IMG/VR virus record: IMGVR_UViG_3300025137_000017
Span: 1 to 64,000 of that record
Source of the DNA: a virus
Direction: 5' to 3' (one strand)
DNA: 64,000 nt
Part shown: one piece after another, positions 1 to 64,000 of the stretch
Layout: the number at the start of each line of letters is the position of its first letter
Position numbering within the stretch: the first letter of the stretch is position 1
Position numbers and translations under genes: made by a program
Notes under the pieces: generated by a model
Told to the model about the DNA's origin: nothing
The model's database searches: none
What the model saw: only the letters and a program-made list of their open reading frames with translations

Positions 1-26
1 CCTGCGGTTACACCCCATCTAATCAT
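1..26 (-). CDS. 5' end of a gene running off the window, possibly a carbamoyltransferase (NodU/CmcH-like)
   Basis: ATG at 26 overlaps the stop of the upstream gene and reads MIRWGVTA(G), which resembles the 'MxxWGIxAxxHD' start of phage carbamoyltransferases. Only 8 codons are visible. Confidence 0.35.
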
Positions 27-525
27 ATCTTAAATCCTCAAATGCAAAATCATGTATTGCAATTCTAAATAATAGTCTATCTTTTTCAGGTGAACATACC
101 TGATGTTCAGCTTGTGTATTAAGTATTAACATCTTATTATACACAATATCTTCACATGAGTCAACCTTTAATACACCTGTATTTTCTGCTAAAGGATACA
201 GCATAGCTATTTTTGACTTGTGATCTACGTGTGGTGGCAAACTCCCGCCCGGCTTTGTTAGGAAGAAGTCACAACGAAAGTCCTGAGTTTTTATTCCCCA
301 ACGTTTAAATGTTTTAATTAAAAACTTTTTAAGTGACATATCATAATCGCTTATGTGCTTAACATATTGTTCCACAGGCATAGCATCAGTCATTGCGTCT
401 GTATATTCTTTATGATCACCATACAGTTCATTAATGTTTTCCCAATCCATTTGATCCATATAATGAGAAAAGAAATCTACATCGGGTACTACATCAGTTA
501 ATATATAATTAGTTGTTACTTCCAT
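19..525 (-). CDS. 2OG-Fe(II) oxygenase / Asp-Asn beta-hydroxylase-like protein
   Basis: HxD motif (PPHVDH), distal His (QAEHQV) and C-terminal Arg strand (DRLLFRI), typical of the DSBH oxygenase fold. Confidence 0.7.
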   Translation of the reverse strand: MEVTTNYILTDVVPDVDFFSHYMDQMDWENINELYGDHKEYTDAMTDAMPVEQYVKHISDYDMSLKKFLIKTFKRWGIKTQDFRCDFFLTKPGGSLPPHVDHKSKIAMLYPLAENTGVLKVDSCEDIVYNKMLILNTQAEHQVCSPEKDRLLFRIAIHDFAFEDLRYD

Positions 526-1111
526 TTTTTAATCCATGCCAGAATGGCGTTGTGTCGTGTTCTGTACTTAATCCAATGCTCTGCCAACATTCTGAATTGT
601 CTGGGTCAGGAGCACATAGATAAGGTCCACGTCTATATTCCCAGGCATTTATGCTTCTATCACTTAGTTCTGTAATAAACATTTCAAACTGTCTGGGAGC
701 TCTTACTTCTCTACTTATAAATTTGTATTTAAATCCCATGCTGTCACTAAATCCTATCTGTTGATCAATAGTGGCATGAGTTGCGGGTTGTAATAGTTTT
801 GTGCTTATCTGTGTTCTGTTTGCTGGTGCAATATAAAATCTATTTAATAGTCTAATACTCAGTTCTGGATAGAAGTCTCTCGCCCAGCCTGTTGAATAGC
901 CTGTAATTTTACCATCCTTCTTCCAAGTGGTAATAAATGAATACTTTGCCCAGTCCATATTGTCATAGTTTTTGCTTAGTCTATGTGCATCTTCAACTAC
1001 AAACTCTGTTAGTTCTTCAAGTAGAGCTGGTTGTTGATCACTAAAGAACGTACATACTCTGTCTGCTCTAGTATCGCCTATTATTTCTCTATCTATCATA
1101 TTTTTAGGCAC
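509..1111 (-). CDS. hypothetical protein, possibly GNAT-like
   Basis: 200-aa ORF overlapping both neighbours; 'GKITGYS...RLLNRFYIAPANR' resembles GNAT beta4/motif A. Confidence 0.45.
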   Translation of the reverse strand: MPKNMIDREIIGDTRADRVCTFFSDQQPALLEELTEFVVEDAHRLSKNYDNMDWAKYSFITTWKKDGKITGYSTGWARDFYPELSIRLLNRFYIAPANRTQISTKLLQPATHATIDQQIGFSDSMGFKYKFISREVRAPRQFEMFITELSDRSINAWEYRRGPYLCAPDPDNSECWQSIGLSTEHDTTPFWHGLKNGSNN

Positions 1112-1752
1112 CTCTGTACGCCTAATGCTCCGTCAAAGTTCTCATTGATCTTTAGTACTTCAGCATTTAATTGTTTTGCTATATAGTCATCATCATAAAA
1201 CTGTAATACATATTCAGTATTGGGTGGATAACTGTCAACACCCATGTCTGTTTTTGAACAAGCAACAAATGTTCTGTTTCTATACATTAACATGTCTGCT
1301 AATTCTTCTGGGTTTGCAAAGTATTCCGGCCTATTGTTAAATATTTTAATTAGGCTGTCTCTGTCACTTGTTGACATAAAGGTTGCTAAAACTGTTGTTG
1401 CATGTTGCTTTAATTTTTTAATGGTTGTCTTAAATTCTTTTATACTTGTATGTGTAAACACACTATAAGCAAAGGCATAATCATATTCACCAAGCTCTGG
1501 CCAGTTCTCTTTAACAGCTTCATTTCTATATTGGTAATTAAACTTGTCCAGTAGTAGCCATGTATGTTGTGGATACTGTTTCTTATTTGCTTCTATTACT
1601 CGCTGTATGATATCTAGTCCAGTATATTCTCCAGCAAAGGGTTCGTAACGTAGAAAGTTTGCATGGTTACAACCATAATCCAGGATTCGAAGACCTGTTA
1701 AATCATCTGTATATGCTTCAAAGTAATCTCTTACTGGATATTCAATGTACAA
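1096..1752 (-). CDS. class I SAM-dependent methyltransferase
   Basis: motif I ILDYGCN, YTGLDI, and YDYAFAYSVFTH. Confidence 0.85.
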   Translation of the reverse strand: MYIEYPVRDYFEAYTDDLTGLRILDYGCNHANFLRYEPFAGEYTGLDIIQRVIEANKKQYPQHTWLLLDKFNYQYRNEAVKENWPELGEYDYAFAYSVFTHTSIKEFKTTIKKLKQHATTVLATFMSTSDRDSLIKIFNNRPEYFANPEELADMLMYRNRTFVACSKTDMGVDSYPPNTEYVLQFYDDDYIAKQLNAEVLKINENFDGALGVQRCLKI

Positions 1753-2452
1753 TATCTTGTTGTCCGTTTAAACTAATGATTAAATGTATTCTACCTTCAG
1801 TACCGTTATTCTCTGCCCAATGTCTCATACCAGTATTTAAAAACCAGCATGTGCCGTCAGCAGGAAAATGCCTACGGATTATGTTGCCTTCATAATCATA
1901 TGCACATAGATAACTATCAGGGTTTGTTATGATTGGTATGTGTACACGGATACTATAGGTTGTATTATAATCTATATGTGGTTTGATCTCATATTGGGGA
2001 GCCAGAAATGCGAAGCGTGTTCTAGTAATGGGTGCTTTAAAACTGTCCAGTATTGTATTCCAATAACCCGTACATATGTCTTTACGTTTGGTATAGTTGC
2101 GTTCATCCAGTATGGGATTATAATTTTTACTTGACTTTATTGCTGAAGTCTTATATGTTGCCATACTTGTGCTTGTGGGTTTTACATCACTAGCATCACC
2201 ATTATATTCAGTTAGACTTAATTGTCTATAGAAGTCACTAGCACCTTTGCCCTGTTCATCTTTATGAATAAACTTATTTAAATGAAACTCTTTCTCTTTA
2301 CCTAACTGTAGATAGCTGGCATCTGGGTTATTATAATTTAAATCCTGATAGGTAGTTGTATCCTGAAACTGTTCAAATGCAGAAAGTATTTTATCCATGT
2401 CGAACTTATACGGCAGTTGCATGTATGCAGGTAACTGTTTTCTGTCTAACAT
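1742..2452 (-). CDS. aspartyl/asparaginyl beta-hydroxylase family 2OG-Fe(II) oxygenase
   Basis: IKPHID, RVHIPIITNP, LNTGMRHWAEN and RIHLII match the family pattern. Confidence 0.85.
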   Translation of the reverse strand: MLDRKQLPAYMQLPYKFDMDKILSAFEQFQDTTTYQDLNYNNPDASYLQLGKEKEFHLNKFIHKDEQGKGASDFYRQLSLTEYNGDASDVKPTSTSMATYKTSAIKSSKNYNPILDERNYTKRKDICTGYWNTILDSFKAPITRTRFAFLAPQYEIKPHIDYNTTYSIRVHIPIITNPDSYLCAYDYEGNIIRRHFPADGTCWFLNTGMRHWAENNGTEGRIHLIISLNGQQDIVH

Positions 2453-2454
2453 AT

Positions 2455-3102
2455 CTAATCCTTGAGTTTAGTAACTAGGTTGTTATTAGCAAGGGTTTCC
2501 AATACAAATCCAGTTAGATCCCACTTATGAAAGCGGAAGTTTTTTCCATTATGATGTTCGTCATGCCAACCTTCGCCGGCACTCAGTAAGTTAACAAGTG
2601 GAAAGTTACGGCTTACACCGTTCTTGTGACATACTGCGTTAATTAATCCAAAGCCTATTGGTGCAAGTATTGCCGGCATTAGTACCCATGCTACAAATAC
2701 GTTTACACTTATTATAGCACTAACGATAGCACTTGTCAACCATATTTTTCCCCAATGGTTATGGAAAAATACCATACGAGGATTTTTAAATAAATCTTTT
2801 GAATACTTGGGTGGAAAACTTTTTACTGACCATAGACTTAAAAATACTGTCCAGAATCCTTTATACTTGGGTGAGTGAGGATCTAGATCACTATCGCTAT
2901 GGTGATGATGCATACGGTGTGCAGAAATCCAACCTATTGGGCTTCTACTTCCGGCTAGGACTGCAAAGTATAGGGTAATGATCTCAAAAAATGCGTTAGC
3001 ATTAAATGATTTATGAGCCCAGTATCTATGTAAGCCTGCACTGATGCCGACATGAGCGATAACTTGATACCACAAGAAACCGATCAATAAAGTTATTTCC
3101 AT
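2455..3102 (-). CDS. membrane fatty-acid desaturase (delta-9/DesC-like)
   Basis: three His boxes (HRYWAH, HRMHH, HDEHH), DPHSP motif and hydrophobic segments. Confidence 0.9.
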   Translation of the reverse strand: MEITLLIGFLWYQVIAHVGISAGLHRYWAHKSFNANAFFEIITLYFAVLAGSRSPIGWISAHRMHHHHSDSDLDPHSPKYKGFWTVFLSLWSVKSFPPKYSKDLFKNPRMVFFHNHWGKIWLTSAIVSAIISVNVFVAWVLMPAILAPIGFGLINAVCHKNGVSRNFPLVNLLSAGEGWHDEHHNGKNFRFHKWDLTGFVLETLANNNLVTKLKD

Positions 3103-3114
3103 TGTCTATCCTTT

Positions 3115-3378
3115 TTAGTCTGTTACGCCATCATGATCACTACCGATCCATGTGACTGTTACGCCAGCATGAGCAGTGAAATGAGCGTCTTTTGCCGCCT
3201 CATTTTCATAAACTATAACACGAGTTACTGATGCACCGTCGTCTGCCAGAGTTAATGAGCCAGTTGTTACTGTATCATAATTAGTTCCGCATGGTCCATG
3301 TTCTGCAATCCATTCGTTTACAGTCGTATATGTGTTAGAGTTTTTGCTTGTTAATTTACTTGTAAATGTATAAGCCAT
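3115..3378 (-). CDS. small Thr-rich hypothetical protein (87 aa)
   Basis: strong RBS (AAGGAGAG) and a late promoter directly upstream. Confidence 0.75.
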   Translation of the reverse strand: MAYTFTSKLTSKNSNTYTTVNEWIAEHGPCGTNYDTVTTGSLTLADDGASVTRVIVYENEAAKDAHFTAHAGVTVTWIGSDHDGVTD

Positions 3379-3397
3379 AGTTATCTCTCCTTTATTA

Positions 3398-3405
3398 TAT
3401 TTATG
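3398..3405 (-). promoter_or_regulatory. T4-like late promoter (CATAAATA)
   Basis: variant of the TATAAATA gp55 consensus in the intergenic gap upstream of the RBS. Confidence 0.65.
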
Positions 3406-4449
3406 CTATCTAAAGTATCTCTCTAATTCTTCTGAATTTCTTTTAACATTATATGCTTCTGCTGTTGGAAATGGGTTTGAGAAGTCAAAGTCGTTAATTA
3501 GTATTCTATTTGTTGTGTTAATACCTGAAATTAGTCTATAATCTGTAAATCCCAAGTCCAGCAATACTGCGTTTGTTTCAACATCATATGCACTTGGACG
3601 GGCTGTAGTAAAGATAAACTGTGCTCCTAGTGCCTGTTGTTCAAGCAGAGTTGCTACATTTGAATGCAATATTTCTGGAGGTGTACCGAATTTATTCTTA
3701 CCATAGCGACTCTGATTACGAATCAATACTCCGTCAATATCACAGAACAATACTGGATGTCGTCTGTTAAACATAATCCAATCTGATATTGTGCCTACAT
3801 CTTCAAAGTCTTTTGTGTGTACTACTTCAAATATTTCACCATCAGCTATCATTGAATCAATAACGTTGCTTAAATATATTTCCTGAGTGGGCTTTGCTAA
3901 CAGTTTATCGGCAGTTCTTAGGAAAGCATCACAATCTCTAAATTGATATCCTCCCACACTAAACAGATTACTTACTACTTGTTTCTCAATCACACTTTGT
4001 ATAATGCCATTTGTATCTGCTTTAACATAACTCTTACCTGCAACATTATATAGATTTGGATAGTCGTTTAGCCTACCAACTGCTACGCCATTACATTCTG
4101 TTATGGGTTTTTCAAACTTAATAAACGTATCACAGTCTTTAATATACACAGGTCCTGTAATGTTTAATTGTTGAATAGCCTGTTGCGTTGTTTGTGTAGG
4201 ACCATTTGTTGCTTGTTCTAATATTAAAACATTTACATTGGGTAGAGCTTCTGCTAGAAAAACATCTGCTTGATATTCTGTACAATGTTCACGTAGAATT
4301 ACAACGGTGATTTGTTTTGGATCAACACTATCAAAACATTCAATACAATGTTCAATCATTAGTCTATGATCATAAGCGGTTAGTAAATATTTGGGTCTCG
4401 TATTGGGGAATCTACTGCTTTGCCCAGCTGCCAATATAATAATATTCAT
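3406..4449 (-). CDS. sugar-phosphate nucleotidyltransferase fused to a HAD-family phosphatase
   Basis: IILAAGQSSRF..RPKYLL NTP-transferase motif; C-terminal FCDIDGVL HAD motif I and FTTAR; start set to ATG 4449 (ATGA overlap). Confidence 0.85.
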   Translation of the reverse strand: MNIIILAAGQSSRFPNTRPKYLLTAYDHRLMIEHCIECFDSVDPKQITVVILREHCTEYQADVFLAEALPNVNVLILEQATNGPTQTTQQAIQQLNITGPVYIKDCDTFIKFEKPITECNGVAVGRLNDYPNLYNVAGKSYVKADTNGIIQSVIEKQVVSNLFSVGGYQFRDCDAFLRTADKLLAKPTQEIYLSNVIDSMIADGEIFEVVHTKDFEDVGTISDWIMFNRRHPVLFCDIDGVLIRNQSRYGKNKFGTPPEILHSNVATLLEQQALGAQFIFTTARPSAYDVETNAVLLDLGFTDYRLISGINTTNRILINDFDFSNPFPTAEAYNVKRNSEELERYFR

Positions 4450-5183
4450 TTGTTTCTCCATAGTATTTCCATTTGATTTGCTAACCACGAGCGATCTTGT
4501 TTAGTTGAATAGGGCCAAACTCTCAACAAACAAAGTATTGCCATGGCATTGTTATCATAATACTCACAATGTTCACTAAGTGATTGTTGTATGCTTAATA
4601 ATCTATTACTTAATAGTACATTGCTTTCTCGTAAAAACCAACCACAATCAATATCCTGTCTAAGTTTGCTTATGTCAAAATGTACATTATCCAAGTCAAT
4701 ATCAACAGCATCTATTAATACAAAGCGATTGTTATTATAATCATATAATATATTGTTACAAGTTAAATCACCGTGATATACAGTCTTGGGTAAGTGTCGG
4801 GGCAACTCGTCCATTAGGTTATCAATACTGGTTGGTAACCACTCTGCAGAACTTAGCCGCCTTTCATATACACTTGTATAATCTCCCACGCCTGTAGGTA
4901 AACGTACGAACTTATCGTAAACTGTTTTAATAAAACGAGTTAATTGTTTGTGTTCACCGTTAATTAAATAATGCTGTATATCTTGATTATGTATATACTC
5001 CATTGTTATAGTATCGTCCGTGTATTCCAGTATCTCTGGTTGATCAACTATACCAGTTAAACTGGTAATACGATTATAGTTGCGTTCAATACCTATGCCA
5101 CTCTTTTCCACAACAGTACCTAATTTATTTTTAACTAGGTTAACAGTTGCACCCGAGTGTCCTATAAATTGCTTGATAATCAT
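4446..5183 (-). CDS. APH/choline-kinase-like phosphotransferase
   Basis: GHSGA glycine loop, Brenner motif HGDLTCNNIL, LID and DISKLRQD. Confidence 0.8.
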   Translation of the reverse strand: MIIKQFIGHSGATVNLVKNKLGTVVEKSGIGIERNYNRITSLTGIVDQPEILEYTDDTITMEYIHNQDIQHYLINGEHKQLTRFIKTVYDKFVRLPTGVGDYTSVYERRLSSAEWLPTSIDNLMDELPRHLPKTVYHGDLTCNNILYDYNNNRFVLIDAVDIDLDNVHFDISKLRQDIDCGWFLRESNVLLSNRLLSIQQSLSEHCEYYDNNAMAILCLLRVWPYSTKQDRSWLANQMEILWRNK

Positions 5184-6055
5184 TATAGACCCGGATGATT
5201 ATCAACATAAAACTTAATATGTTTCTTTGCTGTAGTTGGATCCATTACATCTAGGGTTAGATCTGATTCCGGACGGACTGGTCCTACATCTAATCCTGAC
5301 AGTTGTTTCATTAGAGTATTGGTACGCTTCATTGCATTAAACAACATAACGTTTGGTCCTATAAATTGTTGTGATTCATTCATATCTGTATCGCTTCTAT
5401 AACTGTCTATTAGATACTGGCTTAGGTTTGCTGACATCATATCAATACTGTAACTGTCTCCACCGAACCAAAAGTCTCCAGTACCCCAGGAACCATCCTC
5501 TTCCCAGAACTTTGAAAACCAAGCCCAGTATGTTACTTCATTAATAATTCCGTATTCTTTTATTATCTTTTCAATGGGTGTAAATGGTATTGTTACTATA
5601 TCAAATCTTTGACATATGCATAAGTCATAACGTATGCCCGTTTCTAATTCATGCTGTTGTTTTAAATTAACTACTGATACAAGTCCCAATAGTAAAGGCT
5701 TACCAAAATTCCATTGAATTAAACTGTTGTTGTTTTTATGTTGAGGTTCATCCTCAACTAAAGTCATGCCCGAAAGTTTTGGATTATATATAGCCGTCAG
5801 CTGATTCAGTTCATCTGTGTTGATAACACCTGTTTGTTCCTGATATGTCTTTCCAATAAACTGTCCAACAGTATTGGTTTCTTTTGTCCAAAAGAAATAA
5901 TCTACATTTACTATACAGGGTTGTACTTTGCCATTAATATTAATGTTTATAGTTTTGCCGTCAACGTAGTCATATGCTGCCTTGACGGCTGGAGCACAAT
6001 ACAGTCCAGTTCTTATCTGTCCGAATAGACATACTGCAATGTTAATCTGTTTCAT
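5183..6055 (-). CDS. putative glycosyltransferase-like protein
   Basis: IAVCLFGQIR start and YDLCICQRFD motif, typical of phage glycan-cluster proteins; start set to ATG 6055 (ATGA overlap). Confidence 0.55.
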   Translation of the reverse strand: MKQINIAVCLFGQIRTGLYCAPAVKAAYDYVDGKTINININGKVQPCIVNVDYFFWTKETNTVGQFIGKTYQEQTGVINTDELNQLTAIYNPKLSGMTLVEDEPQHKNNNSLIQWNFGKPLLLGLVSVVNLKQQHELETGIRYDLCICQRFDIVTIPFTPIEKIIKEYGIINEVTYWAWFSKFWEEDGSWGTGDFWFGGDSYSIDMMSANLSQYLIDSYRSDTDMNESQQFIGPNVMLFNAMKRTNTLMKQLSGLDVGPVRPESDLTLDVMDPTTAKKHIKFYVDNHPGL

Positions 6056-6648
6056 GTGTTCAATTTCCTTAAACGTAATCCCAATAGACGTAGCCATCTC
6101 CACCATGTGCTTCTGGGTCCGGATAATTCATATAACATACCAATGGGTTGGTTCTGACGTTTCCATAATAAACTTATTTTATCAAAATTATGTGGGCGAG
6201 TAATAAAGAAATTAAATCCTATTTGTGCTTTTCTGTCGTCTTTTACTGCCAAGTAGGCTTTGTCGTCAATAGCATCCAATCCCATAAATGGATTTACACT
6301 AGGCAGACCTTTTAAACTATAGCCATTATAATATACAACACAATCAAATCGGTTGGGTGTTAGCAAATCAAGCCCAAGTCTTGAGTTACTTGCAACATTC
6401 ATTGCATATGTCATTTGCTTGAATGGTCTAAAACTGTCCGGTTCTGTTGGTTGTTCCCAAGTGTGTACTAGTGCATCGCCATCTACATTCCAAAATTGTT
6501 TAACATCTAAAGTATCTCTAGCATGATCACTTGCTGGTTTACCATCCAATAGATGTGTTAGATAATAGGTAACATCAGCTTCTTCACACCATTCAAGTAC
6601 TGGTACAATGCCTTCTGCTGATCCCTGATAAACAATATGTATGTGCAT
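6052..6648 (-). CDS. hypothetical protein, possibly a divergent paralog of the downstream gene
   Basis: tightly packed ORF; IHIVYQG and RFDCVV loosely echo the neighbour's motifs. Confidence 0.55.
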   Translation of the reverse strand: MHIHIVYQGSAEGIVPVLEWCEEADVTYYLTHLLDGKPASDHARDTLDVKQFWNVDGDALVHTWEQPTEPDSFRPFKQMTYAMNVASNSRLGLDLLTPNRFDCVVYYNGYSLKGLPSVNPFMGLDAIDDKAYLAVKDDRKAQIGFNFFITRPHNFDKISLLWKRQNQPIGMLYELSGPRSTWWRWLRLLGLRLRKLNT

Positions 6649-6649
6649 G

Positions 6650-7318
6650 TTAGCCTAGAGTTTTTGCAAGTGGAAAGATTTCTGCAATGACTTTACTACA
6701 AGCATGTGCAATTTCCATGTGTTCTTTTTGTGTACCATTAGCACCACGTAGTTCAATGTAGTGAACCCAACTACGAATACTACCCTGCATGTATAGGGTA
6801 GTCTTTGTTAGACCTTCCGGTAATACTTTACGAGCCTGTTCTTTAGCAATACCTTTTTTAATTGCCCAGTCATATTCTTTCTTGGCCCAATGTGCAATAC
6901 GCATTTGTGCATGTAGCCAATCCAGTTGTAGTTTATTATCTTCAACATCAATACTATTTTGTCTATTTTTGGGATCTTGCAAACGTGCTTCTGAAAATTC
7001 AAACATATCGCCTTGTTCTTCTGGATTAGCATAACGCTGACTAAACTCCTGGAAAGCAAAACTTCTGTGTCTAACAACTTGGTGTGCAATGTCACGAGTT
7101 GTCTTAATTTCAAGTGTAGCATTAACCATTTCAAGTGGTGACCAGTGTTGATGTTTAATTAGATATTTAATTAAACGTTCACTTGTCTCTGTATTAATTT
7201 GTGCGGCTGGGTTTGAAACTTTTGCACAAAAGGCTATAAGCTCTTGTAGATCTGTTAAACCCTCTGCATTAAAATCGTCTGTTGCTTTTGAATACGCTAC
7301 TAATCTTACTTGTGTCAT
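6650..7318 (-). CDS. thyX: FAD-dependent thymidylate synthase
   Basis: ThyX motif RHRSFAFQEFSQRY, plus HWSPLE, KEQARKVLP and TQKEH. Confidence 0.97.
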   Translation of the reverse strand: MTQVRLVAYSKATDDFNAEGLTDLQELIAFCAKVSNPAAQINTETSERLIKYLIKHQHWSPLEMVNATLEIKTTRDIAHQVVRHRSFAFQEFSQRYANPEEQGDMFEFSEARLQDPKNRQNSIDVEDNKLQLDWLHAQMRIAHWAKKEYDWAIKKGIAKEQARKVLPEGLTKTTLYMQGSIRSWVHYIELRGANGTQKEHMEIAHACSKVIAEIFPLAKTLG

Positions 7319-7323
7319 TTATT

Positions 7324-7509
7324 TTATCTCCTAAACATTTTCTTAGCCATTGCTAAAGGGTTCTTTAATCCTTCGTATGTCTCATTTATAAAGTCAACAT
7401 GTTGACCAAACTTGGATAATAATTCTTGTTGTTGAATTTCTATTTTATCTAAACGTAGTTGAATTATTTCTAACTTATCTAGTATTGTTGTTAGTTCTTT
7501 ATCTTCCAT
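7324..7509 (-). CDS. small coiled-coil hypothetical protein
   Basis: 61-aa ORF coupled to the upstream stop (TAATG). Confidence 0.65.
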   Translation of the reverse strand: MEDKELTTILDKLEIIQLRLDKIEIQQQELLSKFGQHVDFINETYEGLKNPLAMAKKMFRR

Positions 7510-8495
7510 TATTTTTCTAATTTATCCTCTACTTGATCTTCTCTGATTTGTGCACCTAATCGGCTTGGGTTAATATATACAGTCTTAAAGAATTCACTTC
7601 CTTCTATACCTATATCAGCAATTTCTAAATCTAGTTTTCTACGAATATCAGTACCTAGTTCTAGTGTTGCTTGTTTAAGTAATTTACTATCCCAACGTTG
7701 TCCAGTCCTAGGACATAATTGATCTTCTGTTCCTATAAATTTAGGAGCAATATCTGTTTCGAACATTTTAGTTAGGTAACGGAAGTCTCTGACATTACGC
7801 CAATCCCATTCGTTACGAGTAATGTTTGTCATATGGCAACCCAGTCTAGCACCGTATATTGCCCACAGTCCATTATCAGTATCTTCTCCGACAGTCATCC
7901 ATGTTAACAAACGTTGATAATTCTTTTTGTGTACGTTCTTAATAGCTTCCTGTGGAACAACATCACCATCGATAAGTCCCATCTTAACACCTTCCCTAAA
8001 GCCTGCACGCCAGGCCTGTAGTGGTGATCCGTTATTCATAACATCACAATATATATTATTCATTTGTACATAGTTGATGTTCCAACAAAAATCCACTTGG
8101 GCTCTCTTGTCGCCTTCCGGTGCGTTCTCATGTGTCTTCATTCCATATACTACACGTTTAGACCAACATTTAATTCCACCATTGCCGTATACTAATCCGT
8201 TAATAATATTTTTACCAGCCCAACTAATAACGTCCATCTCTCCAATGGCATCCATGTCTACATCTACACTAAAGAATGCAGGATCAACAATATTATCTGC
8301 GTCAATAGTAATAAACCGATCTGTTTCTGCTAGATCAGCCGCCGCCTTATGTGCGGCATCACTACCAAATACTCCATGACTACGTTTAGCCCATGGACAT
8401 TTGTCCAATAGGTCTGCATAATTTTCATCTGCGTTTGGTTCATCAAAACTAATAAAAACAATATCAAATTCATTGATACTAATATTGTTGGGCAT
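7509..8495 (-). CDS. GT-A fold glycosyltransferase-like protein
   Basis: FISFDE start, AHKAAA, TIDADN DxD motif, YGNGGIK and AWRAGFREGVK. Confidence 0.7.
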   Translation of the reverse strand: MPNNISINEFDIVFISFDEPNADENYADLLDKCPWAKRSHGVFGSDAAHKAAADLAETDRFITIDADNIVDPAFFSVDVDMDAIGEMDVISWAGKNIINGLVYGNGGIKCWSKRVVYGMKTHENAPEGDKRAQVDFCWNINYVQMNNIYCDVMNNGSPLQAWRAGFREGVKMGLIDGDVVPQEAIKNVHKKNYQRLLTWMTVGEDTDNGLWAIYGARLGCHMTNITRNEWDWRNVRDFRYLTKMFETDIAPKFIGTEDQLCPRTGQRWDSKLLKQATLELGTDIRRKLDLEIADIGIEGSEFFKTVYINPSRLGAQIREDQVEDKLEK

Positions 8496-9474
8496 CTGTC
8501 TCTCCTACATAATTTACTGATAATGTATTACTCTTGTATACGATTAGTGGCTTTTCAGGCCATTTAAATTTAGTTTCTATATCTATATCTATAACTTCTC
8601 TTAGTTTGTCTCCCGGCACACCAATGGCACCAATAGGTTTGTCTATATGTCCATCACAAACTAAGAACATAATTTTATTAACACTTGATGTGGCGTAGCT
8701 AGTATCTTTTGTTGTTCTATTTAAAATCTTTACGCCACCTTCTGATCTTACTATAGTTAAATGTGGTTCCACATCATTAAATGATACTGTTTGTAATAAG
8801 CGATCAGTAACAAAATGCCTGTTGGGATTGTGACTAACATTATAATATTCAATACCGTAACTGGTAAACATTGGCCTTGTAAAAAAACTAACGTTATCCC
8901 AATCAATATCTTTTTCAATAGTAAACCTAATTTGCCGTTCTTTAATCAATGTTATGGGATCTATCTCTATAACATGCAATAATCTGTCCGGATTATGTTT
9001 GGCACATATGTAAAAATTAACTAGTGAACTATCACTACTACTTATATTACTAATTTCTCCAATATTTAGACTGCGTTGAATATGTAGGATATTTGCTTTT
9101 ATTTCTACTGTGTTTGTATCTTTGAATACGTTAATATATATGTCGTTGTTATTGGGATTTTTACCTGTAACTTTTAATATACTAATACCACGATCTTGAA
9201 TATGTAGTGTAGTAGTTTCAGTAGCGGGTTCCCATTCTTCTCGTACAACATCATAAACCATTCGTACCCATTTTTTAGGAAGTGTACGTTTAATAATTTG
9301 TCCTATTAGATCATTACCTGTGGACGTGATACCAATATCTTCCTGATACTCATCGGGCTTTGGAATTTTTCTTGCAGATACTTTTAAAATAATACCATTG
9401 ATCTTATTAAACTTGACCCACCACTTGGAGTCGTGTTTAGTTAGATATTCTAAATGTTGTTCGCTGTGCATCAA
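8479..9474 (-). CDS. hypothetical protein
   Basis: 331-aa ORF overlapping both neighbours; no motif recognised. Confidence 0.7.
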   Translation of the reverse strand: MMHSEQHLEYLTKHDSKWWVKFNKINGIILKVSARKIPKPDEYQEDIGITSTGNDLIGQIIKRTLPKKWVRMVYDVVREEWEPATETTTLHIQDRGISILKVTGKNPNNNDIYINVFKDTNTVEIKANILHIQRSLNIGEISNISSSDSSLVNFYICAKHNPDRLLHVIEIDPITLIKERQIRFTIEKDIDWDNVSFFTRPMFTSYGIEYYNVSHNPNRHFVTDRLLQTVSFNDVEPHLTIVRSEGGVKILNRTTKDTSYATSSVNKIMFLVCDGHIDKPIGAIGVPGDKLREVIDIDIETKFKWPEKPLIVYKSNTLSVNYVGETDAQQY

Positions 9475-10282
9475 ATATTTCTTCTGTTAAGAACTCAGAT
9501 TCTTTGTATGCTAATAAATCATTAACCACATAGTTCTGAATCTTTACTTCTCCGTGGTCTCCTGGCCATACGTTTATGTAACTTGTCCATTGTTCATGTG
9601 ACCTACTTAGATAGTACTGAATTATATCCATGTCTGTATAGGAAAGTATCTCTTTATCCAATGGTGTTACTTTTTCAATTATATCCAGGAAGCGAACAAC
9701 AATAGTATGGAATATATTATTGTCGTATATGTCAGGAATATATTGTTCTTCAATTATTTCAAGTAGTGTGTCTCTGTTATTTTTTATTAGTGGATCAGCA
9801 AGTTTAAAATAATCTAATGCTAGATCACTCTTATCGAAATACATAAAGTCTGTATACACACCTTTTAACATGTACTTGCCATAAAATGCATAACGAGGAT
9901 CTTCAAACTGCATAACTTCGCCTCTGAAGTTTTTTATTTGTGTTGGTAAACATATACTATGATGTTCTATACAGTAATCAAATACATTTGTCATATCTCT
10001 TTGTACTAGTGTATAGGGTGATAACATTATAGTATATTCATAAGGTGTTGCCCACCAGGCCTGCCAAGTATGTTGATCCCATCTTGGAGCATCACTACCA
10101 AATGGATATTCAATAACATCATCAAATGGTTCTGCATAATCTTCACTAATAAAATTAACTATACTATCCACAACCATTGTAACACTTGCATTTGGATTAT
10201 TATTTTTAATACTGTATGCACTTGCACAGGCGGCTCTTTGATCAGCTGGTGTTTTTGTTAATATTAGATAGCCCTGGTTCAT
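9437..10282 (-). CDS. GT8-like nucleotide-sugar transferase with a degenerate DxD
   Basis: paralog of the next gene (ATPYEYTIML vs YSPYEQTLLL; MYFDKS vs VYFDRT); start set to ATG 10282 (ATGA overlap). Confidence 0.6.
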   Translation of the reverse strand: MNQGYLILTKTPADQRAACASAYSIKNNNPNASVTMVVDSIVNFISEDYAEPFDDVIEYPFGSDAPRWDQHTWQAWWATPYEYTIMLSPYTLVQRDMTNVFDYCIEHHSICLPTQIKNFRGEVMQFEDPRYAFYGKYMLKGVYTDFMYFDKSDLALDYFKLADPLIKNNRDTLLEIIEEQYIPDIYDNNIFHTIVVRFLDIIEKVTPLDKEILSYTDMDIIQYYLSRSHEQWTSYINVWPGDHGEVKIQNYVVNDLLAYKESEFLTEEIFDAQRTTFRISN

Positions 10283-11160
10283 GTATTGGTCTCCCAGATT
10301 TGTTTTGCATGTCTGGATAATGCACGTTTGTTCATGCAATGCAAGTCTTGATCTGTTATTTTAACAACAATGTTCTGCCATTGTTTTTCTGTGTCATTTG
10401 CTAACATAATCCATTCGTTATCTCTAACCTCTACTATGTCATCCTTCTGATCCATATTAATTAAACTAGCCGGAAAACTATTAATACTATCTCCAGGTGT
10501 CATTCCATTTAGGATATGTACTGCTATACTGACACAGTAGTCTGTTCTAAATAATCTACCGGGGAAGTTATATAGGTATTGATAAAAATCATAATTGTCT
10601 GCAACGTGAGCCCATAAATCAAAGAATAACTTTGATATATCTGTTCTATCAAAATATACAACAGTTGACCACCACATGGGGATACCAGCATCGAAAAGGA
10701 ATCTTTCTCTTGATCCGGGTAGTTCACTTCTTAGATTAACTGCATTATTAAACATACAAACACCTTCATAATGATCTAGACTATGTAGTAGATTATCACT
10801 ACGGATCATATAGTCAATATCAAGTAATAGTGTCTGCTCATAAGGACTATACTCCCAGATTTTATGTTTGTTGTTATTAAAGAAAGGAGCATTAAAACTA
10901 CTCCAGGGAGAGTCCCAATGTTTTCTGTGATTGGGTTTTAGTTCATCATCTGTAATAACTATGTTGTCAATAAACTTTTTAGCCTGAGCTACTCCTCCAT
11001 GGTTTTGGTTCAACCAGTTGTATGTACCAGCATCTGTAATTACTGTTACCGGTAGATTCAGATGTCGTTTAGACTGTGCCGCCGCAAGAATAGCCAGTTC
11101 TATATAATCAATTGCTTCGTTATTGTATGCAAAGAAACATACGCCCTTAGTTTCAGCCAT
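10279..11160 (-). CDS. GT8-like glycosyltransferase
   Basis: VTVITD, SPYEQTLLLDIDY DxD motif, WSTVVYF, FRTD and HCMNK. Confidence 0.7.
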   Translation of the reverse strand: MAETKGVCFFAYNNEAIDYIELAILAAAQSKRHLNLPVTVITDAGTYNWLNQNHGGVAQAKKFIDNIVITDDELKPNHRKHWDSPWSSFNAPFFNNNKHKIWEYSPYEQTLLLDIDYMIRSDNLLHSLDHYEGVCMFNNAVNLRSELPGSRERFLFDAGIPMWWSTVVYFDRTDISKLFFDLWAHVADNYDFYQYLYNFPGRLFRTDYCVSIAVHILNGMTPGDSINSFPASLINMDQKDDIVEVRDNEWIMLANDTEKQWQNIVVKITDQDLHCMNKRALSRHAKQIWETNT

Positions 11161-11507
11161 TACCAGTCCATAAGTTTTGTTACTGTACGTTGTTTTTTAA
11201 TTTTAATGTATTCAGCGTTCAGTTCATTGGTGGCACTAAAGTAAGCACTTGTTAGATTATCTAATAGGTTTTTAATATCATTAACTTCAACTGGATTATC
11301 TTTTGTATCAATAAGTATTGCACTTTTGTTACCTAGATCAATTAAAGTTTTTACAAAGCTGATAGTGGCTTCATCAGCAAAAAACACACCATTGTTATGA
11401 TGTACTATTCTCAGCTGGTTTATTCTGTTCTTGATGTTTTTCTTTTGATTAGTAATAGTCAAACTATAGTTGGAAAACTCAAGAGCTTTCTGTAGACGTT
11501 CGTCCAT
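11160..11507 (-). CDS. hypothetical phage protein
   Basis: RBS AAGGAG; first gene after the dual promoter. Confidence 0.75.
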   Translation of the reverse strand: MDERLQKALEFSNYSLTITNQKKNIKNRINQLRIVHHNNGVFFADEATISFVKTLIDLGNKSAILIDTKDNPVEVNDIKNLLDNLTSAYFSATNELNAEYIKIKKQRTVTKLMDW

Positions 11508-11537
11508 CTGTTTACTCCTTGAATAATATTATACTAT

Positions 11538-11545
11538 TATTTATG
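11538..11545 (-). promoter_or_regulatory. T4-like late promoter (CATAAATA)
   Basis: intergenic, upstream of the RBS for the gene starting at 11507. Confidence 0.6.
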
Positions 11546-11548
11546 TTA

Positions 11549-11577
11549 ATTATATGCTATGTTTATGAGGATGTCAA
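11549..11577 (-). promoter_or_regulatory. consensus sigma70 promoter
   Basis: TTGACA (11577-11572), 17-nt spacer, TATAAT (11554-11549). Confidence 0.85.
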
Positions 11578-11585
11578 GTAGTCTT

Positions 11586-12791
11586 TTAACTAGCTGTCCA
11601 GGCACTTACTTGAGCTACTTGGGGTTGAACCTTTTCATCAAATCTATATTGTGTGCCGTTTACTGTAAAGAAACTTGCATTTGAACCAATAGCACTATGA
11701 TCAGGAGTATTAATTGGTTGTAGGTTATAACAACTTGCTACTATAACAGTATCCATAATCTGTGTATCATCTGGATCGTCAGTTAGTTTAATTTTTGCAG
11801 TAACTTCAAAGTTCCCACCATTTTCAACGCCTTTATATATTACTTCAATTGCTCTGTCACCATATTGTGCTGATTCTGATCCTGGACTTCCGGACGGTGC
11901 GTATGCGTAACTGTATGCGTGTGCGTATGGACCAAAGCCACTTGCTGTAAACATACTTGTTTCTGTGCCGTTATGATTTAGGCCATAAAAGCCTCCATTA
12001 CCCAAACCGTTTGATCCTGTTCTATCAACTGAGTCTGCTTTAAAATGAATTTCTCCAATTGAACGGAAAATTTCTAACCAATCATCACTTCCGTTTGTGC
12101 CACCACCAACGCCGGGGTTAGTTCCTGGTCTGTTTGTGTTTGCAGGAGCGGCCGCATTGCCTTTTCCGTTTGACCAAGCACCTTGACCTGCTGTTAAGTC
12201 AACTACTATACTTCCACCGCTATTAAAGAAATGTCTTGCTTCTGTATAATTTGTAAATGTCCATTTGGCTTCACATGTAAGTGTGTTTTGCCAACCTGTG
12301 CCACCGTTACTAATATCAACAAAGTAATTTGTATCTGAGTAACTGTCTTCGCCACTAAGAGCTCCTAGTTCATGTTTATTTGTGTCAATAGTGCTTGTTA
12401 TTTCACCTTGTATTCCTAACCAACCCTTTGAGTTTAGACTTGCAGGAATTCCAGGTACTGAATTAGAACTATCAGCGTATATACTATCAATTGTAGCGTA
12501 TTTCACTAGTAAAGGTAAATCATTATCACAATGGTATAAGCCTGCGTTTATTTGTGCTACTAGATGGTTAACATCATCCGCTTCAATGAGAGCTGTAACG
12601 GCTACATCTGTTAAAGTGGTTGTTTGTCCCCATCCTTTACGTCTAACTAAATCAGTTGAATGGTTACTATCATATGTATATGCAATAACATTTCCGGAAC
12701 CATCCTTAGGATCTTTCCAAAACACATCATATGTGGCTGTGATTGCATTAAAATCAGATGCTGTGATAATACCTTTTTTGCTGACTGCCAT
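11586..12791 (-). CDS. virion structural protein (tail/baseplate associated)
   Basis: Gly/Ser/Thr/Asn-rich; EARHFFNSGG segment; lies at the end of the baseplate operon. Confidence 0.6.
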   Translation of the reverse strand: MAVSKKGIITASDFNAITATYDVFWKDPKDGSGNVIAYTYDSNHSTDLVRRKGWGQTTTLTDVAVTALIEADDVNHLVAQINAGLYHCDNDLPLLVKYATIDSIYADSSNSVPGIPASLNSKGWLGIQGEITSTIDTNKHELGALSGEDSYSDTNYFVDISNGGTGWQNTLTCEAKWTFTNYTEARHFFNSGGSIVVDLTAGQGAWSNGKGNAAAPANTNRPGTNPGVGGGTNGSDDWLEIFRSIGEIHFKADSVDRTGSNGLGNGGFYGLNHNGTETSMFTASGFGPYAHAYSYAYAPSGSPGSESAQYGDRAIEVIYKGVENGGNFEVTAKIKLTDDPDDTQIMDTVIVASCYNLQPINTPDHSAIGSNASFFTVNGTQYRFDEKVQPQVAQVSAWTAS

Positions 12792-12802
12792 GTCTTATAT
12801 CC

Positions 12803-13726
12803 CTATTTGGTGCCGACTACTACTTCTAATAAACCTACTGATTCTGACGTTTTATCTGCTAACGCTCTTCCAACAATACGATACCAATCTAACGCTTCTT
12901 GATGTTCGTAATCGCTGACTGCTCTAGCAACGCCAGGAGTTTCACTTGAAACCAAACGTTGTCCTTTGCGTACAGGACCAATTACTTTACATGGTACACG
13001 ACCTTCGAGTGCTATTGCAACACCTTCTGTTCCGCTATTCATTAAGTAAGCAGGATCTGTACTAACAATACCGAAAACTTCCGGACAAAATCCTTCAGTT
13101 GTCTGTGTTACTTCTGCTTCGCCACCAATTTTAACTACTGTACCCGGCTCATAATCTGCATCTGTTGTATACATTTCTGCAACGTCGGCGTATTGTGCTT
13201 GAGTGGCAATACCGTGAAGTTTAATTGCATCACTGCCTGCAGTCGCTGATGTTGGATTAAGATTTACGCCTTTGGCAATCTGTGTAGAACCCCATATTGC
13301 ATATAATGTTGCCGTATCGCCTACTGCTGTACTACTTAAAGTAAATGGTTGGTTACTAGATGTTACACTAACAACAACTCCGCCTACTGTATTAATTGAA
13401 ACAGACTTATCGGCGTCTGCGTTGTCTTTTACCACAGAGTTTTTGGCTCCGCCTGCTGGTAATCCACTCCATGATGTTCCATCAAAGTATTTGTATTCAT
13501 CTGAAGTTGTATTGTAATAAATCTGACCTTGTACTGCTGTTGCAGTTGATGGATCAGTTGCTTGTGCATGATTCTCTAATAAATGCAAGAAGTTTTCAGC
13601 AATATATTCGCCATAGTTGTAGAAATTCTTACCCACTAGAGATAGTTGTGTTGTTGCGTTTATTGTACCGTCACTAACCGAAATCGCTGCTTTGGCTGTG
13701 TTTGTAAAATTTACGTTATAAGGCAT
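12803..13726 (-). CDS. short tail-fibre / baseplate-attachment protein
   Basis: LVGKNFYNYGEYIAENFLHLLEN, GQIYYN and a C-terminal YADVAEMY..GRVPCKVIG domain seen in phage fibre proteins. Confidence 0.7.
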   Translation of the reverse strand: MPYNVNFTNTAKAAISVSDGTINATTQLSLVGKNFYNYGEYIAENFLHLLENHAQATDPSTATAVQGQIYYNTTSDEYKYFDGTSWSGLPAGGAKNSVVKDNADADKSVSINTVGGVVVSVTSSNQPFTLSSTAVGDTATLYAIWGSTQIAKGVNLNPTSATAGSDAIKLHGIATQAQYADVAEMYTTDADYEPGTVVKIGGEAEVTQTTEGFCPEVFGIVSTDPAYLMNSGTEGVAIALEGRVPCKVIGPVRKGQRLVSSETPGVARAVSDYEHQEALDWYRIVGRALADKTSESVGLLEVVVGTK

Positions 13727-13729
13727 TTT

Positions 13730-14329
13730 CTAACTCCCTGCTCTAATTCTAACTGTGTAGATCACTTGGATCTTTCTATTCGCCGATTTTTCGATCGGGT
13801 GGAATATAATATGAGAAATATAACTTCCTGTTTCAGTAATTAAACCAATCTCGTCAAATGCAAAATCACCTGTTAAGTTAGTTGAGTTATCAACTGTTGC
13901 TTGTGCGGCTGGTTCTGTGTAATCAAGTGTACTTGTGATTACAATGTCACTGTAAACTAATCCATCAAACTTTTGAACAGTTGTTGTGTTCTCATTGGGC
14001 AGTATTGCATCTGTACCATCAACAAGTTTCTCGTAAGTCTTGTTGTATAATGCTCCTGCCTCTGTGTCTGTGTTTGTAGATCTATATTCAATAGTGCCTG
14101 TACCATCAATAAGTGTTCCTCCGTTACCATAAGCCATCTTTTTAATTACATAGCTTAGTCCAGATTCTGCATCTACTTCTCCGCCTAACACTCTAGCCAT
14201 AGCCAAAGCCATGTTTGTAAAGTTAATAGCGTTATGTTTGTTTAATAATACTTCACCAGTGTCTATGTCTTTTATAAGAACGTGACCTTCAACTAAAGCT
14301 GATGCATTATCTTTAAGATTATTTTCCAT
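13730..14329 (-). CDS. baseplate/tail-collar-like structural protein
   Basis: KHNAI, YGNGG, FDEIGL, HIIFHPIEKS pattern; start set to ATG 14329 because a late promoter lies in the 5' extension. Confidence 0.6.
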   Translation of the reverse strand: MENNLKDNASALVEGHVLIKDIDTGEVLLNKHNAINFTNMALAMARVLGGEVDAESGLSYVIKKMAYGNGGTLIDGTGTIEYRSTNTDTEAGALYNKTYEKLVDGTDAILPNENTTTVQKFDGLVYSDIVITSTLDYTEPAAQATVDNSTNLTGDFAFDEIGLITETGSYISHIIFHPIEKSANRKIQVIYTVRIRAGS

Positions 14330-14352
14330 TTCCGTTTTACTCTCCGTTCTTG

Positions 14353-14360
14353 TATTTAGC
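14353..14360 (-). promoter_or_regulatory. late promoter (GCTAAATA)
   Basis: TAAATA core just after the giant gene's stop, upstream of a GGAG RBS. Confidence 0.55.
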
Positions 14361-14361
14361 A

Positions 14362-17300
14362 TTATAATTCGATACCTTTTGTACTTGCTTGTATTTGTGT
14401 TGGTATCATGTTAGTTGCTGTTGAATCCAATAGGCTTTTACCCAACTCGTTAATCAAAACCTCTGTTTGATATCTTCCTGTGCTTGGATTTGCACCGCCT
14501 GTTGTTATTCCTGAATCTATTGTTAACGCTGAGTCTGTAATATCAATAATTTTTGATGCAGTAGCGTGTTTCTTAGCTCTAGTAAGTCCAACACCTCTGG
14601 TTATGTTTTGTAAGTTGTTGCCGTTTACATCTCCATAGTGTATTATCTCACCATTAATATATGCAAAGCCTGTTTTACCAAACTTCGTTCCGTCTGTTAC
14701 CGGAATTGTTGTTAGTATAATAGTAACTTCTGAAGTAACAGTTGTTGCGTTTGTATCTTCTAAACTATAGGCCGCTAGAGTTAAATCATTATTCTGTTGA
14801 TATAATAGTGTTCTACTGCCAGCATTAACAGTTGATCCTGATGTATTAGTTATTACACTAATTGCTAGATCTTCCATAGTCTGTAGTCTAAATGTTGTTC
14901 TTCCATCGTGATCGTCTGCGTTTAGGAACACATCACTACCGATTGTATCTACTACTGCACTACTTGTAAATGCTTTTCCGACATAAGCATCACTAGGAGT
15001 AGTTGTAAAGTCGCCACCATTTACTACTGTGCCTGCATATTGAGCTTTGTTTTCATTTTTGGCATAATTTGCCACTATATTTTCCTGAACGTTGTGATCG
15101 TTTAGTCTACTTGTAATCATCATGTTTCGTGTCTGTTCAGTTATTGAAGTATCTGCTTTATCTAATATAGTATGTGCATCAAACACGTTGCGTATCTTTG
15201 AATGGAAAGGCTTAACTGTGTTTATGTATCCTATCAATTCATTTACACCATTCTTTCTATAACGTCTTAGCGTTGTTGATAGCGGTGTAGATAAACTTAG
15301 TTCCAAGTATGTTGTTTTATATACCCAGTCAACTGATTGTTGGTCTGCTAGTGCCTGATAAATCATTGCAAAGAAGAATAAGTTGAAGTTGTCCGAATAC
15401 TTGTCTATGAATATATCTTTTCTTAGAGCTTTAACAAAATAGTATGCAAAGATATCTGTATTGCCATCATACGCAATGCTATCCCATGCATTTTTATCCC
15501 ACGCATCAATGTTTGCTGGATTATAAATTGTATTATTAAATTTGATAGTGGCATTTTTCTTTTCTACCATTACCCATTCAGTACCATTCCAACTTTGAAT
15601 CTCATCTCTATCTAAACCATCTTTAACAATTTTAATTTGTACAAGTTGATGTTTTGTAGTATCAATACCAGAAAGTAAACTTGGTCTATTGATAATAACA
15701 CTAGGTATTGCATTTAGATTCTTATCAGCACTTACATAATCTGTCCATTCCCACATTGTAGTTAGATCATAAACAGTTGCTGCTCTTTTCCAGTTAGTAG
15801 GTTCATCAGTTATAAAATTAGCTGATGATGTATGTGCAACTTTACAAATATAAATTTCTCTTCTATATGCAACTCTGTTACCAACTACATAAGACTTACT
15901 TGCAGTCCAATCCGCTGTTGCTTTTTCACTTACTTCAATATCAATTACTTTGTTTGTAAGTCCAATACTTCTATCCCACTTGCCACCTAGATCTCCAATT
16001 AGATTCATACGCTTCATTAATCTATTTGCGGCACTAACCGCCTCACGTCTTGCATCAAGTGTATCTGTATACCAACTCTGTGCTATGGATCTGTCATCAC
16101 CATATCTATTGACCTCATGTAGGCTTAGGTTAGGTAACTCTATGCCTGTCGATAGTTGTCTACCCACAATATTATCTCTAACTCCCAAGTACCAATACTC
16201 TGGAATTACTCCGTTACCTTCTTGTAGTAGTGTCCAGTTTGAATGAGCACCATTGTCTAACTTTCTATTAACTTGTAATACTGTATCAGTACCTACATAT
16301 GCATCTATGTTTGATATAATTAAGTTTTCATCATCAATAGCCGCCGCCCAACTAATACCGTTTGCTGTAGGATCAGAAATAATACTTGCAAGGCTTTGAA
16401 CATTCATTCTTCTGTTACTTCGTGAAGGGACTGTTGTCTTGTCATATACCCAGAAGTAATATGCAGGATCATATAATCCAGTATTTGTATTATACTCTTC
16501 CAGCTGGCTGTAATAATAAACCTCTTCATTAAGTTCACTACTAAATTCACTAAATGCTTTACCAGTTGCTGGTTGTCCAAACATATCTAAGCCTGTGCTT
16601 ACTGCATTCTCCCATTCGTCTGGAGCAACGGTTGACTTTGTCCATTCATAAACTTTTATAATAGTACCAGGGAATAAGTTACCCCAATTATCTTTTCTAT
16701 ATTCTGCTGATCCCTGGCTATAATCATAATATACTAGGCTATTTGTATTCCACCATGTGGTACCAATACGTCCTTCGCCCCAGGCATTTTTATCATCTGC
16801 TTCATCAAACTCACCTAACGCTGTACTATGTGTATAAACAGCATGATCCAAAGGACTCTTACTGTCAATTTCTCTATCAGCAACCCCTGGGATAATCCCA
16901 ACAACCGGATCATATATTTCTAGTTCCACTTGTGTTGTCTTTGTATCATTGTCATATAGTACAATGTGATCTAGTTTAGCGTTTGTAGGTCTGGTTGTAA
17001 CTGTTCTAGTTGTGTTAAGTGTCCACGTTGTACCATCATAATCCCATCTATATGTTCCTCTGTTGGTTGGTACGTTTGCATCCGCCTGTGTTAAGTAATT
17101 AGTCCAAGCAATGTCGCCACTCTGCCATTTATATTTGTTTACGTTTGCTCCTGACCCTACAGTTGAATCAAGTGCTTCCTTGTGTTCGAAGCGACAGTTT
17201 CTCAATACATATACTTCTTGAGCACTACCACATTCCTCAATAAATCTGTCTATATAGAACTTGCTAGGATTGTTTAGATCTCCTAGAGCTGTTACTCTAT

Positions 17301-20300
17301 GAATTCCATCAATTGCTGGTTTAGTATTTGTGTTAACCAACATTACATAGTCGCCAATTTCTAATCCATGTGCAATTGGCAAGTTAGTTGAATCTGATAT
17401 ACTTACTTCAGCATCATTACCATCACTTGTTGCCGTGCCGGCACATATACTACATGAACTTGTGTATGTTATATTTCCACTTGCATCTAATATGTCATTA
17501 CCATCGGCATCAACTGCTTTACCTAGGGTATACCAACCAAAACTATGTGGTTGTAATACATTCCAGCCTTCATGTTTACTTTTAACTGTACCAGTTAAAC
17601 TATCATTGTTTATAATAGCACTATCGTCAACTACTTGGATTCTAAAACGTGTTGGGTCAAATGTTTCTACGTTCCAATCTGAGGCATCAAATACGTTAGC
17701 AATAATTGTTGCAGTTGCATATTGTATGCCGTCTTGTGGAAAACCTGCAGTTACATTCATTGGGTTTGTTTTTAAGCCTAGGTTAATATTATCATTTGTT
17801 GAGGTGATTGTCAACCTATTTCCTGTTGTAGTTGCTGTTACTCCAGCAATGTTGGCCGCCAAAATACTTGCGGCCGCTTCAGCTACACTACTTGGTCTCG
17901 CTGTATCTGTAAATGTCATCGGACCGTATGTTGAACTAAATCCATTCAATGGGCCTGCTGTTCCTGTAATAGTTAAACTATCACCTGAACCTACTGACGT
18001 ACTACTTGTTGGTGTCTTTGTTATAATTAATTGATCTGTGCCACTTACACTTGCAACAATATTTGCTGGCAAACTTCCGTTTGCGTTAATTAGGCCAGCT
18101 TGTATGGTTGGATTCATTGGACTGTCAACCGCACTCTGTATTAATGCTGGTGAGTATGTTGCTACACTTAATCCTAAATCTGTATTTGCTGTTCCGGCAC
18201 CAATAACAAGTTGTCCTGCCGCATTGTTCTGCACATCATATACAATTTTAATTGCTGTACCAGTGTCAGTTGCTACTAGTCTACCACTGGCATCACTTGC
18301 ATTAATTAGAGAAACAATCTGTGCTCTAGTTAAATTTGCTGTTGTACTAATTGGTATTGTACTACCATTATACATGTTAATAGTTGCACCGTTAATAAGT
18401 AAATTCTTACCTGTGTTGTCAGTAATTACTGGATTAGTTAGTGTTCCTGTTGTAATATGAGGATTGCCACTTTCTGCCGCTGAACTATCAACTTGATTCG
18501 TTAATGGCTGGTAACTCAGTGGTATTGACAAAGTATCAATAGTAATATCACTTGGAGAAGCTACTGTTTGTCCTGCCGTTCCTGTTGCTATTAGGTTGCT
18601 AAACACTCTAGTTGTTTCATCAAACCATATACTTGTGCCATCAATAATTGCACTAGCAGGATTACTTAAGGCTTGACTTGCATATTCAAATGTTGGGTTA
18701 ATCTCTGTACCAATAAATGTTAGATCAGTTGGTGTTGTGTCGTAACCAATACTCGCTGTTGCTAGTCTATAATAGACGCCGTCCTTACGAACTACATCTC
18801 TTCTTTTATAACTTGTTTGTCCATTCCATGTTGGTATAGTGGCATAATCCGCTGTGCTATCCCAAACTGTTCCGATATTTGTAACATCAAAAACTGCTTT
18901 TTTCACTTCTGAAACTATAACTTCGCCTGCTGTTCTAAATCTATTTTCTTGTTCTAAATGTGCTTGGAATGATATTTCCTCAAAAACATCTGATGTCTTT
19001 TTATTGTTTACCCAATCTGTATCTGCTACTGAACCAAATTTAACTAGATGCTTCTTTTGTTTGATTGTGCCAACATCTAAAGCTATTTCAGTTGCGTTTA
19101 CATTCTGTGTGTCTCCGAAGTGACTCATACGGAACATCCACTCTTCATTGAGTGCTACTTTACTGTCGCCACCATTTATTAGGTTGCTTCTAGCAAAACT
19201 TTTTGTTACTCTAGTTGTGCCTTTGTCTCTAATCATACCTTTGTAGAACTCACCAAATACGCTGTTTGGTAAATTAGTATCTGTAATCCAGTCTCTACCA
19301 TAGTTGCCAATAGTTAAACTTTCAGCTTTGGTTACTCCTTGATTTACATTCTCAATATCATAGTTATAGAAGTCGTCAATTGATTGTACACTAGTATCCC
19401 AATTTTCAACCACTTTTTCAGCAAACACTAGATACCCAGGAGCTCGTTTATTTCCGTCCCAGTCTTTTGTTCGTTGTCCTTCAATGCTAAGTCTATAATG
19501 TCTTTGATTGTTTACTGCATTATATAATACATCGTTGAACTGTGTAATATTTTTGAATACTGCCACATGTTCAAAGTCTACTTCTGCAAAACTAACACTA
19601 CCAATTTCCATAAACGTATCTTCATTTACTTTAACTGTTACACTGTCTGTAGTTCTGTCAACAAATGTTTCACTCTTATCAATTGCTTTACCTGATGTGC
19701 TTAGTAGTCCATTTGTTTTGTTTGGTAACTTATCAAATTCTAGAATATATCCGTGGTTCGCTTTGTAAGTTACTACACTTCCGAGGAATACTGTATGTAC
19801 ATCTCCGTCCTCTGCCGTTACTGCCCAGTTTGCCAAGTTCAATGCTTCAGCATCTTTATCTTCTTCAAACGTAATACCCTTTGATTCTAGGTATTGTCTG
19901 TTGCCTCTGATAAAATCATATATGTCTTGAATCTTTGCTAGTGTGCTTCCGAACTCAACTACACTTGATATAGTACTAAAGTTTTTATATTTCTTAACTG
20001 TTGATGAAGTTGTTACCTCAACATCAGTATAGTTTGTGTCTTTAATACACTCTAAAATTTTAAATCTCTGTTTGTTTGAACTTAGTCCTGTTATAATGTA
20101 GTTGATACCTGATTTAGTTATTTTAACATCACTTGCAGTAATAATATCTGTAGGAACACCACTATACATTTTTAGACTAAAGTCATTTTCGTTAATTCTA
20201 TATTCGCCACTAGGTCCACTTTCAGTTTTGAATGTTAGTAGATTCTTATTTGTAAATCCAGCTATCTTTTGTACTAACTGAGTATCCAAACTATAGTACT

Positions 20301-23300
20301 GTTGCTCTAGATCATCCTTATAGAAGTTTCTATCTAAATTATTCTTTTGTGCTTCGTTAATACCATTTGTTCTTTCAGCAATTTCAACTGTTTCAATTGC
20401 TACCTCTGTATACACATTGGCGACTGATGAACCGTTAATAATATCTATAATTGGTTTAGCGTTATAGTCAATGCCTCTGTTTGTAAGAGCTACTCCCACA
20501 ATTGTTCCGCCTTGAATATCCAGCGTAGCTGTTGCTGATTTTCTACTAATCAGATCCAACATATCAATTGTAGCCGCCGAAACATAACCAGTTGTTGAAC
20601 TAACAACTTTAATACTCTTTATCTTTTTACCATATATCTTTCCACTATATATTACATCCTTAGGACTAATAAGTTTATTTCCTACATGGTATACTTCCTT
20701 TGAAGTACTATTATCAACAGTATGCTTAATTGCACCCGGTTGGAAGAAGTCATTAAATGCTTCGTTTGGATTTAGTTTGATAGCAGTATCAACAAGTGTA
20801 CTATGTCCTAAACTACTTGATCTCCATATAAATTCTACAGGACCCCAATCACCAAATACAAATGGTGCCGCCGCATTTACGTTAGTGGGTGTTCCCAAAA
20901 CTGTCGAACGAGCTATTAGGTTACCACTTGAATCTACCGGACACTTTGTAGAAAAGTTCCAATAAACGTTTGCATAATTAATATCATTCTTTACATTTGG
21001 ATTTTCTGCAGGACTATTTACATGTCCTGTATTCAACGCTTTAATTAATGCTGTACGCTTAGATGCATCTGTCCAACTATAATATGTATCCCACCAACTT
21101 GGTTTCATACTATGACCTAGCATATGCCAAGGAGTTAAGTGTGGAGTATGTGTTCCGAATATAACTGTATATGCACCCTTCCAATGTCCAGGTAATTTGT
21201 TACCAATGAAATTATTTCCTATGTGTAGAACCCTTGTATTATAGTTCCAAGTTGTATCATCAGCACTATCATAATAGCCAGTAGGAGTTAAACTAGCAAC
21301 TCCTGTCTTTGCTTTCCAATCTGCAAAATGTTGTTCTGCATATAGATCCATATCAGCAAGTTTATACCAATGACCGTTAGATAAGGAAGGCATATACTTA
21401 ACAGCACTCACTGTATTTTCATGTTCTACTATACCTGCGTATGCTCTTTTTTCTAATTCATAATAGGCCGCATTTACTAAATCATATTTGCTATCAAGAG
21501 GATAATCAAAAGTGGCGCCGGTTTGAAATACATACTCACATCCATCATGTCCAATAATAGTTGTGCCACTTATTTGTGGTTGTGTTACATTACTTAATCC
21601 TAACTTGGCTATACTTGCCGGAACATGACTATCATAATCCATATCATGCCATACAACATCTAGTGTTGGTGTTCCACTACCTGTAACTGGAGTTATCAAT
21701 AGTGTAAGTGTATTACCTGTAAAAGTATAATCAATATCCTTAGTTAATAGTCTTTGAACATATACGTTTGTTCCACCTGTTAGTGTTTGTTGATCTGTTA
21801 GGTAAACATATACATGATCTCTTTGTGTGAGGTCACTGTTTGCTGTATATTTTGTCGTATAAACTGTTTGACTAACCACACATTCTATAATCTCTACCTT
21901 ATCATCATATGCATAAACCATGTTACTAAACTGATGTAACTTGCTACCTTTTTTGGTTGAACTAATGGCATTGATTGCATCATTGACTAGTTCTCTGGTT
22001 GTTGTATAACTGTTTGTACTATATAGACGTTTAACTTGACTTTCAAATCTACGCTTGAATGCCCACCAATCTCTACCTTGAGCCGCTAAACTTTCTTTAA
22101 TATTAATTCTGTTATCTGCATAATTTAAATCATGCATAATACTAGGCTCATTGTGTATGAATATTTCACCACCGAGTCCTGTTACTTTAGTTTTCTTATA
22201 TGAATTATTATTACCGTATGAAAGTCCAGTAAAGTCAATCGTTGAACGTATCTTACTTTCCCAATGTCCAAGTGTTTCAGTAATTGTTAAAGTTTCCAAC
22301 ATCTTATTTGTAGCATTATGACTATGTGTTTCAACATTTAGTGTATCGTGACTCAATAGTTCTAAACTGTTGTTATAGTATTCTACATCAATTATTGAAG
22401 TATCTGTTAGTAAACTAGCAGGTACTGTTATCTCTGTTGAACCAATTGTATATGAAGCTGGTGCTGTCCATTTTCCATCAATATATAAATTATGGAAATG
22501 CGTATCCAAGTCTGCTACTACAATAATTCTAGCAAGTTTATGTCCTGCACCTGTTGAGTATCCGTAATAGTATACTCCATTTGTACTAGGAGTAAATGTT
22601 AGTGTTTCATCAAAACTGTCGCTATTTTTATCTGAGTATACGACACCAGATGATATAACTGTTGTTTTATCTTCAGCATAGATCTTTAAATTGTTAGTGG
22701 ATGCTGATCCAATTAGATCATGGAATATAGTTGCATCACCATTTACTAGAACAATATCAGGGTGTACTTTACGTCTTTCAGTTGTTAGTCCGTCACTAAA
22801 CTTTTGTGCTACACTGAACCCATTTAGTTCTGCTCCGGTTCCGTAAACCCAATACGCTGTAGTCTTACGCCAGTTACTATGTCCTACTGGTACTGTTGCG
22901 TTTGCTGTTCCATCAGTTACTGATACTTGTGATTCGCTTTTCGCACCCAAATTCATTATACTAGGAACATATAGGTGTCGTCTATCAGTACCACTACCGT
23001 ACGCAAATAAACCTTCTGCGTTTCTATCTCCGCCAATCAATCCACCTGTACTTGTGCTTACATTGTATGAACTTGTTAATGTATGTAGGAATGCCTCAAA
23101 TACATAGTCTGCCTTAGAACCAGTATCTTTATAAGTTAAAGCAAAACCTAATTCTGTATCTGCTGTTCCTGTACCTACTTTATATCCAAATAGTTTGTTA
23201 CCTGCAAAAGAATTGCCAGGATATTTTGTTTCATCTTTTAGTTCAACACCTGTATCGTCCCATACTAAAAATAATGGAGCCTGATTTTCTGTTGTTTTCT

Positions 23301-25329
23301 CTTGTCCGATTGTTATTGTTGTTCCGTTGAAGAACAAATCTTTAAGTGCATATTTGAATTGGTTTGATGTAATATAGTCTGGACTACTTAGGGCAAGTAA
23401 ACTATCACCAGTTGTCATAGTAGTATGAACATCAAATATTCTAGTTACAACGCCTGTACCTGTTGGTGTTGATGTTGCGAGGAAAACCGTACCTACTGTA
23501 CTATCCGACGCACCTGCTGTTGTAAAATCTGTTGTACCTGCTGTTGTAATTTCATATACAAATCCTGAAGCTATACTTGTGGCCGCTATATTTGGTGTGT
23601 TAACAATTTTATAGATGTTTTGATCATTCAATAATACAAACTTTGAACCAACCTGCATAGTAATTGCTTTAGTCTTTGCACTAAGGACAGCCGATACTGG
23701 TCCTTGCCATTTACTTGTAACATTTTTAATATTCTTAAACAAGTGTAAGTCTTGTTTAAATTCTATAATTGGTCTCCTAGCTTGAAGTGTATCAGTAGTA
23801 TGTGTTGATGCTTTGTAACCTAGTATTATACCTTCCAGACTTTGTAGTGTATCTTTGTGTACCCAATAGTTTCCTCTGGACCAAATTGTTCCAGTATTAT
23901 CTCTAGTTGATATAAGTAGATAATCTTTTACAGAAGTTGTTAGATAATCTCTATCCCAACTTTCACCGTCCCACATATCATTAACAAAATCTTTTTGGGC
24001 CTGTGTTAAACTAGATGGTAAAAGCTGAAATACACTGAAATCTCCACTTGCTTCATCTTTGTATCTAGCACTAACCAAAACAGTAGTGGAAATTATTCCA
24101 GCTGATGAAACTGATGCTTGGTATATTTTAAATTGATCTAAGTAGCCACCTTTGTAATGTGTTACTGTTCCAGTTCCGGAGCCACCATTTTGTGTAGCTC
24201 TAAAAAATACTCCTGGAGTATTTGCAGTTGCACCCAAGGTTGTAAAGTTTGTTGTGCCTACTGTTGTAATTTTATATACTTCACCACTAGAAATTTGTGT
24301 TTCTGTTTGTGCTACTGGTTGCATATCTGGCCAGTCACTGTCCAGTTTAAATATCATTTCATTAGATATATATGATTTCTTTTCTTGTCCACCATCATAA
24401 TAGTATAGAAGTGGTGGAGCAGTATTTGCCTGTACCTGTATATTATATGCACTAATAAGTGAGTGTATACTACTATAACCTCTAGGGTCTGTTCCTTGGA
24501 AAGTTAATGAACTAGCCCAAGTTGTAATTTTATCGTTATCCCAATACTGTCCAACAATGTCTTTGAATGTTGAATCGTCTGTCCATATTCTTTCATATCT
24601 AGAATTTGTACTGTGATATTCTGTATGTAATTGTAATTTAATTTCATCACCAACACCAGTAACTAAGTATGTGTTTAGATTTATAGCACCATAGCCACTC
24701 ATCAACTTAATTAACATTCCGTTTTCTAAATCAAATGTCTTAGCATCATCTATAAATGTATGTGCAATTTTGCCGTTGACATCTGTTACTAAGTCAGTGG
24801 TATATGTGCCTGTACCATTAGCGTTAACACTCTCATATATTGGCATATCACTTACCCAATAGTATGAATTATAGTTTACAAATTTATCATCATCAATTGG
24901 TGGTGCAAAGCTGTATGTCTGGGCATTGTAGGCACTATTATAACTGTAGTTGTCAAAGTCTATACCAACGCTATTTGCAATATCGTCTGGTGTTAGCATA
25001 CTATTGATTGTTGAATCTTCTAGTGATGTTACAATGCTTGGATCCAGTTGTCTGTTTCTGCGTACTGTTGCGTTACTTGATTCTTTAAGATATACTTCAC
25101 CTTGTTTAGCAATGCCACCCTGAGTGCTACCAACGTATGCATCAATATCTTCTAGGCTACCCTTGGAGATCATTTGATCCAGAGTTGCATCCATCCATTT
25201 TTGATTTAATGGTGTGTTAAAAACTAACGGTAAGTAGTCAGTTGATTTGATCTTATTTGTTTTATAAGTTCCAGATCGCTTTTTATTTTCAGCAATTGTC
25301 TGTTTCTTGGATTCGTAGTTCTCGGACAT
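14362..25329 (-). CDS. giant (3655 aa) baseplate wedge-like structural protein
   Basis: uninterrupted ORF directly downstream of the gp6-like gene; KFVNYNSYYW, VKPFHSKIR, EIIHY..RG..T.AKKH segments; CBM-like inserts. Confidence 0.75.
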   Translation of the reverse strand: MSENYESKKQTIAENKKRSGTYKTNKIKSTDYLPLVFNTPLNQKWMDATLDQMISKGSLEDIDAYVGSTQGGIAKQGEVYLKESSNATVRRNRQLDPSIVTSLEDSTINSMLTPDDIANSVGIDFDNYSYNSAYNAQTYSFAPPIDDDKFVNYNSYYWVSDMPIYESVNANGTGTYTTDLVTDVNGKIAHTFIDDAKTFDLENGMLIKLMSGYGAINLNTYLVTGVGDEIKLQLHTEYHSTNSRYERIWTDDSTFKDIVGQYWDNDKITTWASSLTFQGTDPRGYSSIHSLISAYNIQVQANTAPPLLYYYDGGQEKKSYISNEMIFKLDSDWPDMQPVAQTETQISSGEVYKITTVGTTNFTTLGATANTPGVFFRATQNGGSGTGTVTHYKGGYLDQFKIYQASVSSAGIISTTVLVSARYKDEASGDFSVFQLLPSSLTQAQKDFVNDMWDGESWDRDYLTTSVKDYLLISTRDNTGTIWSRGNYWVHKDTLQSLEGIILGYKASTHTTDTLQARRPIIEFKQDLHLFKNIKNVTSKWQGPVSAVLSAKTKAITMQVGSKFVLLNDQNIYKIVNTPNIAATSIASGFVYEITTAGTTDFTTAGASDSTVGTVFLATSTPTGTGVVTRIFDVHTTMTTGDSLLALSSPDYITSNQFKYALKDLFFNGTTITIGQEKTTENQAPLFLVWDDTGVELKDETKYPGNSFAGNKLFGYKVGTGTADTELGFALTYKDTGSKADYVFEAFLHTLTSSYNVSTSTGGLIGGDRNAEGLFAYGSGTDRRHLYVPSIMNLGAKSESQVSVTDGTANATVPVGHSNWRKTTAYWVYGTGAELNGFSVAQKFSDGLTTERRKVHPDIVLVNGDATIFHDLIGSASTNNLKIYAEDKTTVISSGVVYSDKNSDSFDETLTFTPSTNGVYYYGYSTGAGHKLARIIVVADLDTHFHNLYIDGKWTAPASYTIGSTEITVPASLLTDTSIIDVEYYNNSLELLSHDTLNVETHSHNATNKMLETLTITETLGHWESKIRSTIDFTGLSYGNNNSYKKTKVTGLGGEIFIHNEPSIMHDLNYADNRINIKESLAAQGRDWWAFKRRFESQVKRLYSTNSYTTTRELVNDAINAISSTKKGSKLHQFSNMVYAYDDKVEIIECVVSQTVYTTKYTANSDLTQRDHVYVYLTDQQTLTGGTNVYVQRLLTKDIDYTFTGNTLTLLITPVTGSGTPTLDVVWHDMDYDSHVPASIAKLGLSNVTQPQISGTTIIGHDGCEYVFQTGATFDYPLDSKYDLVNAAYYELEKRAYAGIVEHENTVSAVKYMPSLSNGHWYKLADMDLYAEQHFADWKAKTGVASLTPTGYYDSADDTTWNYNTRVLHIGNNFIGNKLPGHWKGAYTVIFGTHTPHLTPWHMLGHSMKPSWWDTYYSWTDASKRTALIKALNTGHVNSPAENPNVKNDINYANVYWNFSTKCPVDSSGNLIARSTVLGTPTNVNAAAPFVFGDWGPVEFIWRSSSLGHSTLVDTAIKLNPNEAFNDFFQPGAIKHTVDNSTSKEVYHVGNKLISPKDVIYSGKIYGKKIKSIKVVSSTTGYVSAATIDMLDLISRKSATATLDIQGGTIVGVALTNRGIDYNAKPIIDIINGSSVANVYTEVAIETVEIAERTNGINEAQKNNLDRNFYKDDLEQQYYSLDTQLVQKIAGFTNKNLLTFKTESGPSGEYRINENDFSLKMYSGVPTDIITASDVKITKSGINYIITGLSSNKQRFKILECIKDTNYTDVEVTTSSTVKKYKNFSTISSVVEFGSTLAKIQDIYDFIRGNRQYLESKGITFEEDKDAEALNLANWAVTAEDGDVHTVFLGSVVTYKANHGYILEFDKLPNKTNGLLSTSGKAIDKSETFVDRTTDSVTVKVNEDTFMEIGSVSFAEVDFEHVAVFKNITQFNDVLYNAVNNQRHYRLSIEGQRTKDWDGNKRAPGYLVFAEKVVENWDTSVQSIDDFYNYDIENVNQGVTKAESLTIGNYGRDWITDTNLPNSVFGEFYKGMIRDKGTTRVTKSFARSNLINGGDSKVALNEEWMFRMSHFGDTQNVNATEIALDVGTIKQKKHLVKFGSVADTDWVNNKKTSDVFEEISFQAHLEQENRFRTAGEVIVSEVKKAVFDVTNIGTVWDSTADYATIPTWNGQTSYKRRDVVRKDGVYYRLATASIGYDTTPTDLTFIGTEINPTFEYASQALSNPASAIIDGTSIWFDETTRVFSNLIATGTAGQTVASPSDITIDTLSIPLSYQPLTNQVDSSAAESGNPHITTGTLTNPVITDNTGKNLLINGATINMYNGSTIPISTTANLTRAQIVSLINASDASGRLVATDTGTAIKIVYDVQNNAAGQLVIGAGTANTDLGLSVATYSPALIQSAVDSPMNPTIQAGLINANGSLPANIVASVSGTDQLIITKTPTSSTSVGSGDSLTITGTAGPLNGFSSTYGPMTFTDTARPSSVAEAAASILAANIAGVTATTTGNRLTITSTNDNINLGLKTNPMNVTAGFPQDGIQYATATIIANVFDASDWNVETFDPTRFRIQVVDDSAIINNDSLTGTVKSKHEGWNVLQPHSFGWYTLGKAVDADGNDILDASGNITYTSSCSICAGTATSDGNDAEVSISDSTNLPIAHGLEIGDYVMLVNTNTKPAIDGIHRVTALGDLNNPSKFYIDRFIEECGSAQEVYVLRNCRFEHKEALDSTVGSGANVNKYKWQSGDIAWTNYLTQADANVPTNRGTYRWDYDGTTWTLNTTRTVTTRPTNAKLDHIVLYDNDTKTTQVELEIYDPVVGIIPGVADREIDSKSPLDHAVYTHSTALGEFDEADDKNAWGEGRIGTTWWNTNSLVYYDYSQGSAEYRKDNWGNLFPGTIIKVYEWTKSTVAPDEWENAVSTGLDMFGQPATGKAFSEFSSELNEEVYYYSQLEEYNTNTGLYDPAYYFWVYDKTTVPSRSNRRMNVQSLASIISDPTANGISWAAAIDDENLIISNIDAYVGTDTVLQVNRKLDNGAHSNWTLLQEGNGVIPEYWYLGVRDNIVGRQLSTGIELPNLSLHEVNRYGDDRSIAQSWYTDTLDARREAVSAANRLMKRMNLIGDLGGKWDRSIGLTNKVIDIEVSEKATADWTASKSYVVGNRVAYRREIYICKVAHTSSANFITDEPTNWKRAATVYDLTTMWEWTDYVSADKNLNAIPSVIINRPSLLSGIDTTKHQLVQIKIVKDGLDRDEIQSWNGTEWVMVEKKNATIKFNNTIYNPANIDAWDKNAWDSIAYDGNTDIFAYYFVKALRKDIFIDKYSDNFNLFFFAMIYQALADQQSVDWVYKTTYLELSLSTPLSTTLRRYRKNGVNELIGYINTVKPFHSKIRNVFDAHTILDKADTSITEQTRNMMITSRLNDHNVQENIVANYAKNENKAQYAGTVVNGGDFTTTPSDAYVGKAFTSSAVVDTIGSDVFLNADDHDGRTTFRLQTMEDLAISVITNTSGSTVNAGSRTLLYQQNNDLTLAAYSLEDTNATTVTSEVTIILTTIPVTDGTKFGKTGFAYINGEIIHYGDVNGNNLQNITRGVGLTRAKKHATASKIIDITDSALTIDSGITTGGANPSTGRYQTEVLINELGKSLLDSTATNMIPTQIQASTKGIEL

Positions 25330-25337
25330 TTTAAACC

Positions 25338-28300
25338 TTAAGCTGCTCTAATATTACTCTGTGTGATATTATCTATAATATCAATGTCTGTTGCTGATAC
25401 ATCAGGAATTAATAATTCTCCTCCTAATGGTGTAATCTGGAAAAGGTCTCCAAATACACTAGTAGACAGTTGTGGCACAATAACAAAACTGCTGATAATA
25501 CCTGCTAGTTCTTTATGTACATATGCCGCCAGCTCAGTGAAGTAAAATGTTTCACCAAAGTCCCAATTGTCTATGTTAAAGAACTTACCAATCTCTTCTA
25601 CTACTTTATCTTTTATTTCATTATCAGTAAATCTTGTGCCTGGCACTTTGATAATTCTAAACTTTGCTTGTAGTGATGCATCTGCTTTGGCACCAAACAA
25701 TACTTTGTAATTTACTGGTCTGTAAATAATACTATCACTCATTGCCTTTTTACCTGTTTGCTGTGAGAAACTCTGCTTCAACTCATCAATTGTAGGTGGT
25801 ACAGGTTTTACTAGATCCTCTCTAGTGTCCTTTAACCAATTTCTATATGCTGTGTCGTAGTAACGTGTTAACACAAAAACATCTATTAGGTTTGTAAAAC
25901 TTGGATCAACAACTTCATTGTCTGCAGGAACATGTGTCCACTCAAAACGCAAATTGTCTTGTGCGTTTCCGTAAGCAGTACCAGTTCCTAGACCGGCACC
26001 TGTTGCTGTAAATGTTACACCAACTGTATTTGCACTAGCACCAAGGCCAGTAAAATCTGTTGTACCTACTGTACTAATTGTGTATGATCTGCCAACCACA
26101 AATGCACCAGCAGTTTCTACAGTAATACTATTAAAACTATCCGGATCATCTGGTCTATCATCATTGTTGTTATCTACTAGACTTAGAATAATTTTGTTCT
26201 GATTATATATTCCACTCTGGTCTCCCTGTGTATCAAACTCATATCCATATATGAAGAAGTCACTACTTGGAAATCCAGTTCTAGTTAAGTCCTGTAATTT
26301 AACTCTATCTCTTTGTTTCTTGTTACTTTGTTCATTTAGTTGAAACTCGTTAGTAATATTACTAAAATCTATCTGTGTACTTTCTAGAGTATAACGTAAC
26401 ACTCTAGTTGTGATATCCCATTTACTTGTTGCACTAGTTGAATCATATGCAATATGTATTGTCCAGTTATTATCTTCACTACTAGCATCAACCGGATTGT
26501 AAGCAAAGGGAGTAGGGAAAGCCGTACTCACTGCACTTGGCAATGGATCTCTGTCTATAATATCCCAACCTAAGTTTAAGAAATCATACTTTAGTGCAAA
26601 AGTTGTTCTATTACCTAGAAACTCAATAACGTTAGCTCTTTCAGTTGGATCAAACTGTCTTGTGTACGCTGGAATAATATACATCATCTTGTAGCCGTTT
26701 GGAATTGTTGCATCAAGACTAATTGCACCAAAGTTTCTGTTTGCTGTTAGTCCTGTTGGGTTACCATCAGCACCATCAATACCTAATCCACTTGCAAAAA
26801 TCTTACTTACTTTTGCCCACTTAACTGTTCCGCCTGTTTCAAGTAATCCGGTCCCGGCATCTAATGCACTACCAAATTTAACAAGAGCACCTACTCTTAG
26901 ATATTTTAGATAGTTGTTTTGTGTTTTACCAGTACGTTTGATTACGCTATCACTATCAGTAAAATATCCTGTGTTGGTAGTACCTGTTTGTTGCCAAGTA
27001 AACGGAAATTTTGAGTCTCCATTTCTATAAACTGTGTCTTCAATAGTATCAAATGTTCCTCTATACTCGCTGAAGTATAGATTAATTAGTTCATCATCTT
27101 GAATAATCTGTTTAAGTAGTTGATCAAAAACTGTACTAGGTGTCATATCTGTTGCATACTTAACTTTAGTCTGCGTAGTCTTTGTTACTTTACCGTCAGT
27201 TGCAAATAAATTTAGATTAGTATACGCACCAGTTGGATCATTAAGCGTTACAAAACGACTATGCCCACTATGGGTTCTATTAATACTTTTAATTTTTCTA
27301 ATGTTATCGCTCTGTGTATACAAATAACTATTGTAATCATCTGCCGTGATCATGCGGTCCTGCGTTGCATAAATGCGTGGCGCATTTGTTTTTATATCGT
27401 CCAAACTTTCACTGCTACTAGCGTTGGTTACACTTTCTCTTAGTTGTACTGCAAGTACTGCCGTATAGGCATTACCGTCTGCACCTGTATAGTCTATACT
27501 AATACGTTTTGTTCCAATATCATCAGGTCTTAATACATATGTTAGGTTCTCACTTTTACGATACCATATACGAATAATTCCTTTTGGTGGATTACCAAAA
27601 CTTTTATCAGCAAAACATACGCTGATTTTATTATCTTCTCTTGTCTTAACGCTGTAAATATCTCTAATGCCTTGCTCAATAAAATTATAGTTTGAACTTT
27701 GTCCGTAGATATTATCTACACTAGTCCATTTTTTATTAACTGTTCCATCTGCATTTACTGTCTGTACCCAAACGTCCGTTGAGTTGATGTTAGTCTCATC
27801 TATGTCCAGCGTCATTCCACTTAGTGATTCAGTAATGTTAAAGTCCTTAAATGTTAACTGTCCTTGTTTGAATCCTACAAAAAATCCTGTGTGGTTACTA
27901 CTGATACTTTGTCCATCATTTTTATATTGGATACTAAATGATCCACTTGGATCAGGTGTATTTTCAATCATTTTCTTTTGTACAATATCGTAATCCAAAC
28001 CAACAGCATTAAAAGATACGCTTGAACCTTGTGCAAGTCCAGTAAATGTAAACACAATCTGGTCTGATACATTATTTGTGTTATAGTATTGTGTAGATAC
28101 ATTATTTTCTGTTACTTGTCTACGAGGACTACCGAATTGATTACTCTGTACAAATAGGGCGTTCATTACTGTTGTAAAGTTATCTAGATTATCTGCTGTA
28201 GTTGTATTCTCAAAACGAATCTCATCTCCACCAAGCGTTGTGCCACTTGCACCAATAACATTCTCGTTTGTTTTTATACTTGTAACTTTTAACAACCCAA

Positions 28301-28643
28301 AAGGTGTAACGTTTCGTCTAGGTTTATATCCCAAAAACTCTGACAGTTTGAATACGCTGTCCTGCCTTTCAGCTGTGCTTAAAAAGTTATTTCTGCTGTT
28401 TAGATCTACTCTAAATGCTAAGTTATGCCCGAACTGTGCTACAACGTCGAGGAGTGCGACAAATTCTGCACTTTCTACCCAATCACTATAGCTTTCCGGA
28501 TAATTATTACTAATGTACTCAATCATTGAAGTACGGATAGTATCAAAATCATATGCTTGGAAGTTTGCGTTCACATAAGATTCATAAACTGCTTTATAAT
28601 CCTCTGCCGCAAATAACCTGCTCTGTCTTACCTGTTGTGCCAT
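25338..28643 (-). CDS. baseplate wedge subunit (T4 gp6-like)
   Basis: YDFDTIR, FLSTAER.DSV..L...LGYKP and ESLDDIKTNAP..YATQDRMITADDY are gp6/BplJ hallmarks. Confidence 0.9.
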   Translation of the reverse strand: MAQQVRQSRLFAAEDYKAVYESYVNANFQAYDFDTIRTSMIEYISNNYPESYSDWVESAEFVALLDVVAQFGHNLAFRVDLNSRNNFLSTAERQDSVFKLSEFLGYKPRRNVTPFGLLKVTSIKTNENVIGASGTTLGGDEIRFENTTTADNLDNFTTVMNALFVQSNQFGSPRRQVTENNVSTQYYNTNNVSDQIVFTFTGLAQGSSVSFNAVGLDYDIVQKKMIENTPDPSGSFSIQYKNDGQSISSNHTGFFVGFKQGQLTFKDFNITESLSGMTLDIDETNINSTDVWVQTVNADGTVNKKWTSVDNIYGQSSNYNFIEQGIRDIYSVKTREDNKISVCFADKSFGNPPKGIIRIWYRKSENLTYVLRPDDIGTKRISIDYTGADGNAYTAVLAVQLRESVTNASSSESLDDIKTNAPRIYATQDRMITADDYNSYLYTQSDNIRKIKSINRTHSGHSRFVTLNDPTGAYTNLNLFATDGKVTKTTQTKVKYATDMTPSTVFDQLLKQIIQDDELINLYFSEYRGTFDTIEDTVYRNGDSKFPFTWQQTGTTNTGYFTDSDSVIKRTGKTQNNYLKYLRVGALVKFGSALDAGTGLLETGGTVKWAKVSKIFASGLGIDGADGNPTGLTANRNFGAISLDATIPNGYKMMYIIPAYTRQFDPTERANVIEFLGNRTTFALKYDFLNLGWDIIDRDPLPSAVSTAFPTPFAYNPVDASSEDNNWTIHIAYDSTSATSKWDITTRVLRYTLESTQIDFSNITNEFQLNEQSNKKQRDRVKLQDLTRTGFPSSDFFIYGYEFDTQGDQSGIYNQNKIILSLVDNNNDDRPDDPDSFNSITVETAGAFVVGRSYTISTVGTTDFTGLGASANTVGVTFTATGAGLGTGTAYGNAQDNLRFEWTHVPADNEVVDPSFTNLIDVFVLTRYYDTAYRNWLKDTREDLVKPVPPTIDELKQSFSQQTGKKAMSDSIIYRPVNYKVLFGAKADASLQAKFRIIKVPGTRFTDNEIKDKVVEEIGKFFNIDNWDFGETFYFTELAAYVHKELAGIISSFVIVPQLSTSVFGDLFQITPLGGELLIPDVSATDIDIIDNITQSNIRAA

Positions 28644-28645
28644 TA

Positions 28646-29032
28646 TTAAAACTCTGCCTCTGCAAATTCTCTATCGAACTTCAATCGTAATACTGTCTCT
28701 GTCGTAGTAGGCAAATATAACAATTGTATACTTATTGTAATTGAACTGGAGTCTTCATCCACTCTAACATTCCTAGTCATTAGACTAAAACGTGGATCGT
28801 AAGTAACTACATCATTTACGTCTTGTTCAATTAGTTCTATCGTATTCTCATCCAAAGGTTGAAATACATAAAAGGGCAACATGCTGCCAAATGAAGGTTG
28901 ACTCCACTTTTCACCCTTACGGATTTTAAAATGGTTGTCAAGGTCCTGTTTTGCTAGATCCAGCTTAGTCATTTGCTTTGCTGATCTTGTCTGACCTCGT
29001 GTTGTGTATCCTATACCTGTGCTATTGTTCAT
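28646..29032 (-). CDS. baseplate wedge subunit (gp25-like)
   Basis: KQDL.NHF.IRKGEK...PSFGS...FQP and YDPR match gp25/GPW. Confidence 0.9.
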   Translation of the reverse strand: MNNSTGIGYTTRGQTRSAKQMTKLDLAKQDLDNHFKIRKGEKWSQPSFGSMLPFYVFQPLDENTIELIEQDVNDVVTYDPRFSLMTRNVRVDEDSSSITISIQLLYLPTTTETVLRLKFDREFAEAEF

Positions 29033-29037
29033 ACTAA

Positions 29038-29045
29038 TATTTAGC
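29038..29045 (-). promoter_or_regulatory. late promoter (GCTAAATA), 5 nt before the gp25 ATG
   Basis: TAAATA-TTAGT-ATG with no SD sequence. Confidence 0.6.
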
Positions 29046-29063
29046 TGAAAAAAACCGACGTTT

Positions 29064-29624
29064 CTAATTTTGTACAGTTATAACTAAACTTTTATCAACA
29101 GACACCAGTTCTTCAGGCCAAAACAGAAAATCACGCCAGGATTCGTCTGGAATATATAATCTAAACAATTTTGCATTGCGATTTATGTCATGATAGCTAG
29201 GTTGATAAGGAATTGATATAGGTTGTTGTAGCTTGTTGGACTTTTTACTGTTACATGGCCTACATGCACTAGCACAATTTGTCCAGGATGTTCGGCCTCC
29301 GTGGCTTTTTGGGATAACGTGATCTATTGTTAAATCGCCTTGCCGGTGTTTTGTGCCACAGTACTGACAAGTATAGTTATCTCTTATAAACATGTTTCGC
29401 CTGGTGAATTTTGCTCTCGTTGGTAATTTATGGTAACGATTAAGCATTACAATACTTGGCATTGGCATTATAAAGTTCTCACTATGCAGGTGTTGATCCT
29501 CATAGCTCTTTACTATTTTTATCTTATCGGAAAAATATGCTTTGACGGCACTTTGCCAACTAATTGTGCTTAATGGTAATATGCTTAAAGGTTGTGCGTC
29601 TGCATTAAGTAATAATACACTCAT
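29064..29624 (-). CDS. HNH endonuclease
   Basis: RDNYTCQYCG, LTIDHVIPKSHGG and WTNCASACRPCNSKK. Confidence 0.92.
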   Translation of the reverse strand: MSVLLLNADAQPLSILPLSTISWQSAVKAYFSDKIKIVKSYEDQHLHSENFIMPMPSIVMLNRYHKLPTRAKFTRRNMFIRDNYTCQYCGTKHRQGDLTIDHVIPKSHGGRTSWTNCASACRPCNSKKSNKLQQPISIPYQPSYHDINRNAKLFRLYIPDESWRDFLFWPEELVSVDKSLVITVQN

Positions 29625-29629
29625 GTCAA

Positions 29630-29637
29630 TATTTATG
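29630..29637 (-). promoter_or_regulatory. late promoter (CATAAATA), 5 nt before the HNH ATG
   Basis: TAAATA-TTGAC-ATG with no SD sequence; overlaps the upstream stop codon. Confidence 0.55.
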
Positions 29638-30364
29638 TAGACAGATTTGATAGGTTGACAATTTGTCTTTTTCTAGACTGTGTCATTTTAGGTAGGAATC
29701 TTTTTGTTTCTTTATAGTATACATACTCTGCTTGGTTTAGAGATTTGGTTGTTTCAAATCCATTAGGGTATAGTGTTCTAATGTTTTGTAGTCCTTGTGC
29801 TTTGAGCAATGCTCTTGATTTAATACTACCATAGTCAGCTAACATCATAATCTTTGCTTCACCTTGTCGTACTGTTCTTTGGTTACCACTTAATACTAGA
29901 GCTGTTGCAACCCATTGCCATTCTTCATTAACAATATAACTGCTTATTTTAAACTGTCTATCCGGTGTTCCTGTTTTTGATATATCACCAGTAAAATAGA
30001 ATAAACTAAACAGAGCATCATAGTTTGTTTGACTTATAAGTGGTGATGGTAGGATCTTTTTAAATGCTCTCTCTTTGTTTTTTAAGTCTTCAATAAAATA
30101 ACTGTAGGCTTCTGATTCTGTTAGTCCATTACCATCATTACCAGTTCCAAATCCATAACCAATAACTGGTATTTTATTCACTGTATATGTAAAGGGTGAC
30201 CATGATTTTTGTTTAATTATAAAACTTATAATACTACTACTTGCTTCCAGATCTGTCAAAGGTATTTTTGTATCTGTCATTGTGGAATTTAAGTTTGTAA
30301 ACAAGTCAAACTCTATTAGATCGTTTTCTGATAGAGTGTTTGATAATGTATAGGTCCTTGGCAT
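29633..30364 (-). CDS. GH24 lysozyme-like baseplate protein, catalytic residues apparently degenerate
   Basis: VIGYG, SQTNYDALFSL and RQGEA echo the GH24 TIGYG / QxQFDAL / RRxxE motifs; adjacent to the gp5-like gene. Confidence 0.55.
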   Translation of the reverse strand: MPRTYTLSNTLSENDLIEFDLFTNLNSTMTDTKIPLTDLEASSSIISFIIKQKSWSPFTYTVNKIPVIGYGFGTGNDGNGLTESEAYSYFIEDLKNKERAFKKILPSPLISQTNYDALFSLFYFTGDISKTGTPDRQFKISSYIVNEEWQWVATALVLSGNQRTVRQGEAKIMMLADYGSIKSRALLKAQGLQNIRTLYPNGFETTKSLNQAEYVYYKETKRFLPKMTQSRKRQIVNLSNLST

Positions 30365-30365
30365 T

Positions 30366-31577
30366 TTAAGTATTACCCTCTGAATTTCTAAACTTTTCTT
30401 CTTGTTTGTTCACACCCTTCCAAGGATGATGTTCTGGAACCCTACTTGCCGCACTTGCTAGTACGTTCTTGTTCTCAACTAACTGGTTAGTAATAATTCT
30501 ACTAGGTAGATCAGGAGTAGGTCCGTTCATATCAATCCTAGCCGCTTGTTCCATATAGTTACCTGCAATAGTTACATTGCCATTAAGTGCCGCCTGCACA
30601 TTCATATTGGCCGCTGTGTATAAATTATAATCTCCGGTAGTTGCTTCAAGGTTAACGCCTTCAGTGCCTGTTGATCTAATGTTTACACCCATATCACTTT
30701 CAATATTAACATTGCCTTTTGCATGTATATTAAAATCTTCTTCACTATGAATACTAACACTTGTTTCACTATACACATCAATTCTACCTTCAGCATCCAT
30801 TTCAACCCAGGCATTGCCTTTATGGTTAGTTATAAACATAAATTCGTTTGTGTCGTCTACTAATATTTGAGCACCGCCTCTAGTTCTGAAACGCATGTTT
30901 TTACTTTTGCCTTCAATATCACCATCATCCATTGATATAACATGTCCACCACGTGTCGTAATACCGAATACTCTACTAGGTGATTCTCTTCTAGCACTAC
31001 TGTTTGAATGCCCTCTACTAAAATCTTCAGTTAATCCTTGTGTGGTTAGTGTTTCCAAAAACTTAGCATCAACTGGTTTTTTATCTGGATCTGTTTTGTC
31101 GTATGGATTCTTTTCGCCTACTGGTGCTAGTTTTCCATCTGGCTGGCCTTCTGCACTTGCTCTACCACCTAGCATATGATTTCTATCTTTTGAAATAAAA
31201 CTTCCCATTAGAAAGCCTTCTTCTCTACTAGTTGTAAATGCAATTAATACCTCTGTGCCAACAGCAGGAGGTTGTGGCCACATGCCATAACTTTTTGGAG
31301 TACCGTTTGTTCCGCCTTCTTCATCACCATATTTTGTAGGATCAAAACTTCCTTCTAATGCTTCTGTTGTTCCACCAAATGGAGATACCAACAGTACGAT
31401 TCTAGGAGCACTTGTACTTCCAAACTCTGGAATCTGTACTTCAATTCTACCTGAGTATAAGCTGTCTTTATTTTTAACTACATTACCAACGTATAAACCA
31501 TTAATATTATTGATGCCACTGCCACCACCTTGCTTAACTCTGTCAGGTACTTTTGTGCCATCAGTTCTAACTAACAT
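30366..31577 (-). CDS. baseplate hub/spike protein (gp5/VgrG-like)
   Basis: OB-fold GRIEVQIP..PPAVGTEVLIAF, TRGGH..MDD, and beta-helix repeats in the C-terminal half. Confidence 0.85.
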   Translation of the reverse strand: MLVRTDGTKVPDRVKQGGGSGINNINGLYVGNVVKNKDSLYSGRIEVQIPEFGSTSAPRIVLLVSPFGGTTEALEGSFDPTKYGDEEGGTNGTPKSYGMWPQPPAVGTEVLIAFTTSREEGFLMGSFISKDRNHMLGGRASAEGQPDGKLAPVGEKNPYDKTDPDKKPVDAKFLETLTTQGLTEDFSRGHSNSSARRESPSRVFGITTRGGHVISMDDGDIEGKSKNMRFRTRGGAQILVDDTNEFMFITNHKGNAWVEMDAEGRIDVYSETSVSIHSEEDFNIHAKGNVNIESDMGVNIRSTGTEGVNLEATTGDYNLYTAANMNVQAALNGNVTIAGNYMEQAARIDMNGPTPDLPSRIITNQLVENKNVLASAASRVPEHHPWKGVNKQEEKFRNSEGNT

Positions 31578-33451
31578 TATCTAACCTCCATCTCGTTCAC
31601 TAGTAATACTGTACTTACATTTCTATTTCTATATGCTACTAGTTGCATATCAAATTTTCCCATAGTCATTGATGTTTCAATCTTTCTAACTTCATATACA
31701 CCACTGGCCGCTACATCTATTTCTCCACCTACACTTGCATCTGGTTCAGTCATAGCTTCGTCTGGTAAATGGTTTAGGAACAATACAATACTATCTGTAT
31801 TTAAATAGTTAGCAGACGTTACAACAGCATCATTTGTATATACTCCAGGTGTACCCATCCAAAATGGATCGCCCTTAATTTTAAACTTAACTTGAATGTA
31901 GTCTGTATTTCTACTTCTAAATTCTAAATCAGCCAATGCGTCTATTGTATCAATAGCACCAGGGCCCTTTGATTCGTTTACTTGTTGACTATCAGGACTT
32001 GCAATAGCATAAGCATATGCAACACGTTCCATAAATCCCTGATGTGAGCCGTCTACCTCGCTTAATGAAGTGGCATATGCACCGCCGGCGGCCTTGGGGA
32101 CTGTAATTGGTGTTGGGTTAGTGGGTACATGTGATTGTTTAATTTCTGGATACGCTGCCCCGTTGGCAGGATCTTTCGCCATAAAAAATGCATTATCAAT
32201 CATCAAGTCAAAACTCATTATCTCTGTATTACTTCCGTTATACAAATAGTTATATTTTTTTGTAATAGGTAAACTTTCAAATAGGGTACGTTGAAATCCT
32301 CTATCATTCTGTTTTTCTTTTTGTTTCTTAGGATCGTTTTGTGGTATACTATAAGTTATATCTAGATCAACTACTAATTCAATTTCCATTTCACTTGTGT
32401 CAGTAAAATCATCTGTACCATCACCAAACGTAATGTTAGGAGTTACACTGATTACTGTTCTCTTAACACCATCTGTTCTTTCCAATGCATTTAGTTCTCC
32501 TAGTGCAGGAACGTTTGAGGTTAAAAACTTTCTAAGATAACTTATTAAGTTTGTTTCACTATTAATATTTGCATTGATTGTATCTTTATCATCTGTATTC
32601 CTATTCTGTCCACCAGCCGTTTCGGCATTACTTGTACCAGCAATAGGTTTTGAACCTAGATCGAAACTTTCTGTTACACTTGCTTTACCATATGAATTAG
32701 GTCCTGGGCCATTACTTGGTACTGCTTTACCAACTGATGTTGTAGCATTGGGTCCTAGTGTTATCTTCCAGGTATGCTTACTAACAGGATCTTTATTTTC
32801 CGGTGACTTTCTGTATTCTATTTCTGATTCATTTAATTTTGCTTCTAAAAGTTTTAGGTATTGTTTTACTGTACTTGCACCTTCCACAACAATATCTGTT
32901 TTTACTTTGGATAAAGCAATTGCTGTCTTTGGAGAGTTATGTGCAATAATATTATGTTGTGTTCCACTCTCATTAATTGAACTTTGAATCTGCTTAAAAA
33001 TTAGACTGTAAAAGAATTGTCCACCATATTTTATATTCTCTTTTGTTTCTGTATCTACTCCTTGAAATTCTACTTTTAAAACATACTTGGCACTCTGAAG
33101 TGTTATAAAGTTAAAGGGTCTACTATATTGTAATACTCTGTTTAAAAGTTTAAATCCTAATATCTCATACAAGTTAAATTGAAATACACCACTGGTAGTG
33201 TTACCACTTGAATTACCAGGAGTAACATAACTTATAATACTTAGGTTGTCAATAGCATATGTAGATGTTCCTCCACTTTCTGCAATTACGACTGCAAGTG
33301 GTTGTCCTGTACCATCTCTAGGAACCTCAAGGCTTGCTAAGGTATTTGGATTATTCCAGACACTAGGATGTACCAAGTATAATGTTAACTTGTATGTTGG
33401 ACTGTCAACTGATGACATCCAATTGGGTGTGATTTTTACTTGTGTTGCCAT
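31577..33451 (-). CDS. baseplate hub / tail protein (gp27-like)
   Basis: C-terminal KIKGDPFW and SGVYEVRKIET...GKFDMQL; lies between the gp53-like and gp5-like genes. Confidence 0.6.
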   Translation of the reverse strand: MATQVKITPNWMSSVDSPTYKLTLYLVHPSVWNNPNTLASLEVPRDGTGQPLAVVIAESGGTSTYAIDNLSIISYVTPGNSSGNTTSGVFQFNLYEILGFKLLNRVLQYSRPFNFITLQSAKYVLKVEFQGVDTETKENIKYGGQFFYSLIFKQIQSSINESGTQHNIIAHNSPKTAIALSKVKTDIVVEGASTVKQYLKLLEAKLNESEIEYRKSPENKDPVSKHTWKITLGPNATTSVGKAVPSNGPGPNSYGKASVTESFDLGSKPIAGTSNAETAGGQNRNTDDKDTINANINSETNLISYLRKFLTSNVPALGELNALERTDGVKRTVISVTPNITFGDGTDDFTDTSEMEIELVVDLDITYSIPQNDPKKQKEKQNDRGFQRTLFESLPITKKYNYLYNGSNTEIMSFDLMIDNAFFMAKDPANGAAYPEIKQSHVPTNPTPITVPKAAGGAYATSLSEVDGSHQGFMERVAYAYAIASPDSQQVNESKGPGAIDTIDALADLEFRSRNTDYIQVKFKIKGDPFWMGTPGVYTNDAVVTSANYLNTDSIVLFLNHLPDEAMTEPDASVGGEIDVAASGVYEVRKIETSMTMGKFDMQLVAYRNRNVSTVLLVNEMEVR

Positions 33452-33452
33452 A

Positions 33453-33740
33453 TTATGTAAAGTTCGTAGGTATTTGGATCTCTAAACCCGAAACAAAATC
33501 CACTATTGGATCTTTTAGTGTGTCAGGATTAAACTCTGCGAATACCCACCATAGCCTTGCGTTTCCATAAAGTTCATGAGCAAGTTTATCAGGTTTGTTC
33601 TCATATGCAGATGTAATAGTAAATGGCTCCAATAACATTTCAGTTTTATTTCCTATACTACTTTCCATAATATCTAAGTAGCCACCATTTACAAATTTTG
33701 TAGTTCTATACATACTGTCTGTTCTATATTTTGTAGACAT
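33453..33740 (-). CDS. baseplate wedge protein (gp53/LysM-like)
   Basis: KPDKLAHELYGNARLWWVFAEFN...IQIP. Confidence 0.85.
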   Translation of the reverse strand: MSTKYRTDSMYRTTKFVNGGYLDIMESSIGNKTEMLLEPFTITSAYENKPDKLAHELYGNARLWWVFAEFNPDTLKDPIVDFVSGLEIQIPTNFT

Positions 33741-34849
33741 TAGTTAAATCCTTTTGTCAATGCTTTGCCTGTTGCGTATTCTCTAACATTAAATGTGTTC
33801 TGTACTTTTGTAGGAGTCTGTTGTATTGCTAAATCAATTGACATCACAAACTGTACAGGAATACTTGTTGAGTAATCAACTTTCCATTTCTCACTTCTTG
33901 ATTCATTACTTGGGTCTTTCTTAGAAGGATCAACTGTTACAAAGTCAACGTCTTCTGCATAGGTATAGTTCACACTTCTAACCACTACAGGAATTTTCTC
34001 TGCGTTGCCTGATCCATACGCACTAAACAAGAGTACTGGAGGTGGGCTACCTGCAGTAGCATTTCTAGTCTTTGCATCACTTAGGAAAGCACCAAAGTCT
34101 CCTTTAGTTGCCCATCTTAAAAAGTGTAGGCTTGCTAGTGAATATTCTGACTCAGCAATCGTTGTCGCTGTGAATGTTGCTGTTATCTGGATAGTTGGAT
34201 TAGGAGTATTTTGCCAATACTGTTGTTGGTAAACACTATGCGTTGTATCATAAGTTCCATAGCTGGCACTATAATTCCACATGATAGTGGGCGTATATGG
34301 AAACTGTATTCCAAATCCTGTTTTAAGAAGTGGATCCATCAATCCACCACTCATTAATTCATTGTTCTTTGCGTTTGTTGAGAATAATCTTACTCTGTTT
34401 TCACTAGGTATACCGGCTACAATTTGTGGCTTTACAGGATCAACTGGTGCTGTGTATTCCTCAAAACTATCCGGTTCCACAAAGGCTGGTCCGGATGCAT
34501 CTTGTTTCTTTTCAACTACTGGTGTCACCTCGTCTGATTCAACTTCGCCCGTTGCTACTCCGCTCCAGTCTTGGCCTAATCCATCTAATCTTTTTTGTTC
34601 AGCAATGTTTGCCTTTAGTGCCTGAGCCTCTGATGGTTTAAGTCTTCCCTGATCAACTAAAAAATCTGCTTCTTTTTCACTAACAAGGGCATAACCCCCA
34701 CTGTCTGGATTCTCGCTACCATCTTCATTAACAAACGGTTTAATTTTTACTGGAGCCCTACTTGGATCTTTGTTATCACCAGCTTTTGTGTAACTGGTGT
34801 CTTCATTTAATAACAGTTGGTTTGGGCTTATTTTTTCTAGTTTTGCCAT
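33740..34849 (-). CDS. tail-tube initiator / baseplate protein (gp48/gp54-like)
   Basis: FPYTPTI, HFLR..TKG, GSPPPVLLFSAYG and PVVVRSVNY. Confidence 0.65.
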   Translation of the reverse strand: MAKLEKISPNQLLLNEDTSYTKAGDNKDPSRAPVKIKPFVNEDGSENPDSGGYALVSEKEADFLVDQGRLKPSEAQALKANIAEQKRLDGLGQDWSGVATGEVESDEVTPVVEKKQDASGPAFVEPDSFEEYTAPVDPVKPQIVAGIPSENRVRLFSTNAKNNELMSGGLMDPLLKTGFGIQFPYTPTIMWNYSASYGTYDTTHSVYQQQYWQNTPNPTIQITATFTATTIAESEYSLASLHFLRWATKGDFGAFLSDAKTRNATAGSPPPVLLFSAYGSGNAEKIPVVVRSVNYTYAEDVDFVTVDPSKKDPSNESRSEKWKVDYSTSIPVQFVMSIDLAIQQTPTKVQNTFNVREYATGKALTKGFN

Positions 34850-35460
34850 TAGCCTTTTACACGCTCCTCAATAAAATTAAAGATATCAGTATCGAACTTA
34901 CCAAAGAACTGTGTAAATAATTTTTGCTTTTCTTCTACAGGCTGCTCGCTTGCCATTACTTGTCTAAAATCTGTTGCACTCATACCACCTTCGTTAACTG
35001 GCATTGTTACAAAATAAACACGATTTTCATCTTCGGTTTGTAAGTTTGCTCTGTCATCTGGTAACTCTTGCAGTACTCCACCACTGTTTAATCTACCTGC
35101 ATCTTTCTCACTAAACGCAAGAACTGTAGCAGTATTTGACTTAGTTCTACCAACAAGTGTAACATCTGGCCTGTATGGCTGTGTGTTTACAAACCTGTCT
35201 GTAGGTATATTAAACATTTGACTGGCTATTTTTGCCTTTTCTTCAAATGTAAATGGATCTGTGCTAAAGTCACCCTTGGAATGCATTGCTTGTTGTTTTG
35301 CTCCAAAAGTAGTAGCGATAAATACATTAGAAGCACCAAATTGTGATCCTAGTTGCTTATATAAAGCATAGTGTCCTTTATGCATAGGCTGAAAACGCCC
35401 TCCATAGAACACAGTTACCTGATCTGTTGTGGCTTCATTTAATAAATCTGTATAACGCAT
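34849..35460 (-). CDS. cytidyltransferase-like (HxGH) nucleotidyltransferase
   Basis: YGGRFQPMHKGH, DPFTFEEK and MSATDFR; start set to ATG 35460 (RBS AGGAGA). Confidence 0.85.
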   Translation of the reverse strand: MRYTDLLNEATTDQVTVFYGGRFQPMHKGHYALYKQLGSQFGASNVFIATTFGAKQQAMHSKGDFSTDPFTFEEKAKIASQMFNIPTDRFVNTQPYRPDVTLVGRTKSNTATVLAFSEKDAGRLNSGGVLQELPDDRANLQTEDENRVYFVTMPVNEGGMSATDFRQVMASEQPVEEKQKLFTQFFGKFDTDIFNFIEERVKG

Positions 35461-35477
35461 TATAAATCTCCTACTGG

Positions 35478-35485
35478 TATTTAGC
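35478..35485 (-). promoter_or_regulatory. late promoter (GCTAAATA) for the baseplate operon
   Basis: TAAATA core upstream of the RBS, divergent from the sigma70 promoter. Confidence 0.6.
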
Positions 35486-35499
35486 ATGGAAAAAACAGG

Positions 35500-35528
35500 T
35501 TGACATGATACCTAATAGGTGTTAGTAT
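35500..35528 (+). promoter_or_regulatory. sigma70 promoter with extended -10
   Basis: TTGACA (35500-35505), 17 nt, TAGTAT (35523-35528), preceded by TGn. Confidence 0.8.
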
Positions 35529-35550
35529 TAGTAATAACAAAGGAATAATT

Positions 35551-36420
35551 ATGGCTAGAAACCACTATCTATCAAACAAAGAATTACTAAAAGAGATACA
35601 TCGTTCAAAACTATCCTATAGTTGGGTAAGTGATGAGAAATATGAATGGAACGATCTAATTATTAATAGTCTGGATGAGATTAATCCAGAAACAATTGCT
35701 GAAGCAAAGCAGACAAGAGCTGCTAGGATGCAAAAAGAGGCACACGAGGCACAAGTAAAATTGTGGGAAAAAGGATTATTGGAAAGAAAAACAAAGCCCA
35801 GAGCTATTGACTTTGCAGTTGATCCTGATACTATTCCAGAAACAGATATTGTATTTCGTGTTATGACATTTGAGCATGTTCCAGAAGAGCCTGGAAGAAA
35901 GAGCAATCCTAAACAAGAAGCAGATTACCACACACGTTGTAACTTCCCTCCCTTTAAACATTTTGCACTAAAAGGTAAAAAATGGAGTGAGGTAGCTAGA
36001 AGTCACTGGGAGGGTGGTAAGGATAATGGACACTTTAGTATTACAAGTGGTAATACTACTGAAAGACTTGCTAAGATGTATATCATGCTATGTCATAGAT
36101 ATAGTATGCGAGGTAACTGGCGTGGATATACATATGTAGATGAAATGCGAGGACAAGCCTTGTTACAGTTAGCACAGATAGGTCTACAGTTTAATGAAGC
36201 AAAGAGCCAAAATCCATTTGCATATTATACTGCCGCCATTAATAATAGTTTCACAAGAGTATTGAACCTAGAAAAACGTAGTCAGAATATTAGAGATGAT
36301 ATTCTTGAGGAAGAGGGATTGAATCCAAGTTTTACTAGAACATTCAATGCAGAATGGGAACAGAAGATGGCCAATATTGCAGAAGCCAATCCACAAATAG
36401 AAGAAGAGACAAAGGAATAA
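35551..36420 (+). CDS. late-transcription sigma factor (T4 gp55-like)
   Basis: HYLSNKELL, NWRGYTYVDEM and FNEAKSQNPFAYYT...NSFTR match gp55; upstream of gp47/gp46 as in T4. Confidence 0.88.
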   Translation: MARNHYLSNKELLKEIHRSKLSYSWVSDEKYEWNDLIINSLDEINPETIAEAKQTRAARMQKEAHEAQVKLWEKGLLERKTKPRAIDFAVDPDTIPETDIVFRVMTFEHVPEEPGRKSNPKQEADYHTRCNFPPFKHFALKGKKWSEVARSHWEGGKDNGHFSITSGNTTERLAKMYIMLCHRYSMRGNWRGYTYVDEMRGQALLQLAQIGLQFNEAKSQNPFAYYTAAINNSFTRVLNLEKRSQNIRDDILEEEGLNPSFTRTFNAEWEQKMANIAEANPQIEEETKE

Positions 36421-36423
36421 ATT

Positions 36424-37452
36424 TTGTTATTTGATGAAGTAGTAGTCTTTACCGATATCCATTTCGGTATGAAGAATAATAGTCGCCACCATAACCAAGA
36501 TTGTGAAGACTTTATTATATGGATGATTGATCAAGCAAAGGCTCGTGGTATTACAAAATGTATTTTTATGGGAGACTGGCACCATCAACGTGCAAGTATT
36601 AACGTAAGTACACTCAACTATACTATTAGTAATTTAAGAAGAATCAATGATGCATTTGAAGAAGTGTATATGATTATGGGAAATCACGATCTCTATTATA
36701 GAGAAAAACGTGAGATCAATAGTATACCAATGGCAGAAGAATATACTAATATTACTGTTGTTAATGAACTATTAGTTAAGGATGATATTGCTATTGTTCC
36801 CTGGCTAGTTGATGATGAGCATAAAGCTCTTAGAGATCTAAATGTAAAGTATATGTTTGGACACTTTGAGTTACCTAGTTTCTATATGAATGCAATGGTA
36901 CAAATGCCTGATCATGGACATGGAGTTAAAGCTGAAGATTTAACAAAACCTGAGCTTGTGTTTAGTGGACACTTCCACAAACGCCAAAGAGTAGGCAATA
37001 TTATATATACAGGCAATGCTTTTCCACATAATTACTCAGATGCATGGGACGATGACAGAGGACTTATGTTCTTAAAATGGGGAGGACAGCCAGAGTATGT
37101 TGTTTGGCCTGATGCTCCTAAATATAGAACAATATCTTTAAGTAAACTTATTGACAAACCCGAAGAAGTGTTGTCTAATAAAGTACATTGTCGTATTGCA
37201 CTAGATGTTCCTATTACATATGAAGAAGCAAACTTTATTAAAGAAACATTTGCCGCCCAATACAATCTCCGTGAGATTGCTCTTATGCCTAGCAAGAAAG
37301 AGGAACACACAAATGATTGGAATACTGGGATAGATATCGAAGTTGAGAATGTGGATCAGATAGTCCTAAGTCAGCTGGAAACAATACAAAGTGATACTAT
37401 AAAAAACGAACTACTAATCAACATATATAACGGTTTATCAATAAATGCTTAG
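36424..37452 (+). CDS. recombination endonuclease subunit (gp47/Mre11/SbcD-like)
   Basis: metallophosphoesterase motifs DIHFG, GDWHH, GNHD, GHFE and SGHFH; TTG start. Confidence 0.93.
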   Translation: MLFDEVVVFTDIHFGMKNNSRHHNQDCEDFIIWMIDQAKARGITKCIFMGDWHHQRASINVSTLNYTISNLRRINDAFEEVYMIMGNHDLYYREKREINSIPMAEEYTNITVVNELLVKDDIAIVPWLVDDEHKALRDLNVKYMFGHFELPSFYMNAMVQMPDHGHGVKAEDLTKPELVFSGHFHKRQRVGNIIYTGNAFPHNYSDAWDDDRGLMFLKWGGQPEYVVWPDAPKYRTISLSKLIDKPEEVLSNKVHCRIALDVPITYEEANFIKETFAAQYNLREIALMPSKKEEHTNDWNTGIDIEVENVDQIVLSQLETIQSDTIKNELLINIYNGLSINA

Positions 37453-39214
37453 AATCAAGAATATTACAGTAAAAAACTTCATGAGTGTGGGTAATGTCAC
37501 CCAAGCGATACAATTTGATGATCAAGGACTAACACTAGTCCTAGGTAATAACGTAGACTTAGGTGGAGACGGTTCTCGTAACGGAACAGGCAAAACTACA
37601 ATAGTTAATGCCTTAAGTTATGCACTATATGGAAATGCTCTGTATAATATTAAGAAGGATAATCTAGTTAACAAGACCAATAACAAACAAATGTTAGTAA
37701 CTGTTGACTTTGAAATGAATGGACAGAGTTATCGTATTGAACGAGGTAGAAAACCAAACTTATTCAAGTATATAGTCAATGATGTGGACAATGCATCAAC
37801 AGATGAGATGCAGGGAGAAGGTCGTGAGAGTCAAGCAGTAATTGAACGTACATTAGGTATGAGTCATACAATGTTTAAACATGTTGTGGCACTTAATACA
37901 TATACAGAACCTTTCTTAAGTATGAGAGCTAATGATCAACGTGAACTTATTGAACAATTACTTGGTATTACTAAACTTAGTGAGAAAGCTGACTTACTAA
38001 AAGATCTTGTGAAGCAGAACAAAGATAGTATTCAAGAAGAAACATATAAAATTAGAGGTACTGAAGAAGCTAATGAACGTATTGGTAGCAGTATTAAAGA
38101 TCTAGAACGCAGGCAGTCAATATGGTTTACTAGACGAGATAAAGATGTTACAGATCTCCAACAGGAACTATCAGATCTTGAGAAAGTTAATATTGATGCT
38201 GAATTACAGGCACATATTAACTTTACAGAGTTTAATACTCGTAGAACACAGATAGATACAGTAAATGGCGAGATTGCACGTTTACAAACTACTATTGAAC
38301 GTGAGCAGAAGCGTATGGATAAGGCACAAAAGGACCTGGATCATACTCTAGATCATAAATGTTATGCATGTGGTCAGGATCTACATGATGAAGCACATGA
38401 AAAGATTGTAGCAACTAAGACAGAAGCGGTTGCAGATTCAGTAAGACACATTACTTCTGACAGCGAAAAGATAAATGATTATAAGAGTGCCTTAACGGAT
38501 ATTGGTGAACTAGGCAAAGCACCTGTACTGCATTATAACACAGTACAAGAAGCATATGAACACCAAAACAAGATGAGTGCCGCAGGTACAGAGATTAAAC
38601 GTAAGCAAGAAGAACTAGATCCATATGAGGAGCAAATTGATACACTTCGCAATACTGGTTTACAAGAAATAGACTGGAGCGAAGTCAATAGACTCACAGA
38701 GCTTAAAGATCACCAGGACTTCCTATTAAAGTTGCTTACAAACAAAGACAGTTTTATCCGTAAAAGGATTATTGAACAAAACCTACAGTTTATGAATAGT
38801 AGGTTAGAGTATTATATTACTCGTTTGGGATTACCACATGAAGTGCAGTTCCAATCGGATCTAACAGTTAGTATTATACAACTAGGACAGGATTTAGACT
38901 TTGACAATCTATCTCGTGGTGAACGTAACAGACTTATATTAGGTTTAAGTTGGGCGTTCAGAGATGTGTTTGAGAGTATGAATCATCCTATTAACCTAAT
39001 ATGTATTGATGAACTTGTTGATAGTGGTATGGATACTATTGGTGTTGAGAGTGCTCTAGGAGTACTTAAAAAGATGGAGCGTGAACGTAATAAAAATATT
39101 TTGCTTATTTCTCATAGGGACGAACTTGTTGGCCGTGTTAGTAGTGTACTACAAGTCACAAAGGAAAATGGATTTACAACGTTCAGTACAGAAGTGGAAA
39201 TAGTTGACGCATAA
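37445..39214 (+). CDS. recombination ATPase subunit (gp46/Rad50/SbcC-like)
   Basis: Walker A NGTGKTT, CYACGQ zinc hook, LSRGE signature, Walker B ICIDE, ISH. Confidence 0.95.
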   Translation: MLRIKNITVKNFMSVGNVTQAIQFDDQGLTLVLGNNVDLGGDGSRNGTGKTTIVNALSYALYGNALYNIKKDNLVNKTNNKQMLVTVDFEMNGQSYRIERGRKPNLFKYIVNDVDNASTDEMQGEGRESQAVIERTLGMSHTMFKHVVALNTYTEPFLSMRANDQRELIEQLLGITKLSEKADLLKDLVKQNKDSIQEETYKIRGTEEANERIGSSIKDLERRQSIWFTRRDKDVTDLQQELSDLEKVNIDAELQAHINFTEFNTRRTQIDTVNGEIARLQTTIEREQKRMDKAQKDLDHTLDHKCYACGQDLHDEAHEKIVATKTEAVADSVRHITSDSEKINDYKSALTDIGELGKAPVLHYNTVQEAYEHQNKMSAAGTEIKRKQEELDPYEEQIDTLRNTGLQEIDWSEVNRLTELKDHQDFLLKLLTNKDSFIRKRIIEQNLQFMNSRLEYYITRLGLPHEVQFQSDLTVSIIQLGQDLDFDNLSRGERNRLILGLSWAFRDVFESMNHPINLICIDELVDSGMDTIGVESALGVLKKMERERNKNILLISHRDELVGRVSSVLQVTKENGFTTFSTEVEIVDA

Positions 39215-39393
39215 TGATTGATGATGATGACGATGCTGAAGGTTTCATTAGTTTGGATGACTTCAGCAACAAAGGATACAAGCAAGACGAAGAAGTTTTC
39301 ACCACAACACCTGATTATGGAATACTAGAAGTTAAGAAAGAACTAGGTGTGGATATCATACAAGAGATAAAGAAGACGTTTGAAGATGAATGA
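39214..39393 (+). CDS. small acidic hypothetical protein (59 aa; not in the ORF track)
   Basis: TAATG coupling to gp46; reads MIDDDDDAEGF...FEDE*; overlaps the next start. Confidence 0.65.
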   Translation: MIDDDDDAEGFISLDDFSNKGYKQDEEVFTTTPDYGILEVKKELGVDIIQEIKKTFEDE

Positions 39394-39880
39394 ATATGTT
39401 ATTCCTTTAACTGATTTCTTGTGGAATAGACAGGACGTATTTGATATACAGGATAACCATCCTGACTATAAAGCTAATCCTCTCTGGACTAAACTAGGAA
39501 TTGATACACCAACAGATGCATTGATGTGGGATCTAATGATATATCATTCGGACTTACGAAAATTAGAAGCACGGTTTAACTGTGTAACTGATAGTAAGTT
39601 CACTAAAATACTAGCTGGTGGACACATGCCAGCACATATTGATCCACGTAGGACTGCGGTAGTTATGTTTCCATTAACAGAATATCCTAGTCCTATAACA
39701 TATTATGAAAATGAGAAAGAAATCTTTACACATCAATATGAATGTGTTACTGTTATAAATGCAAAGATACAACATGCTGTACCAAACAACCACAGGGACA
39801 GAATTTTCTTCCAAGTTAAATTAGATTTGCCTTGGGAAGATGTTGTATCGATGCATAGTGAAGGAACATTATATGACTAA
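39386..39880 (+). CDS. 2OG-Fe(II) oxygenase-like protein
   Basis: MPAHID, IQHAV and DRIFFQ; same layout as 19..525. Confidence 0.7.
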   Translation: MNEYVIPLTDFLWNRQDVFDIQDNHPDYKANPLWTKLGIDTPTDALMWDLMIYHSDLRKLEARFNCVTDSKFTKILAGGHMPAHIDPRRTAVVMFPLTEYPSPITYYENEKEIFTHQYECVTVINAKIQHAVPNNHRDRIFFQVKLDLPWEDVVSMHSEGTLYD

Positions 39881-40460
39881 CTACCCGTTCTTTTACTTTT
39901 ACGATTTGGAATTTGACGCAGATAAAATTTTAGAATTCGTCAACACTATTCCACAAAACCAATGGATAGGCCCACATATTGGAAATTATGATCCTGATGT
40001 TAAGGTTGAACCACATAGAGCAGACAACAAATTATGGACTGCTAATAATAGAGATACAGACTTCACAGCATGTGAAGAAATAAACAAGATTGCGAAATAC
40101 TTCGATACTTACTATACGAGTATGATGATTAAGAAAAGTATAAATGGATTCAATGCTCCGTTTCATCCTCTGATGCAAAATGCAGACTACGATAAAAAAC
40201 ATAACATTGTCCGTACATTTGATATCATTGTTCCTATACAAGGTGGCTTTATGGAAAGCCCGCTCGAAGCTATTGATACAAAGACAGGTGAACATTATTC
40301 ATTAGTACCTAAGGGTTTAGCTTTTATGGTACCAAATGATCCTAGTTGGCATTATAGTTGGTTAGAAACTATATACGATTTTAGATATACTCTTCATCTT
40401 CGTGGTGTAATGCCACAAACATATGAGAAGATAAAGGAACTATATCTTAAAAATGGGTGA
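39873..40460 (+). CDS. cupin/2OG-oxygenase-like protein with an atypical metal motif
   Basis: APFHP, DIIVPI, WHYS and RYTLHL follow the DSBH layout, but there is no HxD. Confidence 0.45.
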   Translation: MTNYPFFYFYDLEFDADKILEFVNTIPQNQWIGPHIGNYDPDVKVEPHRADNKLWTANNRDTDFTACEEINKIAKYFDTYYTSMMIKKSINGFNAPFHPLMQNADYDKKHNIVRTFDIIVPIQGGFMESPLEAIDTKTGEHYSLVPKGLAFMVPNDPSWHYSWLETIYDFRYTLHLRGVMPQTYEKIKELYLKNG

Positions 40461-40917
40461 TTGGAAGTATAAAAGACAGATTGTCGAGAGTCTACCGGAA
40501 GACTGTGTCGGCTTTGTATACATCATCACTAATACTATTACAGGCAAAAAGTACATTGGCAAAAAACTGGCAAAATTCGCAAAAACAAAATATAAAATGC
40601 ACACACAAAAAAATGGCAAAAAAGTTAGAAAAAAGATAAGATCAAAAATAGACTCAGACTGGCAAGAATATTATGGCTCCTCAAAGGCACTAACAGCAGA
40701 TATAGAAAACTTAGGCAAAGACAAATTTAAAAGAGAGATATTGTTCTATTGTGCCTCAAAGGCAGAATGCTCATACGTTGAAGCAAGAGAACAATTCACA
40801 CACAGGGTACTTGAAAGTGATGATTACTATAATGGTCACATACAAGTTCGTGTTCATGGCTCACATATACTAACAGAACAACTCTTAAACAATCCCACAG
40901 ACACAAAGTCAAACTAA
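40453..40917 (+). CDS. short GIY-YIG (Seg-like) endonuclease, catalytic domain only
   Basis: GFVY-x10-YIG, YYGSS, FKREIL, Glu in SYVEAREQ and Asn in YYNG; basic insertion after YIG. Confidence 0.85.
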   Translation: MGDWKYKRQIVESLPEDCVGFVYIITNTITGKKYIGKKLAKFAKTKYKMHTQKNGKKVRKKIRSKIDSDWQEYYGSSKALTADIENLGKDKFKREILFYCASKAECSYVEAREQFTHRVLESDDYYNGHIQVRVHGSHILTEQLLNNPTDTKSN

Positions 40918-41255
40918 TATAGGCAAAGAATGCTCCGATTGGTCGTGATAGCTCGACCCACCTTGAACGCATGGGAACGCATGTTTGGATCTGGTGTAGC
41001 AAAGTGTCACTGCGTTGGTTTGACAAACCGAAATGATCAAGCTCTTCTGACAATTGAAACTTGAGGGTAGCACAAAGTCGTTGATATGGCAATGTGTGTT
41101 CCTGCGTTATTAAGCAGTAAGTAAAAAGGTACCGCGTAACCGCCTTTTCCTAGCGTTAATTAGGTTTTACTATATCGATGTGTTGACTTTGACGGGAAAA
41201 GTCGATTTTGCATTTGGCCTTATCAGGCTAAGTGTGAATGACAGATCAAGGAAAA
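40918..41255 (+). ncRNA. putative ~330-nt structured non-coding RNA of unknown family
   Basis: no plus-strand ORF; at least eight stems, several with G-U pairs, inside a long-range helix (CCTT 40961-64 plus GATCTG 40988-93 pairing with CAGATCAAGG 41242-51). Confidence 0.7.
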
Positions 41256-41261
41256 GACGTA

Positions 41262-41269
41262 CATAAATA
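41262..41269 (+). promoter_or_regulatory. late promoter (CATAAATA)
   Basis: TAAATA core immediately 3' of the structured region. Confidence 0.55.
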
Positions 41270-41291
41270 CACTATAATATAAACCATATAG

Positions 41292-41359
41292 ATATTAGTA
41301 ATATTAATCGAAATACCGTTAGGTATTGAAGATTAGATGCCGTATGGCATCACTAATAT
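41292..41359. repeat. nested perfect inverted repeats (branched hairpin/cruciform)
   Basis: ATATTAGT/ACTAATAT enclosing AATACC-GTTA-GGTATT and GATGCC-GTAT-GGCATC. Confidence 0.8.
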
Positions 41360-41376
41360 AACAGCAAAGATATATA

Positions 41377-41817
41377 ATGAACTTCGACATATTCAAAATG
41401 AAATTCCTTGAGTGGACAGAGAATGTAATTGAGCAGAAAAAAGAAGATGGTTTTTCTATCTGTCCGTTTGCCAAAAGGGCACGTCTAGACAATAAAATAC
41501 AGTTTATAGATTGTACAATAGCTACCAGTGAGTTGCTTACATTTAACAAAGAACGATACGAAATAGGTATTGCTTGGTTGGGTGATTCAGTAGACATGTC
41601 TATCATTGATGAAGTTCTAGAGCGTTATAAGGCAGAAAATCCTGACCTATTATACTTTACAAGTACAACAGATTCAGGATACTTTGCTAAGAACTTTACT
41701 AATTGTGTGTTTATTCAATTAAGAGGTGATATAGATATGCGGAGGGAACAGTTACACAAAACCAAGTACTATGACAGTTGGCCAGAGCATTACTATAAAA
41801 TAATAACCGGGCACTAG
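41377..41817 (+). CDS. hypothetical protein (DUF1415-like CPFA motif)
   Basis: W.ENVIE...ICPFAK; C-terminal YYDSW. Confidence 0.6.
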   Translation: MNFDIFKMKFLEWTENVIEQKKEDGFSICPFAKRARLDNKIQFIDCTIATSELLTFNKERYEIGIAWLGDSVDMSIIDEVLERYKAENPDLLYFTSTTDSGYFAKNFTNCVFIQLRGDIDMRREQLHKTKYYDSWPEHYYKIITGH

Positions 41818-41993
41818 CGTTTCGCCTTCATATCTTCTGAACGCTTATTCATTCTCTCGATTAACATCTGAACAGCCGGTAAAGGCATGGTCATAATCTC
41901 TTGATAACCAACAGCACCACCACTATATAATATTATGTCTATGTAGTTTTCTTCAACGGCTTTTCTTTGCTCATCATATCGTTCTACAATCAT
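41814..41993 (-). CDS. gp51-like / tail-assembly-chaperone C-terminal ORF
   Basis: GAVGYQEIMTMPL resembles gp51/GT-type C-termini; own ATG at 41993, or reached by -1 frameshift from the upstream gene. Confidence 0.6.
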   Translation of the reverse strand: MIVERYDEQRKAVEENYIDIILYSGGAVGYQEIMTMPLPAVQMLIERMNKRSEDMKAKR

Positions 41994-42022
41994 TTGGATC
42001 TCCGACGGCTGACTAGTGGATA

Positions 42023-42859
42023 TCAACCTACGAAAAAATTTGATACATCCAGTTCTACTTCTTGTGACCATTCATTAGAACATTCAATACATTTGGCTTT
42101 GAAATTTGTATCCAAGCCATCATCACTTAATGCTTCAATTCTATCTTTGATTGCATCGTGATCTTTTTTACTAATATTTTGTAACCACTCCCGAATCATA
42201 TCTTTATCTACAATAACTTCTGAACTGTCGGGTGCCTGGACACTTGAGATACAACTTGTGATTACATCAATAGTTAGTGTAGCAAGTTCAACAAAAGTTT
42301 CTCCAAACATTTTAGATTTTGTATTATCATCTGCTTCACTGGCAATTAGATTATCTACCATCTTTTGTCGTTTGATATTTTGAATTTGCATGAGAGTCCT
42401 ATCATCAATTGTATAGGGTCTAACTATTATCTTAAAGTTACTTTCCAGTCTTACTTCTGTATCAAATTCAACTTCTTTAATTTGTGATAGTAGTTGAGCA
42501 CTATCAATGGTCAATTGATTAAGGTGTTTACATTTTGGGCATTCAAGATCTACGTCAAACTTGTTACCATAAGTTGCTTGTCTAATAGCAATTAGTAACA
42601 CAAGCAGATCGTTAACTGGAATCTGTCTGGGATTTTGTATATCCGGACAGCATGATTCAAGTAGTGCAATATTGGCTTCCCCATTAAACAACGCATCAGG
42701 CGTTTTTGTTAACAGTTCGTCTCTGGCACTCATAGGATACACGGCTAGTTCATTATCAACACTTAATTTTGGCTTTGGATCGTACCATTTTGCCCCTGAA
42801 GGCAACGATACAAACACAGCAGGCTTTTTATATGCCTGGATTAGAGGATTTTCTGACAT
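42023..42859 (-). CDS. baseplate hub assembly protein (gp26-like)
   Basis: LPSG, PMSARDE, LIAIRQATYG, CPKC and CIEC, terminal NFF. Confidence 0.85.
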   Translation of the reverse strand: MSENPLIQAYKKPAVFVSLPSGAKWYDPKPKLSVDNELAVYPMSARDELLTKTPDALFNGEANIALLESCCPDIQNPRQIPVNDLLVLLIAIRQATYGNKFDVDLECPKCKHLNQLTIDSAQLLSQIKEVEFDTEVRLESNFKIIVRPYTIDDRTLMQIQNIKRQKMVDNLIASEADDNTKSKMFGETFVELATLTIDVITSCISSVQAPDSSEVIVDKDMIREWLQNISKKDHDAIKDRIEALSDDGLDTNFKAKCIECSNEWSQEVELDVSNFFVG

Positions 42860-42874
42860 CTGGTGTTTTCTCCG

Positions 42875-42912
42875 AATAAATACTTATGTATAAAGCGTCA
42901 ATAGTATTTATA
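42875..42912. promoter_or_regulatory. face-to-face late promoters serving divergent genes
   Basis: AATAAATA on + (42875-42882) and a perfect TATAAATA on - (42912-42905). Confidence 0.7.
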
Positions 42913-42932
42913 CATTAAATAGGTAGTTAATT

Positions 42933-45044
42933 ATGGATATAGGACAAATTGCTAGTATTTTTTCTTCATTGCCCGAATGGGTATCAGAAGATACTATGCA
43001 AGGTATATTAAGATCACAGCGAAGTAATACTAATCAGAATATAGCTAAGATCAATAAGATTGCCTCAAAATGGGGTTTAGATCCTATCGAAGCTCAAATT
43101 GATGAAATAATTGACAACAAACAAAGAGGTATGCAGGATACTAAACGTATGTCTGCACAGACTAGATCAGCTATAAATGATTTACAGCGAGAAAACGATC
43201 CCATTCAGGGACTAGGTGCTGGTATTAGTTTGGTTGGTGGTGCTCTTGGTAATGTTGGAAAAGGAGTTGACTTCCTAACAGGTAACAAATTAAGTAGTCT
43301 TGCCAAGAAAAAAATAGGACCTAAACTATTAAAAGCAGGAAACAAAGGACTAGGCGCTCTGGCAGGAGTCGCCGGATTTACTGCTGGTACAAGTGCCTTC
43401 ATAATGAGTTTAGAACGAGATATCCGTGCAATGGTTGAAATGAGTGTGTTTACCAATCCATCAGAAATGCAATATATTAAAGAAGCTGCCAATGGTGTTG
43501 GTATGAGTATGGTGGAAGCTACAAAGATGCTGGGCGGTAGTCAGGCAATGATAGCCGCAGTCGGAGACGGTGATGTAGCAACAGGAACACTAAGGTTTTT
43601 AAAATTTGCAGAAAAATTAGAACATATGAATGCTAATGGCAAAGGTGGTATTAGTGATTTTGGTTTAGGCGTTGACCAAATGGCTCAAAGACTGGCACAA
43701 GAAGCATCATTGCTATATGATCTAAACGAATTAACAGAAACAAATTTAACACCAAAGGGACAAGCATATAAAAACTTTGAAACAATGGAAGGTATGATGA
43801 CCTATATGGCAGACTGGACCGGCGTTAGAAAGAGTGAATTACTTGACCAGGGTATGCAGGCTGATGCAATGATAGATTATAGAATGGCTCTCAAACAAAA
43901 CAAAGCACATTTAGAAGCGGCCTATGGTGAAGGAACTGTGGTGGCAGTAGCAAATGGCAGAAGAAGATTAGCAATGCAATTGGCTATGGTTCCAGAATTA
44001 CAAACAGAACTATTAGCTGGTCTTGATAAGACAATAAACGACATTCAATATAACGGAGGCGATTCAGTAATCTCCTTTAATCAAGAGTTTCTAGATAAGA
44101 TGAATGTCCTGGATCCAGATGCAGCGAATAGAATGACAAAACTTATTAAGGATATAGCAACAGGACAATTTAAAGACGATCCAATACAACAGGATATAGA
44201 AGTTAAGAAATTCTTACAGTCAGTTGCAAATGCAAAAACTAAAGATGGTCCACAAGAAATGTTCAAAGCAGTTAACACGTTAATTACCACGACTAACTTA
44301 ATTCCTAATCTTGATATGTCAGATAATGAGCAAAGAGAAAAAGCGGCAAATGTAAAAGCCAAAGCTGAAGAAGGCGACAACATGATTGATACAATAGACA
44401 ACACTAGAAAAACATTGAGATCAGGTATTACGGCACTAGCACCCACAACAAATACAGTAGTTGATTTATTTGGAACTCTTACTACGGGTATTGGAATTTT
44501 TGGTTCAGCGATATCTATGATTCCTGGATTTGAATCCATGCATAAAGTTTTGGGAAAAGATGCAATTGGAAAGTATCGTATTGATCCAAGTACAACATAT
44601 GGTCCGCAGATGTCTGATTTTGTTGAACCTACAGTACCAAAACTTTCAGATGAAGAAATTAGGAAACGAAATCACGAAGCTATGGTAAAAGGCCCACACT
44701 TGGATGGCACAAAGGTGGTTGTACCAGTTACAGTAACCGATCCAAATGAAAAATCTTTTCTAGGAAACATTTGGGATTCAATTACAGGAGCCGACGATGG
44801 TAAAAAAGAAAAAGAAAGAGTAGCAGGATTATCTACTCCAGAACTAACAGCAAGACTTGACGAAGTTAAAGACAAAATTAAACAACTAGAAATTAAAAAA
44901 GCAGAATCTAAAAACGGTTTTCATATAGATGGTATCAATAGAAGGATAGCTTCGGAAGAAAGAGCAATGGCTAGAATACTAGCTGACATAGTGGCAAAGA
45001 CAAATCAATCAACACTCTCGGAGACAGTAGACAATGGCAAGTAG
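42933..45044 (+). CDS. tape-measure-like helical tail protein A
   Basis: Ala/Gly/Met-rich helical composition, adjacent to the chaperone-like gp26; paralog of the next gene. Confidence 0.55.
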   Translation: MDIGQIASIFSSLPEWVSEDTMQGILRSQRSNTNQNIAKINKIASKWGLDPIEAQIDEIIDNKQRGMQDTKRMSAQTRSAINDLQRENDPIQGLGAGISLVGGALGNVGKGVDFLTGNKLSSLAKKKIGPKLLKAGNKGLGALAGVAGFTAGTSAFIMSLERDIRAMVEMSVFTNPSEMQYIKEAANGVGMSMVEATKMLGGSQAMIAAVGDGDVATGTLRFLKFAEKLEHMNANGKGGISDFGLGVDQMAQRLAQEASLLYDLNELTETNLTPKGQAYKNFETMEGMMTYMADWTGVRKSELLDQGMQADAMIDYRMALKQNKAHLEAAYGEGTVVAVANGRRRLAMQLAMVPELQTELLAGLDKTINDIQYNGGDSVISFNQEFLDKMNVLDPDAANRMTKLIKDIATGQFKDDPIQQDIEVKKFLQSVANAKTKDGPQEMFKAVNTLITTTNLIPNLDMSDNEQREKAANVKAKAEEGDNMIDTIDNTRKTLRSGITALAPTTNTVVDLFGTLTTGIGIFGSAISMIPGFESMHKVLGKDAIGKYRIDPSTTYGPQMSDFVEPTVPKLSDEEIRKRNHEAMVKGPHLDGTKVVVPVTVTDPNEKSFLGNIWDSITGADDGKKEKERVAGLSTPELTARLDEVKDKIKQLEIKKAESKNGFHIDGINRRIASEERAMARILADIVAKTNQSTLSETVDNGK

Positions 45045-47130
45045 TTATAATATAAATTTACCTGATGGATCAAGTTTACCAGTTCCAGCTTGGGCAACAG
45101 AACAAACTCTACAACAACTAGCACAAATGTTGAATAAGAATAACTTATCTGTAGATATTATTACTGATCTAATGCAAGAAAATAATATGGACGTAGGTGA
45201 TGTTGCAGCCAAAATGTCACAACTAGCTGATGTAGACAAGAAAGAACTGCAACAAAGACTTTCAGAAGCAAAGAAACAATCCAAGAGCTTTGGTGCTAAA
45301 CTAACAGGCATAATGGACAAGTATAACAATACAGATAAACCATTAAGTAGTTTAGTTGATTTGGCTACCAACTTGGGTCGGGATATGAAAGATAGTTCTG
45401 GTACTTTTGGTAAAGACAAACAAAAAACAGCCGCCGGTGCAACGGCATTGACTGGAGTTATGGGTAAGCTGGGCAAGGCTATGGGTGTAGCGGGTGATAT
45501 TGCTCTTGTATACGCTGGTTTTATGGCCGGTAAAGGTGAAGAGTTTGCCAAAGCACAACAAAATATGATTGATAGTGGTGCTATCTTCTTTGAAAATGCG
45601 GCGGCCTTTAATGCGTTACAGACACAGGCAAGAGATGCAGGCATTGGCTATGAGAAGTTCACAACTATTGTAGGTAACTTCGGAAGTGCGATGGTTGGAT
45701 TAGGTGGCAACGTTAGTAATGGTGCTGTTGAATTTGGCGTTCTAGCAGAAAAACTAAATGATTCAAGTGATAAGTTCGGAGACTTTGGTATGACAAGTGA
45801 AAACTTGGCTGAAGGTTTTGCAGAGTTTATTGAAACACAACGTATGGCTGGAAATATAGATAGAACTCAGGTAGGCTACGGAGACAAGTTAGTCAAAGCA
45901 TATCAGGAATTGTTAATTGAAACAGGTTCATATGCAAGTGCTACAGCATTCACAAGAAAGCAGATGTTGGAATCATACACAGAGGCTATGAGTGCTCCAG
46001 TATTTGCAGGTACAATGAAAATATTAGATAAACTTGGTGAAAATGCCACAAAAGAAGCGGCTCAGGCAATACAAGTACAGTTAAAGTTACTTGAAAAAGG
46101 TGGGGTTACAGATATAGCAACACCATTACTTGGTGCTTTTGAACAGGCGTTGAGTGCATCAACAGGCGACTTAAAGAGTTTTGATATTACTAGTTACCTA
46201 GCAGAAAATGGCGGTGAACAATTAATTGCAACACTCGATAATGTAAATTCTACCCTATTACAAGATATTAATAGATCAATCCGTAATGGTGAGAAGCTGT
46301 CTGGAGATATGATACAGCAGTTAATGGCGGCGTATGAGAGTGTTAAGCCAGGAATGGTTATTCCTGCTGGTGCAACAGATGGCTTAATGGGTTACATGAA
46401 GAGAACACAGAATCAAATGGAAGAATTCCGTTTAAAAACTAAAGCAGTTTCTGAAATGTCAGAAGAAGAACGTAAAGAACTTAAAAACAAACATAAGAAA
46501 GATCTAAAGGGTGCAGGACAGTTAACTAAAGTAATGAATGATGTTACAGAGGGATACCTAAACGCAATGGATGCCTTGACACTTCCAATGGATAAATTCG
46601 CTACAGTACTAAACACAGTAACAACTGGTTTGAGCAACGTGGCAGGTGGAGCCAAAAACAATGCTAGTGGTCAAAACTTTATGCCTGGGTATGAGGGATA
46701 TTACGACATGGGTAAAGAACATAGATCTCCAAACAGAACTCCAATGGCGGCTGGTGGGTATGCTACCCCAGGATCAATAGGCATTGTGGGAGAAGAAGGT
46801 CCGGAATTATTACAAATGGGTGCCATGGGCGGAACAGTAATGTCTAATATGGTATTAAATAATTTGGTTGACAGCTTCAAAGAAAGCATGTATAATGAAG
46901 ATAATAAAGCTATGGTATCTCCCAATAGTTCAATTGGCTCGTCATTAATTAGTGAATATGAACAGGCATTGGCAGGCGATACTTCGGAATCCGGTGAAAG
47001 TATGAAGGGTCTAGAAGAAATCTTAGAGATGAAAAAACAAACTGTTACATCTTTAAAAAATCTAGACAGCGTATTAACTGGTATGTTTGCTCTAAGCGAA
47101 CAGCGATCAATTGCTTCTGAGATGTCTTAA
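45034..47130 (+). CDS. tape-measure-like helical tail protein B
   Basis: similar composition; C-terminal MAAGG...IVGEEGPELL motif typical of tape measure proteins. Confidence 0.7.
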   Translation: MASSYNINLPDGSSLPVPAWATEQTLQQLAQMLNKNNLSVDIITDLMQENNMDVGDVAAKMSQLADVDKKELQQRLSEAKKQSKSFGAKLTGIMDKYNNTDKPLSSLVDLATNLGRDMKDSSGTFGKDKQKTAAGATALTGVMGKLGKAMGVAGDIALVYAGFMAGKGEEFAKAQQNMIDSGAIFFENAAAFNALQTQARDAGIGYEKFTTIVGNFGSAMVGLGGNVSNGAVEFGVLAEKLNDSSDKFGDFGMTSENLAEGFAEFIETQRMAGNIDRTQVGYGDKLVKAYQELLIETGSYASATAFTRKQMLESYTEAMSAPVFAGTMKILDKLGENATKEAAQAIQVQLKLLEKGGVTDIATPLLGAFEQALSASTGDLKSFDITSYLAENGGEQLIATLDNVNSTLLQDINRSIRNGEKLSGDMIQQLMAAYESVKPGMVIPAGATDGLMGYMKRTQNQMEEFRLKTKAVSEMSEEERKELKNKHKKDLKGAGQLTKVMNDVTEGYLNAMDALTLPMDKFATVLNTVTTGLSNVAGGAKNNASGQNFMPGYEGYYDMGKEHRSPNRTPMAAGGYATPGSIGIVGEEGPELLQMGAMGGTVMSNMVLNNLVDSFKESMYNEDNKAMVSPNSSIGSSLISEYEQALAGDTSESGESMKGLEEILEMKKQTVTSLKNLDSVLTGMFALSEQRSIASEMS

Positions 47131-47140
47131 TTAAATTATA

Positions 47141-47148
47141 GCTAAATA
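47141..47148 (+). promoter_or_regulatory. late promoter (GCTAAATA)
   Basis: intergenic, upstream of the portal gene. Confidence 0.6.
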
Positions 47149-47170
47149 CATTAAATAAAAGGTTACAAAA

Positions 47171-48832
47171 ATGAGTTGGAAGAAACATTTTACGAGATAT
47201 GATGGTGACGCAAAAGCTGGCCAAACGAAGGCGAATCGTTGGCAGAGTTGGTTACCTGAAGTATACTCCGGCATGCCAAATCGTACAGAGCGTTATGTTC
47301 AGTATGATCAGATGGATCAAGACAGTGAAATTAATGCGGCATTGGATACTATTGCAGAATTTAGTACACAAAAAGAAATAAAGAACCTACTACCATTTGA
47401 GATCAACTATAAAGATGATGCAACTGAATCAGAAGTCAATGCATTGGAAACAGGATTAAAACAATGGTGTAATATTAATGATCTAGAAAGACGTGTATTC
47501 GGTATGTTTAGAGCATCAATTAAGTATGGCGACCAGTTCTTTATTCGTGATCCAGAAACATTTAAACTAATATGGGTTGATCCTAGTGATGTCAGTAAAG
47601 CGATTGTTAATGAAAGTAGTGGTAAAGAAATTGATCAGTATATCATTAAAAATGTTGCATTAAACTTACAAGACATGGTAGCAGTTGATACAAAAAAGAC
47701 TGCCAATGTTGCACAAAAAGGACAAACAACAAGTTATACAACTCCACCAAATACCAATGCAGGTGTTTATCATGGTAATTATAATAGTAGTAATACTGAA
47801 TATGCAATTGATGCCAGTAACGTTATCCATATTGCATTAACAGATGGTATGAGTGCAAACTGGCCTTTTGGAACAAGTATTCTTGAAAGTGTATTTAAAG
47901 TATATAAGCAAAAAGAATTACTAGAAGATTCAATTATTATTTACAGAGTACAACGTGCTCCTGAAAGACGTGTGTTTTATATTGATGTTGGTAATATGCC
48001 GGCCCATAAAGCAATGAGCTTTGTTGAGAGAGTTAAAAACGAAGTACACCAAACTCGTATACCTAATAAGACAGGTGGCGGAACAAATGTAATGGATGCG
48101 GCCTACAATCCACTATCAATTATGGAAGACTACTTCTTTGCTCAGACGGCAGAAGGTCGTGGTTCTAAAGTTGATGTGTTACAGGGTGGCGATAACTTAG
48201 GTGAGATTGATGACCTAAAATACTTTAATAACAAACTTATGCGAGGTTTAAGAGTACCAAGTAGTTACCTTCCAACAGGTGGCGAAGATGGAACAGCAAC
48301 GTATAATGATGGTAGAGTTGGAACAGCTCTAATCCAGGAATTTAGATTCAGCAAATACTGTGAAAGGATTCAAGCAATTCTACAAACTTCACTTGATACT
48401 GAATTTAAACTTTTCCTCAGACACAGAGGAATTGAAATACCAAGTAGTTTATTTGATCTACAATTTACTGAGCCACAGAGCTTTAGTCAATATAGAGACA
48501 TTGAACTAGAATCCCAACGAGCTACACTATTCTCACAGATTGAAGGTGTTGGTTACTTGAGTCGTAGATTCTTAATGAAGAAGTATCTAGGCCTAACTGA
48601 AGATGAGCTAGTTGAAAATGAACGTATGTGGAGAGACGAAAACGATATTAAGTCAGAAGCAGAAGTAGACTCTAAAGGAGATCTTGGAAGTCTAGGATTA
48701 CGTTCAGGTGATGTTGAAGGATTTGAACCTACTGATGTCGATGCAGAAGTAGATGATATTGATGGAGATGTACCCGGCATTGATGATGGTGGTGAATCTC
48801 CTATATCAGGAGACGCTCCGGAGGAGAACTAA
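47171..48832 (+). CDS. portal protein (T4 gp20-like)
   Basis: LLEDSIIIYRVQRAPERRVFYIDVGNMP, EDYFF, GEIDDLKYF and LRVPSSYL. Confidence 0.96.
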   Translation: MSWKKHFTRYDGDAKAGQTKANRWQSWLPEVYSGMPNRTERYVQYDQMDQDSEINAALDTIAEFSTQKEIKNLLPFEINYKDDATESEVNALETGLKQWCNINDLERRVFGMFRASIKYGDQFFIRDPETFKLIWVDPSDVSKAIVNESSGKEIDQYIIKNVALNLQDMVAVDTKKTANVAQKGQTTSYTTPPNTNAGVYHGNYNSSNTEYAIDASNVIHIALTDGMSANWPFGTSILESVFKVYKQKELLEDSIIIYRVQRAPERRVFYIDVGNMPAHKAMSFVERVKNEVHQTRIPNKTGGGTNVMDAAYNPLSIMEDYFFAQTAEGRGSKVDVLQGGDNLGEIDDLKYFNNKLMRGLRVPSSYLPTGGEDGTATYNDGRVGTALIQEFRFSKYCERIQAILQTSLDTEFKLFLRHRGIEIPSSLFDLQFTEPQSFSQYRDIELESQRATLFSQIEGVGYLSRRFLMKKYLGLTEDELVENERMWRDENDIKSEAEVDSKGDLGSLGLRSGDVEGFEPTDVDAEVDDIDGDVPGIDDGGESPISGDAPEEN

Positions 48833-48833
48833 G

Positions 48834-49031
48834 ATGAGATTTGGTGAATTAGCACAATCGGCTGAGAATGATGAGTACAATAAATGGGATATCGATGATA
48901 CTCGACGCCCTAGACTTACATTAAGACAACTTAATAAGATGCGTGGCATGAGAGAAATCGCAAAGGCAGAGCATATTGAACAAGTTGATCAGTTTAAAAC
49001 AATGTACGGTGCAACTGCTCCTGCCGAGTAA
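48834..49031 (+). CDS. small head-module protein
   Basis: ATG 48834 after GGAGGAG; DTRRPRLTLRQLNKMR. Confidence 0.7.
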   Translation: MRFGELAQSAENDEYNKWDIDDTRRPRLTLRQLNKMRGMREIAKAEHIEQVDQFKTMYGATAPAE

Positions 49032-49058
49032 AACCCCTTAAAATTTATCTATAATCAC

Positions 49059-49114
49059 CGAAAGCACGGTTTTAACCGTGTTTCGCCTTAGTTTACACCA
49101 ATACGTCTTAAATA
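49059..49114 (+). promoter_or_regulatory. hairpin followed by a late promoter (CTTAAATA)
   Basis: CGAAAGCACGGT-TTTA-ACCGTGTTTCG stem (49059-49085); TAAATA at 49109-49114. Confidence 0.55.
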
Positions 49115-49149
49115 TACATGTTATAACCTATCTATAGAAGGAGATTATT

Positions 49150-49962
49150 ATGAGTGCTCAAGATCGTTATAAAAAAATCGTAGAGTCCCTAGTAAATGAT
49201 GAGACAGATCAAGCGTCTGAACTTTTACATGAGGCTTTCGTAGAAAAAGCTCGCGAAATCTGGAATGATTTGCTAGAGCAAGACGAACTCATCGAAGATG
49301 AGATCGAAGAAGAAGATATCGAAGAAGCAATTGGTGATGAAAAATCTGGAGATTTTCTAGACGACATCGAAACTGATAAAGATGAGATTGAAAGTGAAGA
49401 AGCTTTTGGTGAAGCTGACGATGAAGAGGATGAAGGTGAACTTGATCCTGCTGATATGGAAGCCGAACTAGAATTAGCTGACCCAGACATGGGCGACATG
49501 GACGCTCCAGAAGGAGAAGAAGGTGTTGAAGCGGCTATGGATAATGTTGAAGATGCTCTAGCGGCATTGAAGGCAGAATTTGCATCTATTATGGGTGACG
49601 ATGACGGAGAAGTAGAAGGCGATCCAGAAATGGATATGCCGGAAATGGAGTCAGAGGAACTAGCTTTCGAAGAAACTGATGAAGTTGATGAAGAAGTAGA
49701 AGAACTAGATGAAGCAGCAGAACTTAAAGCCGTTAGTGCCCCAGCAAACACTGGTGGAGACGATGGTAAAAAGTCCCCTATTGCAGACTTGAATAAAGGA
49801 AAAGATCCTGCTAAAGGAACTGGAGAGAACAAAGAGGCTTCTGCAGTTAACTTTGCTGGTGGCAATGAAAAAGGCGGTAAAGCACCTGCACCGAAGGCAA
49901 TGAGCGTAACAACTCCTGCTGATGCTGGTAGTCCAAAGCCTGCTCCAAAGCCAAAAGGATAA
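49150..49962 (+). CDS. acidic prohead core protein (gp67-like)
   Basis: extremely Glu/Asp-rich; lies between portal and protease; RBS AAGGAGA. Confidence 0.7.
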   Translation: MSAQDRYKKIVESLVNDETDQASELLHEAFVEKAREIWNDLLEQDELIEDEIEEEDIEEAIGDEKSGDFLDDIETDKDEIESEEAFGEADDEEDEGELDPADMEAELELADPDMGDMDAPEGEEGVEAAMDNVEDALAALKAEFASIMGDDDGEVEGDPEMDMPEMESEELAFEETDEVDEEVEELDEAAELKAVSAPANTGGDDGKKSPIADLNKGKDPAKGTGENKEASAVNFAGGNEKGGKAPAPKAMSVTTPADAGSPKPAPKPKG

Positions 49963-49968
49963 TTGATA

Positions 49969-50610
49969 ATGCGTAATGTAACTCTAACTGAACGTCTATC
50001 TTTCGATAAGGCAAATATCATCGTTGAATCCAAAGAGGATGGCAACGGCGGTAAAAACCTATACATGGAAGGTATCTTCGTTCAGGGTGACAAACGCAAT
50101 CAAAACAAAAGAGTTTACCCTACAAGTGAGATCCAACGTGCTGTTAAGAATATACAGACAAAGATCGATGAAGGGTTTTCAGTATTAGGTGAAGCGGACC
50201 ATCCAGATGATTTACAAGTAAATCTAGACAGAGTGTCCCACATGATAGAAAAGATGTGGATGAACGGCGCTGATGGTTACGGAAGACTTAAACTATTGCC
50301 TACTCCAATGGGACAAATATGTATTACACTATTGGGGAACGGCGTAAAGCTAGGCGTGTCAAGTCGCGGCAGCGGTAACGTTACAGAATCAGGTAACGTA
50401 TCAGAATTTGAGATACAGACGGTGGACATTGTTGCCAACCCAAGTGCTCCTGATGCCTATCCAGATCCACTCTACGAAGCTATTATGAATGGTCCTCGTG
50501 GAAATATTTTATTGGACGTAGCAACTGCAACTAATCATGACACAAAGGCACAAAAGTACCTCCAGGAAGAGGTACTTAGATTGATAAACAACCTAGGTAT
50601 TAGGAGATAA
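49969..50610 (+). CDS. prohead core protease (gp21-like)
   Basis: EGIFVQ, NQNKRVYP, GEADHP, GVSSRGSG and DIVANPSAPDAYP. Confidence 0.95.
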   Translation: MRNVTLTERLSFDKANIIVESKEDGNGGKNLYMEGIFVQGDKRNQNKRVYPTSEIQRAVKNIQTKIDEGFSVLGEADHPDDLQVNLDRVSHMIEKMWMNGADGYGRLKLLPTPMGQICITLLGNGVKLGVSSRGSGNVTESGNVSEFEIQTVDIVANPSAPDAYPDPLYEAIMNGPRGNILLDVATATNHDTKAQKYLQEEVLRLINNLGIRR

Positions 50611-50612
50611 GA

Positions 50613-51710
50613 ATGGCTCATGCAATCGAACAACTCCTAAGTTCAGAAGTACTTTCAGAAGAGGTCAAAACCACACTTTCAGAAGCGTGGGAATCCAAAC
50701 TTTCTGAAGCTCGCGAAGAAATCACTGTTGAATTACGTGAAGAATTTGCGAACCGTTATGAAGCAGATAAAGATCAAATGGTAGAGGCACTAGATGCCAT
50801 GCTAACTGATACTTTAAAAACAGAACTAACAGAATTTGCTCAAGATAAGAATGAGGCTGTAAAAGCTAAAGTTCTATATCAAAAGCAAATTTCAGAACAT
50901 GCAAAACTTCTAGATGGTTTCGTAATGGAAACCCTTAAAAAGGAAATCCAAGAATTACGTGACGATCGTAAATTACAAGAAGGTAACTTTGTAAAGTTAG
51001 AGGACTTCGTAATGGAGCAACTAACAACTGAACTTAATGAATTCCACCAAGATAAGAAAGACGTTCTCGCAGAGAAAGTCAAATTGGTGAAAGAAGGTAA
51101 GAAAATGATTGCCGAAGCAAAGGCGAAATTCATATCTAAAGCAAGTACTAAACTAGCTGGTATTGTAGAATCTACACTAACAGCAGAATTAGGACTACTT
51201 AAAGAAGACATTCAGAAAGCAAAAGAAAATAACTTTGGTCGTAAGATCTTTGAAACTTTTGCAGCTGAATTTATGAGTTCCAACTTAGCGGATGGTACAC
51301 AAGTTTCAAACTTAGCTCAGGAATTAGAAAATATGAAGAAGCAACTAGCTGAATCAGAAACACTAATGGCTGAGAAAGACGGTAAAATAGTTAAAGCAGA
51401 AAAGAAAGCAGATCGTATTGCGGAAGCAAACGAACGTGCTGGTGTTCTAGCAGAACTACTTGGCCCTCTTGCAAAAGACAAGCGTGAATTGATGGGTAAT
51501 TTACTTGAATCAGTAGCGACTACTAAATTAAAAGTGTCCTATAACAAGTATCTACCAACTGTTTTAAATGAAACAGTTAAAACAACAACAAAAGCGAAAA
51601 CACTAAATGAATCTCAGAAGACTGAGATTACAGGTAACAAGGCAAAGACACAGGATACTGATGTGGACGCTGAAATTATTAACCTAAGAAAATTAGCCGG
51701 TATTAATTAA
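50613..51710 (+). CDS. prohead scaffolding protein (gp22-like)
   Basis: long Glu/Lys coiled coil between protease and capsid genes; KIFETFAAEF. Confidence 0.85.
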   Translation: MAHAIEQLLSSEVLSEEVKTTLSEAWESKLSEAREEITVELREEFANRYEADKDQMVEALDAMLTDTLKTELTEFAQDKNEAVKAKVLYQKQISEHAKLLDGFVMETLKKEIQELRDDRKLQEGNFVKLEDFVMEQLTTELNEFHQDKKDVLAEKVKLVKEGKKMIAEAKAKFISKASTKLAGIVESTLTAELGLLKEDIQKAKENNFGRKIFETFAAEFMSSNLADGTQVSNLAQELENMKKQLAESETLMAEKDGKIVKAEKKADRIAEANERAGVLAELLGPLAKDKRELMGNLLESVATTKLKVSYNKYLPTVLNETVKTTTKAKTLNESQKTEITGNKAKTQDTDVDAEIINLRKLAGIN

Positions 51711-51729
51711 CTTTAAAGGAGATACCAAA

Positions 51730-52893
51730 ATGTCACAAAACCTATTTGAAAACTGGAGTGTAACTAAAGACGCTCTAACTGACGGTTTGACAGGCAACAA
51801 GAAAGTCGTAATGGAAACAGTTCTTGAGAACGCAAAAATACAACTTTCAGAATCAGCCTTATCAGGCACAACAATGGCAGGTAACATTGCAACACTAAAC
51901 AAAGTTATCCTTCCAGTAATCCGTCGTGTCATGCCAACTGTCATCGCTAACGAACTAGTTGGCGTACAACCAATGACTGGTCCAGTAGGCCAGATCCATA
52001 CACTTCGTGTACGTTATTCACAAGCAGCTGCAGGCGTAGCCGCTGGTGATGAAGCACTATCACCATTTGCAATTGCAAAAGGTTATTCAGGTAATGCTAG
52101 TACAGGAAAAGCTGATTCAACATCAGCATACGAAGCCGAAGCTGGACGTAAGATGTCCATCCAGGTACTAAAACAAACTGTTGAAGCTAAAACACGCAAA
52201 CTATCAGCACGTTGGACTTTTGAAGCAGCACAAGATGCTCAATCAATGCACGGTCTAGACGTTGAAGCTGAAATTATGCAGGCTCTAGCTCAAGAGATCA
52301 CAGCTGAAATTGATCAAGAAGTTTTAACTTCACTTGATACATTAGCTGGTACGGCTGCAGATACTTACAACCAAGCTGGTGTAAGTGGTACTCCAACATT
52401 CGTTGGTGACCAACATGCTGCCCTAGCAGTTCTAATTAATAGATCAGCTAACCTAATCGCGGCAAGAACACGTCGTGGTGCAGGTAACTGGGTTGTGGTT
52501 TCACCAACAATCCTAACAGTACTACAATCAGCGACAACTTCAGCGTTTGCAAGAACAACTGAAGGTCCTTTTGAAGCACCTACAAACACAAAATTCGTTG
52601 GAACTCTAAACGGTACAATGAAAGTATTTGTAAACCAGTATGCGGCAGATTCTGCCAACGTACTAGTAGGCTACAAAGGCGAAGGCGAAATTGATGCGGC
52701 AGCTTTCTATTGCCCATACATTCCGTTGATGTCATCTGGTACAGTACTAGATCCAGCAACATTTGAGCCAGTAGTTTCATTCATGACCCGTTATGGTTAT
52801 GTAGAGCTAACTAACCAAGCTTCATCCCTTGGTAATGCAGCTGACTACCTAAGCAAAATTGCTGTTAACAGTGGTAACCTTAGCTTCCAGTAA
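51730..52893 (+). CDS. major capsid protein (gp23-like)
   Basis: GVQPMTGPVGQI, KTRKLSARWT.E..QD, HGLDVEAE, AFYCPYIPL and FMTRYG. Confidence 0.97.
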   Translation: MSQNLFENWSVTKDALTDGLTGNKKVVMETVLENAKIQLSESALSGTTMAGNIATLNKVILPVIRRVMPTVIANELVGVQPMTGPVGQIHTLRVRYSQAAAGVAAGDEALSPFAIAKGYSGNASTGKADSTSAYEAEAGRKMSIQVLKQTVEAKTRKLSARWTFEAAQDAQSMHGLDVEAEIMQALAQEITAEIDQEVLTSLDTLAGTAADTYNQAGVSGTPTFVGDQHAALAVLINRSANLIAARTRRGAGNWVVVSPTILTVLQSATTSAFARTTEGPFEAPTNTKFVGTLNGTMKVFVNQYAADSANVLVGYKGEGEIDAAAFYCPYIPLMSSGTVLDPATFEPVVSFMTRYGYVELTNQASSLGNAADYLSKIAVNSGNLSFQ

Positions 52894-52915
52894 AATTTAT
52901 TTTACAAGGAAAACG

Positions 52916-52944
52916 AAAACAGCACCTTCGGGTGCTGTTTTTTT
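52916..52944 (+). terminator. rho-independent terminator
   Basis: AAAACAGCACC-TTCG-GGTGCTGTTTT stem with a cUUCGg loop and a T tract. Confidence 0.92.
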
Positions 52945-52957
52945 ATGACAAAAATAA

Positions 52958-52965
52958 ACTAAATA
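52958..52965 (+). promoter_or_regulatory. late promoter (ACTAAATA)
   Basis: re-initiation site just after the capsid terminator. Confidence 0.6.
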
Positions 52966-52995
52966 CATATATAGAACGAATTGGAGAGTTTTGAA

Positions 52996-53661
52996 ATGGC
53001 AACCATAATCAACCCTGATAACGGAGAGTTTATCGTAAAAGGAACTATAACGTCTAGTGCCTCAGGAGCGTCTAGTTCTGAAAAAATTAGAATTACAAGT
53101 ACTGATGATATAGACCTAAATAGCATTCCAGTAGATTTTGCGTCCGCCGATGTTGCACTAAACATTGCAGGCGGTGTTTATACTGCTGGAAATCATTATA
53201 TAGATGGAACATTTGTTGCTAACGGAGATATTGTATCTTTAGGTAACGTAGGTGGAAGCCTAAGTCTTGGAGCAAATATTAGTAGTAACCTCATACCTAG
53301 TACAAACAACAGTTTTAGTATAGGTAATGCTTCAAATAATTGGGCAAAAGTATATATGAGTCATTTAATCCTAGATGATGACGAACAAACAATTACATCT
53401 GGATGGACAGATGGAAATTCCACAAGTAAGATTACTTCAGGAACATCAAGCACTCTATCTTTAGGTGCTGGAACAGTAGGCGGAGTATATGTATTTTATG
53501 TTGATTCAACAGGTGCAGGTTCTGGAACAGTAACTATAACACCAGCCACAGCTAACGGTTTCTCTACTATGACATTTAGTAATGCCGGAGATAGTCTAAC
53601 TGCTACATATAGGGCAGACGGTTGGACAATTATCAACGCTTTTAGGACTGCGATAGCTTAA
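52996..53661 (+). CDS. virion structural/decoration protein
   Basis: ATG 52996 after GGAGAG; Ser/Thr/Gly-rich; NLIPSTNNSFSIGN...W fibre-type motif. Confidence 0.6.
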   Translation: MATIINPDNGEFIVKGTITSSASGASSSEKIRITSTDDIDLNSIPVDFASADVALNIAGGVYTAGNHYIDGTFVANGDIVSLGNVGGSLSLGANISSNLIPSTNNSFSIGNASNNWAKVYMSHLILDDDEQTITSGWTDGNSTSKITSGTSSTLSLGAGTVGGVYVFYVDSTGAGSGTVTITPATANGFSTMTFSNAGDSLTATYRADGWTIINAFRTAIA

Positions 53662-53669
53662 TAATATCG

Positions 53670-53677
53670 TATAAATA
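53670..53677 (+). promoter_or_regulatory. late promoter (TATAAATA)
   Basis: perfect T4 late consensus in the intergenic gap. Confidence 0.8.
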
Positions 53678-53703
53678 CATTAAGGAACCAGAGGAATTAT
53701 AAA

Positions 53704-56700
53704 TTGCCAATTAATATAAATCATGCACAAAATAAACTCTCAACAGACAGTACGTTAACGGTTGATTCAACTAGTAACGTTAGTCTAAGTGGAACTTCGC
53801 AAATTAAAGATGCCGTTGATCCAACTGATGCACAAGATTTAACAACAAAGGCATACGTCGACTCACAAGTAGCAGGCGGTGGTGGCGATCTTACGTTAGG
53901 TACACCAACAGATGGAACTTTCGGTGATGGTTCATATAAAGATTTAGATTCAACTGCAACAATTACAGATGCAATTGATGATATAAATGAAACAATGGAA
54001 AACATTCGCAACAATACGTTTGTTCGTGATGTTGATTTTACTGCTGACGTTGATACAGGCGGCGCAGGTTTATTAGTAACATTAACAACCACAGTAGATG
54101 GAAATGCAAACCAATTTGTAATCGATTGGGGAGATGGATCAGGTATTGACACAGTAGTTGATACAACACCTTCACATACATATAATACAAATGTTGGAAG
54201 TCCTTTTAATGTTTCAGTAACTGCAAAAAATACAAGCGGTAGTGGATCTGGATCCAATTCAGTAGAACAAAAGAATTCTTTTATTACAATTTTTACAGCA
54301 ACACCGGTTCTTAATTTAGCGGCCTATTCAGCTAGTGCAGGAGGTAGTCCTATAACACAATGGGACGACGGCGACACAGTATATTTTGAGAATACAACAA
54401 CTAATACATCAGGAGCATCACTACAATATACATATAATTGGGGAGATGGAACAAGTATTGATACAGTAAATGCAGACTCTGATCCAGGTGGAGTAGGAGG
54501 CGGACGCCTTGCTCACACGTTTGCAACAGCAGGATCAGAAACAGAAGTTACTAGATTAGTTACCTTAACTCTTGTATCACATTCAACAGCAACACCATCA
54601 GAAATTCCAATTGTTGAAACTGATAGTTTTAAAATATATGATGAACATACTCCTAGTTTGACAATATCTGCCACTACAGGAATTAATGAATTAGCATCTA
54701 GTGGTCTAGATGTAACAGTAACAAACACGACAGAAACAACAATAGGTAGTTATTCTACATATGGTATTCAATATTTATGGACATGGGGTGACGGCACAAC
54801 AGATTCTGTAAACACAGGATCTGGATTTTTTGGTGATACTGGAAATACTTTAGATCATACATATGTACTAAGCTCCAGTGACCAAGCAAATGGCGTTGCT
54901 CAAGATTACACAGGTAATCTACAAGTTATAAGTAATCATTCAAACAGTCCTTTCTCAAGTACTAACTTTACTGTTCACTTGGAACCAGATGTTAGAGCAA
55001 ACATTGCCGGTACAGCCGTATCAATAAGTGATAGAAATGGTGATAACCAATTTGATTTATATGATGGTGTTGATTATAACGGTGTGAATCGTGCTTTATT
55101 CCGTGCTACAAATACATCACAAAACGGAGATGCATATGTATACGATTGGGGTGACTCAAGTGCAGATGAAAATGTTACTGAAGATGGATCATCACCAGGA
55201 ACAATATTTGCCACAATAGATCATGACTATAGTGGTGAATCAACTGGTAATAAAACATTTAACTTTACAGCAAATGGTACACCTGATATCACAGCACAAA
55301 CAGATTCAGAATCATTAACAGTACAACTTAATAGTGTTCCGGTAGCACCAGATGGATTAAGTACGAAGAGCCTAACACTACAGGATAGTTACCAAGGAAT
55401 TTCACCAGCGTTAGCATATGGGTATACAGACAATAGTGCAACTAGTCCTCTATCAGTAGGAGAAAGTTTAACCTCAACAACAGCGAGACGTTATGCAACA
55501 GGAACAATTGATACCAATGTTGTTACCAATGTATATGATGCAACAACTGGTATAGTAAGTGCTAAGATTAACGGAGTAGATGTAGGTAATAGAACACTTT
55601 CAACAACTCTAAATGAAAATGGAACATATACTAAACTAATACTATCCAATAATGGAGATGCAAATACTACAATTAGTAGCACAACGTATCCAACTGGATT
55701 TTATCAAACATTCAATGCAAAGATAACACAAGCAATTGCAGATTATCCTGTAGGATTAAGTGATGAGAGAATTGAACACACAACAACTGGTAACACCAAT
55801 TATGTTTCTGTTCTTAAAGATGATGTAACAACAACACCTACAGTAGATTTATCAAACGCAACACTTGTAGAAGATGTTGCTGGCACTTTGAGACAAATAA
55901 GTGGCATTAGTTATTATAATACTGGTTCTCCTAGTTTAACATTATCAGGTGTAGAACTTTATAATTGGATTGGCCAGTCATTTAGAGATGAAACAAATAT
56001 ATTTGAGATCCGTAATGGTACAAACTATGAAAGCACAAGCGGAGCAACTATTAGTACACAGTATAAAACTTATGCAGACCTACAGGGTGGTATAAACTAT
56101 ATTACTGGCGGAGCACCACATGCCAATACAGGTAAAGATGTTTCAAACAGTTATGAAATTGGAGCTCAAACAATTAGTTTAACTACAAGTACTACATATG
56201 GGGTTGAAACAATTAAGTTTAGAGCGTATAATGTAAATGGTACTGGAAGTTTTTCCGAATTCACAAATAAGAAGATACAGTATCACAAGTCAAGTCCTTT
56301 TGGAATTGTTGAAGATGATATAGACGTTAATAGTAGCCTGGGTAACGGAGACTTTACTGATAATGGATTGCGTATAGCAGACTTCTTAAGTGAGACAACT
56401 GATAATCCAGCAATTAATGGATCAACTAATTATTACACAAACAACTTATTTACAGGTGCCGAGACAGTACAAGGAACAAAAGAAGCTACAATTAGATTTG
56501 GAGTATTAAAAAACTACATAGAAGATTTAAGCACTGATTATTTGCCAGCAGGTCCTGATAGAAGTGGTGATAATGGAAGACAGTATTTTACTTTTGCTTT
56601 CCGTAGAAAAGTTGTTGCTAACTTTGATATTTCTATTAATTCATCAACTGGTATTGCGGGCGTTTGGATTGCGGCACCGGGTACTGGCATAGATAGTTCA

Positions 56701-56970
56701 TCAGGATTAAATGGATGGCTAGATGCAACTGCACAATATTTAGGTGTTGGTGTGCCGGGTAGTAACACAGGAGCAGGCGGTAATGGTGGAAATGGGTGTG
56801 CTTTAACTGGTGGAGATGTTATTTCTACAGGAGTAAGCATAAACAATAGTTTTACACTTACATTAGGAAGTGAGAATATGAGTAATGCAACAGGAAATGT
56901 TGTGTTAGTTAGAATTGCATTAGATGGTAATGAAAGTATCTCAAGTCTAAGTATTGAGGAGGCGGCCTAA
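53704..56970 (+). CDS. PKD/Ig-like repeat virion protein (1088 aa)
   Basis: four WGD(G/S) PKD signatures (IDWGDG, YNWGDG, WTWGDG, YDWGDS); PTDAQDLTTKAYVD fibre motif; TTG start after GAGG. Confidence 0.75.
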   Translation: MPININHAQNKLSTDSTLTVDSTSNVSLSGTSQIKDAVDPTDAQDLTTKAYVDSQVAGGGGDLTLGTPTDGTFGDGSYKDLDSTATITDAIDDINETMENIRNNTFVRDVDFTADVDTGGAGLLVTLTTTVDGNANQFVIDWGDGSGIDTVVDTTPSHTYNTNVGSPFNVSVTAKNTSGSGSGSNSVEQKNSFITIFTATPVLNLAAYSASAGGSPITQWDDGDTVYFENTTTNTSGASLQYTYNWGDGTSIDTVNADSDPGGVGGGRLAHTFATAGSETEVTRLVTLTLVSHSTATPSEIPIVETDSFKIYDEHTPSLTISATTGINELASSGLDVTVTNTTETTIGSYSTYGIQYLWTWGDGTTDSVNTGSGFFGDTGNTLDHTYVLSSSDQANGVAQDYTGNLQVISNHSNSPFSSTNFTVHLEPDVRANIAGTAVSISDRNGDNQFDLYDGVDYNGVNRALFRATNTSQNGDAYVYDWGDSSADENVTEDGSSPGTIFATIDHDYSGESTGNKTFNFTANGTPDITAQTDSESLTVQLNSVPVAPDGLSTKSLTLQDSYQGISPALAYGYTDNSATSPLSVGESLTSTTARRYATGTIDTNVVTNVYDATTGIVSAKINGVDVGNRTLSTTLNENGTYTKLILSNNGDANTTISSTTYPTGFYQTFNAKITQAIADYPVGLSDERIEHTTTGNTNYVSVLKDDVTTTPTVDLSNATLVEDVAGTLRQISGISYYNTGSPSLTLSGVELYNWIGQSFRDETNIFEIRNGTNYESTSGATISTQYKTYADLQGGINYITGGAPHANTGKDVSNSYEIGAQTISLTTSTTYGVETIKFRAYNVNGTGSFSEFTNKKIQYHKSSPFGIVEDDIDVNSSLGNGDFTDNGLRIADFLSETTDNPAINGSTNYYTNNLFTGAETVQGTKEATIRFGVLKNYIEDLSTDYLPAGPDRSGDNGRQYFTFAFRRKVVANFDISINSSTGIAGVWIAAPGTGIDSSSGLNGWLDATAQYLGVGVPGSNTGAGGNGGNGCALTGGDVISTGVSINNSFTLTLGSENMSNATGNVVLVRIALDGNESISSLSIEEAA

Positions 56971-58235
56971 TGGCAATTTCAGACGGCCAAAAACTTGACT
57001 TTGTATGGAAAAAATTAGGTTATGGTGCAGCCAAAACTGATTTAAACAGTAATAAACTAGCGGCCAACGAAGCCATTGTTAGTCCGCTATTACTCAGAGG
57101 AGATAAGATCCTAACAGATGCTGGCAGTATTCCAGCAGTTATTCCAGGATCAAGTACTAGTGCAGTTACAGTTTATTCTACTCCGGTTGAGTGTACAAAT
57201 GATGTAACAGCGTCAGCAAATAGAACATGGAAAACAGACCTAACAGATTGGATTACCCCAGAATTTGGTTCAACATATCTAGTTAAAGTATACATCCATA
57301 CGGCAGGAGATGCGGCCGGAGCCTCCGGTATTAGCAGACAGGTGTTTGTTACTGGTAGTGGTAATAATGACGAATGGTTCTTTGATTACCAAGCGGGTGT
57401 GTTAAACTTTATCGGTGATAATTTACCTAATGGAAAAACTTTTACTGGAAATAGCGTTTATATTTCAGGTGCTAGATATGTAGGAACATTTGGATTAAGT
57501 GCTTCTGCAAGTCAAGGTTTAACAATAGCAGAAGTAAATGACAGTCCAAACGTTAATGTTGGAAATGCTTCTCAAATTAGATTTAATACTACAAACGGTT
57601 TTGAATTAACGGACGAAGGATCAGGATCTGTACTAGTTGAATATACAGCAGGTGCAACTAGCCTTACTGATTTAAGTATCACAGACGGAACAGCAGGACA
57701 AGTACTTAGTACTGATGGTAATGAAAACTACTCATTCCAAGATTCTATTTTAACTGGAACTGTTCCAACAGGAGAGGTTTTTAATCCAGCCTCCAATCAA
57801 ACTGCATTTACACTTGCAACAACTCCTGCAAACGAAGAAGCTATTGATGTATATGTTGATGGTGTTATACAAGTACCTGGAGCAAGTGAAAACTTTTCAG
57901 TTTCAACTAATACATTAACATTCACTTCAGCAGTACAGTCAGGCAGTGAAGTATTTGTTAAACACAGAACACCACATGCAACTGTGGCGGCTGTCAACGC
58001 AAATTCAATTACAAACAATAATCTAAACTTAACTTATACAAGTCATGAATTTACTGGAGACGGCACAACAACTGACTATACAATACAAGCAGAACATTCA
58101 GTACATAGTGTCCTTGTTTTTGTTGCTGGACTTTTGGTATCAACTTCCACTTACACAATTTCAGGAAGTACATTAACATTTACTACTGCTCCAACTGTTG
58201 GACAGGACATATTCTTTAGGTATATGCCAGTATAA
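56970..58235 (+). CDS. virion structural protein
   Basis: WFFDYQAGVLNF domain and two C-terminal beta modules (V.V.G...TLTF). Confidence 0.7.
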   Translation: MAISDGQKLDFVWKKLGYGAAKTDLNSNKLAANEAIVSPLLLRGDKILTDAGSIPAVIPGSSTSAVTVYSTPVECTNDVTASANRTWKTDLTDWITPEFGSTYLVKVYIHTAGDAAGASGISRQVFVTGSGNNDEWFFDYQAGVLNFIGDNLPNGKTFTGNSVYISGARYVGTFGLSASASQGLTIAEVNDSPNVNVGNASQIRFNTTNGFELTDEGSGSVLVEYTAGATSLTDLSITDGTAGQVLSTDGNENYSFQDSILTGTVPTGEVFNPASNQTAFTLATTPANEEAIDVYVDGVIQVPGASENFSVSTNTLTFTSAVQSGSEVFVKHRTPHATVAAVNANSITNNNLNLTYTSHEFTGDGTTTDYTIQAEHSVHSVLVFVAGLLVSTSTYTISGSTLTFTTAPTVGQDIFFRYMPV

Positions 58236-58304
58236 AGTTACCCTAACAGTTATGTAGATCTCTATCTCATTTAAAAACAGACTACTTAACTCCTTTCACA
58301 ATTA

Positions 58305-58380
58305 TATAAATATTACTAGGAATAGCTCTAGCCAGCTATTACCTCGCCTTTGTCCTGAGGACAAAGGATCATTATAATGA
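58305..58380 (+). promoter_or_regulatory. late promoter TATAAATA followed by a structured 5' leader
   Basis: TATAAATA 58305-58312; stems AATAGCT/AGCTATT (58321-58340) and CCTTTGTCC/GGACAAAGG (58347-58367). Confidence 0.7.
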
Positions 58381-58395
58381 ATGGGGAATTTAAAC

Positions 58396-61300
58396 ATGGC
58401 TTTTAGACAAATTAAAACTCCCGCTCTCGCGAATCTGGCAGTAACAAATGTCAAGTTAGATGTAACGTCGATAACCGGTCAAACGGCGTTGAGTACAATA
58501 TCTAGCAAGGCAAACGATGTTATTATGATTTTCGATAGTGCGAATTCTGCCTTAAAGAAGATATCTATTACAGACTTGATTACAACAAGTTTGACAACAA
58601 CAGATCTTCCAGAAGGTTCTAACAAGTACTTTACAACAGGCAGAGTAGATACACAAATCGATGCATACCTTACAGGTGGCACAGGTGTTGGTGTATCTTC
58701 AGGCGAAATTAGTATTGGACAAGCAGTAGCAACAAGTGATTCAGTTGAATTTGCTGGTATTACAGGACCTTTAACAGGTAATGTAACTGGTAATATTGAC
58801 GGTATCGTTGGTGGTAACACACCGGCTGCTGGTACATTTACAACAATTAACACATCAAGTAATGTGGTAGTTGGCGGAAACTTGACAGTTTCAGGAACAA
58901 CAACAACTGTTAGCTCAAATGAAGTTAACATTGGTGATGCTATCCTACTACTGAATAGTGACGAAACAGGGTCAGCGTCAGAGAACGCTGGTATCGAAAT
59001 TGAGCGTGGAACAGATGTAAATAAGACTTTAATCTGGAACGAAACTACTGACAAATGGACAGTTGGTGCAGAAACTTTTGTAGCAGGTGCATTTGAAGGA
59101 GACCTTACAGGTGATGTAACAGGTGACGTAACTGGTGATTTAACTGGTGACGTAACAGGTAATATTACTTCAGCAGGTGCTTCAGTATTCAGTGGTACAA
59201 TCAACCTAAACGGTGCGGTTGTTTCTAATGCGGCATTTGATCTTACTGGTGATATCACTGGTAACATTGCTTCTGCAGGATCAAGTTCATTTGCAACTGT
59301 TGATATCAATGGCGGTGCTATTGACGGAACTACAATTGGATCCACCACACCTTCAACTGGTGCTTTCACTACAATAACTTCAACTCTTGGTTATACTGGT
59401 GCAGTAACTGGTGACTTAACTGGTGACATCTACTCAAATGATGGCGCAGTCAAGGTTCTTGACAACGGTACAGACGGTACTGATGCTACAGCGATTATGG
59501 ATGTTACAGGTGACCTAACAGGTAATGCCTCAACAGCCACAACATTGGCAACTGCAAGAAACTTTAGTGCTACAGGTGACATAACAGCCGCCGCAGTATC
59601 ATTTAACGGTTCTAGTAACGTTGCTCTATCAACTGCATTGGCAGCTTCTGGCGTAACAGCTGGTACTTATGGTAGTTCTTCAGAAATTCCTGTACTTACA
59701 GTGGATGCTAAAGGACGTATTACAGCGGCTACAGTAGCAGCTTCAGGTGCAACATTAACAATTGGTGATGGTGCGTCAACTGATGATGTTATCGTTGGTA
59801 CAGATACACTAGCTTTTGTTGGTAGTACAGGCGTAACTTCAGCAGTTACTAACAATACAGTAACACTAAGTATTGGACAAGATGTTGGTACTTCTTCAGA
59901 CGTAGAGTTTGGTGGAATTACTGGTTCATCTCTTACAGATGGTGTTGCTACACTTAATGGTAGTGGTGCTTTAGCTGGAGTAACAACATTTACTTCAACT
60001 GGTAACGTTAACATCAATAATACTTTTACTATAAACGCAACAACAGGTATGGCTTCCGGTAATTTAACTGGTGACGTAACTGGTAATGCAGATACGGCGA
60101 CTTCACTTGAAACAGCTCGTGCATTAAGTTTAACAGGTGACGCTACGGCTTCCCTAGCAGGCTTTGATGGTTCAGCTGATGTTTCTGCAACATTAACTCT
60201 TGCGGCTACAGGTGTGGCAGCAGGTTCAACTGGTAGTGCAACACAAATTCCAGTAGTTACTGTTGATTCAAAAGGTCGTGTAACAGGAATGAGTACAGCA
60301 TCTCCGGCAGTCAGTATTGACTATGCAGGTGATACAGGTACTGATGCCCTTATTACAAATACTGAAACACTAACATTTAGTGGTGGTACAGGTCTTACTT
60401 CAGCCGTAACGGCGAACCAAGTAGAATTTCTATTGGCAGATACAGCCGTTACAGCGGCAACTTACGGTACTTCAAGTGCAGTAGGAACATTTGCCGTTGA
60501 TGCTCAGGGTCGTATTACAGGTGCAAGTGAAACTGATATTGCTATTAGTACATCGATTGCTGGTGACTCTGGAACTGAGAGTATTGCTCTTGGAACAGAT
60601 ACCCTAACAATTGCTGGTGGAACAGGACTAACATCTACAGCGGCTAGTGACACAGTTACTATTGCTCTAGATAATACAGCCGTAACTCCAGGTACAGTTG
60701 GTAGTGCAACAGAGATTCCAGTTATTACAATTGACCAACAAGGTCGTATTACTGGTACAACTGTAGCGACAACAAGCACTTCACAGACAATTGCTGGTGA
60801 CTCAGGAACTGACCAAGTTGTTAGTTTCACAGACACACTAACATTTGAAGGTGGAACAGGTGTAACAACAACTGTAACAGATAACAAGGCAAGTTTTGCT
60901 ATTGGACAGGCTGTTGCAACTTCAGACAACGTAACATTTAACAATGTAAACGTTTCTGGTACACTAACATCAGATGACTTAACATCAACTGATATTACAG
61001 TGGCTGGTAACGCAACAGTTAGTGGAAACCTAACAGTTAACGGTACAACAACTTCTGTAAATTCAACAACAGTACAGATTGACGATCCAATCTTTACACT
61101 AGGTGATAGTGGAATTTCCGCAGACGACAACAAAGACCGCGGTATTGAATTCCATTGGCATAATGGTACAGCAGCGAAAACTGGATTCTTCGGATATGAT
61201 GATTCAGCTTCTAAGTTTGTATTCTACAATGACGCAACTAACACTGGCGAAACTTTTGCTGGTACGGCTGCTGATGCAGAATTTGGTGACTTAGTTGTAA

Positions 61301-64000
61301 CTAGTGTAACTTCAAGTAGTGACTTTGTCGGTGACTTAACAGGTAATGTAACTGGTAACGTAACTGGTGACTTAACTGGTGATGTGACTGGTGATGTGAC
61401 TGGTGATGTAACTGGTGATCTAACTGGTAATGCCGATACAGCAACAGCTCTAGCAACAGGTAGAACAATTGCAATTACTGGTGATGCAACATACACTTCA
61501 GGAGCATTTGATGGTTCTGCTGGCGTAACTGGTGCAATGACTTTATCAGCAAGTGGTGTAACTGCAAGTACATATGGTTCAGGAACAACAATTCCTGCTA
61601 TCACAGTAGATGCAAAAGGTCGCATTACAGCCGCAACTTCAGAAACATTTGCAGTAACACAAGCAATTGCTGGTGACTCTGGAAGTGATAATGTTGGACT
61701 AGGTAGTGATACCCTAACATTTGAAGGTGGAACTGGTGTTACAACAACAGTATCTGATAACAAGGCAAGTTTTGCTATTGGACAAGCAGTCGCAACTACA
61801 GACAGCGTAACATTTGGTGACGTAACAACAACTAACGGTATTGCCATTGGCGGTGCTCTAGGAGTAACTGGTGAATCAACATTAGCAAGTGCTATTATTA
61901 GTGATTTAACAGCAACTCGTGTTGTATTTGCTGGTACAGATGGTGCAATTGAAGATAGTGCAAACCTAACATTTAGTGGTTCTCTACTAGATATTACTGG
62001 TGATGCTACTGCTTCAGGAACTATCACAGGTGGAACACTAACTGACGGAGCGGCAAGCTTCACAAGTGGTGCTCTAACAGGTGCAACCACTGGTGCATTT
62101 AGTAGTAACGTAACAATCGGCGGAACAGCAGGTATTACAGGACTAACAACAATGTCAACAGCGGCAGTAACAAGTACAAGTACATTTACTGGTGCAATTA
62201 CAGCCAATGGTGGATTAGTTGGAGACGTAACTGGTGATATTACTGGTACAGTTTCAGACATTAGTAATCATAACTTAAACGGACTAGGCGATGTAACAAT
62301 TTCTAGTGCGGCAAACGGTCAAGTTCTACAATGGAACGGATCTGCTTGGGTTAATGCTACTAAGTTCTTTGCACTAACATCTTTAACAGATGTTGGCGAT
62401 AGTTCACTAACAGGTAAAGGCGATTATCTACTACAAGTTAAAGCAGATGCAAGTGGATTTGAATTAGTTGATCCATCAACTGTATCATTTAGTTCGCAAA
62501 ATCGTGTCACAATAAACGGTGATGGTGTTGCAACTACATTTAACTTAGGATTTACTCCAAACTCAGCAACAATGGTGTTTGTGGGCGGTGTTATCCAGGA
62601 TCCAAGTACACACTATACTATCGATACAGATAATGATCAGATTACTTTAGGCTCAGTAATGCCAACAGGTACATCAGCGGTTATTATGAGTACTGAAAGT
62701 AGTGCGGTACCATATGTTCCAACAAATGGTGTTGGTACAACTGAAATCCAGGACGATGCAATCACATCAGCAAAAATTGCCGATGGTAATGTTACTAGTG
62801 CTAAATTGGATACCAACATTGCTATTGCAGGTAACTTAACTGTTGCCGGTGATGCAACAATTAGTGGTAACCTAACATTTGGTGATGCGGCAACTGACAC
62901 AGTTAGTTTTGGAGCCGATATCGCAAGTGATATTCTTCCAAATGCAAACAACACACTTGATTTAGGTGCTAGTGGTATAGCGTTTGCTGAAGTACACGCT
63001 ACTAACTTTTACGGAATCCATAACGGTAACGTAACAGGTAATGTAACTGGTGATATTACAGGTGATGTAACTGGTAACGTAACTTCTGCAGGAACAAGTG
63101 ATTTCTCAGGAACTGTAGACTTTACAGGCGCAACTATTACTGGACTATCAACTACACTAACAGGTAACTTAACTGGTAACGTAACAGGTAATGTAACTGG
63201 TGATTTAACTGGTGATGTTACAGGTGATGTAACTGGTAACGTAACTGGTGATTTAACTGGTGCTTCAGCTGGTGCACATAACGGTACAATTGGTGCAACA
63301 ACTCCAACAACTATCGTTGGTACAACAATCGGTGGTACAGTTATTACAGCAAGTACAAACTTTGCAGGTGATATTACTGGTGATGTAACTGGTAACGTAA
63401 CTGGTAATGTAACTGGTAACGTAACAGGTAACTTAACTGGCGATGTAACTGGTGATGTAACTGGTGACTTGACAGGTAATAGTGCTGGTACACATACTGG
63501 TGCTTCTGTTGGTGCTCACACTGGTGCAGTAGACGGCATCTTGGGTGGTAACACTCCGGCGGCAGCTACAGTAACAACAATGACAGCAAGTAGTGACGTA
63601 ATTGTACAAGGTAACTTTACAGTTTCAGGAACTACAACCACAGTTAACTCAAATGATGTTAACATTGCAGACTCAACACTAACACTTAATAGTGATGAAG
63701 CTGGAACTCCTTCACAGGATGCGGGTATTGTTATTGAACGTGGTACAGCGGCAAATGTTAGTTTCTTATGGGACGAAACAGGTGACCAATGGACTACAGG
63801 TACAGAAGCAATTAAATCTGGACACCTATTACCAGCAGCAGATGATACTTATGACCTAGGTGCAGACGGAAACGTTTGGAGAGACTTATATCTAAGTGGA
63901 AGTACAATCAAACTTGGTGGTGCAACTCTTAGTGCTAGTGGATCTAACCTAAGTATGGGATCTGGATCCTTTGATCTAAGTAACAGTACAACTGCCAACT
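58396..64000 (+). CDS. giant repeat-rich tail fibre / adhesin-like protein, partial (>1860 aa; not in the ORF track)
   Basis: ATG 58396 after a GGGGA RBS, reading MAFRQIKTPALANLAVT...; frame open to the window end; G-[DN]-[VL]-T tracts and DxxGRIT modules. Confidence 0.88.
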   Translation, partial: MAFRQIKTPALANLAVTNVKLDVTSITGQTALSTISSKANDVIMIFDSANSALKKISITDLITTSLTTTDLPEGSNKYFTTGRVDTQIDAYLTGGTGVGVSSGEISIGQAVATSDSVEFAGITGPLTGNVTGNIDGIVGGNTPAAGTFTTINTSSNVVVGGNLTVSGTTTTVSSNEVNIGDAILLLNSDETGSASENAGIEIERGTDVNKTLIWNETTDKWTVGAETFVAGAFEGDLTGDVTGDVTGDLTGDVTGNITSAGASVFSGTINLNGAVVSNAAFDLTGDITGNIASAGSSSFATVDINGGAIDGTTIGSTTPSTGAFTTITSTLGYTGAVTGDLTGDIYSNDGAVKVLDNGTDGTDATAIMDVTGDLTGNASTATTLATARNFSATGDITAAAVSFNGSSNVALSTALAASGVTAGTYGSSSEIPVLTVDAKGRITAATVAASGATLTIGDGASTDDVIVGTDTLAFVGSTGVTSAVTNNTVTLSIGQDVGTSSDVEFGGITGSSLTDGVATLNGSGALAGVTTFTSTGNVNINNTFTINATTGMASGNLTGDVTGNADTATSLETARALSLTGDATASLAGFDGSADVSATLTLAATGVAAGSTGSATQIPVVTVDSKGRVTGMSTASPAVSIDYAGDTGTDALITNTETLTFSGGTGLTSAVTANQVEFLLADTAVTAATYGTSSAVGTFAVDAQGRITGASETDIAISTSIAGDSGTESIALGTDTLTIAGGTGLTSTAASDTVTIALDNTAVTPGTVGSATEIPVITIDQQGRITGTTVATTSTSQTIAGDSGTDQVVSFTDTLTFEGGTGVTTTVTDNKASFAIGQAVATSDNVTFNNVNVSGTLTSDDLTSTDITVAGNATVSGNLTVNGTTTSVNSTTVQIDDPIFTLGDSGISADDNKDRGIEFHWHNGTAAKTGFFGYDDSASKFVFYNDATNTGETFAGTAADAEFGDLVVTSVTSSSDFVGDLTGNVTGNVTGDLTGDVTGDVTGDVTGDLTGNADTATALATGRTIAITGDATYTSGAFDGSAGVTGAMTLSASGVTASTYGSGTTIPAITVDAKGRITAATSETFAVTQAIAGDSGSDNVGLGSDTLTFEGGTGVTTTVSDNKASFAIGQAVATTDSVTFGDVTTTNGIAIGGALGVTGESTLASAIISDLTATRVVFAGTDGAIEDSANLTFSGSLLDITGDATASGTITGGTLTDGAASFTSGALTGATTGAFSSNVTIGGTAGITGLTTMSTAAVTSTSTFTGAITANGGLVGDVTGDITGTVSDISNHNLNGLGDVTISSAANGQVLQWNGSAWVNATKFFALTSLTDVGDSSLTGKGDYLLQVKADASGFELVDPSTVSFSSQNRVTINGDGVATTFNLGFTPNSATMVFVGGVIQDPSTHYTIDTDNDQITLGSVMPTGTSAVIMSTESSAVPYVPTNGVGTTEIQDDAITSAKIADGNVTSAKLDTNIAIAGNLTVAGDATISGNLTFGDAATDTVSFGADIASDILPNANNTLDLGASGIAFAEVHATNFYGIHNGNVTGNVTGDITGDVTGNVTSAGTSDFSGTVDFTGATITGLSTTLTGNLTGNVTGNVTGDLTGDVTGDVTGNVTGDLTGASAGAHNGTIGATTPTTIVGTTIGGTVITASTNFAGDITGDVTGNVTGNVTGNVTGNLTGDVTGDVTGDLTGNSAGTHTGASVGAHTGAVDGILGGNTPAAATVTTMTASSDVIVQGNFTVSGTTTTVNSNDVNIADSTLTLNSDEAGTPSQDAGIVIERGTAANVSFLWDETGDQWTTGTEAIKSGHLLPAADDTYDLGADGNVWRDLYLSGSTIKLGGATLSASGSNLSMGSGSFDLSNSTTAN
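59098..63480 (+). repeat. clusters of 12-bp tandem repeats encoding G[DN][VLI]T
   Basis: GGTGATGTAACT-like units at about 59098-59169, 61330-61430, 63025-63085, 63160-63260 and 63367-63480. Confidence 0.85.

Follow-up and report, generated by a model that had tools for sequence, protein, structure and literature searches.

An elaborately folded non-coding RNA beside a minimal GIY-YIG nuclease gene in an uncultured marine T4-like phage

Introduction

When the gene for a small nuclease is directly followed by a long stretch that seems to fold as RNA, the question arises whether that RNA is real and, if so, whether it works with the enzyme. IscB and TnpB, with their omega-RNAs, are compact RuvC/HNH nucleases encoded beside a structured RNA, and an analogous ribonucleoprotein built on a GIY-YIG domain had been put forward for a locus in IMG/VR virus record IMGVR_UViG_3300025137_000017, of which positions 1 to 64,000 were analysed here (the window, 64,000 nt). 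The gap that follows the GIY-YIG gene (40918-41376) lacks a long plus-strand ORF and holds minus-strand ORFs of 98 and 54 aa. The original prediction, according to which no plus-strand ORF is present there, holds for long ORFs, but not for a 44-aa ATG ORF at 40930-41064 (+).

A structured RNA on the plus strand

The region 40933-41262 (+) is a real, elaborately folded non-coding RNA of an uncultured marine T4-like phage. Its structure was assessed in a cross-clade MAFFT alignment of 22 relatives (A2) and in an alignment of 63 RNAs (A3), which includes members with and without the Polynucleobacter-1 motif described below. The elements of the locus are the following:

40453-40917, plus strand: GIY-YIG nuclease gene, 154 aa (ORF list, Pfam, PHROG, AlphaFold2 model)
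40933-41262, plus strand: structured non-coding RNA of ~320-330 nt, ends approximate (nhmmer, covariation, and a 261-nt metatranscriptome contig over 40933-41193)
40941-40958, plus strand: 5' hairpin GGUCG/CGACC (76.9% of cells paired, 22 sequences)
40961-40993, plus strand: 5' strands of the closing helix, CCUU (40961-40964) and GAUCUG (40988-40993), which pair with 41242-41251
40969-40984, plus strand: hairpin between the closing-helix strands, with GNRA-type loops (GUGA, GAAA, GAGA) in relatives
41037-41064, plus strand: hairpin UCAAG/CUUGA with a conserved 18-nt loop, CUCUUCUGACAAUUGAAA (100% paired; double changes in 4 of 5 pairs, A2)
41070-41097, plus strand: two-part hairpin GCACA..GUCGU/AUGGC..UGUGU (84% and 78% paired; 4 and 2 pairs double-changed)
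41102-41117, plus strand: hairpin CUGC/GCAG, whose loop GUUAU (41106-41110) kisses GUAAC (41136-41140)
41120-41171, plus strand: three-way junction with outer helix AGUAA/UUACU (only 55% paired in A2)
41125-41147, plus strand: inner helix AAAGGU/GCCUUU with the near-invariant loop UACCGCGUAACCG (99.7% paired in 63 sequences; 4 of 6 pairs double-changed)
41149-41164, plus strand: inner helix CCUA/UAGG (100% paired; 3 of 4 pairs double-changed, A2)
41183-41205, plus strand: hairpin UUGACUUU/AAAGUCGA, which bears copy 1 of the twin word (66% paired; 5 of 7 pairs double-changed, A2)
41195-41201, plus strand: twin word copy 1, GGAAAAG (alignment and nhmmer family comparison)
41207-41238, plus strand: long G-U-rich hairpin with core UUGGCCUU..AGGCUAAGUGUGA (99.2% paired; only changes of the G-C to G-U type)
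41242-41251, plus strand: 3' strand of the closing helix, CAGAUCAAGG (complementarity script)
41250-41256, plus strand: twin word copy 2, GGAAAAG (alignment and nhmmer family comparison)

All the stems that had been picked out by eye proved complementary when checked with a script, and the 14-bp stem at 41207-41238 holds exactly the four G-U pairs that had been counted. The folding-energy signal alone is modest, with z = -2.15 for the plus strand (3 of 100 shuffles as good) and z = -1.37 for the minus strand (9 of 100). The comparative support is decisive: 78.5% of the cells are paired in A2, against 71.5 +/- 0.5% after shuffling (a value reached by none of 500 shuffles) and 35-43% when the partners are slid, and double changes appear in 34 of the 86 pairs. 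These figures bear out the large plus-strand RNA predicted directly 3' of the nuclease gene, and pairing with double changes is seen in both A2 and A3, alignments of the general kind that had been proposed as a check.

Support varies along the molecule. The strong helices in A2 are 41037-41/41060-64, 41070-97, 41125-30/41142-47, 41149-52/41161-64 and 41209-20/41225-36, while the weak ones are 40988-93/41242-47 (38% paired), 41120-24/41167-71 (55%), 40969-84 (57%) and 41183-205 (66%). The closing helix, weak in A2, shows the compensatory form GAUGUC/GACAUC in the L084 clade, as read off the alignment. The kissing loop is 99.5% paired in A3 (63 sequences), where one of its pairs is UA in 42 sequences and CG in 21, and mutual information (MI) over 86 distinct rows recovers the pairs 41108-41138 (UA 62, CG 21) and 41109-41137 (GC 50, AU 24). 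Within the clade of the window, the core UUGGCCUU..AGGCUAAGUGUGA does not vary, and its pattern is present in 29 viral stretches.

Only the plus strand fits this structure, because invariant G-U or U-G pairs (22 of 22 sequences in A2, and 63 of 63 in A3 for the U-G of the 41130/41142 pair) occur together with many changes from G-C to G-U, as had been argued from the G-U pairs of the window alone. A coding region or a decayed C-terminal domain of the nuclease was rejected, since the changes in the stems are compensatory and the indels do not come in threes.

Two known kinds of element were also rejected. A tRNA or pseudo-tRNA cluster was considered for 40990-41058, where RF00005 scores 21.6 bits (cut-off 29, E 0.13); ARAGORN finds no tRNA in the window, and relatives such as L084 give no tRNA match at E up to 5. 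As for a group I intron, no intron family matches at E up to 10, and the flanking genes vary among loci, with the one downstream frequently in the opposite orientation.

Relation to Polynucleobacter-1

The remark that this RNA is not recognisable as a known family stands for the copy in the window, which lacks an Rfam match, but not for its relatives, some of which carry RF01718 as their 5' third; an Rfam hit had been named as a refuting result, and it is partly obtained in this way. Nothing in Rfam reaches the gathering score with the window RNA, and at E up to 10 the region 40300-41500 yields only chance-level matches to tRNA, mir-4677, CopA and U7. The Polynucleobacter-1 motif (RF01718, 141 nt) forms the 5' third of the same RNA in 6 of the 28 related loci scanned, starting just past the stop codon of the GIY-YIG gene. 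Its scores are 80-121 bits in L062, L016, L043, L013, L094 and L025 (6 of 13 loci), and 18 other loci gave no match; with a gathering cut-off of 37 bits, the window RNA stays below, without a match even at E up to 10. The motif is listed for Burkholderiales and for fresh water or estuary (Weinberg et al. 2010, PMC2864571). Among 151 Burkholderiales genomes, three score above the cut-off, and in one of them the motif is followed by the 3' domain shared by the phage RNAs.

This shared 3' domain of ~200 nt comprises the three-way junction with its near-invariant loop, the kissing loop, the G-U-rich hairpin and the twin word. It aligns between motif-bearing and motif-less RNAs (A3), with common helices and kissing loop, and a single nhmmer profile spans both kinds. 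According to these comparisons, the window RNA is a 5'-reduced member of a family that otherwise starts with Polynucleobacter-1: it has a shortened 5' domain, from which hairpins one and two of the motif are missing. Absent from the Rfam model, in turn, are the ~200-nt 3' domain, the kissing loop, the twin word and any association with nuclease genes. The 3' domain is uncatalogued, and only a 141-nt piece of the family was known, as an orphan motif of 2010. The full RNA is three times longer than that piece, and the variant in the window escapes the RF01718 model.

The iterated nhmmer profile of the family matches 40919-41278 in the window and finds the RNA in 100 of 110 stretches, which correspond to 96 of 106 distinct records (four contigs are present twice). 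Six of the seven non-truncated stretches that were negative with nhmmer, when re-examined, hold another RNA in which the twin-word arrangement recurs (ACAUGAA in two copies, 55-58 nt apart). In cultured phages, the sole blastn match of the window region was to P-SSM3, over 98 nt of the GIY-YIG gene, and blastn with the L062 RNA matched no phage record. A 14-mer is shared with 120 bacterial stretches, in none of which nhmmer finds the RNA, so these matches are due to chance. Titles and abstracts of the literature on GIY-YIG proteins with structured or non-coding RNAs in phages give no account of the present RNA.

A stand-alone GIY-YIG nuclease

GIY-YIG enzymes are known as DNA nucleases. The 154-aa protein consists of a stand-alone catalytic domain of the SegE type, as shown by its match to PF19835 (SegE_GIY-YIG; 1.6e-32, 112.7 bits, cut-off 25), in which residues 4-130 align with positions 1-123 of the 123 in the profile and a second domain is absent. 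The prediction that it has the catalytic domain only, without a C-terminal DNA-binding module, agrees with this result, as Pfam covers residues 4-130 and nothing further. The general PF01541 model gives 16.6 bits, below its cut-off of 22.6, and phrog_447 matches at 2.5e-37.

A sequence search of the solved-structure chains with this protein gave nothing at E up to 1. Its AlphaFold2 model (mean pLDDT 86.1, with a disordered tail at 136-154) was compared with 48,161 chains, and the four best matches are all GIY-YIG enzymes: 1LN0 (Z 8.5), 9U75 (Z 7.0), 1YCZ (Z 5.3) and 2WSH (Z 5.1). Of these, 1LN0 is the catalytic domain of I-TevI, with 82 residues aligned, and 2WSH is T4 endonuclease II (EndoII), with 84; the match at Z 5.3 is the UvrC N-domain. 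Foldseek ranks 1LN0 first and 1MK0 eighth, with probabilities of 0.91 and 0.94 but E values of 0.14-0.24. Across 27 relatives, Y23, Y34, G36, E110 and N127 are invariant, and Y23, Y34, E110 and N127 are presumably the counterparts of the catalytic residues of I-TevI (Tyr of GIY, Tyr of YIG, Glu and Asn).

The 29 residues after YIG, KKLAKFAKTKYKMHTQKNGKKVRKKIRSK, had been singled out as basic, and a recount confirms 12 Lys and 2 Arg. The model shows a long basic beta-hairpin (residues 41-51 and 57-67), an insertion of 27 residues. This hairpin falls within the Pfam SegE_GIY-YIG profile, and the basic segment is common to the whole GIY-YIG protein family, including the relative in Methylophilales phage Melnitz. 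Relatives of the protein are encoded in at least 597 viral stretches and are found in 315 phage records.

Conserved adjacency in a variable slot

The RNA lies at the end of the gp46 (Rad50-like) block, ahead of the baseplate-hub gene of T4-like phages, and the order gp46, nuclease, RNA, hub is kept in nearly all loci. In a hub-anchored sample, chosen by neither the RNA nor the nuclease, the RNA has a nuclease gene upstream in all 17 loci that could be judged (a GIY-YIG gene in 16 and a PD-(D/E)XK gene in one), and occupancy among the judgeable pattern-anchored stretches is 27 of 27. The adjacency is thus far from random.

The kind of nuclease and its arrangement vary. A PD-(D/E)XK nuclease (PF24608, 181 aa) replaces the GIY-YIG gene in L090, L106, L245 and, in a cut form, L091, and L046 has an inverted GIY-YIG gene next to an RNA that still runs in the direction of gp46. 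Additional ORFs, which vary among loci, are found between gp46 and the RNA: one of 332-356 aa separates the GIY-YIG gene from the RNA in L004, L030 and L050, and those of 277-356 aa found past the GIY-YIG gene in some loci match no family. In most loci, identity is 55-80% for the GIY-YIG protein, ~30-36% for the hub and ~49-57% for gp46.

Protein and RNA do not co-occur strictly. In Melnitz, the relative (53% identity) is encoded after nrdB and keeps the basic hairpin, with no room for the RNA, and RF01718 is absent from the whole record. Conversely, the bacterial copy of the RNA has no GIY-YIG relative within 19 kb; it lies in an island, with an integrase gene and Zorya-like genes adjoining. 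The ORFs of 137, 80 and 223 aa near this copy belong to no Pfam or PHROG family, and the Atlas holds no usable match for those of 223 and 137 aa.

These arrangements bring homing to mind. The nuclease genes could be free-standing homing endonuclease genes for which the RNA gene serves as landing pad and target, so that the adjacency would be parasitic and the function of the RNA unrelated. This proposal would account for two unrelated nuclease folds in one slot, for the inverted gene of L046 beside an RNA whose orientation follows gp46, and for the variable extra ORFs; the identity of the GIY-YIG proteins, above that of hub and gp46, fits horizontal spread, and the 53%-identity relative in Melnitz sits at another classic site, after nrdB. 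A precedent is T4 SegB, a homing enzyme of the tRNA region (PMC2330249). Nevertheless, homing seems unlikely here, because occupancy is complete instead of sporadic (hub-anchored loci, 17 of 17; pattern-anchored stretches, 27 of 27), the protein lacks a DNA-binding domain such as confers site specificity on Seg enzymes and I-TevI, and the invariant catalytic residues fit long-term selection and not the decay of a fixed selfish gene.

The fixed place directly behind the gp47/gp46 recombination-nuclease genes, at the border of two blocks and with a nuclease gene always adjoining, would also be compatible with a cis element of DNA metabolism, such as an origin primer or R-loop RNA, or a recombination hotspot next to the genes for gp46/47, that is processed by the nuclease. 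This role is given hardly any probability, as the bacterial copy lies in an integrase/Zorya-like island and not at a phage origin, and a kissing loop plus a three-way junction would exceed the needs of known primer RNAs.

Transcription

Contigs assembled from RNA libraries cover 40452-41193, 40666-41014 and 40933-41193, although contaminating DNA is a possible source of such contigs. Those from two RNA studies share an end at 41193, which lies two bases ahead of the first copy of the word, with no loose ends. In the four RNA runs, no contig covers 39800-40415 or 41263-42100, or passes 41193 save at a bin edge, an absence that does not count as evidence. The labels of these runs describe marine, seawater or viral metagenomes. 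A scan of the interval between the gene and the RNA gave neither a sigma-70-like promoter nor an intrinsic terminator, with counts not exceeding those of shuffled sequences, and TATAAATA, which does not occur beside the RNA, shows no enrichment (3 copies in the window, 8.7 expected).

The twin word

The only defined hypervariable element within the family is a word of 7-10 nt, present twice. Its 7-nt copies, ~55 nt apart, are the same within one RNA and different among RNAs: an exact word of at least 7 nt is common to both sites in 60 of the 63 aligned RNAs, with 11 different 7-nt cores, while cross-pairing of RNAs with different words gives a longest match of 4.9 nt on average. On a tree of the 63 RNAs, from which the word columns were left out, the word changes at least 28 times (34-39 times in the first 10 of 200 label shuffles). 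Across the columns of the RNA, MI detects a single identity link, 41198-41253, and no column complementary to the word; the 5' CACUAUCC element does not change in step with it. Exact reverse complements of the word occur at a consistent site solely in the clade of the window (three loci, offset -110), where CGCCUUUUCC (41141-41150) is complementary to it, so an internal switch is possible in this clade. Upstream of both copies there is a conserved UGUG..GAC (41180-41193 and 41233-41242 in the window), and in the main clade the alignment shows GUGAC 17 nt ahead of either copy.

If both words belonged to a single kind of processing site, present in duplicate, their identity would be explained: the RNA might be cut at or near both, through self-cleavage or by an enzyme (the neighbouring nuclease or an RNase of the host), and the ~55-nt segment released or circularised. 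The extension of the repeat beyond the word, with UGUG..GAC ahead of each copy, and the end of the contigs of two studies at 41193 point in this direction. Set against them are the lack of any word-to-word joint in the four RNA runs, the lack of a match to a self-cleaving ribozyme family at E up to 10, the fact that GIY-YIG enzymes are known for cutting DNA, and the possibility that the contig ends equally mark a polymorphic site, so that processing is assigned very little probability.

Alternatively, the words might be a programmable address of 7-10 nt, presented in single-stranded form, that pairs with two copies of a complementary word in a nucleic-acid target (for instance the DNA of the phage itself, a transcript of the host or a rival phage) and recruits whatever small nuclease the gene directly upstream encodes. 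Lineages would then retarget by changing both words together, and the locus would represent a nuclease system that is addressed by RNA and not related to CRISPR, IscB or TnpB. This idea commands scarcely any credence.

Does the RNA guide the nuclease?

The broader proposal, a ribonucleoprotein made of this RNA and the minimal GIY-YIG protein, with the nuclease guided or regulated by the RNA, draws on their strict adjacency in the same orientation, on a nuclease without a DNA-binding domain whose model shows the long basic beta-hairpin at 41-67, and on a fast-changing word that could set specificity. Several findings argue otherwise. The same RNA stands beside the 181-aa PD-(D/E)XK nuclease, and the bacterial copy has no GIY-YIG gene. 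The basic hairpin is part of the Pfam profile and is kept in Melnitz, where no such RNA adjoins the gene and the record has no RF01718 match. Relatives of the protein occur in 315 phage records; neither the window RNA nor the L062 RNA matches a phage record with blastn. T4 EndoII (Z 5.1), a tetramer, is a minimal GIY-YIG enzyme that is active without an added domain.

The word itself offers little to a guide. Instead of a long variable guide-like segment, the RNA has only the word of 7-10 nt, against the ~16 nt or more expected of a guide; in the 135.6-kb record, GGAAAAG occurs 20 times where ~17 are expected. Word position 1 is tracked by no protein column, the maximum MI with the GIY-YIG columns being 0.22, below the 95% permutation level of 0.31. 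At word position 5, a single GIY-YIG column attains an MI of 0.39 against 0.30 in permutations, an excess putatively ascribed to shared descent.

A guided or regulated nuclease is accordingly held to be highly unlikely, and an RNA that guides the GIY-YIG enzyme in the style of IscB and TnpB is poorly supported: the analogy first drawn is not supported, in view of the PD-(D/E)XK swap, the inversion in L046, the bacterial copy, the Melnitz locus, the shortness of the word and the lack of a GIY-YIG column that tracks it. The case advises caution, since a small nuclease encoded next to a structured RNA need not be part of an RNA-guided system.

A proposed independent scaffold RNA

The best reading, with a probability of about 0.5, is that the pseudoknotted RNA of ~320 nt serves as an independent scaffold at the end of the gp46 operon. 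The RNA would be made as the tail of an early or middle transcript that includes the nuclease gene, because no promoter- or terminator-like site lies beside it and RNA-library contigs span the gene into the RNA. It would then act as an autonomous fold, a scaffold displaying its two identical words to a single kind of partner, either to two molecules of it or to two sites on it. As this partner must change quickly, a conserved host factor would be less likely than a nucleic acid or protein encoded by the phage. The nuclease gene would be a constant neighbour that may share the process of the RNA, and not an effector of the IscB/TnpB type. The adjacency in 17 of 17 loci is, nonetheless, unaccounted for by a merely independent RNA.

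A word that is the same within RNAs and different between them, with at least 28 changes among 63 RNAs, is an unusual form of covariation and implies a fast co-evolving partner, whose identification would give a widespread phage RNA a function and would explain the nuclease gene that travels with it. The RNA is found behind a nuclease gene in every related T4-like locus that could be judged, and at least 597 viral stretches encode relatives of the nuclease; therefore, the family is common, and probably important, in an abundant group of uncultured phages from the sea and from fresh water.

Comparison with known systems

The locus resembles those of IscB and TnpB in that a compact nuclease gene adjoins a large structured RNA on the same strand. 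It differs in the nuclease fold, which is RuvC/HNH there and GIY-YIG or PD-(D/E)XK here, and in lacking a long guide segment and transposon ends. With T4 endonuclease II (PDB 2WSH) and the catalytic domain of I-TevI (PDB 1LN0), the nuclease has the fold in common and, like EndoII, consists of a GIY-YIG domain without an appended DNA-binding domain, while both of those enzymes lack its 27-residue basic beta-hairpin insertion. The C-terminal DNA-binding module and the sporadic presence that characterise the Seg and I-TevI homing enzymes do not hold here, where 16 of 17 hub-anchored loci carry the GIY-YIG gene and one the PD-(D/E)XK gene.

T4 itself has stable RNAs, C and D, in its tRNA cluster, which have no known role. 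T4 SegB, a homing endonuclease, is encoded in the same tRNA gene cluster (PMC2330249), so that a GIY-YIG gene stands beside stable RNA genes in a T4-type phage there as well; SegB, however, has a DNA-binding part and is sporadic among relatives, in contrast to the complete occupancy of the present gene.

Among RNAs, GOLLD and ROOL are large and ornate, associated with phages, and both are Rfam families. The present RNA is likewise a large multi-helix phage RNA, but it is smaller, has no Rfam match and carries both a twin word and a nuclease neighbour.

Gene neighbourhood

The source record is that of a T4-like myovirus, 135.6 kb in length, and the order gp46, variable small ORFs, GIY-YIG gene, RNA and baseplate-hub gene (hub) is kept in nearly all the loci compared. 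In the window it comprises:

Upstream of the GIY-YIG gene: gp46 homologue, Rad50/SbcC-like, 589 aa (phrog_77, 8e-104)
39214-40460: three ORFs (59, 166 and 206 aa) that separate gp46 from the GIY-YIG gene
40453-40917: GIY-YIG gene, 154-aa product (Pfam SegE_GIY-YIG, 1.6e-32, entire profile covered)
40933-41262, plus strand: the RNA, ~320 nt
41263-41376: AT-rich spacer; the next gene starts at 41377
Near 41305-41318: small hairpin AUACC-GUU-AGGUAU, in the spacer
Near 41338-41353: small hairpin GAUGCC-GUAU-GGCAUC, in the spacer
Downstream of the RNA, opposite strand: baseplate-hub gene (PF12322, phrog_150)

Comparison of the three ORFs with Pfam and PHROG yielded no family, and their slot is variable, since relatives carry different ORFs there. 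In distant relatives the spacer is not conserved together with the RNA. Outside the window, at 120817-121937 of the same record, ARAGORN finds four tRNA genes (Thr-TGT, Leu-TAG, Trp-CCA and Arg-ACG).

Structure of the RNA

The original prediction of a structured RNA behind the GIY-YIG gene is confirmed and extended, being backed by covariation. All the stems that it listed are complementary at the coordinates given. Folding of the single sequence is only mildly better than that of shuffles (z = -2.15 for the plus and -1.37 for the minus strand), so that the weight of the case lies on comparison across relatives. Using nhmmer with the window's intergenic sequence alone, the region was detected in 4 of the 80 protein relatives kept for analysis, and the alignment of these matches showed invariant blocks with compensatory changes between them; a search with an exact pattern, taken from the hairpin with the highest conservation, gave 29 further stretches. 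Across 22 distinct relatives, 78.5% of cells are paired in the proposed structure once one kissing loop is added, against 71.5 ± 0.5 for shuffles (0 of 500 reach 78.5%) and 35-43% for slid partners, with double-sided changes in 34 of 86 pairs. Family-wide (63 sequences, three alignable helices), 88.2% of cells are paired, against 79.7 ± 0.6 in shuffles and 32-59% in slid partners. Some G-U pairs never vary, and G-C often changes to G-U, which assigns the RNA to the plus strand, as had been proposed.

Four of the listed helices are weak in the cross-clade alignment, namely the inner part of the closing helix, the GNRA-loop hairpin, the three-way junction's outer stem and the hairpin that bears the word. 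The first of these shows compensatory change in the alignment, GAUCUG/CAGAUC in the window versus GAUGUC/GACAUC in the clade of locus L084. The kissing loop, which had been overlooked, pairs GUUAU in the loop of hairpin 41102-41117 with GUAAC, the near-invariant loop of 41125-41147; among distinct rows, columns 41108/41138 hold UA (62 rows) and CG (21), and columns 41109/41137 GC (50) and AU (24).

Two repeats were also observed: GAACGCAUG stands twice in tandem, at 40965 and 40975 (40965-40983), and CUGCGUU occurs at 41010-41016 and 41102-41108. As AACGCA exactly complements UGCGUU, these segments might pair in an alternative or tertiary manner. Only the window's close relatives L002 and L099 show the AACGCA repeat.

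A phage RNA family catalogued as a fragment

The window RNA belongs, with its 5' part reduced, to a large family of phage RNAs, only one piece of which is catalogued. The earlier remark that it was not recognised as a known family agrees with the window copy, which matched no Rfam model. Among its relatives, Polynucleobacter-1 (RF01718) matched with 80-121 bits in 6 of 13 loci (L062, L016, L043, L013, L094 and L025), beginning just past the GIY-YIG stop codon. In eighteen other loci the RF01718 scan was negative; L084, L104, L053 and L090, all of this group, plainly have the shared 3' domain. Weinberg et al. (2010, PMC2864571) give RF01718 no more than candidate status, with Burkholderiales and fresh water or estuary as its sources; in the literature collection searched, its name occurs in that paper only.

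An iterated nhmmer profile found the RNA in 100 of 110 fetched stretches (96 of 106 when each record is counted once). Of the ten negatives, two end directly behind the nuclease gene. Among the other eight, seven were re-examined, and six of these carry another RNA whose 3' layout is the same; the eighth (L049) has an ORF immediately behind the gene and then the contig end. This second RNA type, unrelated in sequence, was seen behind the same GIY-YIG gene in L005 (3415-3830), L011 (3418-3900), L037/L039/L040 and L054; it lacks the GGUACCG..ACCGCC core and keeps ACUC-ACAUGAA, hairpin, AAUCU-ACAUGAA. The family thus has a common 3' part and at least three kinds of 5' domain:

Kind 1: the Rfam (RF01718) type
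Kind 2: the short type of the window
Kind 3: that of L003, L020 and L030, where nhmmer matches start only at profile position 127-145

At blastn sensitivity, the RNA was found in none of the GenBank phage records. RF01718 scored above cut-off in 3 of 151 sampled Burkholderiales genomes, and in the one bacterial copy examined the RNA runs on into the 3' domain. This copy (L254, G050:C4:63000-82000, in a genome of 1.9 Mb) is flanked by two small ORFs of no family. Past the small ORF on one side lie an EH_Signature (ZorC-like) gene and an SNF2-helicase/Mrr-nuclease (ZorD-like) gene; on the other side follow a 223-aa ORF and a tyrosine-integrase gene. From its gene content, the location (~4700-16700 of L254) looks like a mobile defence island.

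Nuclease genes beside the RNA

Anchoring a sample on the hub protein, which makes it blind to RNA and nuclease, gave 18 loci, one of them ending 235 nt past the hub gene. The RNA is present in all 17 others, with a GIY-YIG gene in 16, which bears out the predicted adjacency. Among the 29 pattern-anchored stretches, 24 have a GIY-YIG gene ending 286-432 nt ahead of the pattern, and two are too short for judging (one shares its contig with L053, where the gene is present). A 181-aa PD-(D/E)XK protein (PF24608, 2e-25) occupies the GIY-YIG position in the other three (L090, L106 and the cut L091), as well as in the hub-anchored L245. In L046 (1107-1948), the GIY-YIG gene (plus) and the RNA (minus) stand head to head, the RNA being oriented as gp46, which precludes a common transcript with the nuclease gene there. 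In one clade, an ORF of 332-356 aa separates gene and RNA (L004 3434-4447, L030 536-1606, L050 2135-3133), without a family in Pfam or PHROG. So a nuclease gene always adjoins the RNA, while its fold, orientation and exact distance vary. The main rival explanation, in which homing endonuclease genes have settled next to a conserved RNA gene, is considered rather unlikely.

Four metatranscriptome runs from three studies, from RNA libraries, which can contain DNA, have assembled contigs over the region:

40452-41193: 887-nt contig, bridging GIY-YIG gene and RNA
40666-41014: 347-nt contig
40933-41193: 261-nt contig, covering exactly this interval

Between gene and RNA no promoter-like or terminator-like site was found, which fits co-transcription. 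Contigs of two studies end at 41193, two bases ahead of the first word described below, with no loose ends; an RNA end is hinted at weakly at best, and a polymorphic site is equally possible.

The twin word

Each RNA typically carries one 7-nt word twice, ~55 nt apart:

41195-41201 and 41250-41256: GGAAAAG, the twin word of the window

An exact word of at least 7 nt is common to the loop region of hairpin 41183-41205 and the 3' tail in 60 of 63 aligned RNAs, with 11 different 7-nt cores (AGAUAAU, GGAUAAU, GGAUGAU, GGUUAAU and GGUAAAG, for example). When first sites were cross-paired with second sites of RNAs bearing a different word, the mean longest match was 4.9 nt. A tree of the 63 RNAs built without the word columns requires at least 28 changes of the word, against 34-39 among ten listed values with shuffled labels. 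GGAAAAG itself occurs 20 times in the 135.6-kb record (~17 expected), and the extended word GGAAAAGNCG three times, every one within the RNA; one of the three, at 41141-41150, is a reverse complement and is restricted to the window's clade. A covarying complementary partner was sought elsewhere in the RNA and the loci and not found, and the conserved 5' CACUAUCC element does not vary along with the word.

The preferred reading, given about even odds, is that the RNA is an autonomous scaffold produced at the end of the gp46-nuclease transcript. It would be transcribed as the tail of that transcript, and its two identical words might dock two copies of one fast-evolving partner.

The GIY-YIG protein and the guide hypothesis

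An AlphaFold2 model of the 154-aa protein, built from 27 relatives, is confident (pLDDT 86.1). A comparison with 48,161 solved chains put GIY-YIG enzymes in the first four places: the I-TevI catalytic domain (Z 8.5), a 5hmC-specific restriction enzyme (Z 7.0), the UvrC N-domain (Z 5.3) and T4 EndoII (Z 5.1). The lysine-rich stretch noticed originally is predicted to form a long beta-hairpin (strands 41-51 and 57-67). The original proposal that the RNA guides the nuclease, a reading for which adjacency speaks, is now judged very improbable. The hairpin falls within the Pfam profile match and is kept in every aligned relative, a family-wide trait also present in the relative from Methylophilales phage Melnitz (53% identity), whose gene comes after nrdB with only 148 nt to the next ORF; the Melnitz record gave no RF01718 match, and its gp55-47-46 region is densely coding. 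The protein also matches phrog_447, stand-alone proteins of ~148 aa, and has at least 597 relatives in viral contigs. Relatives also occur in 315 phage records, mostly cyanophages, which likewise speaks against guidance. So do the PD-(D/E)XK replacement and the bacterial copy, around which 19 kb hold no GIY-YIG relative. The sole hypervariable element, of 7-10 nt, is too short for addressing a unique site, and no GIY-YIG alignment column follows word position 1 (mutual information, MI, 0.22 against a permutation 95% level of 0.31); position 5 reached 0.39 against 0.30 in permutations, a signal tentatively ascribed to shared descent. What the window newly contributes is the clade escaping the Rfam model, the PD-(D/E)XK replacement, the unbiased 17/17 count and this negative protein-word association test.

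In Prochlorococcus phage P-SSM3 (HQ337021.1, 68623-68721), a stretch of 98 nt outside any annotated feature is 74% identical to the mid-part of the window's GIY-YIG gene and may be a gene remnant.
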